NCBI RefSeq assembly: GCF_018977255.1
Contig: NW_024704742.1
Span: forward strand, 103,852,001 to 103,916,000
Length of the DNA: 64,000 nt
Source of the DNA: Callorhinchus milii
Taxonomy: Eukaryota
Direction of reading: 5' to 3'
Shown: positions 1 through 64,000 of the stretch, piece by piece
Layout of the letters: each line of letters starts with the position of its first letter
Position numbering within the stretch: position 1 is the stretch's first letter
Notes under the pieces: generated by a model
What the model saw: only the letters and a program-made list of their open reading frames with translations
Told to the model about the DNA's origin: nothing
The model's database searches: none
Program-made: the position numbers and the translations under genes

Positions 1-2300
1 TGAAGTTCTTAACATTCAAATTAAACAATCTTCCACAGTGGGGTGTGTGTGTGGGGGGGGTCATTTATTCCCTTTCTACCATTTTATACAACTATCAGCA
101 CCTTGGGATGTACCCCCAACATAAAAGATGACAAGTATAACAAATAAATGAAAATTTGTATTGTATTGCTGTTTTTATAGTTATAGATCTCTTGGTCATC
201 AAATAGCATCAATTAAGCTGCTGGGGTTAAACAATATTACAAAGCATACATTGCAATATTAGGACTTTGCAATATTAGAAAGTCCTTCAAGGGCCTAAAA
301 TAATATCCATAATAATGTTTTCAAGAACCCCAAACTACCTACATTATTCTTTGCTTCCCACAACACTGCACCACTGGCCCTATTTTTCAGATTTGTCCCC
401 ATGCCATTGTATTTACAATTGTGGTACTATACAGTTGCAAACAATCTTAGCTTCAACTATGCTTCATCGTTGCCACAAGGAATCTTATTTATACTGTTAT
501 GGTAAGATTTGTTTCTTTATTATGTAGCTGATAAATACTATGAAATTGATTTACATTTAGTCAAAGCAGCACTATTTGTACTCAAGCAAAAGAGCTCGTA
601 TTAAACAAAACAATAATATTTCAGCAATAAAAAGGAAACAAGTTTTCAGCAAGCTCATAATGCTCACGGGAGTTTTACTATTCCAGGTAAAAACAAATAC
701 AACACAAAATCAATTTTTTTTATAGCGCCTTTCACATCAGGAGGAATTGGACCCAAGCTGGGATCGGGGAGTGTGGAGAGCAGGGAGGGTAGCCAAAGGC
801 TCTGTCGAAGAGGAGGGTTTTGAGGCGGGTCTTGGAGGAGGCAAGGGAGGGAGCGAGGCAAAGTGAATGTGGGATGGAGTTCCATAATGTCAGTAGATTT
901 TGCTGACATTATTGCTCATTTTTAAAATTGAGAAACCTAAATGATAGGCTAGACCAAAATACAATACACCACAATGCGTAAAAAGACAAGTCTAGAAAAA
1001 GTTACATGGATTTTTTTGGCACAAATTGCAGATTATAGGAAGAAGGCTTATGGATAAAGTCCCAGATTTTTTAACAAATGTATAAGTATAAAAATGCTAA
1101 GATCCATTTAATTTAGGTTGCAAATTCAAATGTCAACAGTTTAAAATCTGAATTCAAACTTAAACCATCTACAAACAAAATCCTCTGAAAACTTTTGAGA
1201 GTAAACAAGGTTTGCGTTATTTAATTTTGTATACAAAAGCTAACAGTGTAATACTATTGCTATGCAATGTATTTTGGGAAGGTCGCCTAATTGTAGGCTG
1301 CTTGTGAGTTGTAGCTGGACTCAGACTTTGCAGAGAACTTTGGGTTCCAACTCATGACCTTTCTTGGCTTCAATTTATTTCACAATAGTGGTGCTGCATA
1401 AAGTAGAAAATGAAGACCTGAAAATTCTGACTAGACGAATGTCTCTAAAAAGCATAAGAAAATAGACAAAAAGGACAGTCAGTCCATAACGTTTTTCTGC
1501 ACACTACATATAATCAGTTCAGACCCATTAAAACTGATAAAAAAGGTTTTCTCTTCCACTCTTAAATCCAAGTGAATTAAATCCTTCAACCAACATTTCC
1601 ACAGTTTCTGCATTAAAAGAACAACACATTTCAATGCAATCAATCATCTTTATTTGTACTTCTTCCCCCAATCTTTTACATGCTCCAAAAACCTCTTTTT
1701 AAAACTAACAAATTACAAGACACAAAGGGTTGAAACAAATTAGCAGTGATCTCAATACAAAGGACTAGGCTATTAAACCTACAGTAGAACAAATGTTACT
1801 GGTTTCTTTTTATCTTCAAACTAAAAACAAACTGCAGCTTTCTCACAAGTGACTGTGCTGGCTGTCAGTACTGCTAGAAGCAAAGCAATTTTTTTAAACT
1901 TCCTTCGAGTTATTGCATTGTGGGAGGTGGGGGTTGCTGAGAATATTAAACTATTAACACCCAATATTGGAAATCACACGCCAGTTTAACAGTAAGAATG
2001 GCAAGACCACGCAACAACCTTTAAGGAACCATGTAGAAATGGAACTGCAAATGACCCCCAGTTGCTGCATTTATATTTCTGAAGTGAGAATCCAGAATCC
2101 GACCCAAAACAGCTCCAATTTATGTTTTGCACTAGATTTCCTATGAAAAACATAATTTACTTAGGGTAAACTGTCATTTTAACTGACAATTCCACTTTCT
2201 GTAAAGAAAGTACATGAAATGTATAAAAAATCAGATAATTTTGACATATTAGAACTTTGTTGCAATGTTATCAACAGAAGGAAAAAATCATGAAATAAAA

Positions 2301-2344
2301 ATTTCAGAAATGGCTAAAATTGGTATTTTAGCCATTTCTGAAAT
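2301..2344. repeat. Perfect 20-bp inverted repeat with a 4-nt spacer
   Basis: ATTTCAGAAATGGCTAAAAT-TGGT-ATTTTAGCCATTTCTGAAAT. Confidence 0.95.
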
Positions 2345-5119
2345 CCAACTGGCATGGATTTCACTGGAAACAAAAACACCGTATCCAATACACTGAACCC
2401 ACTTCAGCAGATTTTAAAACATTAGTGTACAAAATCAAGAAATAAAAAAATACCAAAAGAAATTCAAAATCCAAGTGGTTGATCCAATCTGTAATGTTTC
2501 CAATATGTTAGAAAACCACTAGTTTTAGAGAAGTGGAGGTAGTTGGAAAAAAAGCCACCCTTTTAGAACCCCTGCTCACTTGACCTCTCCTCCTCTTGCT
2601 CTCACACCTTAACTTTTATAATCAAAATAAGCCAGTTTCCTTCCTGCTGAGCATTTCAAAATAATTCAAGCATTACCACATGATAAAAAGAACATTTGCT
2701 AACAATCTTAAAGATGTCTAAGAGGTAACAACTCTCACAGCACACAAAAAAAATCAGAGAAAGGCAGAAATTCTGCTCAGTGACAAGCCTCCAGCTGATG
2801 TGCCAGGGTTGATATTTTATTATATTGGATTACTACTTTCAGTGCACATTCCTTGAGGTTGAGTGTGACATCAAGCCAATATCTGCCAAAAATTCACAGC
2901 TTCTAGACTTTACAATTAACAATTTTAACAAACACAATATGAGACCTCACATTACCGTCTAAGGTGAACTAACTGTTGTTATTGCAATAGTGTCTTCCTG
3001 AAGTTATTTATCCTCTTACGAAAGGCCACAGGAAATGTTTACTCTAACCAGACTTTCAACTTAAGTAAAATCAATCAATTTACCTTCACCATAAAAAATG
3101 TGTTCCCATGCTAGACTTGTGCCTCTTCATGCAACCAGTTTTACAAGTGATCAACTCGTTTGGTTTGAAGTCTAGAAATGCACTAAACCACAACCCGAGC
3201 AAGAGATTTCCACACCTACCTTCCTGCTCGAAAGACGACTCCTAGCAGATTTAAGTGGTTGCTCTGTTAATGGTCACAGCTGGGGCTTCTAAACACAAAC
3301 CTTTCTCTTCCCCTCCCTTTTTTTTCCATGGCCCAGATTTTCAGTCTGACTAACCAAGAGCAGCTGCAGTTTTCCTTGCAATGATAAACAGCAGTATCTC
3401 TTCAAGCAGGAAAGGAATGCAGGAACTGAGATGAAACTAAACTCTGTCAGGGGACATCAGCTGGGAGGGTAAACACGTATATAGCAGGATTTCTAGCATA
3501 GTTATTCTGGTTTACTTCAATGTAAGGAATACAAAATTTCAGGACTGCATAATCACGATACAAGATCTGAAAATATGTTTTGCTTTAATCAAAAAAGTTA
3601 TTTAGACCAATTATATGAAATCTGTATTAACTTCAAGGTACCAATTAGTAGAGCATGTAATTTCCTATTAAACGCTACAATATATAGGGAAATTTTTTAA
3701 TATAGTTTTAAAAATATCTGAATCATCTCACTGATCTGGTCCAACTCTTCAGATATACTGAAAAAAGCAGTAAGGATGATAATATACAGCATACATGTTC
3801 AGCAACAAGAATGATAATATAAATACAGCAACACACAACAAGCCTCCTACTCCAGAAGATTTCATAATAAAGGCCAGTTTAATAGCTTGGGTATACAGCA
3901 ATGCAGAAATTACAAATATCTATCTAAACCTTTACATAACATTTTCTTACTTAAACCACCAAAATTAAACCTCTTTTATGAACAGTTTAAAACAAATACA
4001 ATAAATTGAGCATCAGCCATTTACATTACTTTTGCAGGATTCATATTTAACAGTTGAGTTGACAGTAACATGCTCCCCACTCCTTTGAAAACAGCACTTC
4101 CTTTAGCCAATGTGATGTGCATGTGATAAGTACACAAACCAATAGAAGTTTGGAGCAAGGCGCAGAAATAAGCACAACTTCAACATAGTAGCTACTACAT
4201 GAGCATTAGTATTTCAAGTTTTCCAAATTTTTCTTGTCACCTTAATTTATTTTAGATACTACAACAACAACAAAATTACATTTATATAGCACCTTTCACG
4301 TCGGGAGGACTTCAATCTTCAGACTGTGGATATCTGGGACTCAAAAAAGTAATACTTTTTTTTATTATGGAGCATGAGTTACAGCCAATTTATACACTAT
4401 ACGTGCGTCTCATCTTCAAGCATTTTGGAATTTCCTTGATGTACTTTGACTAACACCAAAATAACAGATGTCTCAAGTTCAGGTAATTTTTACTGAGGAA
4501 AATGCTGTCAAAGCAGTCAGCCAACCATTATAGTGGTTTATTATAATGATAATAATCCTTGTATTCGATAAAGCGCCAAAACACACTTTCGAGATGTCTA
4601 AAAGCCCTTCACAGAATATACTGTAAGGTGAATTGACTGTATATTTTGTGGGCGAAGTGAATTGTACATTCACTTGACAAATCTAGCCAAAAACTGGCTT
4701 ATAGGGCAACCTTAATATTCAGTAACCCAGTGATCATTTTGGTTTCCTCATTCATAATAAAGTTTGCACATTCCTTAAGACTAAACAACCATATCCGCAG
4801 GCATCCTGTCTCAGCATGTATGCCTCCAAAGGGTATATTTCCCCCTTTCAGACTGAAGTACAGCCTGTCCTTGTAAGAAGTTGACTTCCCTTCTACACTG
4901 CAGAAAAAGTTCTGGTTTTGAATCCCAATTTTAGTCACAAAGTTATGTTTCTTGTACCTCTCAATCATGTGTTTTATCGAAAAATTAATCAGATTACTCT
5001 TGAATTTGCTGATAGTTCTCGCCTCCCTGACAGTCTGGTCCATATATTCATCACTATTTGAGTAAATTATTAAATATCAACTGTCTTAACCTCCTTTGGG
5101 GGAGGGGTAAGTGAGGTCT

Positions 5120-5620
5120 CTTTGAAGCTGAACTGGCTCCAAGGTGACATGCCTGGCGATGGAGTGTCAAAATCGAAAGTCCGCTGTGGTGGTCTCAGTA
5201 GACCGGTTCCTGAGCCAAGCGGGTCCACAGTATTCCAGAGCACTGCTGGTGACAGCACAGCCAGTCTGGCTCATCAGCAGGACCTGGAAGGGCAGTCCAG
5301 TCACTGGGGGCAGGGAGTCATCGCACTCAACTCCTGTTAACCCTATAGCCCAAAGCTCTAAAGGGTAGGGTAGTCCTAGCGGGACAAGCAGCGGGAAAGC
5401 TTGCCAGACAGCAAAATCAATGGCAAGCTATGCGGCTTTAGCTGGTTAGACTCCAGGAGTACCCCAACACACTCTCTGAGGTCCCAAGGTTTGGCTACTT
5501 GCCAACCTGCAACTAATACTTTCCGGAATTAGTTAAGCAGGATGCGTCCCTCCGGGGAGAGCACGTGTATTCCATTCGAACAATCTATCTCTGGAATTTC
5601 AATGTGTAGGTGGAATGACC
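5120..5620 (+). repeat. Old interspersed repeat family, partly LF-SINE-like
   Basis: Segments recur at 20340-20390(+), 23140-23237 plus 25288-25400(-), 38290-38460(+), 43085-43310(+) and 52925-53043(-). Confidence 0.65.
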
Positions 5621-6196
5621 AAAAAAAAATCAACTGTATGTTGATCTCCCTTCTTAATTTGAGTTCATTTCCCCTTTTGTAATTAGTTATATCAAATGTT
5701 ATTTGGGTTCAGTGTATCTCCGTCAAATGCTATCTCAAACTAAAGTATTATTGATATTATTATGTTCCCCCTAAAGCTAAATCCTGATCTATTGCTTTAT
5801 ACATGTTGCAAGACTTTACAACAACAGGTTACAGATTATATAGCGCCTTTCACATCAAGAGTCACAGATCACCATTCTTATCTTGTGCAAACAATAGTAT
5901 AACTTGTCCCACAGCCAAACCTAGAATACACAGAGGACTGCAGGGATTTAAAGAACATACTCCAGCATGAGTCGCCAATCTAATGTGGAGGGATAATTGG
6001 AAGGTAAAACACTGACATTTCTCCACTAATGGAAGCGCTATAGAAAATATTAGGCACCATGCTATGAGAAATACATTTACAGCAGCATGTGCAGACAAAG
6101 TATGAAGCTTGCTGTATGATTAGTTTGCACTGAGAGAAACATGCATGGCTCACTATCAAGAAATGAACATGGAAAATTAAAGCTCAAATTGTCAAA

Positions 6197-7103
6197 ATGT
6201 ATGCGATGACACCCAACTCTATCTCTCTGCCTTCACCCTCAACTCCAGGATCACTGCTGTCCTGACAGAATGTCTGTCAGACATCAAGTCCTGGGTGAGA
6301 GCTAACTTTCTACAGTTGAACGTCAACAAGACCGAAGCTCTCCTGATTTGCTCCCGTCAGCTCCTCCACACCTCAGGTGCTGACAGCATCACCATCCAGG
6401 GATGCACACTCCACCTCATTGAGTCAGTCCAGAACCTTGGCGTCTTGTGCCCTGACTGCTCTGCCTTCTCCCACCTCCGCAACATCGCCCAACTCCACCA
6501 CTGTCTCACACTGCAGGCCGCCAAGACCCTCATGCACACATTAATAACATCCAGGTTTGACTATGCAAAGTCCCTGCTTGTCGGCCTCCCCAACTCCTCC
6601 ATAGGCTGCAGATCATCCTGAACTCTGTCGCCCGTGCCCTCCACCGCACCAGCCTCCGTGACTTATCACCCCGATCCTCGCCCGACTCCATTGGCTTCCC
6701 ATCACACAAGGGGATACAGTTCAAGATCCTGGTCCTTATCTTCAAAGCCCTCCATGGTCATGCTCCCTCCTACCTTTGCGACCTCCTAAACCCCTACCAA
6801 CCTGCCCTCGCTCTCCGATCAGCGGGCTCCAGCCTGCTTCACGTCCCCCACCTCACCTGCCCCACCATTGGAGGGCAGCCCTTCAGCCACTCTGCCCCCA
6901 CCCTCTGGAAATCTATCCTGCCCCCTCCCTTGCCTCCTTCAAGACCTGTCTCAATACGCTCCTCTTCGACCGTGCCTCAGATCACCCTCCTTCCCCCACT
7001 GCCATCCACTCTCCTGGTTTCCGACGTCCAGCTCGGGTCCGAAACACTGATTGTCCAGCGCCTTGGGATGTCCTCCCGATGTGAAAGGTGCTATATTGTT
7101 GTT
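6197..7103 (+). mobile_element. L2 LINE 3' fragment
   Basis: ORF 6295-6621 (NFLQLNVNKTEALLI...SRFDY) plus the conserved 3' end and TTG tail. Confidence 0.9.
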
Positions 7104-7574
7104 TAATGGGCTCCCAGCAAAATTTAGAAGGATGACAGATTTAAAGATCACGAGTAGTACATATTAAATTCTAAATTTATTACAGTTGAAATTGGATGGC
7201 ACAATAGGCTGATTAGTGTACATCCCAAACTAATGGGAAGAAATTCTCTTCTCTCTACAAGCTGTAAGGACAAGCCAGAAGAGGGATAAACAATTACTTT
7301 GGACAGTCTAACCTTCATTTCCTAGTGCATATGATCGCACAAGGAAAACTGCCCGAAACTAGCATTCTCATTCAGTCAACATTGGCTGGTATGAAAAGCA
7401 GAAAAATTCACATTGGTACAAGATATGTTCTTTTGAAACTAAAGCGTATTCCAGCTTTATTAAAAAATACTTTACACAGTTCTACCTCACGTGGTGCCAT
7501 CAAATCCCTTTAGCATCTCCAGCCTAGACTTTTCAAACTTTTCATTGGCCTCTCCAATACCACCATCCATTTGT

Positions 7575-7945
7575 GTGTCAGCCTAGTTCAGTTAGTAGCC
7601 TGAGTCAAATGGTCAGGTCTTGGATCTCATATAGTCTGTGCTGACAATCCAATACAGTGCTGCATTGTTAGAGGTGTCATTCTTCGAATGAGAAGTTAAA
7701 ACTGTTCAGGTGGACATTAAAGATCCCATGGCACTACTCTAAAAGAGAAGAGCATTTCTGCTGATGTCTTGGCCAACAATCCCCAAATAAATTTGGTCAT
7801 TAAATCTAAATTTGTGGGACACTCGTGTGCAAACTGCCACATTTGGCCACAAAATACACATTTACTATATTTTACTATCTTTTCTTTGAACCCTTTGAGA
7901 TGTCTCAACCACGTGAAAAGGTGCATTATGAATATAATTATCATC
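7575..7945 (+). mobile_element. Old DeuSINE-type element (SacSINE1/AmnSINE1-like Deu domain)
   Basis: GTGCTGCATTGTTAGAGGTG...GAATGAGA...TTCAGGTGGACATTAAAGATCCCATGGCACTA...GTCTTGGCCAACA matches the recalled Deu-domain consensus. Related copies at about 39300-39580, 59275-59625 and 63055-63200. Confidence 0.7.
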
Positions 7946-10480
7946 CATAAGCTTTTAGCTAACCAAAACTGTTGCCCATATCCTTACCCGCATCAAACTC
8001 TACACACTCTTCACCCCACTCATAACCAAGCTGTCTTCCTAATGCCCAGTGAGTCAACTTCAAAGTTCCCAATCTCATCTATAAATCCCTTTACCCCTCG
8101 CACCTCTCTCTCTGATCTTCCCTTAACTCATACCTCTGCTCACTCTCAACTAACAAACCTGCTCGTCTCCTCCCTCCACTCAGCTAACCAGCCTGCTGCT
8201 CAAGTTCGTTCTGAACCACCCCTAATCTCTGAAACTCCCTTCCTCTACCAGCTCGGGTCCGAAACACTGATTGTCCAGCGCCTTGGGACGTCCTCCCAAC
8301 GTGAAAGGCGCTATACAAATGCAATTGTGTTGTTGCTTCTCACCCCTCTTTAATTGTTTTTTAAATCCTGCCTTAAAAACTACCTCTTCAAGCACTTCTA
8401 TGGTCACTTAAATTCTTTTCCAACCCCATCATTTTTAAGTGCTCCAAGATGTTATTCTACGTGAAGGGTAGAATAAACACAAGTTATTGTTACCTTATTC
8501 ATTAGGAATGCTTGGAACTCTTCATTTTCATTAAAACCAGTGTGCATGAAATGAAGAAAATGCTCATCGTATCTTATTTGGAAAAATCTTAATGAAGCTA
8601 CTGAATAAATGTTCAGTAAGACAAAACAGAATATAAATACTCTTCTCCCTGTGACATTCATGGAGAGTATGTTGAAGTGAGAAAAGTGCAACACTTGAAA
8701 TGTTTAAAACTATTTTTCATCACCGTTTGTGGATTAGGAAATCAATTTTGTATTTATACAACTTATTTTAAATAAAAATTTGTTAAAAGTTATAAATGCT
8801 GCATTTTTATAATAAAGCTTCTAGATAAGACCCAGGAGATTCAAAAACATTACACCATTGACAGTTCTGACAAGAGTTCCTAATTTATACTATACAAAAT
8901 AGATAAATGTCAAAATAACAAATTACATGGATTGCATTTATGTATATAATTAGACCCTATTTATTTTTCAGAAGCAATAAAACTACTACAAAATGCAAAA
9001 CAGCATTATTATATTGAAGGCCCTTAATAGCCTACCCACTTAAAACTAATCAGAGTAAGATGCATTTAAGGCAGTCTACTTTTCAAATTAAGATACCGTA
9101 ATCCATCAATACAGCTGTATAAACCTGCAAGTATTCAACCAATTTAGATAATTGCATTCAGATATGGATTTGAAAAACTGTTTTTAAATAAAACATTTTT
9201 AAATTACCAACGACTGTGCTGTTTATCTGCCAATACAAGTGTTTCCTTTGGTATTATATTTGGCACTTGTTCACCTTATGTAACAGAGGTAATTCACTAC
9301 AACATTCAAACAGCTAATGTGGTTACCAAAAAAAAAGCAATGGTGCTATGAAAACCACATGCGTTCGTAGAAAGGAATACACAGTAGATTTTCAATTCAT
9401 AAATCACAGTCAAATATTTCATAGCACGGATTGGACCACTCAAAGACCCTGCAGGTTTGTGGTAAATTAATTCTCATACCTGTGGGGTAGATTCCAAAAT
9501 GATCAAATATTCCACAAATTCAAGACAAAAGTCAATATAAAAAAGATTGAATTATATTTGTCCCTCACGCCATAGATTTGAATGCTGGATATCTTAAGCA
9601 CATTCAGGTTTATGGAATATCCAAAGACTCCAGGAAGTATCACAATACATAGACCATCTTCCAATTAAACTACAATAAGTGGCAAAATTAACTCAAACCT
9701 TTTCCTTCAACATCAGTGACTATCCAGGAAACTATGAAACAAAACTGTTGATGGTTTAAACTCAGATTAATACAGCATATGCAGTCTATTTGTAGACAGC
9801 ACTATTGATAGCACAGAACCATGTACAAATTTTCATCCCAAGAAGATACAAAGATAGAGTATAGTTTACTTCATTACCTGTTCAAGAAAGGGACACTGGA
9901 TTTTTTCAAGGTACAATCAGTCTATTCGTCCTCCCAGGTCTCCATAAGCAGATAAAGTGCAATAAAACATGATAAACTGCCATCAGAAACTTCTGCTGAT
10001 GTTGCTAACTAGGAGCAGGAAACTACTTTTGATAAAAATAAATCGGACTGCAAAGAAAGTCGAGGAACAAAACATGATCCTGAACTTCAGCATCTTTTGC
10101 AGAGCTAAGCTGTTTTTCAAGGACAGTGCAGTGTTTACTTTGGTCTCAAGTGCACTGGCTTTCTGCTTCTCAGATAGCAGTTCCTGGCTCAATCATTTAC
10201 CCTGTTAACTTGAAAGCAGAGTCATCTTGAAAAGCTCAAAGCAATTTTATTTTCCACATATTTGAGAAATAATTATTCTTTCATCAGAATTCAGATGTAT
10301 GTCTGCAAAAATACAATGTTCCAATATTACTTATGCAAAATCTACAATAGATTGCTTTTTTCCAGTGAATTTTCTTTCTTGAATCATTTAGAACCCAATT
10401 TCTTTGATTTTTAATTGAGTATCTGAAACCTCGCTCAGATTTATTAAGTAATTAATTTTAAAAATTGTACTAGAGATAAC

Positions 10481-10829
10481 CCCCCCCCAACCACCCTACC
10501 ATCGGTGGCCGGGCCTTCAGCCTCTCAGCCCCCAGGCTCTGGAACTCCATCCCCCAGTGCCTTCGCCGCCTCCTCCCTTTCCTCCTTCAAGGCCGGTCTC
10601 AAGACCTTTCTCTTTGACTGTGCCTTCAGCTCCCCTCTCGACTCTCTACCCCCTCCTCGCTCCCTCCCTTCACCCTGACCATTTCCCCCCTCCTCGCTCG
10701 CTCCCTCCCTTCCCTCCCCTCACCCTGACCATTTCCCCCCTGCTCGGGTCCTGACCCAACTGTACAGCGCCTTGGGACGTCCTCCCGACGTGAAAGGCGC
10801 TCTATAAATGGAATCTTGTTGTTGTTGTT
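10481..10829 (+). mobile_element. Young L2 3' end with duplicated 3' UTR motif
   Basis: Close match to the reverse complement of 24130-24490; (TTG)n tail. Further short L2 tails at about 700-885(-), 4261-4312(-), 8240-8337(+), 22650-22709(+), 26453-26600(-), 27230-27460(+), 42224-42302(-), 43335-43415(+), 50821-50885(-), 54530-54625(+), 57274-57340(-). Confidence 0.9.
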
Positions 10830-13800
10830 GCAGAGCAGGCATCAATAGAAATAGGATTAATCGGATATTAAACAGTGTACTAAAAGAGATTACAAGACCA
10901 CCAAAATAACCATCTATTTGGGGGAGGTAAGCAGGAATTGCTGAGGTTGGAAATATCAAACGTGTTTGGTCAACTGGGTGTCTGACTCACACAGAACTCC
11001 ATCACAGGCAAACAGTATCAAAATTTTCCCTTTGACAGTATTCTCTCCCCAGAGGCATTAACCTTGCTTACTTAGGGAGAGGGAGAAAGGGGGCACTCAG
11101 GAATGAATGTTTAACAACAATCTGGTGAACCAGAAGTCTGCCATCTTTTTAATGCAGGTAGTAAGCCAACCAGTTATGCACATGTCATTGAAACCAGCTA
11201 TTGCAGTCTCACCATAAAATGGGTTGGGATTCTACAGACCCTAAACAACTACATTATAACAAGGCTCTACTGTTAGTTCTTTTCCATCTATCCTCTTAAA
11301 CCCTTTTATTACCATAAACATTTCCATCATATCACACCTCAACTTTCTCTGTTGCGATAGAAAGTGTCCAAGTTTCTCCAATCACTTTTCACTACTGTGC
11401 CCTGATCTCTGTATCATCCTTGTGCATGTACAATGTACCATCTCTATAGATTTAATATCCTCTCTAGTGCAGCATTCACTACTGCACATAATATTTCAGC
11501 TGCAACTTCACAGACATCTTGGTGAGGTAAGGTTGTAGGTAGTGTTGTACATCACATTTTATTATGCATGATGACTTGATATCTGCACTGTTTTCATATC
11601 CACAGTGGGACAGTCCCAGTTAGTGCGCATATTGGGAGTTATACTGTTCCATGAAAGTTATCAGTGGTTTATGAGTAAAGTTCAATGTTTATAATTATTA
11701 TTCCATCTATTTCATGAAAGAGAATCAAACAACCACCATCACCACAACAACTTGCATTCATATACCACCCTTCACACAAGTAGCATCTCAGAGTGTTTAA
11801 CATCGGCGAAGCTCGAGACCAAGCCAGAAAGAGAGGGTGAGAAGTGCAGAATCGAAGAGGAAAGTCTTCAGGTGTGATTTGAAGACAAGCAAAGAGGGGC
11901 TAGACAGAGGGATTGAGGCAAGAAGAAAAACAGGAAATATTGTGAACACGAAAGGGAAGACAAAGTTAAAGAACAAGAACAGAAAAGAAGAAAATAAATT
12001 GAAAATGCCAAGCAGGCAGAAAAAAAATGGGAAGTCATTTCCAAATCATATACTTGTGTTTATACTTATTAAAACTCCAGTTACAATCCTGCTCACAGTG
12101 AAGTAGCTAGTCATCAACAGCGTCCTGGCTCTCACAGTAGGAAGAGGATGCACTAAAAACCTGGCAGCTGTGAAGACAATCACATCCATATGGGATCAGA
12201 ATGACTGCAGACACGCATGGTAATCTTCTACCTATATACATTGTTAAATTGTGGATCTAAACAAATTTCAATGGATTTATACTTATTTAATCCCACAGAG
12301 GAATTAAAATTTCCATTCCCGCATATAGACTCCTACCGGCCCACTCTGCTGCCATGGCCTCACTTTGTTTGTTGGCCTTCAGTGGGTAGGTATATGACTC
12401 AGTTTGAATCCCACAAATAGAAGATAGCTTATTCGCAATCTTCTGCTCACGAGATTCAAACAGTTCCAATGCCGATATCGGCATTTTTATGATTTTCTGA
12501 TGCAATACGTATAACTAAAACAGGAAGCAATGACAATTGCAACCAGTTGATCCAAACCATTCAGCTATTTCAGCTTCATTGCAAGGTTTTACCAATGTCA
12601 CTTCCTGCTTCAACAACAATAACCAAAACAAGGACTTGCATTTATATAGAGCCCCGGAGCTCAGAAAAGCGCCCCGGAGCGCAGGGCAGTGTGTTGTTTA
12701 AAATCAATGACCATGATGAGTCAACAAGAACGATGGAGAAATTTAGTGAAATTCCTTCTTCCTCTGCTAGAGGGTATAATTCACAGGAGACTTTCTTAAA
12801 TTAAGTCTGCAGGCTATTGCATACAGATAGACCTTCACAAATTTAGCCAATCTACATCTGACCTGGAAACGAGCCAATTTCTCCCGACGTCGTGCTGCAG
12901 TGACATGACACTGAAGCAGCATATATTCATGATTTTACATGATTTTATGTAAGTGTACAATTTACTTCTTACAAATCAAACCCCACACTAGTTATGGTTT
13001 CCTCTAGTAAATACTTTATTAAAATCCAAAAATAATCTTTAAATCAACATTCTATTATATCCCAATACATTTCAGTCATATTGCTTTACATAAAGCACAT
13101 ATATTTCACCTTTGCAAGTACGTTGGTAAATTGAAGTCTCCTGATACTTATTTTACATTAGATTACAGTTATATTGATTTGGATCATTTACAATTCACAG
13201 GGAGTTTATATAATCCAACACGAGGTACGCCCCCCTAATGCAGGTTTATTCAGGTTTGATATACAGGTTGAGTGGTGGATGTAGTGTACTGATTGACATT
13301 ATTACAGGTTTTGTCAATACAAACATGCTTTTGTGTGGGATTGTCCTTGTGTCCTCATTTTAGATTCATGGCTGATGCACCAAGCTTCATCACATCACTC
13401 AACAGTCTCAGACTATAGAATATGCAAATTCACAGCAGGTAACCCTGAACAAGTGCTTAAATCAGGTTTCAAGCAGAACAAAAGGTATTAGACCAAGATG
13501 ATTATTCCGCAGCAACGCTCAGTGTGTACCCAAAAAATAGTATCTCAGAACCAGGTCCCAACAAACTTCATTATTTCTGCATAATTATTATATTATCTAA
13601 TTATAATGAAGCCTCCATAGCTAGATGTCTATTAATAGGCAAAGTACGGTTTGCCTAGAAATAATATTTCCGTTATTGTAGTCAAAACACAACACATCCT
13701 TAACCCCTTCCCGAGCTCTGAATAGCTCTGTTTTGCCTCAGCTCTGCAACATCATCCACTTCTGCCTTTACTCACTTGCCATCCTCTTCCCCCTCCCCTC

Positions 13801-15506
13801 CAATTTGCTCTGGTCCTCATCCACACCAACAGCAAAATGCATTTACATAGCACCTTTGTAATTAATAACAATAATCCTTGCACTTGATATAATGCGTTAT
13901 CACTTAGTTAAGATGTCTCAAAGCATTTCCCAGGAGAAACTGCAAAGTTTATATTTATAGGCAAAAAAATATATATGAAGGGTGCCCTATGAGATGTCTC
14001 TTGCCAAGGGTGAAGACCCCAAGGTTATCTAATTGCTGCTCGAAGCTTATTCCTCATTGCTTGTGTCTGTACTTCCTCTGGAGTCTGGACAGCCCCCTTA
14101 AGTCATGGTAGCCAGAACAGTACACAATATTCCAGACGTTCTTTGAGACACCAGAGCTCTGTACATCCCAGGCACATGTTGATCTGAACTCCACTAATTG
14201 GGTAGTATAACAGCATTCTGTTGGCTTCATTTGCTGCTGCCTCAGTCTTACATTTTTGATCACACATTCAGTCGCCTTTTCCTTTCCCTCCTCACTGAGG
14301 TCATGCTCGCAGTCAGCTTTGTGAAGCACTTTGAAAAATCATCTCAACATGAAAGGTGTTATATAAACAAAATCTGTTGTTGGATCATTGAATCTCCCCA
14401 TTTACAGTGAATTGTAGGGTTACAAGTTTCAGATATTTTATTATTCATTTTTAGCTAAGGGCTCTCTTTAGTAGCATTGGCAAATCATCTCAATAAATTT
14501 AGATGTTTGGGATTGTGATGTTCCCAACAAATGGTGCACAGTTGTATCCACAAAAAGCAGGTTTATGTAGTAACTGGTCTGCCTTCAATTCATATGGAAT
14601 GTTAGCAATAAAAATATACTACATGAACTGTGCATATTTTGGTGAAGAAATCAAAAATAGAAATGAGCACAAACTTCCTAAACATTACACACTATGAATC
14701 CAAAAATTTGGCATTTGGTGAATTCTACATTTACAGGAAAATTATATTTATGAGAACTTCCTGTGCATTGGGTTTTGTTTCATGTGGAAATACATTAAGC
14801 AGGAATAAACATTCATCTCCAGAGGTAATATTTTACATTTCTTAATTTTGTATTCACTACCAAGCATGCTTACCAACTCAATTTTTTTCTATTTAAAGTT
14901 AATTATGGAAACTGAAAAATATTATGTACAGACTATATATTATGTAATGCAAAGCAGAGAAAACCTGATGTATGAAATAGGTAAACAGTCAACTGAAAGG
15001 AAAATAGCAAAATTAAAACCTATACATTTACGAAACATTTGCAGTGTCTTTGTAAACTTGAAGTCAACATATAAGGTAGGGAGAATATTCAAATTATTTT
15101 TTCACAGGATTAAATCAAAATTAGAGCAGTCATAGAAGCATAGATGATATCCATATATTGTACAGCACAGAAACTAGCCATTGGCCCAGCTGGTGTATGT
15201 CACCTATACTATATTAGAATATCCAACATAAAAAAAACACTCCAGTTAAAATTCTGGTGGAATATTTTGATCTTGCTCTTCCAAAAGTGATTGCAAACAG
15301 TTTACATTATAGGTTGAAACATGGAATTTATTTAATATTCTTTGAGACTCAAATTCATTCAAATACTCAACCTTGCTTAAAACAAGGGAATGGAAATGGA
15401 AAAGAAACACAGATGTTGTAAATTGAGGTTCCACAGCAACAATCAGATGTGGGAGATCCACTGTAAAATTATACTGCAGTTTTTTTTACAGCAGTTTTCC
15501 TCAGAC

Positions 15507-15507
15507 N
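15507..15507. other. Ambiguous base (N) in the assembly
   Basis: Single n next to a T run. Confidence 0.95.
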
Positions 15508-16508
15508 TTTTTTTATTTGGCACACTGGCATCCGACTACAAAATGACAAATCTTGTTACCACGTAATAATCTGTCTCCCTTTCGCCATTCAGTATTATCA
15601 CTCACAACTAAATATTTATTGTAGAGTTTAAACACAGGCATGCGCTGGTTGAATGAATGGCTAGTTTCTGTGTTGTAATCAAGAAATAACAATACTATGG
15701 TTCAGCTAATACGTGTTGTGTTATTGACTCGTGTCCACAAGGAATTTGAAACTGCCTAAACTCGTTTACTACCATCTGGGAGAATACTTTCATCCAATTA
15801 GTGGAGGCTCAATTTGAACCCAGATGTAAGATAAGAGGTCAATGTTCACTGCATCACCCATTCCCTCAAAAATAGGGTCGAATTTTGAAACAAAATACTG
15901 TATGTCAATCACCAAATTTCATTCCTCCATATACAAATAAGTTTACAACCATTTGCAGAGACATTGAAAATCCTAGATATTTAAATTGTAAAGCAACGAT
16001 GTTTAAAGCAACAACAGAGCATAAATATCCACCACAATAAGATGATTTGGAAACCCTTCATTAATGTACAACTGAATATATGTCTGTACAAGTAATTAGC
16101 ATTGTGCTCCTCTTTCCTCCTGTGCTTTTACTTTTCCTCTTGATTATCCATTCTACTGGTCTTGTAAAGTTGATTAACTACTGCCAAACAATCTATAATT
16201 TACTCACTTAATTATCACCCATCTCTACGGTTTACTCACTCAATTATAAGCCTCCTTGATTATTGGTATGATTTTCTTCAGGACTGTTAATCACTGCTTA
16301 CAAGTACACAGAAAAGAATAACAGAAGCAAAGCAGAAATAAATATAAAATCTAGGTAGAAAAGAAATGTGAGAACATATAATTCAGTTTCAAAGGTATCC
16401 ATTTTCCCTTTAAATCTCACTGCCTTTACCAACATCCTAGCAACACCTCTAACAAGAGGTACAGTTGTGTGCAATTGGCAATCACTACACTTTACAGTGT
16501 ATTAATCC

Positions 16509-16811
16509 TAATAATAATCCTTGCATTGATATAGCGCTTTTCACGTCTTCTAGACATCTCAAAGCGCTTCACAGAATATACTGTAAAGTGAATTGACTGT
16601 ATATTTGTGGGCGAAACGCGGCAGCCAATTGTGTACAGCAGTGTCCCATAAACAGTCTGGATTAAAGTGACCAATTTTATTTTTTTCCTTGAGGGATTAT
16701 TATCAGTCATGTGGAGTAAGGAAACTTGTCCAAGATTTCGCCCTGCCGGGAATCAAATCCAGGTCTCTCACTTGCGAGGCGAGTGCTCTAACCACTGAGC
16801 TACAGGACTCC
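16509..16811 (-). mobile_element. Full-length copy of the same tRNA-derived SINE
   Basis: Reverse complement of 33067-33390. Further long copies at about 31653-31906(-) and 41628-41975(-), and many 3'-only fragments (e.g. 4545-4660, 18765-18892, 29935-30088, 38020-38193, 45410-45517, 59812-59920). Confidence 0.92.
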
Positions 16812-19614
16812 TACAGGAATTGTAATAACAGTAATGCATTTTATAGATCTAAAAGAAAAGAACTTTCATTTTTATAGCACATTATAACATCAAAACATCA
16901 TTAAGCACTTCACAAGTAATTACTCACAAGTAATTGTAGGAAAAGGTGGCAGCCAGTTTTGCACCAAATCCCATAAATAACCATGAGTTCTGGGGATACA
17001 AAGATCATATGTTCTAATGCATGAACAATATTCTAATTTACACAGGTTTTATTCCTATTGGCTTCTGACAGAATTACCTACTTTGTTGAGCTGTTACTAA
17101 TTAAAAATAGCCATTATGTAAACAAGAAAATTACAACAATGCAGATTGATATCTCTATTCCAGAACAGTAAAATTAGGCCTTTCCAAAATATTACACAGG
17201 AAAAAGCATGAGGTAGTTCGCAAAAATAAATGATGGCAACCTCAGTCTATAATCAAGACAAAGTTTAAAACATGATTTTAAATATCTAACTGTTCATTAT
17301 TTTCAATGTTGACTTGCCAGAATATAAATTTGCTCAGCCTGGTTGAAAAACTATTTTGTTTTCCTCTCATGCTTTTGAAAAAGGGCTATAATTGTAAAGG
17401 TTTTCCTATGTTTTATAAAATGTAGATATTCTTCCAGGGGGGTTCACTGTTACAGTATGACATACAAATTGACAGAACTATGCACATTGATCAACACAGT
17501 CGATACAAAGTCTGAAGCTAAAACCCTCCTGTTAGCTGAGATTGTGCAAAAGTCCATTAAAACTGTCACAGAGAGCATATCTAGATGGAAGAGTATTGAC
17601 TAAGAGCTTATTGAAGACCGGAGAGCAGCTCCCTAGAGGTTCTAATCAATTGTACAAAAGCAATCTTTCCATAAAGGGTAGGCTGCTGCAGTCAGCCTCT
17701 CAATCTCCCACTTTTGATTCTGGAGAAAAATGCAATATCAAAGCTTCAGTTTTTATGCTTTCAAACAATACACTGCACTATGAACAACAGTAAAGATTCC
17801 ACAAGTGCCACCGGCTTTTATAATTCTAAGTGAAAATTAAGTAATTGTGTACAAAAGTATCCACATTTTAAGAAGTCTTTGACCTGCCGAAAACATGTTA
17901 TGAGTTCGATTTTGTTCCAGTATCTTTCTCGCAACAAATGTTACAAATCAATTTTATCCAGATAAGATGTTATTCATATGAATATCCATAATCTTTTTAA
18001 TGGGAAAACAAATTTCCCAAAGAAGACAATTCTGCAACTCAATCACCTACAAATTAAAGATCATATACCCTTCCCCCTCAACCCCAAACTAAACTAAAAT
18101 AATATCAGTCATGAATTTTATAGTTTTCATTAGACCGTAGAGCACCCTGCTGTTCACTCTGTACATCTATTATCCAATATTGGTTGCAATAAACCTTTTA
18201 TATTTATAATGTGTGTATATTTGGATATAATGCAAAGCCCTACTATATCCAGTCCTTACAAGTTAATCAGACTCGAGAGTAGCTGTAAATTGGACTAGAA
18301 AATGTAATTTGTCAAACTGCCATTAAAAGTTGGAATTCCTACCTTAGTGTCTTCTTCAGTATGTGTTTTAAAACATCTTCCTCACGCATATGCAAGATGT
18401 TTGACATCCATATATCATAGTATCACCCATGCAACCCTCTCTGCACAGAACAAGTGCAAGTTCTGAGGAAGGAGCCTCATGTTCATTCTGAACCTGAAAA
18501 ATATGAATATGGAGGAATGCCATAGGTAGAAAGGAAACCCCTGGAAGGACTGATTTGGTAGGGTCGTATTTTGATATGTGGAAGAAGAATCAATTCAAAG
18601 AGTAGATAACTATACAAGGAACTTATCATTCTTCATTCTTCACATATTCCAGAATGGGACAAGAGTAAGAACATTTTACTTGGTTCAAATGAGGCATTTA
18701 AAGTCACAATGAATTAAACCAGCTGATAAACAATGACTGGCAGATAGATTCAAACAATAATAATCCTATAATCCTTGCATTTGATATAGCGCTTTTATGT
18801 CTTCTAGACATCTTAAAGTTCTTCACAGAATATACTGTAAAGTGAATTTACTGTATATTTGTGGGCAAAACACAGCAGCCAATTGCACACAGTGCTTAGT
18901 AAAGATATTAGAACAACTGTGGGAAAAGTGTAGGGAAATTGGAATAAAATAGCTCGCTCTGGTAGGAAAGCCTCCCAATCGGAAAGGCACTCTATAAATG
19001 GAAATTTGTATTGTGTATTGGAGTTTCTACTTTACAGATACCTTTGCAGTTGTTTGTGCAGAATGCTGATTTAGACCTTCTGGAATGGTCTACAATTCTC
19101 ATACTATTTACCTGCCAAACGATAAAGACGAACAATCAGAGCGACAAAGATCCTTGAATGGGAGTACGCTCCACTGCAAACCAGCAAAGCACCCAGCAAA
19201 AAAGAGTGAAAATCTGATCCAGCAGCAGTCAGGTCTGAGAAAATGACTACATCAGCACAGCACATTACTAGAATGTCAAAAAAGATCATTCCCAAGACCA
19301 ATATAAAGATGAACAGCCCACATAGTATAAATACCATCAAGGAAGTGCTAATCGGCAAAGAAAATATGCCTTATTGTAGATATTAAAGTAGCATGTAAAG
19401 AAAAACTAGACAGATTGCACATTTGGTACTGCAACACTATTTTAACTCTTGACACATCATTGACAGTTGGGAAGTGCTTCTTCTTCTACTCATCATTCAC
19501 TTTTTGCCTTTTTGTGGGACACTGCTGTGTAAATTTACTGTTACGTTCTCTTTCTCTAACAAAACACAGTTATTACATTTTACAGTATATCCTGTAAAAC
19601 ATTTTAAGGATAAA

Positions 19615-20240
19615 CGTGGTAAACTTCCACATGTATGCAGATGACACACATATCTACTTTGCCTCCTTCAGTATCGACTCCAGGTCCGCCGATGTTCTAT
19701 CAGCTTGTCTGGCAGACATCAGTGCCTGGATGAGTGCAAACTTCCTGCAGCTAAATGTGGACAAGACAGATGCCGTGCCATACTCCTTGGCTCCCATCAA
19801 CATCTTCACTCCTGCAGATCTGACATCTGTCATACCTTCCCCACATCCGGTCCCTGACCAGGACTGTCTTCCTCCACCTTCGCCACATTGCCCAACTCCG
19901 ACTGTACCCCAAATGTGCCTGGATTACTCAAACGCACTCCTCACTGGTCTCCCCAGCTCCACTATTCAAAAAATCCAGCTCATTCAGAACTCTGCTGCCT
20001 GATGGTCACGAACCAAACTCCATACCCCCATCTCACCAGTCCTGGCCAGGCTCCACTGGCTCCCCATCACCGAACAGACTGACTCCAAGATCCTCATACT
20101 CGTGTTCAAATCACTTCGATCCTTGGCACTTCCCTACCTCTCCAACTTCCTCACTCCCCAATCCACCACCCGACTCCTCCACTCGACTGGCATCAGCCTC
20201 CTGCTTGTCCCTCGCACCCTCTGCTCCGCCATTGGACGTC
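19615..20240 (+). mobile_element. L2 fragment of a second, diverged subfamily
   Basis: [41 protein letters not shown] motifs. Confidence 0.85.
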
Positions 20241-23237
20241 TACTGGCATTAAACACGGGTTTGCATTCCCAAAATTAACTTGGGTTAAGATATTGAATAA
20301 GCATTGATGCAATACATATCAGCCTGGCTAATATTGTACTGAATTAGCAGGTTGTGTCCCTCCAAGGAAGGAGTATTCATTCCATTCAAGACAAAGGGAC
20401 ATTTCCATTTGTATACGGCATACTATTGCCGTGGAATTCTCATTCCTTCTCAATATGTGGAAGTTTGAATACTTGTAAACATGTTATGGGTTTACGTATG
20501 TTTTAGACAGCCAACTAACCACAAAACACAGTGTTTGGGGTTCATAAAATTAGACATTTATAACAAGATTATGAAAAATTGTCTGTCAGTCCCGCTTCCA
20601 CCTCAGCGGAGTGCGATTGACTCCACTTTTAGCGCAAGAAACAGTCGTGAGAGTAGTCATACTTTACTGGCCAGTTTCCTATGCACTGTACATACAAACT
20701 TGGCCAGACCATACCAGAAGCAGGAAGTGTATCATACTGAACATCTGAGTTGTAAGTGGACTTTCACCATGACATTTGTTTCAACAGGGTCAACCTGTAG
20801 TCTAGATGGAATCATAATCCTCATAAATGAGGTGTCTGGGCATCTATTTTCCTCTGCCCCTGCTCTAGTAGTCAGGAGTTGACAAATTCTGAATAACTCA
20901 ATCCTTTATTTGTAACACTACCAGAAATGGGATAATTAAAGCACTGAACCCAATATGTTCTAAAACATAACATTCAAAATAAAGACATTAAACTGAGCAG
21001 TACAAGACCTTCAACCACATTTCATTAAACACAAAGTAGAATTCATCAAAATTGTTTCTGCATAGACAAGAGCATTATTCTAGAATAATACTGTAGTAAA
21101 ATTGATTATATATGCAGATTAACATTGCATTTCCACTGTGATATACAGATGGCACGAAACAACTATAAAAGGATTAACTCTTCAAGTGCAGAAATTAAAA
21201 TATGTTTTTCAACAATCGAGCCCTTGGTTCAAGCACTCCAAACCATATTATAACAATGAAGTCAACAAAACAGAACCAAATTCCCAAAATCTAGGCAATA
21301 CACAGGATGATAAAAGGATAAAGTACAGAACAAGAATTGTAGTGTACTAATTCAAAAGTAAACATGAAATAAGTTAATAAACATTTTAAAAACAGATATA
21401 GAACCTACTGTAAAACATTTCTAAATCAAATAACAATTCTATGAAAATGCTGACACCACTTTCAGTGGTAAAAACACTTATTATGATCAAATTATTTTTG
21501 TGCACTCCAAACAACACCCTAAAGCAATGACCATTATACATAGAACATGAGAGCATGCTCCTTCCACAGTGTACACAATGTACCACTATTCCATTTATCT
21601 AATCTCCTGAGTAAAGTTCTGCAAAATTTCTCCCTGAATTCCCAAAAGTAATTAATGGATTTTTTTGTACTGCTGGAAACAATGTACTATCATTTCCAGC
21701 AAATGAGTGATTTGAATGGAAGTCAAATTTGTAATTCGCGCTCTAAATTGCTAACACAGCAGAAGGGGAAGCTGAGAAGTATAAGCTATAAGATGTCCAG
21801 GGTTCCACTAAGAACAACTTGTCAGCTGTTTGCCAGTAGTATAATAAATAATATTATTCCTTGCATTTGATATGTAAGGTTATCAGGTTGTTGAAACTTC
21901 TCAAATCGCCTCAGAATATATTGTAGAGTGGATTGACTGCATTTTGTGAGCGAACAGTATGGCCAGCTGTTTGTATAGATGATATTTTCTTGCAACCAGT
22001 TTGTCAATTAATTATTTCTAGCCTTTCTTCAAAAGCATTATCCCAAAATATGTTCAATCCAGTTCCCGTACATTTATCTAATTTAACTTTGAATCAGTTA
22101 TAATGCCCTTCACGAGGGGGAGATCTCGGAACGCTGAATAATGGCATAGTTTGATGCCGAGTTGTCAATTATTAAATTATTAAAGAGCTAAGAGTTCATA
22201 ACAGCTCTTTAATGACACTAAAACACTTACGAGCCTTCCTTCCCAAGTGTTCTTTTTTAGTTTAAATATTCATTAAATTGGCTACAGTATAATCAGATTT
22301 ATTCTATGGCCAATGGCATTGATTATGATTTGGGGAGTGGAGTTCAAAATGAGTCATTAGTGGCACTCCCCGGAGATCTATCCATCCCCATATCTTTCCA
22401 ATTCAAAAAGGGCTCAACTGTTTGCGCAGTATAAATGATATTTTCTTGGCACCAGTCAACGTTCTATTAATTATTTCTAGTCTTTCTTCACATTTATCAA
22501 AAAAAAACTTTCAATCCAGGTCCCATATATTTATCGTTTATTTTTGAATCAGTAATTGAACACAATACCCATCCTTTTCCCTTATTCAATAATTCAATTG
22601 AAAACAATTCTTCCCATATCTTCCCTGCAGTTTACTAATCTTGCTTTCCAACGCCTTGGGACGTCCTCCCGACGTGAAAGGCGCTATACAAATGTAATTT
22701 TGTTGTTGTTACATTCTAGTTCCAGTCACTGTTCACGTTACATAGTTTGTCTGTGTCTATATTTGACATATTTGTTTAAACCCCTACATTATATCCACAG
22801 AATTAATAATAACATTAAATTACAAAGACTGTTACAGCATGTAAATAGCTTATTTGGCCCAACTGGTTCACGCCAGTATTTATACACCACTTTAGCCTCT
22901 ACTCCTGCAAATCTCTTCTCCCATACCCGTCTATTCCCTTCTCCCCCATGTTTGCAATTCCTTCCACTTCTTCTTGTAATCTTGTTTTTCTTCAAGAAAG
23001 ACAAATTTAGCTCTTGCAAAGCTCTCCCCAGAACTTGGGAGTCCTTTCTTCAACCTCTCATAATTTTAAAGACTCCCCTTAACCTTTTCAGTTCAAGTAA
23101 AAATAGGGTTCTGCCGGAGTCTAACAGAGTCTAACACTTCCTGGCCGGCTTTCCGTCCATCTTGGACCAACCGACCCATGAGGGCTTTGGCTTGCAGGGT
23201 TAATAGGAGCTGATTTGAGAAGAGTCCCTGCTCCTAG

Positions 23238-25287
23238 ATAATAAGACCATTAGACGTAGGAGCAGGAGTAGGCCATTTGGCCCCTCAAGCCTGCCCCACC
23301 ATTTACTAAGATAATGGCTGATCTTCTAACCAAATTCCATTTACCTGCCCCATCCCCATATCCCTTAATCCCTCTATCCTTTAGAAATCTATCAACCTCA
23401 GTCTTAAATATGTTCAAGGACTGAGCATCCACAGCTTTCTGGGGTAGAGAATTCCACAAATTCACTACCCTCGGAGTGAAGGAATGTTTCCTCAACTCAG
23501 TTCGAAAAGGCTGACCCTTCATCTTGAGACTATGACCTCTAGTTTTAGATTCTCCACTAGGGGAAACAGTTTCACGGCATCTACCCTGTCAAGACCCTTA
23601 GGAATCTTATAGGTTTTCTATAAGATCATCTATACTTCTATATTCTAGTGAATATAGGCCTAGTTTACTCAGCCTATCCTCATAGGTCAACCCTCTCATC
23701 CCAGGAACCAACCTTGTGAATCTACTCTGCACCACCTCGAAGGCGAGTTTGTCCTCTTAAATAAGGAGACCCACTCTTGTAGTCTAACCCTTTTGCAACG
23801 AACACCAACATGGCATTAGCCTTCCTAGTTACTTGCTTTACCTGCATACTAACTTTTTGTGACTGGTGTACAAGGACACCCAAATCCCTCTGATCACTAA
23901 CACTACCTAGTCTCTCCCCCTCTAGAATATAATCCGCTTTTCTATTTTTACTACCTAGGTGAATACTTCACACTTCCTCACGTTATACTCCATCTGCCAC
24001 CTTCTTGCCCACTCACCTAGCCTGTCTATTGCCCTTTGCATTCTTCGTGTGTCATCCTCACAGCTTACTCTCCCACCTATCTTCGTACAGTCCGCAAATT
24101 TAGATATGTTAAGTTCTATTTCCTCATCCAACAACAACAACAACAACAACAAGATTCCATTTATAGAGCGCCTTTCACGTCAGGAGGACGTCCCAAGGCG
24201 CTGCACAGTTGGGTCATGACCCGAGCAGGGGGGAAATGGTCAGGGTGAGGGGAGGGAAGGGAGGGAGAGAGGAGGGGGGAAATGGTCAGGGTGAGGGGAG
24301 GGAAGGGAGGGAGCGAGGAGGAGGAAGAGAGTCGAGAGGGGAGCTGAAGGCTCGGTCAAAGAGAAAGGTTTTGAGACCGGCCTTGAAGGAGGAAAGGGAG
24401 GAAGCAAGGCGAAGGCACTGGGGGATGGAGTTCCAGAGCCTCGGGGCTGAGAGGCTGAAGGCCCGACCACCGATAGTAGGGCGGTTGGGGCGGGGGACGT
24501 GGAGCAGACCGGAGCCAGAGGAACGGAGGGTACGGGCAGGTAGGTAGGGGGATAGTAGGTTGGAGAGGTAGGAGGGAGCAAGGCCGTGAATGGCCTTGTA
24601 GGTGAGGATGAGGATCTTGAAATCAAATGATTGATATAGACTGTAAATAATTGAGGCCCAAGCACTGATCTTTGTGGCACTCCACTAGTCACATCCTGCC
24701 AATCTGAGAAGGACCAGTTTATCCCTACTCTCTGTTTTCTTCCTGTTAGCCACTCTCCAATCCATGCTAATTTATTACCTTTAATTCCATGGGCTCTAAT
24801 CTTATGCAACAGCCTTTTATGTGGCACCTTGTCAAATGCCTTCTGGAAATCCAAATACACCATATCTACTGGATTCCCCCCATCTAACCTGCTAGTTACA
24901 TCCCCAAAATAAGATTTGTTAAACATGATTTCCCTTTCGTAAAGCCATGTTGACTCTGCATTATAACATGTTATAATGTTTTAAGTACCCCATGACAACG
25001 TCCCTAATTAAGCACTTTAGAATTTTCCCTCCCACCAATGTCAAGACTAACTGGTCTATAGTTCCCCATTTTTTGTCTCCCATCCTTTTTAAATATCGGC
25101 ATTATGTTTGCAACCTTCCAATCACTGGGAACCATTCCAGAATCCAGGGAATTTTGGAAGATCAAAAACAACCATCCACCATCTCTGCAGTCACCTCTTT
25201 TAAAACCCTAGGATGTAGGCCATCAGGTCCAGGGGAGTCTATCCTATCAATTTTTCTCTTGTAGTATTGCTTTACTGATGTTAATTT
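23238..25287 (-). mobile_element. CR1-clade LINE, 5'-truncated, interrupted by an L2
   Basis: RT motifs VDMVYLDFQKAFDKVPH, GVPQRSVLGP, SKFADCTKIG, C-terminal RVVNLWNSLP, CR1-type 3' end. Flanked by CTCCTAG at 23231-23237 and 25288-25294. Confidence 0.93.
24130..24622 (-). mobile_element. Young L2 3' end nested in the CR1
   Basis: (CAA)7 tail at 24130. Body closely matches the reverse complement of 37135-37375; CR1 coding sequence resumes on both sides. Confidence 0.93.
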
Positions 25288-28200
25288 CTCCTAGTGACTG
25301 GTCTCCCCTTCCAAGTCCTGCCAATGAGCCAGGCTGGCTGTGCTGTCATCAGTAGTGCCCTGAAGTACTGCAGACCCACCTGGCTCAGGAACTGAATCTA
25401 TTACTGTACACAATAAAAAATACCTGCTCTTCCTGAAAAATGTGGGTCATTATTAAAACCTTGTGCCCTTCTGTTTTCATGCTGCAATGTTAAAGTAATG
25501 CTAATTGATTAGGGATGCATGCATGAAAATAGTGGTTATGTTAAAAGGTCTATAGATGTTAGCAGACCCTAGAGAGATTGCGCCACAATTTGTATTTGTG
25601 CCAATATTGACAAAAGATTTAGAAACTTTTCTGTAATTGAATCTCTACAACTTTGATATCTAAATTATATTGATATGATGCACCTTAACTCAATTGCATT
25701 GTGCAAATTAAATGTATGCACTTTTAGATAGTAACCCATTGGGGTACTGTAAATACACCTAGCCAATTTTCTTTTGAAACAATCAACCATGCAATAAAGC
25801 ACTATTAGCACAAAATATCCAATTAATTTGTTAATTTCAAGTTGAAAAGGAAATCAGTGTTTCCTGTAAACTACATTGTAGCCATAGACACCAACACTTT
25901 TTTTCCCAAATTCAGCTTAGCATAATTTACAAGTGATAAGATGCTTTATCAAAGACTAATATATTAATTAGCTCTCACGGGCTTTTCTGTGGATTGTTTT
26001 TAAAGAAACGCTAGTTGGGTAGTATGGTATGCTGGTGCTTGATCAATGAGCTTTTCATCTCAGTCACAAGGGAAGCATCAATGGCTAGCCTAACATTTCC
26101 CCACAGGTGGTTAGAGACAGCCATATGAGAGATGGTGGGGGGAACAAAACACTTCCAACTTGGGATACTCAGTATCAACATTAAGCATTTGCAGGTCAGT
26201 TATAGTATCCAAAGAGTTCCTGACTACCCCAATCACAACCTCAGAAAAGCACCACAACACTGCCTCAGCACTGTACAAGTGTTGATTTTTAAAACAAAAA
26301 TCCTGATGGCTTGACTGAGATTGACAACATACAAAACCTGGTCACTTATGCACATCTCCAAACAATCGTTTCAAGGTCGAGATGCTGTTTAGAGTCGATA
26401 CTCTCCAATGAGGTGATATGCAATATTTTAAATAAATGGATCAAGAGTATTTAACAACAACAAAATTACATTCATAGAGCGCCTTTCACGTCGGGAGGAC
26501 GTCCCAAGGCACTGGACAGTCAGAGGTCAGGACCCGAGTATGAGGGAGGGGTGGGGTAAGGCAGAGAGGTGGGAGAGTGACCGAAGGCACAATCGAAGAG
26601 ACATTTTACAAAACAGTGCATCACTGTTGAAAGAAGGATATATCTAGTAAATAGGGCTAGTCTTTCTAAAATTCCTTATACAAGTAAATCTTTTGAGCAA
26701 AAAGTCCCTAGTTATTTTAAAACCATTAAGAATATATTGCATTAAACTGAAGATAACCCCACATTTATCTATCCTCATTAAATTCAAAGGCCAATAATCA
26801 TTTTCAAAATTACTTCCCAAACAGCTGGAAATATTTAATCTCACATAGAAAGGGATCACAGACTGCAGATATTCATTAGAAGCCTGGAGATCATTACAAG
26901 ACATTTTTTCTTCATACTGGGTCAGGATAATTTACTGCTAGTTTACTTCTACATGACAGAGCATTCTGCATCTATTTAATGTGCTCTAACTTCATAGTAA
27001 GAACTCAGGGACTTCAATTTAAATTATTGTTTATGGTAAATGTAACAACAGAATCAGTGAAATGGCTCACATTTTTATTTGATTGAAACAGGACATTAAA
27101 AATATAAATCTCTGGTTAAAAAAAGGCTTCCCCATTTCCAAAATAATACTACAAATAGGATTTGTTTAAAATCATGTTAGAAAGTGAAAGTGGAATCCAC
27201 TAAATGATTTGTGTGTAATCATTGTGTGTCATCTCTACCCACACCCTTTGGAACTCCATCTCAGTCCCTTTTGCCTTGCTCCCTCCCTTGCCTCCTTCAA
27301 GGCATGTCTCAAGAGTCTCCACTTTGACCACGCCTTTGGTCACCCTCTTACACCCCTGCCCTCCACCCCACTGCTCGGTCCCAAATCCCTGACTGTCCAG
27401 CGACTTGGGACGTCCTCCCGAAGTGAAAGGTGCTATACAAGTGCAATTTATTGTTGTCGTTATACCATTTCCATCTAACGTTTTTTGTATGATATCATAT
27501 TTCATAAACAGAAAATTTGAAAGTTATACAGAATCATGAACAAAGCCCTAGCAATGCCATATTGGATTGTGTTTCAACAAAGAGAATACATTGATTCATA
27601 ACATTTAATGAGCAATGGGACTCTTAAGTTAATTATAAAATATCTATTGCAAATGAAATAGAAATCATATTCCCTATTGTGTAACCCATATAAATAAGTT
27701 AAAATGCTTCACAAGTAAATTAAACATTGAATATAATAAACCTATCCTATCTGCCAGACACAAAAATAATAGTTGTTATACAAATTAGTTAAATTATGAT
27801 ATCCATTGTTCATACCGAAAGACTAAACATTAAATCAACAAAACCTTTCTATGACAATATCTATAGTTTGGAAATGAAATGTTCTGGTACTTAAGAGGCC
27901 ATATAAGGAAAATGATTCTCAGTCACAGCTTGCAGCAATGAACTCCCCCACAGGCTTCACTTCCTGACCCTTCCCCCAGTTAAGAAAACAATTAAATCCA
28001 TGCCTGCATCTGGAATATCATTGTCTTCTAACTGGAATAAAGGAGTTTAAAAAATAGAGGTTGTCAGCATTTACAATGTATTGCTGACTCTGATTGGAAG
28101 TGTGTTACTTTATGAAACAATTAAAAAAAGCAGAAACTTTCGCATCTCTGAAAGATTTGCTCTCTTACACAGGAAAGCTGTCTGTAGTAAGTCTTTAGGT

Positions 28201-28405
28201 GTCTCCTTATTTAACAACTTTCCTGACCACTTGACCTTCCTGACAAACAAACTCATGCTGTGTTCATGCCAAAATATGCTGTTGATCAATGATCTATGTC
28301 CCAGTCATTTCCTGGCTGAATAGTTCAGCTTTAAAAGCTAAAAGATGCAAAGTCCATTAAAGTTTATCTACCCCCAAATCCGATTTACAGTTATTCAGCT
28401 CTCAC

Positions 28406-28462
28406 CTCATTTTTCTCGGTAGTTGAATCAGTTCCACAGTTTACAGCAACTTCAGAGCTCAT
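28406..28462 (-). CDS. MCC: MCC short-isoform alternative first coding exon
   Basis: Kozak-like GCCACTACCATG. Encodes 19 codons, MSSEVAVNCGTDSTTEKNE, which aligns without gaps to the recalled human short-isoform start MNSGVAMKYGNDSSAELSE. Donor GAG|GTGAGA, phase 0, same as exon 3. Confidence 0.85.
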
Positions 28463-30154
28463 GGTAGTGGCTTTTAGCATGCAGAATGCATAGATCCCAG
28501 AATAAAAGCCATTTAATACAGTGTAACTGCTTCCAGCTTCTGCTTGCTTCCAGCTTCTCCTGCCTGCTACATTCCAGTAAAGCCAGCCATTTTCAACCCA
28601 AAACAGACTCGCAGCCTGAATTAATGATGCAAGCCTGCTGACATTCTCCACCAAATATCTTTCACTTCAAAAACAATTCCGTGAAGAATAACGCATTATT
28701 TTAGTCCTCAACAAAGGTTGAACAATTCACGTTCTATTGGCTTGAAAACTGTATACAAGTTGTCCAACCTCAGCTGTCATGCTGTTTTAGAAGACAAGTC
28801 AATGTTATACTCCCCTCCAGTTTATGCTGCCGTTCAGCTGCTGGGTTGACGGCACCTCCCAGAGGGAGTAAAAGTACTGCCTATTCAGTGGGTTTATCAC
28901 GCATGCACAATACCAGCAGTTCTTCCGGCAGGACACCCATCGTCTGGCCAAAAGGAATGTGATGCTTTCATAAATTCCATTTCTACCACGTTGGATACGT
29001 GTTTGCATCCAGAATGCTTTTAAAAACAGTGACATAAGATGGTTTATGCATGAAACACAGCTCTGTTTTTCTGTTGGCTACAGACTACATAGGAGGGGTT
29101 GTGTGACCGAATCCACCGCAGAATTTAATGTAATGGATACTGCTTTCTTAAAGAGTTTTAGGTCTATTTCGAATACAAGTTTACCCACAGCAATCCACAC
29201 AGAATTCAGAATTTCAGCAAAAGTATCTATATCCATCATGACTGCTTTGGCTCTCACCTGAAATCTTTCATAACATCCAAAGCAAAGCTTTCTGTGGTGA
29301 GGGCATTTAATGTATTGTTTCGCTCGACCAACATATTTCCAGATAAGCAAACAAAACACAAAATCTAAAAAAAACTTTCCAGTTCTGCACTAGAGTTGTT
29401 CATATTTTTTCACTGAAGCTTCAAAGAAGCAGTTTACCTTAACTGCACACGTACTGAATGCAAAATGTAACTGCACTCTTTATCTTTTCAACTGTTCAAC
29501 CAAAAAGCATTTACAAAATTAATCACAATAATAAGATATCAGCAAAACTATGCACATTTATTTTTAATTTTTCTAAATCTAGCAAAACAGAATATTTTAG
29601 TTAAGTGCAGTTCTGCAACATCCAACCTCTAAAGTTACTTCACACATAAAAGCTCATTCCATCATATTTGTACTTCACTTGTAACTGGCGTATTTCACAA
29701 GATCGGGTTAGATGAAGAAGGCCCTTTGGCGCATCTGAGCTCATCCTTCCAGAATACCCACCCTTCCCATTCATTGAGTACACAAGTTTCCTATTCTTAC
29801 TTTGAATATGTAGTACCTTGTATTTATTTGTATGAAACTTAATTTGCCATGTGCCTTTCCACCATGGAGAAGGTCTTTCTGGTGTCAAGCTGTCTACATG
29901 ATGGTGTAGCTGGCTAAGGAAGAACACTTTGGGTTAAACGACTGTTTGTGGGACACTGCTGTGCGCAATTGGCTGCTAGGCACAAAATATACAGTCAATT
30001 CACTTTACAGTATATTCTGTGAAGTCCTTTGAGACATCTCGAAGATGTGATAAGGCGCTATATCAAATGCAAGGATTATTATTATTATTGCGGTGAACTC
30101 AATAACCCAATACAAGCAGATCCTTAGCGCTCCATGGCACTCAACTGACTTGCC

Positions 30155-30520
30155 TGATTGAGGTTTTTAAAATAAAGGGATTTGATAGGGTAGATACAGA
30201 AAAACTATTTCCTCTAGTAGGGGAATCCAGACAAGGGGTCATAATCTTACATTTGGCTAGGCCATTTAGGAGTGACATTAGGAGGCAGTTTTTCACCTGA
30301 AGTGTAATGGAATCTGGAACTCTCTCTCCCAAAAGACTACAGATGTTGGATCCAATCACATTTTCAAGACGGAGTTGGATAGATAATTGTTAGGTCAGGG
30401 TATTGAGGGACATGGGGCAAGGGTGGGTAATTGGACTTGAGGTACAGATCAGCAATTATCGTATAGAATGGTACAACAGACTCGAGGGGCTGAATGGCCT
30501 ACTCCTATTTCTATGTTTCT
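30155..30520 (+). mobile_element. CR1 3' end, degenerate
   Basis: GATTTGATAGGGTAGAT...TGGAACTCTCTCTCCC...GAATGGCCTACTCCT...TTCTATGTTTCTA. Other CR1 remnants at about 11310-11530(-), 22850-23110(-), 29660-29850(-), 32560-33560(+), 44220-44600(+), 46860-47000(+), 50920-51460(+), 57390-57850(+). Confidence 0.85.
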
Positions 30521-33066
30521 ATTGATGCAACATCAACGGGAATTGAGGGATAGACGTGTCACAAAGAGACAAGATTCCTTCCCTTCAGCTCCTGAAGAAC
30601 TCTACTCCAATAGACAGGTTGGTCCTCGATGGACGAGCAGCCAGACTTTCAACTGTGCCTATATCACTCAACTGTGTATTTTCAGCAGTCTTGGCTAGTC
30701 TAGAAAAACTGAAGCCTAGGCTCCAGATTCAGTGAGCATCACCAATGATCCACATGATCATATATGGTTAAGGATGTGAAACAGATGCCAAATTTCTAGT
30801 TATTACTATATATTGTATATTAATTTCCAGAAATATCAAATAAAGAAATAAAACACACATTTACCCAGTTAAATTGTAAAGCAAAATATGGAATTCAAAT
30901 GTCAAGATGAACTGGTAAATATTTAATTACAGCATCAGCTAAATTAAACGTTAAGCTTTAAGGATTCAGGTTAGAAATTTTCAAACTGCATTTTTATCAG
31001 TTTATCCAGCTGGACAGTACTTGAAATTACATTTCTCTTAATTGAATACTTTGAGAATGCCATTTATAAAATCTACCGTATGAGAGAGAGAGCACTCACC
31101 AATATCACATCATCACCATTTGTTTTCTGACATTCTATTTGCCAGTTTTATACACTGGACAATTTGACCAAATAATACTCAGAAACTGCACCAAAACAAC
31201 ACAACAGAATTCCGAAAGCACCATTAACCCGAGCAAAAGGTGACAGTCACTTTTTCAGTGGGCTGTTTTTTTAATGTTAGACCAAGCCAACCTAAGGTGC
31301 CAGAAAAATGCAGCTACAATTTAACCATACATACAATATTAAATCAATATTAAAATGATTTTGTAAAGAAGTCCATCAATCTTTAAAATGATACACTGAA
31401 GGTTCAATTTGAAAATAGTCATTCACTTTACAATATGAGATAAGGTCCTATTAAAAATGGAAGGATTATTATTATTAACGTAACACTCCCTTGTGAACAC
31501 AATGCCCCTTCTATTTCATGCTATTTCCCAAAAGTGTACGTGCACAGAAAACTTCACAAGTGAAATGGTGGCACAGTTGTTATCCAGGGAACTGGCTTCA
31601 TGGCCAAACTAATGGGACGAAAGTATGCTTCCTCTATTGACAAAAACATCTTATAATAATCCTTACATTTGAAATGAGTCTTCTAGACAACTTAAAGCAA
31701 TCAAATTGACTGTATATTTGTGGGCGATACGCAACAGCCAATTACGCACAGCTGTGTCCCATAAACAGTCGTGGATTGAAGTGACAATTTTATTGTTTTT
31801 TTGAAGGAATATTATTAGGCGTGTGGAGTAAGGAAACTTGCCCAAGGTTTCACCCAGCTAGGAATCGAATCCAGCGAGTGCTCTAACCACTGAGCTCCAG
31901 GACTCCACAAGAAATCACTTCAACAGCATATGAAAATCAACCAAAATGGAGATCTTGATTTAGTAGAATAACCTTTAATACTTTCACTTCCTGAGTTAAT
32001 AGTTCAGTATATATTCTGACATGAATTTTGACAACCAGCTTCATTAATAGCACTCAAATTATGTATTCATAGAATTAAAATAACAGCTGACAAAACCTAT
32101 TTTGTCTTCTTTTTCTCCCCCTCCCATTTATAGCAATGTAATGTTTAATATTGACTAAATTAAAATCACTAGAGGTGAACAAAGTGCAAATATAGGATTG
32201 TAATTTATTTTGTGAAAGAAAATCAGACAAAGTGTTTTCTGCAAAATGCCATTTTAAGTCAGGCTATTATTGCCTGGAACTAACCCCTGAACACCAAAGC
32301 ATATATGTTACAGAAATGCACAGGTGCAAAATCCCATTGCAAGTTTGGTGGGAAACAAGAAAGATTTAATCTCAAAACTCCTTCCATGAGCGAAAAACAA
32401 AATAAATATTCCACAAGTATTCTACATTCTTGTGAAGAATCACAAAATACAGAAATAAGTAAAACATGCAATGTCAAGCTACTTGATTGTAAAAAAATCA
32501 AAGCAGTTTCACTTAACCCGAAATGAGTAGAATCCCAAAGCAAAGATTCAATCCCCTAGTTAAGTTAATGAAGACTGCAATATGATATAAGACAGGTTGA
32601 TAGAATGGGCAAATTGGCGACAGATGAACTCCAATTTGAAGAAATGTGGCGATTCTCTTTTGTAGGAGGAATAAAGAAGCTACCTGTACAGTAAATGGTA
32701 AGAACCTCAGAGGGGTAGAGAGGTCTTGGGATTCAAAGCCATAAACTCTAAACGTAGCAAAACAGGTGGACAAGGCCATTAAGAAAGTCCTTGACTTTAT
32801 GTCCAGACATAAAAGTAACAAAGTTATATTAATTTAATAAAACATCTTTGATAGACAACATTTGGAGTACTATGTTCAGTTGTGATCTACTGTACTATAC
32901 CTTACTACAAAATGGACACTGTATAAAGGAGAGTGATTTATTAGGATGTTAACAGAGATGATAGGATACAATTATTGAGAAAGACTGGACAGATTAGAAA
33001 GTGAACCTGATATTAATGTTTAAAATGATGAAAGAACAGTTTGATAAGGTGTATATAAATAATTGT

Positions 33067-33390
33067 GGAGTCCTGTAGCTCAGTGGTTAGAACACTCGCC
33101 TTGCAAGCGAGACACCTGGGTTCGATTCCAGGCAGAGGGCGAAACCTTGGGCAAGTTTCCTTACTCCACACAGAGCCTAATAATAATCCCTCCAAAATAA
33201 AACAATAATAAATTGGTCATTTCCAATCCACGACTGTTTGTGGGACACTGCTGTGCGCAATTCACTGCCGCGTTTCGCCCACAAATATACAGTCAATTCA
33301 CTTTACAGTCTATTCTGTGAAGCGCTTTGAGAAGTCGAGAAGACGTGAAAAGCGCTATATCAAATTCAAGAATTATTATTGTTATTATTA
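33067..33390 (+). mobile_element. Full-length tRNA-Ala-derived SINE with L2-like 3' end
   Basis: Box A TAGCTCAGTGG, anticodon arm CTCGC-CTTGCAA-GCGAG (TGC), box B GGTTCGATTCC, then body and (TTA)n tail. Sits within a CR1 remnant. Confidence 0.92.
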
Positions 33391-33739
33391 TAAGCTATTT
33401 CTACTTATTGGTAAATCCGTAACAATGCAAAATTTAGAAAGTTTAGAAGGAACTTTTTAATACAGATGGTGGGGAGAATGTGGAACCACTGCCAGCAGCT
33501 GTGGTTCAAGAAGATAGCATGACAGCAAAGGGAATTTTGGGGCATGAGAGGAGACTCATGTAGAACTTACATTGGTCATTCACTTCATGGCTGTTTGTAG
33601 GACACTGCTATGCGCAAATTCGCTGCCATATCTGCCTACAAATACACAGTTTACCACACCACACTAAAGGCCAGTGAATTGCTTGTGGCATTTTGACAAG
33701 GCACTATATCAAACACAAGGATTATTATAAAGGAGTGTA

Positions 33740-34370
33740 GGGAGGGGGGAGTGGTGGGGTAGTGTTGACTGCCTGGGGCATGCGGAAGGGGAATTAGAGG
33801 AGGAGGATGCAGCTAAGTGGATATTTTCAATCTTTGATACCAAGAAGTCGAGGATGGAGGCAGCTTCTTTATGTCAAAGATTGAAAATATCCACTTAGCT
33901 GCATCCTCCTCCTCCAATTCCCCCTCTGCACCCCCAGACCATCTACACCACCCCTCTTTCTGCCACAGGAGGTTCACGAAGGAAGTAATGGATGGTGGAG
34001 AACAGTGCCTTTCGGTTATTTTTAGTCTCCAAAATGATTTTGGAGTAAAACGCAGTTTTAGCCTGCAAGAGGGAAAAGCAATAGTTCCGGAGGTCCTCGA
34101 GCCACAGGTGGCAGTGGATTGTGAGGCCAGATTTGTGCCATCTGCGCTTGAGCATCTGGGTTTTCGTTTTGAGGGAGCGGAGGTGGCTGTCATACCAGGG
34201 GGAGCAGGCAGGTTTGGAGGTAGCCCTGGATTTCAGGGGGGCAAGGGAGTTTCTTGAGCCCCAAACTGACCTCACCTCTATGTCAGAAGGTTTGGGGTTC
34301 AAGGCCCACATCAGAACTTTGAGACACTCCAGTGTACATTCAAATGAGATGTTAAACTGATTCAGTCTGA
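33740..34370 (-). mobile_element. L2 ORF2 internal fragment with a local inverted duplication
   Basis: ORF 33943-34398 (SPWYDSHLRSLK...RRWHKSGLTIH...KTAFYSKII) resembles the pre-RT region at 35440-35700. Confidence 0.8.
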
Positions 34371-35419
34371 TGTTCACAATCCTAAAATACAATTCCAAAA
34401 AAGAAGCTTCTCTTGGGGCACCTAGTAAATTGGCTATTTGACCACAAATACACCTTCACTGCATTTGATTATGTTTGTAGGCTTGCAAAAACATTACATA
34501 CTTCAACTTTCACATATAATCTTTAATAGGATTGAATATCATAAGATTCATTTTTTTTCGTACTAAAAAGAGAAAGAATCCAAAAGGTACTTAATTTTCA
34601 CAGCTCTAATTTTCTTCGACCTCTACTCGGAAACAAAAAACACAATTCTAGTTGTCAAAAGGCTAATTTACAGTGGAATCTTAACCAAAGGTAACTAAGC
34701 GACTACAGTAAGACAGAGATGCAATATAGATCAACACAATACTATCTTCAACTCATCTTCAGCCACATTAATATAGCACCATCTGTTGGGTGCGCAAAGC
34801 ACAACAATTAGAATCTTATGAGAGAGAAAAGAATATTCCCGATAGTTTTAGTGTATAACATTCAGGATCAGATTACACGTGAATGTTACGTGATGATAAT
34901 TATATGCATTTCCACATATATCCCCATATAAAATAGGAGTGAGGAGAGGGGTATTACAATGAAATTCTAAAGACATGACATATATAAAAAATACTCTCCT
35001 TTAAGTTTCAAGCTCATATTGTTCCAAGTACAATTTTCAACTTAGTCCATAACCTACCATTTTCTTTTATCATCAGCCACATTCAGTTTCCTCATTTGTG
35101 TGTTTTGAATTTTGTCCAAAGGGTTTGAATCTTCCAGAAATAGGTACGGCCTGACCAGAGCTCTATCTAAAGTGAGTTTGACGACACCCCTTCATTTTGT
35201 ACGTGGTTGATGTTTTACGTGCCAATATGCATTGTCTTCAATTTACATCATCTGTCAGTCACTTCAGAACCATTTGCTGAACTTACAAATTACATACAGT
35301 TCATCTGTGACCAGGGCTCTGTTTCTGTCTCCTCGTCCTCGATCTCACTGCCACGTTTGACACTGTTGACCACTCTACTCTTCTTCACTGTCACTCCTCT
35401 CAGCTCCACCTTCACAGTT

Positions 35420-37375
35420 CTGTCCTCCCGTACTCTCTTACTCTCGCTTCTCCCCCTGGTTCACCACCCACCTCCGCTCACTGAAGAGCCAGGTACGGGC
35501 CGCTGAACGCACCTGCCTCAAATCTGGCCTAACTGTCCACCGACAAATCTGGCTGGACCTCCTCAAAATCTACCGCTCCACTCTAGCCTCGGCCAAGTCG
35601 TCCTTCTACTCCAGGATAATCCTGGAGGCGAAGATCAACCCCAGGCTTCTTCTGTTCTCTACCACATCCTGACTCCTCGTTCCCCCCGCCACCCCGCGCA
35701 GGTCATCTCTTCCAACCTTCACTGCGAGGAGATGCTGGATTTCCTTGAATCCAAAATCAAGGGAATCCGCTCCGCGGTCACTTCCCCTCCAACTTCCACC
35801 CAACCCCCACCCCTTCCCTCCCACACTCCGACTCCTACCCATCCTCCCCTGCACACCTTCGAACCCGTTTCCCCACCCTCTGTCACCAACCTCACCCTGT
35901 CCCTGAAACCCACCACCTGCTCCCTGGACCCCATCCCCACTCCACATCTCCCAGCTCCACCTCCTTGCCCCACTTCTCACAGACATCATCAACCTGTCCC
36001 TCTCCTCTGGCTCTGTTCCCATTCCCTTAAAAACTGCCACCATCACTCCCACTTTGAAAAAACCCTCCCTTGATGCGTCGCAGCTATCAAGCTACCGACC
36101 CATCTCCAAACTCCCCTTCCTGTCCAAGGTCCTTGAAAGAGTGGTCGCCTCCCAGCTGCGCTCTTTCCTCTCCACCCATTCATTATTTGAACTCCTTCAG
36201 TCGGGTTTCCGTGCTGCCCATAGCACAGAAACTGCCCTGGTCAAGGTCACCAATGACATCCTGACCATCTGCGACCAGGGCTCCCTCTGCCTCCTGGTCC
36301 TCCTCGACTTATCGGCCGCATTCGATACGGTCGACCACTCTATCCTCCTCCACTGCTTGTACTCCCACCTCAACCTTCAAGGCCCTGTCCTTGAGTGGTT
36401 TAGGTCGTACCTCTCCCACCGTCTTCATTTTGTCTCTGCAAACGGCTTTTCCTCCGGCCCCCACACTGTCTCGTGCGGCGTCCCTCAGGGATCTGTCCTC
36501 GGTTCCCTCCTCTTCACCCTCTATATGCTCCCCCTTGGTGACATCATCCGCAGACATGGGGTTAACTTCCACATGTATGCGGATGACACCCAACTCTACC
36601 TTTCCTCCTCTACCCTCAACTCCACGACCACCGATGTCCTGACAGCCTGCCTGTCCGACATCGAGTCCTGGACGAGAGACAACTTTCTTCAGCTCAACGT
36701 GCGCAAAACTGAGGCCCTCCTGATTGGCTCACGTCAGCGCCTCCGCACCTCAGGCGCTGACAGCATCAGCATCCAAGGCTGCACTCTCCACCTCTCAAAG
36801 CCAGTCAGGAACCTCGGGGTTCTGTTCGACCCTGAGCTGTCCTTTCTCCCTCATATCCGCGCCACAACTGGCACCGCCTTCCACCACCTCCGGAACATCG
36901 CCAGACTACGGCACTACCTCACCCCTCACGCTGCTGAAACTCTGGTCCACGCCTTTATCACCTCAAGGCTGGACTATGGGAACTCTCTCCTCGCCGGCCT
37001 TCCCGGCACCTCCCTCCACAAGCTGCAGGTCATTCAGAACTCTGCAGCTCGTGTACTGTCCCGCACCAGGCTTCGGGACCACATCACTCCCACCCTCGCT
37101 CGCCTCCACTGGCTCCCCATCCCCCAGAGGATCGAATTCAAGATCCTCATCCTCACCTACAAGGCCATTCACGGCCTTGCTCCCTCCTACCTCTCCGACC
37201 TACTATCCCCCTACTTACCTGCCCGTACCCTCCGTTCCTCTGGCTCCGGTCTGCTCCACATCCCCCGCCCCAACCGCCCTACCATCGGTGGCCGGGCCTT
37301 CAGCCTCTAGGCTCTGGAGCTCCACCCCCCAGTGCCTTCGCCGCTTCCTCCCTTTCCTCCTTCAAGGCCGGTCTC
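35420..37375 (+). mobile_element. L2-clade LINE, 5'-truncated, with an intact reverse transcriptase domain
   Basis: ORF 36054-37310 (418 aa) has the motifs [60 protein letters not shown]. The upstream part is frameshifted; no endonuclease domain or 3' tail present. Confidence 0.95.
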
Positions 37376-37384
37376 ATCTATCCT

Positions 37385-37850
37385 TTCATTATGTCCAATA
37401 TACTAACTCCCTGCTCGCCGGATTTCCCAATCTTCCCTCCACAATCTGCAGATTATTTAGAATCTCTGCTGCTCGTGTCCTCTCCAGCACCAAACTCCAT
37501 GAGCCGATCACCCCCATTCTCGTCTGGCTTTACTGGTTCCCCATTCCCCAGAAGATAGAGTTTAAGATCCTCGTCCTCACTTTTAAAACTCTTCTTGCTC
37601 CTTTTTACCTCTGCAACCTGCAAAAACTTTACCAAAAGTTGCTGCTCGATGGACGCTGGTCTACTCCATGTCTCCCCCAACTTACCCCTCCCACCATCAG
37701 GCCTTCAGCTTCTCTGCCACCACCCTCTGGAACTCCATCTATCTGATCGCCTTGCCCCCTCCTTTATTTTGTTCAAGACCAGTCTCAAGATCTTCCTCTT
37801 TGACAATGTCTGTGGTCATCCGTGCACCTCCATCCTGCTTACTATCCACC
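37385..37850 (+). mobile_element. Older degenerate L2 3' fragment abutting the younger copy
   Basis: Diverged repeat of the C-terminal motifs (SAARVLS, PIPQKIEFKILVLTFK). A matching older RT piece lies at about 35305-35415. Confidence 0.75.
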
Positions 37851-39584
37851 CCTGAAGATCCGACAACCGATGGTGGGGCAGGGAGGCTGCGGGACATGGA
37901 GCAGACCAGTGTCTAACGAGCAGAGGGAGCAGATAGATTGGTACGGTTTTAGCTGGTCAACAGAGGTGGTTTGGGAGGGCAGGGGCTTTTCTGGGTGTAT
38001 TAATTCCTTAAAGAAATAATAATTTGGTAACGTAATCCACGACTGTTCATGGAATACTATTGTGCGTAATTGGCTGCCGTGTTTCATCCACAAAACATAG
38101 TCAATTCACTTTACAGTATATTCTGTGAAGTGCTTTGAGACGTCTTGAAGATGTGATAAGGCGCTATACCAAATGGAAAGATTATAATTATTATGGAGCC
38201 AGTGGAGCGAGGCACCATGGAGCCTGGTGTGGAAGAGTACATGAGCTGCAGAGTTCTGAATAATAGCTGCTAGTTGAACTAGAGCAGTATCCCAAGGTAC
38301 ACTCTGGAGACCCAAAGTCTTGACTCTCACCAACATGCGCAGAAGACTCTCTGGAATTAAGTAAGCAGGACGTGTCCCTCCAGGAAAAGAATATGCATTC
38401 CTTGGAGGAACACACCCTGCTTACTTAATTCCAGAGATGTGAAATTCCATGTGCAAGTGTCAAGCATGGGCTTCCTTCTGATTTGGATACTCACGGGTTT
38501 CGACATGCATCAGTCATCCAACTGAACAAAAAATAGGGTTTCCTCTAACATTAAAGAGTTACCGAGAATAACAATCATGCTCTGCTTAGAATAATTTCTG
38601 CATTCGAGAAAGTGAACTGAGGGCAGGAGATTGAAGCTGTTTAGTGTTGACACTCAATACTCTATGGCTCTCTCCTTACAACCAGGCAGATATCAGCATA
38701 GCTAGTAATAGTAGAGGAGATTCCTGCCATTGTCTTGCCAGAATGTCTGAAGATCTGCAACTAATTATGTTGCAGGAGACTGTGCAGAGAGCAAATGTGG
38801 AAGCTTCAGCTATTTTGACCTTACAAAGTGCAGAGATCCAATGCACCCAGTTCAAATTGAAGGAATTATGAAGTCTCCTCTCTGAGGTCTGCAGGGATCT
38901 TGTGTGAAATAAATCTGGGAATTCTCAATCTATTTTATTACAGTTTTTGAAGGTACAACTTGCCACAGAAAGTAAGCTAATATCCCAGAAAATGTTTCAG
39001 CCATTCTTTTTAAAAAATATTCAGAGTGGCTAGAACCATAATAAATTATTGAAATCAGAAGGGTGTGTTTGTTGTTTTCTATGACTGACTGGGTGGTCAC
39101 CAGTATTACTTTATTCCTTATATCCTTTAATTACAGAACATTACCTCAACTCTATATAATTCAGCTCTAGGCTGACAAGGCAACAAACAATGATTTCCAA
39201 TTACATAACTGCCTTCATATAAGATAATGTCTCAGAGTGCTTCACAGGCAGAGTTGGTCAAAGGAATAGGCTTTAAGGTGGAATGATGCAGTGGTTGGGG
39301 AGGGAGAGCATTGCATTATCTGACTTGCCATCCTTTGGATGAGACATTAAACCGAACTTCCATCTGCAAGTTCAGACAGATGTTAATAATCCCATGGCAC
39401 TGTTCATACATATTTTTTTCTTTGTATCCTGGCCAAAAATGCACCAAATAAAATTGGTCATTCACTCATGGTTGATTGTGGGACATTGCTGTGCACAAAT
39501 TTGCCACTGCACTCACCTACAAATACAGTAACTACACTTTACTATAAAATCCTGTGAAACTCTTTGAGATGTTCTGACAACATG

Positions 39585-39880
39585 ACATCATCCGCAGACA
39601 TGGGGTCAACTTCCACATGTATGCGTATGACACCGAACTCTACCTCTCTGCCTCCACTCTTGACTCTAGGACCACTGCTGTCCTGACAGAATGTCTGTCA
39701 GACATCAAGTTCTGGATGAGAGCTAACTTTCTTCAGTTGAACATCAACAAGACCGAGGCTCTCCTGATTGGCTCCCGCCAGCGTCTCCTCACCCCAGGCG
39801 CTGACAGTATCACCATCCATGGATGTACACTCAACCTTGCTAAGCCAGTCCGGAACCTTGGGGTCTTGTTTGATCCTCAA
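39585..39880 (+). mobile_element. L2 RT internal fragment
   Basis: ORF 39617-39904: MYAYDTELYLS...[16 protein letters not shown]...RNLGVLFDP. Confidence 0.9.
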
Positions 39881-40125
39881 CATAAATGTAAAATAAAACC
39901 TTGAAAATTCTGTTCTTTTCATTGAAATTGATCTGAAAATACCCAGCTATCAAGACAGTAATCTTATTTCACCAAGACAGTTACCATTAGCAAATTACAG
40001 TATAAGCTCCAGGTACGCATTCAATAAAACAACAAGGTTTTGGTGAAAAAAAAGCATGCACAAGTTTTTTTGTTGGGAATAAGGGGAGGAAGAGAGGATA
40101 AAATACATAACAGAACTGAACTTAC

Positions 40126-40337
40126 TGTGTTAGCTAATTCCAGGTAACTACCCCCCATTGGAGTACTTAAGTTAGAAGCTCGAGCTAAAAGTTTTTGCAG
40201 AGCAGTTTGCTGATCCAGGTTGCCTCCACCATACTCAAATAGTTTCTGAAGAGTAGGGTGGGATTGCAGGTCTGGACTTTGAAGATCCCGAGCTCCAGAA
40301 TCATATTCCCAGCTCTCCCTGGCTCCTGTCAATGCAC
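40126..40337 (-). CDS. MCC: MCC coding exon 3
   Basis: Acceptor CATTTCAG|GT completes Gly. Encodes ALTGARESWEYDSGARDLQSPDLQSHPTLQKLFEYGG...GGSYLELANT. Donor ACA|GTAAGT, phase 0, 212 nt. Confidence 0.95.
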
Positions 40338-40770
40338 CTGAAATGAATTCGAAAATTTAGAGGTCAATTGTGGTACTGGATATTGCACTACTTATTTATA
40401 CTTGCATTTGATACAGCACATTTCATGTGGGGAAGAGATCTCAAAACACTTTACAGCATTTACTGCGAATTATCCCACATTGGTACTTGGAATTAAGTTT
40501 CATTTAGATGAAGCTAGAATAACCATTCTTCTGCATTTCAAAATTCTGTCTTTGTGATCTGGATATGAGACATCCACTCTACCACAATAACATGCAGCTG
40601 TCCCTTTCCTTCTTGTAGCAATCAGTTAGTTTCACTGAAGTGTCTGGTGCTTCCTTTTCGGGGAATGGGGGGGGATACATTTATTTTGGAATCATTGCTA
40701 TTGCCCAACAGTTTCCTTGATTAAATTCTTAGGCGCTGATTCCTCATCCTATTTTGTGTTCACTATTCAC

Positions 40771-40920
40771 CTTGAAAAGAAGATTTATCCAGGTTGCCTT
40801 CACTTGGAGATGCACTATTTTGCCGTCCTTTCTCATTCTCTTCCACAATTACAATGGAGGATTCATTGTTGGAGTCTCCAGTTGATGTTAGATCTTGCAA
40901 TACAGAAGGTCCAGCAGCAT
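40771..40920 (-). CDS. Candidate in-frame cassette exon of MCC between exons 2 and 3
   Basis: Acceptor TTGTTATCCTTGTTTTAACAG|A, donor CAAG|GTGAAT, exactly 150 nt, phase 1-1 matching intron 2. Open in the MCC frame: DAAGPSVLQDLTSTGDSNNESSIVIVEENEKGRQNSASPSEGNLDKSSFQ. Confidence 0.55.
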
Positions 40921-43860
40921 CTGTTAAAACAAGGATAACAATCAGAAAATTTAACTGTGATAAGACAATTGACATTGAACTAACCACATACTGTTTGATT
41001 GACTAAATCTGCATAGTTTGAATAAGCATCAACATGTGCTTCTGCAATATCATAAATTATACACAAAGAATACACATGAGGTATATTGCTTTTAACCTTC
41101 AAACCACTTTATTTCAAATAACACTATATACAAATTGTGCTTTAATGATTGTACCTTAAACATCAAAAACTTTTTAATAATTGAAATAAAAACCTAAACA
41201 ACCCATCAATATAAAGATGGCAACACAATATAAAGCACAAAGACTGCTCTCTCCTTACTCTGTGGATAAACTAAAGTAATATGCAATGTGGTTTTCAGGG
41301 TGATATACATTTAAAATGGTAAGAAACAAAGGCACCCAAACAGGCGATACATAAATCTGAAGAAACAAATTACATCATAGCTGCCGTTGAAACCTGAGTA
41401 GATTTTTACAGTAACTCTCACCTGCCCTGCAACTCTTACCCCACCCCCACCCATGGGAACAACCTTATAAATTGGGCTAATTTCACAGATGGGTTAATAA
41501 TCCTGTGTTTTTCAAGACTACAATAGAGGTGCAATGCATCAGTTTTCCTAACGACAGGGATTGTCTCCGGAGTGCTGCTAACAGAAGCCTCGTTCTTCAC
41601 CTACAAACTTTTAATCATACACAAGAAATAATAATAATAATTGCATTTGATATAGTGCCTTCTCGCGTCATTAAGGTGCTTCAAAGTGCTTCACGGAATA
41701 CATTGTAAAGTGTATTGACTGGTGTTTTTTGTGGCCGAAATGTGGCAGCCAATTGCACACAGCAGTGCCCCACAAACAGTCGTGGACTGAGTGATCCTTT
41801 TTTGAAGGGATTATTAGACCGGAAAGCAATCCACCAATTGACTAACAACCAAGTTCCTACTTACTACTAGGAAAACAGAAGTGTGTGAAGTAAGGAAACT
41901 TGCCCAAGGTTTCACCCTACCTGGGAATCAAGCCTGGGTCCTCTCTCTTGCAAGGCAAGTACACTAACCACTATGTGACCAAGTAAACTACCCTATTCCA
42001 AATTGGAGGGGCCCTGGAAAGGGGGTGAACATAAATCATGCTTTATGTTTCTATAACCCACACCAATAAATTTAATAATTTCAATTTATTCACAGCTGAA
42101 TATTTTTGCAATGTAGTAGTAGGATAATATTACCCAAATGTATTGACTGAATGGCCTTTTTTCCTTCTAGATTTCATAAGTGTTTGCATCAGCTGACTGG
42201 AATATGCACAATACGTTTGCTTACAACAACAAAATTACATTTGTATCGGGCCTTTCACGTCAGGAAGACGTCCCAAAGCACTGGACAATCAGTGTTTCGG
42301 ACTGATGTGTCATTCCCTATTCAGGAAAATAGCCTAAGGTTTCGCCCTGCCGGGGAATCGAACCTTATATAAGAGACATTCCATAATTTGTTTACAATGT
42401 CATGGAGACTTGCTATTGCATCTTCCAACACCACCTAGTTCTTTCAACATTTATATAGTAATTTGTTCAAAATCCTACAGCTGGCATTGCTCCAAATCAA
42501 ATGAAGACATCCTGGATGAATCTTTTCTGATTTTTAAACCAAAAATCAGCCTTAACAATTGAATAATCACATAGCACTTGCTAATCCTTATAAAATCACC
42601 TTATAAATTCAGAATAAAATGAACCCCCAGGATTTTTTGAAAAGACCAGACAATTCATGAACAGATTTATATTGAGCCTTGCTCATTGGGAGGATGTCCC
42701 AAGGTGCTGGGACAGCCAGAAACTGTATCAAGGTCAAGAAAATTAGCATATAATGAAAAGGTATGAAACATGGAAAGAAAACATATATCAGACATCGTAT
42801 TTACAATGATGGTGGGTTTACGACTTTTCTACTTTGTTTGTCTCAATGCTGAGCATCAAAAAAAAGAACCATAGTGCTTCTTGTAGTTTAGGTGATAAGA
42901 CATTACTGTGCTACAATCCTGAGGTGGGGTGGCGGGGGGGGGGGGGGGGTAGAGAAAGAGCAAGTGAGTAGTGTCTCCTTGGGGCAAGAGGTAGTAGGCA
43001 GTGTCTCCTTAAAGCTGAGCAACATGTTTGGAATTGATTCAATTCTCTGTAGCAGGTTAGGAAGTCTGCTTCCCAAGTAAGATGGGACTGCTGCTCTTCA
43101 GGGCCTGCTGATGGGTCCAGTCTGTCTGGATCGTTGGTAGAAATGTAGGAACAGACTGCCAAATCCCTGGTTAGGATAGTCCTCGTTAGACAAGCAATGG
43201 GAGATTTACACAACGCTCTCAACGGCAAGCTAAGGTTTTAGCTAAACTCCAGCAGTTACTCACACGCAACGTACACCTAAGTCTCCAAGCCTTGGCTCTT
43301 ACCAACCAGCTCCTAAAATTCCCTGAAATTTTCCAAAACACTGACTGTCCAGCACCTTGGGATGTCCTCCTGAACGTGAAAGGCGCTATACAAATGTAAT
43401 TTTGTTGTTGTTGTTGAAATTAGGCAAGCAGGATGGGTCCAGAATGACATCCCATTCTAGGCACAAGGAACATTGATTAGGCAGCGCATATGTGGAACTC
43501 TGTCTGGTTTGGATACTTCTTATGTATTGTGATAGGTTTAGCCAGTGTCTGACACCCAGCTGACCAGAGAAAATTAATGCAGAGTAATAAATCTGCTGAC
43601 ATAATCACAATCTTAAATTGAAGATTTGTAGTCAATGACCAAAACAAAGTCAGTAAATACTGTCACATCCACAAACAAATTTAAGAACCTAAAGCACAAT
43701 GTAGTGGATGCTATGTCACACGAATAAAGCAACCAATCAATGATATGTGACTTGAGAATATATAAGACTAATGTAAACTTCCTTTCATATTGAATCATCA
43801 AATTTTATGAAGTTTTTACTAAATTAAAAATTCACTTTCTTCATTACATCATTTACATAC

Positions 43861-44108
43861 CAAGACTGTTGTCACTGCTGGTTGGCCACGAAGCTATTCT
43901 ATCCCGTAATTTTCTTTTCTTGCAAGAGTCATCTGACTTTACTGAAAGTTCCCCTTCCTCTTTTCTTATTTCAGACACCAGCTGCATTCGACATCGTGTA
44001 AAATCCTCAAAGGAGATTTTCCCATTCTCATCTGCTCCCAATTGATGCATGATTTCAGCTACAGATTCCTCCATGTTTAATTGGCGACACACCATGAGCA
44101 AATCATTC
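43861..44108 (-). CDS. MCC: MCC coding exon 2 (end of EF-hand 1, EF-hand 2)
   Basis: Acceptor TTTCTTTTTCTTCAG|G completes the Arg codon from exon 1. Encodes NDLLMVCRQLNMEESVAEIMHQLGADENGKISFEDFTRCRMQLVSEIRKEE...RDRIASWPTSSDNSL(G). Donor G|GTATGT, phase 1, 248 nt. Confidence 0.95.
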
Positions 44109-47100
44109 CTGAAGAAAAAGAAATGTCATCACAAAAGTAAGCATCAAATCACCTCTTTCATATTTTAATTTCGTACATTTTGCAAATTTTAAATATTACC
44201 TTACAACCATGTGGTAACCAAGAATGAGTGAATACAGCTACCAAGAAAGACTGGATAGGTTAGCGTTTTTTTTCTTATAAGACGACTGAGAAAAAAAACT
44301 TGATAAAGGTGTTTAAAATTATGAAAGGATTCGAGAAGTGAGTCTAAAACAAGGAGCATAAATATGAAATAACTACTAGCAGATCTAAAAGAAAGTTTAA
44401 GAGGAACTTGTTTACACAGTGAGTCGTGAGAATTTGGAATTCCCTGTCCAGAAAGCGATGGTTGAAGCAGAAATCGTTAAAGCGATTAAGACGAAAAGCA
44501 ATGTATACTTGCAAGAAGGAAACGGATAATAGGGAGAGGGAATTAGGAAGGGTGAAGACTGATCGGCACAGACTAATAGGACCAAATGTAATTCTATGCA
44601 ACATTTACTGTAATCTATCAATCATTTTTGCCTAAAACTGCTCATATTTCATTATACGTTTTGAAAATCAACTTTGATGACCTGTGTTTAAATTCACAAA
44701 CTACAACAATGAATCAGAATAAAGCCCAATTCATAGAAAGGATATACTGTATTATTTCATGGGTTTGTTCGGCTTTGGAACTGGCCCCAAGCCAACATCC
44801 ACTCCCAACAAAACTAGTTTTAGTGCCAAATTCAACAATTGAACTCAATCCATTCAAGCACTCAAATGATTCATTGCTATCAGAAGCAAATGCAGTTTTT
44901 CAGATTCTGTTCAACATTAAATATTAAAAAGATGAAATTACGCTATGTACAATTCTGTTTTGTTTGGTTAACAATTTTCTCAAATCGTAAAGTGGACATT
45001 ATTTTCTTTGACAAAGGTTTCTCATTCTGCGTGAACATACAGTATTTAAATGATACCCAAAGGTCATATTCTCCTATATGCACAAGAGGAATTTGGTCAT
45101 TGTGTGGTATCTGTATTGTTGGAGCAGGGAAAGAAAATCTTCAGTTGCTGGCCTTATGCACGGAGCCATCATCTTTGTAGAAATGCAAGAATTGTGAATG
45201 TTTCAACCACAAACCGACCCAATCACTCACTCAACCTCACTACATAGCTGTTTGTGGGACATTGCTGTGGGGATAAGGAATAAATTTCGATCAGTAATTA
45301 GATAACCTGAGTCTCTTCAGCCTTGAAAAGATACAGCGCTCTGAGACACCCCCTGGTGTGGAGGGCGCTATATAAGTGCAAGTTGCTGTTGTTGTCTCAT
45401 ATATATTTTTTGCCCACAAATATATAGTCAATCCATTTTACAGTTTCTCCTGGGAAGTGTTTTGAAGTGTCTCAATGAAGTGATAATGCACTATATCAAA
45501 TGCAAGGATTATTATTAATTACAATAGTGGTTTAGGTCCATAAAATTATGGACATAATTTAATTTTCATAAATGGATCTTCTACACCAAGTATAAATGGT
45601 TTTAAATAAATCTTTTCTAAACATGCTGCATATTTTGCTAAATGCGCACAGCAGTGCGGCCAGCCTCCAGCGAGTGCCCGCACCAGTCACAGGGTTAGGG
45701 CGGGAGGCCTCCACGATACAGGACTGTTATCTGGTCAATCTTACCCTATAAGAACTTACAAGAACTTCTAGAATGCGACAAGCTACGTGTTAAATGGAGT
45801 AATAGGTAACACAACATCTCTTATTAATGTTTTGCATGGGTAGCAGCTGGGAGGTTGACAGGATGGTGACTTAAATGATAATGACAAGTTGTTCCAGGGG
45901 CAAGTTATCAGTTTACTGTACTTGCATGTTCAACAAACATCTATTTGCATTTGACAAGTGTTCAAATGACTTGATACAATGTTAAAATTAAAATTAAAAA
46001 TTTGCTTTTTTAAAAAAGCTGAAATTATTGAAAAACAAACATCCTCATCAATCTACAGTTTTTGGAGCAAAGCAAGATTTTTTCTCATGCAAGACATAAG
46101 TATAATACAGGACCAATATGCTTGATAAATCTTCAAAACAAGTCTTGCTTTGCTCTTCCCATCAACCCAGCAGTTGCAGAATAACTAGTTATTATAAATA
46201 ACAGATAACTTATCTTAAAATATATTACCTTGAAATAATATCTGTATAGGACGTAATTTTTCAAATTACCCCATGTCCTACACAGATATTTTACCTTAAA
46301 ATAGTCAACTTCTCAATTAAAAGAACAATAAAAGCATCAGCATAAAGCTGCTGTAACTATAATCTATAAAATTCATTTATTGGAGGGTCTGAAGACAGAG
46401 CAAAGCATTGCACCCAAGCAGCATAGCTGTCCTTTTTAAAAGTCAACCATCAACATCTTAAAATTTAATAAATTCCAGTGTTAAACTGAATATCAACTAC
46501 TAAAATTTGCACATATGCATAGCTACCAATAATGCAATAGTCCAACCCCAATAAGATTACATAAAGGTAGATCAGGTCTCACAACAGTTGACAAACACGC
46601 AACAATGTCCCACAAACAGCCAGGAGGTGAAAAGCAATCTATTTGAAAATAAAACCTAGAATGGGCCACATATAAAACCTAGATAAGTGTCCAGTAAACT
46701 CTTGATAGCTCATCACTCCAAGGGAAAAAGGCTGTGACAAGTTTTCCAGAGTGACAAGTTAGGCATATGTATAAATGTATATAAGTTGCTGGGATATTGC
46801 CAGCACGATGACTTAAGTGGTCATGATAAATTAAGCCAGGGTTGAGTTATCAGTTTACTGTACTGTGTCCAATTCTGGTCACCTCCCTCCAAAATGGAAA
46901 ATGTACAGAGTAAGCCTACTAGAATGATACCAGGACTGGCAAGTTACTGCTATCACGATAGACAGGGTAGGTTAGTCCTTTTTCACTAGAGATGAGCCCA
47001 TCGGCAACAGTGTTACTGAGTGTTGATGAGCTTCGAAAGGGGTATTCTTCATTCATAATAATGCTTCAGCTGCAGAACTTTCATCTGGTGGACGAAATAA

Positions 47101-48287
47101 AGTATTTTTTGCAATAAAAATGTTTAATGTCACTTTTAAAAGCAATTTAACTTTGAAAAACAAATTTTATTCTGCAGTTAAACAATTAAAGAACATTTTC
47201 AGACTTTTTGATCAGTACAAACCAAAAAGTTTTGGGGTTACGATTTGGTTTAATTAGCATAAAGTGTGCATTGTCTCCTTATCCACCACCTGGGAGAAAA
47301 TACTTTTTGAGTTTTTATGCATTTACTAGGTTGATATTCAGTGATCATCTAACTGCTTTTGTTAAAATTACATGGGACAAATTACCATAAAGAGGAAATA
47401 TCATTACAACAACTTGCATTCATATAGCACTCTTCACGCTAGTAGCATACTAAGTGCTTAAAAATGGCAGAGCTTGACGCCGAGTCAGGGAGAAAGGGGA
47501 GGTGATCGTAGGGATGGTCAAAGAGGATGCTCTTCAGGTGTAATCTAAAGACAGGCAAAGATGGGGCAAGGCAGAATTAAATCAAAAGAGTATCGTAATT
47601 TAGAAGCACAAGCAGTTTTTCTACAGACCAAGCAAGAAAAATACAAAGCGAGCAAATTAGACATTCACATTAAAATGAACCATAAGAATATATATTACAG
47701 TATATTGTGAACAATTTCATTATAACTGAATGTTGCGAAGAGGGGATAACCACATAACCCAACACAGTATAATGCTTTGATAAATTACCATAAAATGATT
47801 TATAAATCAACAAGTATGACAACAGTTTCTTTTCACATGCATCTTTCCTGGTTTGGCCATCTGCCCCACTTCATCATCTAAAAGTGGTACGAAAGCAAAA
47901 TCATCTGGTATTGTAATGACTTGTTTGCATTGCTATCTATAATTCAGCACTAGCAACACAACACTACTGAATGCAACAAATCACATCTACTGACATGCCT
48001 ATTATCTTCTTCCTCAATATCTTAAAATTCCAAAAAACAATGTAATCCCATAAGTGCACACCATGTTTATTTCTGTTGTAACATTAACAGAATACATTCA
48101 GTACTCCAACCCATATATAATAATAATAATCCTTGCATTTGATATAGCGCTTTTCACGTCGGGAGGACGTCCCAAAGCGCTTCACAGAACACACTGCAAA
48201 GTGAATTGACTGTATCAGTCATCTACTCTCATGACTTCTGTCCCTGCTTTCCCAAAATTGAATTATATTTGAATTATATATTATATA

Positions 48288-49714
48288 CCTCTCTCCCTGT
48301 CCACCGGTTCAGTTCCCACCCACTAAAAACAGCTGTCATCACTCCCATCCTGAAAAAACCTTCCCTGGATCCATCCCTCCTCTCCAGCTACCTCCCCATC
48401 TCTAATCTTCCATTCCTCTCCAAGGTCCTGGAACGAATCATCGCGGCCCAGCTCCGCTCCTTTCTCTCCCGCCATTCTCTCTTTGAACCCATTCAATCCG
48501 GCTTCCGCGCTGCCCACAGCATGGAAACAGCGCTGGTGAAAGTCACTAATCACATTCTGAACATCTGTGATCAGGGCTCTCTCTGCCTCCTTGTCCTCCT
48601 CGATCTCTCTGCCGCCTTCGACACTGTCGACCACTCCATCCTCATACATCGCCTCTCCTCTTTACTCAATCTTCACGAATCTGCACTTGCCTGGTTTGAT
48701 TCTTATCTCTCTCACCATCTCCACTTCGTTGCCTCTAACGGTTTCTCTTCCAGCCCCTGCACTGTCACATCTGGTGTCCCCCCAGGGCTCCGTCCTTGGC
48801 CCTCTCCTCTTTAATATATACATGCTCCCCCTCGGTGACATCATCCGCAGACATGGGGTCAACTTCCACATGTATACGGATGACACCCAACTCCATCTTT
48901 CTGCCTCCACCCTCAACTCCAGGACCACTGTTGCCTTGACATGAAGTCCTGGATAAGGGCAAATTTCCTATGGTTGAATGTGAACAGGACTGAGGCCCTC
49001 CTGATTGGCTCGCGCCAGCGCCTCAGCACCTCAGGCTCTGGCAGCATCAACCTCCATGGTTGCACACTACAACTCACCAGCCAGTCAGGAGCCTGGGTGT
49101 CTTGTTCGACCCTCAACTGTCTTTTCTCCCCAACATTCAAGCCATGACCCGCTCTGCCTTCCCTCACCTCTATAACATCGCCCAACTCTGCCACTACCTC
49201 ACCCCTCAGGCCGCTGAAACTCTTGTTCATGCCTTCATCACCTCCAGGCTCAACTATGCAAACGCCCTGCTTGTCGGCCTTCCCGACTCCTCCCTCCACA
49301 GCCTGCAGATAATCCCCATCTTCCCCATTCTCACCCGACTCCACTGGCTCCCTATCCTTCAGAGGATCCAGTTCAAGATCCTGGTCTACACATACAAAGC
49401 TCTCCATGGTCTCGCTCCATCGATCCGCTCAGCGGGCTCTGGCCTGCTCCACGTCCCCCGACCCACCCGCCCCACCATTGGGAGAGCAGAACCACTCTGC
49501 CCCCAACCTCTGGAATTCCATCCGCCTCATCCCCTCCTTAGCCTCCCTCAAGTCCCGCCTCAAGACCCTCCTCTTCGACCATGCCATCGGCTACTCCCCT
49601 TCCCCTCCTTTTCCCTCCCGACCCCAGCTCGAGTCTTAAATGCTGTACACTGTCGAGCGCCTTGGGACGTCCTCCCGATGTGAAAGGCGCTATACAAATG
49701 TAACCTTGTTGTTG
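48288..49714 (+). mobile_element. L2 LINE, RT region to 3' tail, frameshifted
   Basis: ORFs 48206-48814, 48567-48944 and 49060-49683 carry successive RT motifs. Ends GGGACGTCCTCCCGATGTGAAAGGCGCTATACAAATG...TTGTTGTTG. Confidence 0.93.
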
Positions 49715-51916
49715 TATATTCAGATATCTTTTTACTGCTCAAACCAGACAGTACTCAACACAATATGAGTGGATTTCCTTAAATATTTTAATTTATGCTA
49801 TTGACAATTGGACAATTTCAGCCAGTCCATGTCAGACACTGAAGTAGTACCATTTATGAATTAGTTATCAAATGCAAGTAACTTATTTTGGCTAATCACA
49901 TTTGGAAGCTCATTCCAGAAGCTGTCACTTAAATTAGTCATCAGGTTTAAGTGCCAATGTTTGGTGTTACATTAATGCTTAGCAGCTGCTCACTGAATTT
50001 ACAAGGTTCTGCCTATGTTAGAGGCAAATATTTACAATTCAAATCAAACATCAATTTTCTTTAATCCCCATATTGTAATTCAGTCATTCCCACAAATTAA
50101 GTCTAGCTAGCTATGCTTCATCCACATCATCCCCAACTAAGAGGATTAGACAATCCATCAATGTTGCAATCTCAATTGATGCAGTTAAAGGCACTGTCTG
50201 GTCAGCCCACCAGACAATGCATATGGACTTGTTTAGGTCAGCGTAATTTGCTAAAAGTACATAAATTTAAAATACAATTCTCAAATTCAGAAACTCTTTA
50301 TTACTGTGTTAAGATTGTTCATAATTGTAGAACACCTTGCATTTTCTGCTTGGTCAGCAAAAGAACAGATCTTTATGTTTCCATTCTGTGCATTCTTACA
50401 TTTTCCCCAAACTGGATTTGTGGAACCTTTACTTTGTATTGGGATAAATATGTAACATCACACTGAAGAATGGAATATGAATTAATATATAATGCCTTAA
50501 TTAATCCCGCAATTGAATGCAAATCGTCAAAATCCTGATAGTAAAAATATAATAATCCTTACATTTGATATATTTGCATTTATCACATCTTCAAGACATC
50601 TCAAAGCGCTTCACAGAATATACTATATAGTAATTGACTGTATATTAGTATGTCCCAAAGATGTATTATTTCCTTCAATAAAAACAAAATCCTATCTTTT
50701 TAAAAAACAAACGACTATAAACAAATTCAAATAGATCCAGTTTATCTGCGCTTCATGTAAATAAATTTCTATTCTTGCAAAACAATGTCAGGGGAGAGAT
50801 AAGGCCATAAAGAATGCAATACAACAACAACAAGATTCCATTTATAGAGCGCCTTTCACGTCGGGAAGACGTCCCAAGGCGCTGAATAGAGCTCTTGGCT
50901 AGATGTCCAACGCTATAAATTATAAAAGGGAAGCCATGTTAAATTCAGGTAAAATCTTTGTTAGACCACATTTGTTGTCGCTATTACAAGAAGGATATTG
51001 TAGAATTGGAGAAATAACCGAATAGATTTACTTGGGACGAATGGAAATGTTACCAGGAATGAGTGGATACAGCTATCAAGAAAGATTGGCACTTTTCTCT
51101 CTAGAGTTGAGAGGATTGAAAGTAGACCTGATAAAGTTGTGTTTAACTTTATTATTCAATAAAGTTGACATTGAAAGGCTGTTTCCATTCTTGGTGAAGT
51201 CCAAAACAAGAGAGTATAACTATAGGATAACTAATATTAGATATAATGTGGAGTTTAGGAGAAACTTCATGCAGATGGTGCTAAGGATTGGGAACTCGCT
51301 GCTGGAAGCTGTGGCTGAAGCAAAAAGCATCATTGTATTTAAGAGAAAACTTGATTCATACATGAGGGAGAAGGGAATATGAGAGGGGAATATGATGGGT
51401 AGGGGCTTGTGAGAATCATAAACCCAGCACTTACTAGTTGGGCCATATCACTCTATGTACCAATGTAATTTCCACCTGGGTTTAAAATTGCATCTCTGAA
51501 ATTCTAAGAAAAAAATCAAATTCTAGAACAAAGTTGTATTTATATTACCTCCCCCAATTCTCAGAATTTTTTTTGTTATAAATGTACAGAATAATCCCAA
51601 ATCCTTGGACTACAAGCAATAATTGAAGTAATGTGATGGCATTAAACCCGTTGTTCTTTGCTGGATCTGTTTGTATTTGTTTGCTCAACCAGAACAGCTG
51701 TTCAGTAGGCAGAACTATCTCGCAGTTTCCCACAAGACTGCAGGCTCTAAGGGAGAATGGCGGGAGAAATTGTTGGCCATGTGGAAGCATGCTCATTCCA
51801 AGATTTCTCAGAAACAGCAGCTGTATGTCTGGAAGCTGAGCAAGCCTACTATATGAACAGAGGCAATCAGCATGTATACATTATGTGTTTAGCTTGGTAT
51901 CAACTTACAGTTGATA

Positions 51917-52292
51917 CAACAACAACAAGATTACATTTGTATAGCGCCTTTCACGTCGGGAGGACGTCTCAAGGCACTGCACAGTGCACAGCATTTCAGA
52001 CCCGAGCTGGGGTCAGGGCAGGAGAAGGGAGGGGAAGGGGGGTGGCCGATGGCATGGTCGAAGAGGAAGGTCTTGAGGCGGGACTTGAAGGAGGCTAAGG
52101 AGGGGTCGAGGCGGAGTGATTGGGGGATGGAATTCCAGAGGTTAGGGGCAGAATGGCTAAAGGCTCTCCCGCCAATGGTGGGGCGGGTGGGTCGAGGGAC
52201 GTGGAGCAGGCCGGAGCCGGCTAAGCGAGTGGGTTGATAGGGGGTTAGGAGATCACAGAGGTAGGGTGGGGTGAGAACCAGGATCTTGAACT
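51917..52292 (-). mobile_element. L2 3' end
   Basis: (CAA)n tail then GATTACATTTGTATAGCGCCTTTCACGTCGGGAGGACG; reverse complement of the 49370-49714 type. Confidence 0.9.
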
Positions 52293-55200
52293 GTTGAGAT
52301 ACCTGGAGAGACCAGAGAAATCTCAGCAGATATATTGAATATGAATCTGTCTTAGCAAACTCAATATTGAGACAGCACTAACTTCATGGGTGAACAAAGT
52401 GAAATATTTGGGTGCCAGTGTTTGATATTACATTTGCAACAAGAAAGCAGTTATGTACAGCTGTACAGGGACCTGAAGTTCAGTGGACCCTAAGCAGCCA
52501 TGGGATTCTCCACTGGCTCCCAATTCCCCAGTGGACTGACTTCAAGATCATCATTCTAACTTTCAAATGCCTCCATTCATTTTCTCCATCCCTAAACCCG
52601 TAATCTCCTGTAATTCAACTGTTAACTCAGAGCTGTGTGCACTTCCATCACCAGTGAGGTTTCAGTCATTTTGCCCTCCTCCCTAAATTCCTCCTCGCAT
52701 CCTCCATCTGAAAATCCTTCTTAAAACCTACCTTTGGTCACTTTGCTCCTCTTCCCTACTCTGGCTCCCACTCCATCTCTGTGAAAACACTTTTTTTTTG
52801 GTTAGCCAGGTGTCTGACACATGCGGAAACCCATCACCATGCTAAAGAATATTCAAATCAAACTGAGAATTAAATGCATCCCACATTTAATAATCCTTGC
52901 ATTTGATACAGCGCCTATCAACAATGCCCTGGAATACTGCAGTCCTTCCTGCCTGGCTCAGGAACTAGACTACTGAGACCGCCAGACGGCTGGCTCGATT
53001 CTGACGTTGCCTAACATATCACCTTGAAACCAGTTCAGCTCCAACTCTGTGAAGTACTTCAGAGACAATTGCCTACTTGAAAAGAGCTCTGTAAGAGCAA
53101 GTTGTCAGTGACACCACCATTTTGTTGATGCTATGATGGACATTTTAAAATACAGAGACAATAAAGGGGTACAACAACCAATACTAAGGATCAAAGAAGA
53201 CTTCATTCTCAAGTAGAGATATTGCCCTTTTTTAAAAACTGTTAGTTTATTGGGTGATTTGTCTCCTTATTGTTCATATTCGATATGCAGTTGGTTTTAT
53301 GCTGGTTAGGTTTTCTTTTTGCTTTAAAATTAATAAAGCAACACTGGTTTCTATTTCTGATTAATTAATATGATGATTTTCAATCCAGAAAAAAAGTTTT
53401 CAAATTATTCATATAAACAGGTCTGCCTGAACCTACTTTGAAACACAATTCACTTGATCTTCTGGTGGGAAGATTGGATTTGGGAAATTTCAGATATTCG
53501 TTCTGATTGTTTTTAAAAACATGAAATTAAGCCGCAATTTTAATTTGGCCAAAAGTGGTACAAAAGAAGAAAGAACTTGCACTTTTACAGCATCTTATCA
53601 TATTCAAACATCTTAAAATAATTCACAGGCAATTATGGTCAAGTACTGCAGTTACTGTTTTTGCAGTCAAATGAGCCAGCAAACAATGACAAACAGCCAT
53701 AAGGTGAATGACCAAATAATCTGAAAGACTTGCTTCATTTTAAAAATTCACACTTGCACAACCACCTTTCATGTGGAAGGAACACCTTGAAGCACTTGAG
53801 ATATAATGAAAATCACTGAACAGGGAATAGGGAGATTTAAGGAATGAAAGAGCCAGGGCCATTGAAGGGCTGGCGTGAACTGTTCGCAACTTCACAGAAG
53901 AAAAAACGCCAATTTTGATGACTTTGAAGGCTAAGAGAGCAAAAAACATAGAAATTTATGGAACAGTAGAAGACCATATAGCCCAACATCTCTGTGCCAG
54001 CTCCCTCAAGAAATAGAGAAGAGGAAAATTTTAGAAGAGAGATCCAGAAGACCAGGGTATTGTGACTGAAATTTTAGTCACTGATGATTGGGCAGAGCGA
54101 GTTGAGAACAGAGAGCAAGGAATACACAATAGACAAGAATTAGAAAAGCAGTTGCAGCAGAAGAATAAAACAAAAAAAAGGAAACGATTGCCTGTTAGGA
54201 AGAACTGAGACCATGGAATGATTTGAAGGATAGGATGATTTTAAAAGTTGATCAACTGGTTTACTAAGAGCCATTCAGTGGAGCTTGGGGAGGAGGTGTG
54301 GAGCAGAATTGCAGCTGCAGTTTTGAATGAGATGTAACCTTAGCATTGTCTTAGATAAAATTCAGCTGCAAGGGAGGGCTTATTCCTAAAAGCCATTTAT
54401 GCAATTTTATGATTTGATGCTCTAACCGATTTACCCAGTCACCAGTGCAATCATCACATAAATGAGGCAGATTCTAAAGCATCACCAGGTCAGCATATTA
54501 CAGACCCACTTATACTTATTGGCTTTGTATGACCCCAGCTCAGGTCTGAAATGCTGTACACTGTACAGCGCCTTGGGACGTCCTCCCGACGTGAAAGGCG
54601 CTATACAAATGTAATCTTGTTGTTGTAATATAAAAGCAGCATACACAATTAATTGAAATCTCTAAAACCAAACCAAAGTGTTAAGACAAAGAAGATAAGA
54701 GCTGCTGCCCACAATCAAAACATTTGGACTGAATACCATCAGCAAAATTTCACACCCTGTTTCTCCTGCCTGGAGAACTCTTCTCCCAAAAGTTTCATCA
54801 CGTGGAACTTAACGTGCTTTGGTATACATTCCCTAAAATCCAAAAAAGCGCCGGTGATGTCACATGAACTACATTCAAGCTCACTCCAAAAGGCTTCTGT
54901 AAATGGAACAAGTCATAAACTGCACAGCATTTTCAAACATGTGAAATGCAAGTCTGATCTGTGATTTGCTGTTCAGCAATGGTACCAGTGGTACTGAAGA
55001 ACTTATTTAGGGTAGGTAATATGGAGCAAGGATGACAAGTTAAAAAATAGCCAATGAAACTGAAAAGTAGTGGTTGCTTTTTTATGTAAACAGTGGCCAT
55101 CTGGCCTCAGTCCCTGTCCTCAGGAACTGAGACCACATGGACAAAGGAAACATAGACCAAGGTACCACATACTGTTTGTAAATCTATCCGATACACATCA

Positions 55201-56090
55201 GATTTAATACTTATCTATCTTGGGAAAAAAACGTTGACACCTTTCTGCTCGCAGCTATCGAATAACCCTGGGTATAGTCAATACAAGTTAAATATCTGCG
55301 TGTGATGATATAATGGGTCGCAGTAATATTACATCTACAGAGAAAAGCTCAAGAAACCTATTAAACGTCAGAATAAAATACTATTACTAAATTGATTCCG
55401 CCTGAAAACATTTCTCTTCGACCGTGTTTACGGCCACCTCCCCGCCCCCCCCCCCCGGCTCTGAGTCAGGCTGCGCCCACTGCTAAGCGCTCTGAGACGC
55501 TATCCTGCGCGGAGGGCGCTGTACAAAGTGCAAGTTGTTGACCAGTCAGAGGTGGCTGCAGACCTCGCAATTTGGTCGCATTGCAACCTGATGCTCGTCC
55601 GAATGGGGAAACCTCGCTGCTCCTTCCTTCCCCGACGGACCGCAGCGTTTGTCCCGACGGTTACGACAGGGCTTTAAAAACTTTTTTTTAAAAGAAAGAG
55701 GCGAAACAAATACTGTACACAAAACACGTGAAAAGTCGGGGTGGGGGGGGAATAGAGGGAGGGGGACGCTCTTCTCTTCAAAAAGTGCCGCTTTATCTGC
55801 CTGTCCTGCAACCACATCCAGTGAGTGAACGTTCACAGCAGATGTTCTTGCTTTGATTTTTTTCCCCGCCCCCGGTGTTGAGGTTTTTAAAACACTTTGC
55901 GTTCAAAAACAAACTCCCGACATGGCTTCCAGACGGAAAAAAAATAGACTCAAAACGTTGAAAGGCAAAAAAAAAAAAACTTTTTTTTTTGGAATCTAAA
56001 AAAACCTGATTTGTAGCAAAAGTTTGCTCCCCCCTCCCCTCCCCCTCCCCCCCCCCCCACGGCTGCAGCAAACGACGGGAGAGGGAGGAG

Positions 56091-56260
56091 GGGGAGAGTG
56101 GGGTTTATTGTCCGGGATCCAGAGGGGGAGAGTGGGGTTTATTGTCCGGGATCCAGAGGGGGAGAGTGGGGTTTATTGTCCGGGATCCAGAGGGGGAGAG
56201 TGGGGTTTATTGTCCGGGATCCAGAGGGGGAGAGTGGGGTTTATTGTCCAGGATCCAGAG
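56091..56260. repeat. 34-bp minisatellite, 5 copies
   Basis: Unit GGGGAGAGTGGGGTTTATTGTCCGGGATCCAGAG starts at 56091, 56125, 56159, 56193 and 56227; one substitution in the last copy. Confidence 0.95.
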
Positions 56261-56429
56261 GGAGAGAGAGAGTGGAGAGGGATGGTCTTGGCTCCTCTCT
56301 GCTACTCTTTCGGGCGCAATAATAAACAAAAACGTGATGTAAAGTGTTTCTGATTTACGGACACCTTCTCTGTAACCGACCCACTGCATCTCATGGGCTG
56401 GGGGGAGAGGGGGAGGGAGGAGGCAGCAG

Positions 56430-57050
56430 CGCTGGCAGACAACGGGAGTCCTACCTGCTGATATAGCCGTCTCCGTCCCCATCGCAGGTCTGGAAGAGGC
56501 GCCTCATCCGCTCCTCCTCGCCGGTGCTCGAAGTGTCGCTGCTGCCGCTGCTGGCGCTCGCCGCAGCCGCCGCCGTCGCCATCTTCCTCCCGGCTAACGG
56601 CACCCGAAGCACGTCACAGCTCGAGAGAGAGAGAGCGGAGGTAGGGGAGGGGGGGGGAAGAGCTGCGCGAGGAGCGACCGTTGCAAACAAACGGTTAAGT
56701 GTGCGCGGACCCCCCCCAACCCGACTTCCGAAACTTCCTCTCGTGCTCACACAAAACCCGGCGCGGTCTCCGCTCGCCCCTGCGCGCGCCACCCGCACCA
56801 ATCACAGCAGCCGATTCGGAGGAGCCCAGGGCGCACCGCGCATGCGCGTTCATTCCCCCCCCCCCCCCACACGCACACCCCGCGCGCCACCCGCCGCGCA
56901 TGCGCGTGCGCACTGGTACCACTCTACGGGTTTCGCTGGGATTTCTTCTGCCGCCAATGTTGCCAGAGGTTGGGCGGGTTCACGCCCAATTGGGCGGCCT
57001 GTGCTTTGTGTTGTTACTGGACGTGAAGAGCTGCTTTGGGCGAGTTGCCT
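56430..57050 (-). promoter_or_regulatory. CpG island / TATA-less promoter of the MCC long isoform
   Basis: Abrupt rise in GC and CpG. Two NRF1-type palindromes GCGCATGCGC (56838-56847, 56896-56905), CCAAT (56798-56802), tandem ETS cores ACTTCCG/ACTTCCT (56724-56739), and a YY1-like AAGATGGCG over the start codon. Confidence 0.85.
56455..56582 (-). CDS. MCC: MCC long isoform, coding exon 1 (Ala/Ser-rich N-terminus and first part of EF-hand 1)
   Basis: ATG at 56582 in context GGAAGATGG. Encodes MATAAAAASASSGSSDTSSTGEEERMRRLFQTCDGDGDGYIS(R), matching my recollection of the vertebrate MCC long-isoform N-terminus. Donor AG|GTAGGA after 56455, phase 2 (128 nt). Confidence 0.95.
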
Positions 57051-58339
57051 AACTTTTACATATTTAATTAGAAAAACGTGTTTTTTCCCTTTCAAGATCT
57101 CTTTAAGTTTCAAAAACACCGGCCGAAACCAGCCGCTCTGCTACCCATAGAAGCCAACACATAATATTGGGCTAATATTTGGTTGACTTATGGCTACAAA
57201 TGTATTGTAATTTCTGGCATTCCTGCCCATCACCACTTCTAACCCAGAGAGGAGTGGGAAATGGTTCGGCGCTCAACAACAACATTACATTTGTATAGCG
57301 CCTTTCATATCGGGAGGACGTCCCAAGGTGCTGGACAATCACGTAAGAGAGCGAGAGAGAGGTTGGAGAAACAGAACAATTTATAAATAAGCAAATCATG
57401 ATGGGTTTTATTAGGAGTAGAGGAAGGTTATTTCCACTGATAGGCGAGTCGGTGACGAGGGGGCAGATATACGATAGCCACAACAGCGAAAAGAGAACTT
57501 AGCAAGAATTTCTTCACCCAGAGAGTAGTTGGGATGTGGAATGCCCTGCCCAGCAGGTTGGTGAAGGTAGAGTGCATTGTAGCTTTCAAGAGGGAAGTGG
57601 ACGGGCATATGAAAGAGAAGGGCTGGAAGGGGATGGGGAAAATAATAATAATAATCCTTGCATTTGATATAGCACCTCATCACGTTCGTAGAGACGACTC
57701 AGTGTGCTTCATATGATATACTATAAAGTGGATTGACTGTATTTTGTAGGCAGAACGGTTGAATTGAAGGAATATCTTTGCTTTCTGAGCTGGTGCAGGC
57801 TTGATGAGCCAAATGGCCTCCTTCCATGCTGTAGATTTCTATGTTCCTAAATTTTGAAAAAAAAAATGCATCTACCAAATTATACAAAGAGTGTCTTTAT
57901 TACCTGGGTAACAAAACTTATGTTAAAGCGAAGCAGACCACAAATTGATCATTGCTAAGGCAGAAGTGCACTTTTTCATTTATTTAATATATCTTGTGAT
58001 GTAGAAACACTATTGTTATTTCATTCCACCATAACTTAAACTCAACCTAACCTTTCCTACCGAGTCTATTTTTGACATAACAAGAAGGCAACACTACATG
58101 GTACCCAGGTAGTGAAAGCACTCTTTGTATATTTATTAAATGAAATGCGCTAAAGCATTTTTTTTAAAAATACACTGCTTTTCCAGCGGTAATAATTCTT
58201 TCAAAATAAAATAATACATTGGTCACTCAGTCCACAACTGTTTGTGCAATTAGCTGCTGCGTTTCGCTCACAAAATATACAGTTAAATTGTTTTACAGTA
58301 TATTCTGTGAAGCACTTTGAGATGTCTCAGACACTACCA

Positions 58340-59104
58340 GCATCATGGATGCACACAACACCTCACCAAGCCAGTCAGGAATCTAGGCGTCTTGTTTGAC
58401 TCTCAACTGTCCTTTCTCCCCCACATCTGTGCCATGACCTGCTCTGCCTTTCCCCACCTCCGCAACATTGCCAGATTCTGCTACTGCCTCACCCCTCAAA
58501 CCACTGAAACCCTTATACATGCCTTCATTGCATCCAGGCTCAACTATACCAATGCCCTGCTTGTCAGCCTTCCGACGAGCAGGGCGTTGGTATAGTTGAG
58601 CCTGAATGCAGATCATCCAGAACTCTGCAGCCCGTGTCTTTTCCCACACCAGGCTCCATGACCCTATCACCCCCATCGTCGCCTGACTCCACTGGTTTCC
58701 CATCACACAGAGGATACAGTTCAAGATCCTGGTCCTCACTTTCAAAGCCCTCCATGGCCTTGCTCCCCCAACCTCTGTGATCTCCTAACCCACTTACCAA
58801 CCTGCCCGCACCCTCTGCTTAGCAGGCTCCGGCCTGCTCCATGTCCCACACCTCACCCACCCCACCATTGGCAGGCAAGCCTTCAGTCACTCTGTGCCCA
58901 TCGGCAGTCCTTCCGCCTCACCACCTCCCTTGCCTCCTTCAGGACTTGTCTCAAGACCTTCCTCTTCGACCGTGCCTTCGGCCACTCTCCTTCCCCCCAT
59001 GCCCTGATCCCGATCCCCAGCTCAGGTCTGAAACACTGATTGTCTAGTGACTTGGGACGTCCTCTTGATGTGAAAGGCACTATATAAATGTAATTTTGTT
59101 GTTG
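58340..59104 (+). mobile_element. L2 LINE 3' fragment inserted within a SINE 3' part
   Basis: [11 protein letters not shown]...SRLNY motifs and L2 tail. SINE 3' sequence breaks at about 58330 and resumes at about 59105. Confidence 0.88.
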
Positions 59105-60210
59105 CTTCAAAGACATGATAAGGCATTATATCAAATGCAAGGATTATTATTATTACAAATACAGCAAGTACATTTCACAAAAAAAACTGCTTCAAGTCAT
59201 TATCAACAAAGGCTCATAACAAAAGCAAGGATTATTATTTTAATAAGAATAAATTTGAAGCCCCACATTGATACCTTGAGCTGCATTGTTGGAGGTGGCG
59301 TCCTTGGGATGAGATATTAAACTAGGAACCGGTCTACCTGTTCAGGTGAATGTTAAAGATCCCATTGCACTATTCAGCAACAACAACAACTTGAATTTAT
59401 CTTCACTCGGGATAGCATCTCGGGCGCTAAGAGAAAAAGAGAATGGAGATTACCAGATTCCTCAGATAAAATTGGTCAATTATTTTATGGCTGTTTTTAT
59501 GGCTGGGGTATTGCTGTGCACAAATTGGCTGCCATGTTCACTTACAAATAGTCGACATTTTACAATAATCCTATGAAGCACTAAAAAATCGTGTGAAAGG
59601 TGGTACGGTATATCAAATGTGAGGATTACTGTGGTTTGGTCTTCAATTACACCATTACACTACATTTGAATCTGATAGTATACATATTTAATATATCCAT
59701 CTTTCCTGATGTGTCATGTTTGTCTAATAGCCCCGAGTCTTTTTAGCAGACAGAACTTATCTAGTTCATTTTTGTCTCTTGTTCTCTCTCTCAAATATAG
59801 AGAGAGAACAAGGCGTTTCACCCACAAATACAGTCAATTCACTTTACAGTATATTTTGTGAAGTACTTTGAACATCTAGAAGATGTGAAAAAGCGATATA
59901 TCAAATGCAAGGATTATTATATATTATAGAAACAGCATTTGAACTTGGGATTCAGATAAAAATTATCGAAACATTTGATGAAAAATATCATAAACCATTC
60001 GTAAAATTGGTTGGACCTGCTAAACCCCTATCAATCTGTCCGCTCCCTCCATTCAGCAGACTCCAGTGTTTTTTACAAACCATTTATAAAATTAAGTTTA
60101 AGCATGAACTTTGAATGGGTTGTTTCAGTAGGTGTAAATTACACAGTATCTCAAAGTGTAGGACTTAAGAACATTGTTTTGATCTTCAAATCCCAGCATG
60201 TTCTCACCTT

Positions 60211-61992
60211 ACAACAACAACATTACAGTTGTAAAGCGTCTTTCACATCAGGAGGACGTCCCAAGGCGATGAACAGTCGAGGATCAGGACCCGAGCGTGG
60301 GAGGGGGCAGGGTTGGGGTGAGAGAGGACAGAGAGGTAGGATGGTGGCTGAAGCCATGGTCGAAAAGGAGGGTCTTGAGTCGTGCCTTGAAGGAGGCGAG
60401 GAAGGGAGCAAGGCAAAGGGATTGTGGAATGGAGTTCCAGAGGGTGGGGGCAGAGAGGCTGAAAGCCCGTTGCCAATGGTAGGACGGGTTGGATGGGAGA
60501 CATGGAGCTGGCTGGAGTCCACTGAATGGATGGAGCGGACAGGTTGATAGGGGGTTAGCAGGTCAGAGAGGTAGGAGGGGACAAGGCCGTCGAGGGCCTT
60601 GAAAGTAAGGACATGGGGTTTGAATTCTATCCTCAGAGGGATGGGGAGCCAGTGGAGCCAGGAGGTGATGGGTGTGATGGGGTCATGGAGCCTAGTGCGG
60701 GAGAGGACACAAGCTCAAAGTTCTGGATGATCTGAAACTTGTGGAAGGAAAAGTTGGGGAGGCCGACAAGTAGGGAGTTTTTGTAGTCGGACCTTGAAGT
60801 GACGAATGCGTGAATGAGGGTTTTGGCGGCTTGAGGGGTGAGACAGTGGCGGACTCGTTCAATGTTGCAGAGGTGGGGGAAGGCAGAGCAGGCCATGGCA
60901 CAAATGTGGGGGAGAAAGGACAGTTGAGGGTCAAACAAGACATCCAGGTTCCTGACTGGCTTGGTGAGGTAGAGTGTGCGTCCATGGATGTTGGCAGTGC
61001 CTAAGATGTGGAGGCACTGATGCGCACCAATCAGGTGGGCATCCATCTTGCTGGCATTCAGCAGTAGAAAGTTGGCTCTCATCCAGGACGTGATGTCTGA
61101 CAGGCAGTCTGTCAGGACATCAGTTGTCCTGGAATCGAGGGTGGAGGCAGAGAGATAGAGCTGGGTGTCATCTGCATACATGTGGAAGTTGACCCCATGT
61201 CTGCGGATGATGTCACGAAGAGGGAACATGTAGAGGTTGAAGAGGAGGGGATCGAGTACAGAGCCCTGAGGAACACCGCACAAGACTGTGCGGGAGCTGG
61301 AAGAGAAACTGTTGGCGGAGACAAATTGGAGATGTTGTGAGAGATAAGACCTGAATCATTCAAGGACAGAACCTTGAAGGTTGAGGTGAGAGGAGATGGT
61401 GGAGGAGGATGAAGCGGTCCATGGTATTGAAGGCAGCAGAGAGGTCGAGGAGGATGAGGAGGCAGAGGGAGTCCTGGTCACAGATGGACAGGTTGTCGTT
61501 TGTGACCTTGACTAGTTTCAATGAGCAGCACAGAAACCCAATTGGAGGGGCTTGTGAAGTAACTGGTAGGAGAGAATGCACAAAGCTGGGAAGCAACAAC
61601 TCTTTCAAGGACGTTGTAAAGAAAAGGGAGGTTGGTTGGAGATGAGCCGATAGTTTGAAAGCAGGGATGGGTCCAGGAAGGTTTTTTCAAGATGGGGGTG
61701 ATTATAGCTATTTTTAGGAGGATGGGAACAGTGCCAGATGATAGGGAGAGATTGATGGTGTCGGGAGAGTAGAGGGGTGAGGAGGTGGAGCTGGGAGATA
61801 AGGAGAGAGATGGGGATGGGGCCAAGGGAGCAGGTTGTGTGTTTCATGTTGGATATGGTGGTGATGAGAGAGGAGGGGGTGACAGGTTTAAAAATGTGGA
61901 GGGAGGGATGGGTAGGGGTCGGAGTGTGGGGGGAGAAGGGGAGGGAGTAGTGGTTGGGAGGGCAGAGGCAGCTGAATGCATCCCCTTGATTC
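60211..61992 (-). mobile_element. L2 LINE, degenerate RT to 3' tail
   Basis: ORF 60633-61283 has GVPQGSVL and [11 protein letters not shown] 61360-61608 has LLDLSAAF. (CAA)n tail at 60212. Confidence 0.93.
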
Positions 61993-62273
61993 CTATTGCA
62001 ACCTTACTCTACCTATTGCAAACGTTTCCAGTAGTATACTTATTAAACCATTAGATCGCTTCTAAAAACTTCAAACGTTTTGCACAAAAAATATACAGTA
62101 TATTCTGTGAGGTGCTTTGAGACGTCTCGAAGACATAATAAGGCCCTATATCAAATGCAAGTATTATTATTATTATTAGCCACTTTCTCTCCCTGCATTG
62201 AAAAGTTCAAACCACATCCTTTAAATCAGTAATAATAATCCTTGCTTTTGATATAACTTCAGAATTCTGAACT

Positions 62274-63025
62274 CAACAATAACTTAAATTTATATAGCAC
62301 TTCTCACACAGGGTAACGTCTCAGATCACTTGGCAGTAATGGATCCTGCCCCAAGCCAGGGGGTGGTGGGTGTGACTGCAAACATAGTCAAATAGGAAGG
62401 TCTTCAGGCATGAACTGAAGATAGGAAGGAGGGGGCAGGCAGAGAGATTGAGTGAGTGTTCCAGGGCATAGTGGCTGAAAGTGCAGTAGCCAATGATGGA
62501 ACGGAGGGCATCAGGGACAAGCAGGAAGCCAAAGCCAGTCAAGCAAAGGCAATGGGTTGTGGATTGGGGTGTAAACAGGTCAGAGAGGAAGGTTGCTGCC
62601 TGGACATTTGGGGACTTGAAGACAAACATGAGGATTTTTAAATCAATCCGTTCGGCGATAGGAAGCCAGTGGAGCCTGGCAAGAACTGGTGTGATGCACT
62701 ACGGAGTTTAGTGCGAGTGAGTAGTTCTGCATTAACTCGATTTTGTGGATAGCGGAGCTGGGGAGACCAGCGAGGCGGGATGTGAAGGAGGTGGAGAAAA
62801 TGTTCCTGGTCGAATCTGGGGTAGGAAGGATATTTCTGGGTCAAACCTGACGCCTATGTTGCGACAGGTGTGTCGGTGAGTCTGAGGGATAGGCCGGGAA
62901 GGTTGAGAAAGTCAGAGCCACAGGGAGAAGATGTTGACAGGAGCCAAGGAGTATGGTTTCCATTTTGTCAACATTCATCTGCAGAAAAATTGCATTCATC
63001 CAGGCTCTGATGTCCGTCAACTCAG
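62274..63025 (-). mobile_element. L2 fragment, same diverged subfamily as 19615-20240
   Basis: Reverse-strand similarity to 19700-20240 (VFKS...TPQSTT...VP motifs); CAACAA tail at about 62274. Confidence 0.75.
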
Positions 63026-64000
63026 TCTAGGCTGATTCGGTACAGTGTTGGGGTAGCATTGAAGTGTTGGAGGAGTGCTAAAGTGCCAGTGGTGGGATCC
63101 TTTGGATGAGACATTAAACTAACATTCTACTGTCTGTTAACTGGATGTTAAAATCCCAAGGCACGACCCGTCTCCTGGTATTCCAGCCAACAATCCCGCA
63201 GATAGTAATGTATATTTATTATAATAGAATAAGACACCAACAATTTTTCCATATCTTTTGGTCCTGGATCCAAAGTTCAAAATACTTGGCCTGAATGTAA
63301 AAAAATAGGTCACAGTATCAAATACTGCCTTGATTCAAGCATTCTTTTCCACCTCTGAACCATGCCAAATAATCAACCTTCATTGACAAACAGGACTACC
63401 ATCACACACTACTTGGATATGAAAGTTTCTGGGAACCAACCAAAGTGTCTTGCCAAATACAACTACAATAACTTGCATTCATATACCCTTCACATCGTGT
63501 AGCATCTCAAAGCACTCAACAATTACAGAACTCACCTCACCTAAATACTCAGTCACTACAGTAAATCTTGTGAAGAAGCTATTTAAGAAATGAAAGATAC
63601 TATAATCAAATACAAGGATTATTATTACAAACAGCAGACCCTGTGCACTAAAGTAAATGTTAGTTTGTTGTTCAGAAAGGAATGAAAGCCTGCCTCATCT
63701 TATAATATTATTATTATAGGTTTGAGTACATCTCTCTTACGGACAGACACACAAATATAAACACAGTGTACCTTAAATTTCAGTCTGTTTATTTTGTCTG
63801 AAAAAAAACACAGATGAAATATAAGAACAGGTCAGATCATCAGTCTTGTGCTTGGTAGGCTTACAGTGACCTCTTCTGGAGAACTATAACACTTGTTTTA
63901 TTCAATTTTTAACCTTGTAATAATAGTAAGTATCAGGGTTGGACATTATAATTAATATTTTCAAACTTTGTCTCCATAATTAAAGTGTTTCTATATTTTA

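Follow-up and report, generated by a model that had tools for sequence, protein, structure and literature searches.

The long isoform of elephant-shark (Callorhinchus milii) MCC carries a 150-nt internal coding exon that is lineage-restricted among the annotated proteins sampled and lies within a diverged inverted pair in intron 2. The exon occupies positions 40771..40920 on the minus strand of the 64,000-nt stretch of genomic DNA that was analyzed (the window) and encodes residues 126-175 of XP_007895580.2 (P0001). RNA-derived contigs confirm that the exon is real, and the inverted pair, which contains the exon, its splice sites and downstream intron, is the new finding of this analysis. We think it probable, though well short of certain, that the exon arose when one arm of an inverted duplicate, both old and local, was exonized. 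It would thereby supply a low-constraint spacer of 50 residues, predicted to be disordered, which the predominant long isoform now includes.

The exon and its splice sites

A sequence-only reading of the window had proposed an exon at this position with an AG|GTGAAT donor, a length divisible by three, phase 1-1 and no stops, and all of these features proved exact. The exon is located between MCC exon 2 (43861..44108, minus strand), which encodes the second EF-hand and the start of a conserved linker, and exon 3 (40126..40337, minus strand), which encodes a conserved linker motif. The coding part of exon 1 of the long isoform lies at 56455..56582 on the same strand, its start being placed from the residue count. 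Exon 2 gave a 100% match to C. milii MCC. Joining exon 2, the 150-nt exon and exon 3 keeps the MCC frame and adds 50 residues.

The 3' splice site (40921..40955, minus strand) consists of a genomic AG at 40922-40921 preceded by a T-rich tract. The polypyrimidine acceptor described earlier is present, but of moderate strength, with 13/20 pyrimidines and an AG-free zone of 32 nt. What we take to be a branch-point-like motif is found ~22 nt upstream of the 3' splice site. The 5' splice site GTGAAT (40765..40770, minus strand) has its GT at 40770-40769 in the donor context AAG|GTGAAT. When the intronic sequence was scanned for look-alike segments with thresholds set at the exon's own level, only the exon qualified among the 56 kb of MCC intronic sequence that the window contains (one segment in intron 2, none in introns 1 and 3). 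The number of chance look-alikes expected in an intron the size of intron 2 was ~0.02, or 0.19-0.24 with looser rules.

Two further features of the gene were observed. Exon 3 contains an in-frame second AG at window position 40325 (minus strand), 12 nt into the exon, and the equivalent site is used in gecko and bird models (P0022, P0086) that are four residues shorter. The first coding exon of the short MCC isoform is located at 28480-28400 (minus strand), within intron 3.

Splicing in RNA-derived contigs

Contigs of four of the 14 listed runs (X1, X2 and X3 from one study, X5 from a second) were aligned to positions 40000-44200; these runs were judged RNA-like from their spliced joints. In three of the four (X1, X2, X3) a single unbroken contig runs through exon 3, the 150-nt exon and exon 2; its joints coincide with the predicted GT-AG sites and its depth is 24-44, while the unique intron bins beside the exon had a depth of 0. 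The two junctions by which the earlier reading proposed to check the exon were thus both found in runs X1-X3, the upstream one as 43861>40920 and the downstream one as 40771>40337 after a +3 shift. Run X5 gave only the upstream junction and had no cover over the 3' part of the exon or over exon 3. Together with the open frame, these junctions establish a spliced coding exon of MCC.

No joint leading directly from exon 2 to exon 3 was among the joints listed for the four runs, which are all but nine of the joints, in contigs that drop rare variants. Breaks in the contigs fall at the outer borders of exons 2 and 3 and nowhere at the 150-nt exon, which suggests that inclusion is the major form. 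Inclusion thus appears near-constitutive, and minor skipping is possible. The term cassette, which the earlier reading had used, is unsupported since no skipped junction is listed: the contigs and all three long RefSeq models show inclusion, and a skip occurs in one of seven scorable C. milii models.

One polymorphic site was seen, at position 40862 (minus strand), where contigs of runs X1 and X3, and not those of X2, have another letter. It is the sole other letter listed on the examined stretch, lies inside the 150-nt exon and is nonsynonymous (Glu/Asp); the older RefSeq and UniProt models have Asp at this codon. An A-to-G difference within the exon was not listed for any of the RNA-like contigs.

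Annotation and literature

A 49-residue peptide from the exon matched one of 19 candidates, XP_007895580.2 (isoform X2), with 100% identity and coverage. The exon is present in all three long C. milii RefSeq models (XP_007895579/80/81, isoforms X1-X3), in two model versions, and in the UniProt model A0A4W3JVV4, and these agree with it letter for letter except at the Glu/Asp site. Of the seven scorable C. milii models six have the exon, and it is skipped in the remaining one, UniProt model P0002; the start of five short models lies further downstream. P0002 has an odd 8-residue gap in a conserved region, suggesting that it is a homology-built model. Because RefSeq and UniProt already carry the exon it is not new to annotation, and the earlier view of it as the strongest novelty lead in the window does not hold. 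Some of the runs may be among the RNA data from which these models were built, so that the models lend no independent support to splicing. They differ from the present result in being automatic and in bearing no mark of lineage restriction or origin.

A published description of this MCC exon was not found in a literature search that reaches few subscription journals. The only paper found to cite an exon-bearing accession is a study of MCC evolution that made use of such a model and did not remark on the exon (PMC10418881); the words 'exon' and 'insertion' do not occur in its accessible text. For mouse MCC, the accessible parts of three papers describe two isoforms, a long one that includes exons 1-3 and a short one transcribed from a second promoter, with nothing further on this region (PMC4963810, PMC6476813, PMC7544984).

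Phylogenetic distribution

The protein set comprised 200 stored sequences, 12 from C. milii and 188 from other species, 30 of the latter being unscorable (short isoforms, fragments and one non-MCC protein). The insert was present in none of the 158 scorable non-Callorhinchus MCC proteins, all of which are annotated proteins. Exons 2 and 3 are joined directly in 152 of them, including seven mammalian proteins; two are four residues shorter, flatworm MCC is five residues shorter, and three have another insert. Sharks and rays are represented by 16 named species, bony fish by coelacanth, bichirs, sturgeons, paddlefish, gar and bowfin, and tetrapods by frog, reptiles, birds and mammals; the set has no teleost, lamprey, human or other chimaera protein. 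The absence elsewhere applies at the annotation level, for 120 of the 415 exon 2 matches listed and with 15 of 28 members listed for one shark cluster.

A search for MCC proteins of at least 1046 residues returned 11 matches, of which XP_007895580.2 alone had the insert and one (P0170) was not MCC. No MCC protein of another chimaera was among the protein search matches. The exon peptide had no match among 1.84 billion sequences (50% representatives), a result that shows neither novelty nor absence. The same reading applies to the comparisons of the peptide with Pfam, which gave no relative, and of residues 100-200 with the ESM Atlas, which gave no usable match.

The earlier description of the exon as lineage-restricted agrees with its absence from all 158 scorable proteins of other species. 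Its alternative, loss in mammals, does not, since sharks, rays, coelacanth, basal ray-finned fish, tetrapods and the flatworm also have no insert. Chimaeras and elasmobranchs separated ~420 million years ago, according to the part of the source consulted (PMC6238376). The simpler account, judged from the sequence comparison, is that the exon was gained on the elephant-shark line after its split from sharks and rays, because one gain is a shorter account than two or more losses. That the exon belonged to the ancestral jawed vertebrate and was kept only in chimaeras appears extremely improbable; its presence in a slowly evolving lineage is the only support for this idea, which requires at least two independent losses and is at odds with the 158 proteins lacking the insert and with the short spacing of flatworm MCC at the site. 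Studies often take the elephant shark to represent the ancestral jawed vertebrate. For MCC the direction of change is corrected here, as the elephant-shark protein shows the derived state.

Other lineage-only inserts were noticed in MCC. At this exon 2/3 junction, old spotted-gar RefSeq models (P0181, P0183, P0184) have an unrelated insert of 16 residues whose first two are Gly-Lys, as would be expected of read-through to a later donor; the newer gar models listed do not have it. Turtle X1-type models (P0032, P0044 and others) have a 17-residue insert after exon 3, another lineage-only MCC exon. In C. milii itself isoforms X3 and X1 (P0121, P0122) have another insert, 36 residues long and located in the region of the first coiled coil, which is encoded outside the window and seen in C. 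milii models only and in some isoforms. These inserts of 16-36 residues in gar, turtles and C. milii resemble the present one in being in-frame and at exon borders, but they are unrelated in sequence and occur in some isoforms only.

An inverted pair in intron 2

The sequence-only reading had found no resemblance of the exon to local repeats. This is correct for the abundant repeat fragments of intron 2, none of which overlaps the exon, but a diverged inverted copy is present in the same intron, 1.45 kb upstream. Arm A of the pair (40631..40932, minus strand) takes in the end of the acceptor, the exon in full, its donor and the 140 nt of intron that follow. Arm B (42388..42661, plus strand) is antisense in the pre-mRNA, lacks both splice sites and has no open frame over its length. 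The arms are identical in 185 of 259 aligned columns (~71%), with 58 gap positions, in view of which part of the alignment may be over-fitted.

A 400-nt box around the exon scored 80 at arm B, as compared to a mean of 28.1 (sd 5.4, n=505) for tiles of the window. Among other unique boxes used as controls, 0/70 reached this score within 3.6 kb in four of five schemes and 1/70 in the fifth. After removal of the seeding block, each arm half was compared with 1000 GC-matched controls; 0/1000 were as good in global mode, a comparison favoured by taking the arm limits from the alignment itself, and 0-4/1000 in local mode. Common descent of arms A and B is very likely on this sequence evidence. Extension of the arms inward or outward was rejected, with 187-736/1000 controls as good. 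A 27-nt inverted block was likewise rejected as a signal by itself (11/147 controls as good) and its duplex is not exceptional; only the full ~300-nt alignment is unusual. The window contains no third copy of the arms.

The counterpart of the acceptor in arm B is without the G of the AG, and four bases are missing at that of the donor; these differences are indels in all seven scoring schemes. Arm B has stops in all three frames and shows no exon-level depth in the RNA-like contigs. Mismatches between the arms number 42/130 in the exon part and 32/120 in the intron part. With respect to arm B the exon part has thus diverged to the same extent as the intron part, which gives no sign of purifying selection since the copying. 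The differences comprise 26 transitions and 48 transversions (p=0.41), with no transition excess of the kind that common descent would leave, a point against the pair.

Elsewhere in the window, a possible second and weaker old inverted pair was seen at 15077-15222 and 15612-15758 (97 identities, 39 mismatches, 21 gap positions), which was also the best control box in one scheme. A search of Rfam gave only a sub-threshold tRNA-like match at 41917-41985, in a repeat head.

The encoded segment

The insert contains 10 Ser, 5 Asn and 9 Asp/Glu among its 50 residues and has a net charge of −6. It follows the EF-hand pair, which Pfam places at residues 23-80, and precedes the first long helix, which starts at residue 237. 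Since it falls inside a stretch with pLDDT<50 (residues 95-241) the insert is probably disordered, a prediction that low pLDDT fits without proving it. The acidic, Ser/Asn-rich and probably disordered segment after the EF-hands that the earlier reading had foreseen is thus what the model of the protein displays.

The flanks of the insert are strongly conserved, with 97% conservation over residues 110-125 and 92% over residues 176-197 in 24 vertebrates. Both blocks are near-invariant within the predicted disordered linker and are partly kept in the flatworm. Short linear motifs in disordered regions are often highly conserved. The blocks resemble what we take to be a basophilic kinase/14-3-3 site and a DSG-type degron; a literature search on MCC and 14-3-3 found nothing direct. 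The exon keeps both blocks whole and sets them 50 residues apart, and their conservation makes a wholly neutral insert less obvious. Within the insert itself there is presumably one SUMO-interaction-like motif (residues 148-151, four aliphatic residues with an acidic flank after them) and, by the same kind of assumed pattern, three CK2-type sites; such patterns are common by chance, with 42 CK2-type sites in the whole protein. The insert is most likely a tolerated spacer, as judged from the predicted structure and sequence. Low constraint is suggested by the equal divergence of the exon and intron parts, the nonsynonymous polymorphism in the exon and the pLDDT below 50.

Origin of the exon

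According to the account that we favour, ~300 nt of MCC intron 2 would have been doubled in inverted orientation 1.45 kb apart, either by local inverted duplication or because an old element was present twice. Small indels and point changes in one of the two sequences, that at 40631-40932, would then have created an AG acceptor and, 150 nt away, a GT donor, the frame between them being open, and the spliceosome would have used the new exon. The exon may have been tolerated because the frame was kept and the insertion landed in a disordered linker, so that it could become the major form of the long isoform, where it would act as an acidic, low-constraint spacer that separates the EF-hand module from the first coiled coil. 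The inverted sister copy would be a rare built-in record of possible pre-exon DNA, with both splice sites lying on small indels. Exon birth in this case would have followed an ordinary route to a new exon, and no functional consequence for MCC is known.

The same inverted similarity would be expected if the exon came first and arm B were a later inverted copy of the exon and downstream intron that has since decayed, the exon itself having come from unique intronic DNA or something else. The stops in all three frames of arm B and the position of the inner end of arm A, 12 nt from the acceptor, are compatible with this order of events. It would however require that arm B, antisense and unselected, lost both splice sites by indels, and the lower divergence from arm B that purifying selection predicts for the exon part, relative to the intron part, is not seen; we regard this order as improbable. 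A transposon origin departs from the favoured reading solely in the source of the pair, the arms being either the terminal inverted repeats of a DNA transposon of ~1.6-2 kb or two old family copies, with the exon exonized from one of them. Arms of ~300 nt with a sharp end on both sides would suit such an element, and long terminal repeats of this length fit Tc1-type elements. None of the 60 open stretches of 24 or more residues over 40600-42700 matched a transposase family (one sub-cut-off match to DUF2789 was obtained), which is a weak test for an element so old. The pair also shows no clear terminal motif, no third copy in the window and no repeat-level depth over either arm at 95% likeness, and a transposon source is in our view unlikely, though it deserves some weight.

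A tandem duplication of the 5' part of exon 3, since decayed, is in our view a quite unlikely source of the exon. The exon and exon 3 share an in-frame block of 16/17 nt and a 9-nt block upstream of the acceptor, and under three stringent schemes only 0-2/1011 tiles scored as high. Under three gapped schemes this number rose to 21-32/1011, and to 313/1011 under one other, with exon 2 scoring alike. In acceptor-anchored tests 37-977/2500 controls were as good; protein comparisons (387-856/2000 shuffles, and 153/2000 with a profile) were not significant, and arm B is unlike exon 3 (46-671/1000). The likeness to exon 3 was thus weak and did not persist from test to test. Internal duplication from elsewhere in the MCC protein was rejected as well, with 59-151/500 shuffles as good.

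Comparison with known exons

In mammals, most new exons come from unique intronic sequence and the older ones tend to be constitutive and coding, as far as the consulted part of the study by Merkin et al. goes (10.1101/009282). The MCC exon is similar to the exons in that part of their work in being internal, absent in the relatives sampled, probably derived from a non-repetitive intronic source, coding and apparently constitutive (10.1101/009282). It differs in that it occurs in a holocephalan fish and in that the inverted sister copy, instead of a relative's aligned orthologous intron, represents the non-exonic state.

With the Alu-exon of NARF, as described in the accessible text (PMC1852406), the MCC exon shares the location of a lineage-specific exon in one arm of an inverted intronic pair. 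The inverted intronic Alu pairs covered in the available parts of two other reports (PMC2533698; 10.1101/2025.03.07.642063) likewise have the exon in one arm, in the same intron. In contrast to NARF and these Alu pairs, as far as the sources describe them, the AG of the MCC acceptor is encoded in the genome, no edited site is listed, identity between the arms is only ~71% and the pair is assigned to no repeat family. An editing-dependent exon of the NARF type was rejected since the AG, the GT and the open frame are all genomic and the contigs list no A-to-G difference in the exon.

Arm pairing and exon inclusion

The arms could also bear on exon use. If the exon were a regulated cassette, it would be skipped in some tissues or stages, possibly because arm pairing in the pre-mRNA hides the exon and its donor. 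One UniProt model (P0002) skips the exon, and the predicted duplex of the arms, at −139 kcal/mol, is more stable than that of tiles (−93 kcal/mol, sd 13), none of 77 tiles being as low. Inverted intronic repeats can shift splicing in the cases described in the consulted part of one study (PMC2533698). Against this, no skip joint is among those listed, the contigs are unbroken in three runs, no A-to-G difference is listed in the exon, 60-nt pieces of the arms pair no better than other segments, and the gap in P0002 points to a model built by homology. Regulated skipping thus seems rather improbable, and because the exon is included and unedited in the data examined we see the arm pair as a scar of origin and not as a switch.

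It is very unlikely, in our judgement, that the exon and the antisense arm form a working unit in which pairing tunes inclusion by tissue and the insert rewires MCC by parting the conserved motif blocks and adding the SUMO-interaction-like motif and CK2-type sites. If this were the case, the new exon and its regulator would both stem from a single inverted duplication, here in a non-mammal and with no Alu involved, and the unspliced ancestor would survive next to the exon.

A common short repeat has two opposite copies in intron 2, at 42223-42301 and 43332-43411, upstream of the exon. These copies are 83-95% complementary, and their pairing could be stronger than that of the old arms.
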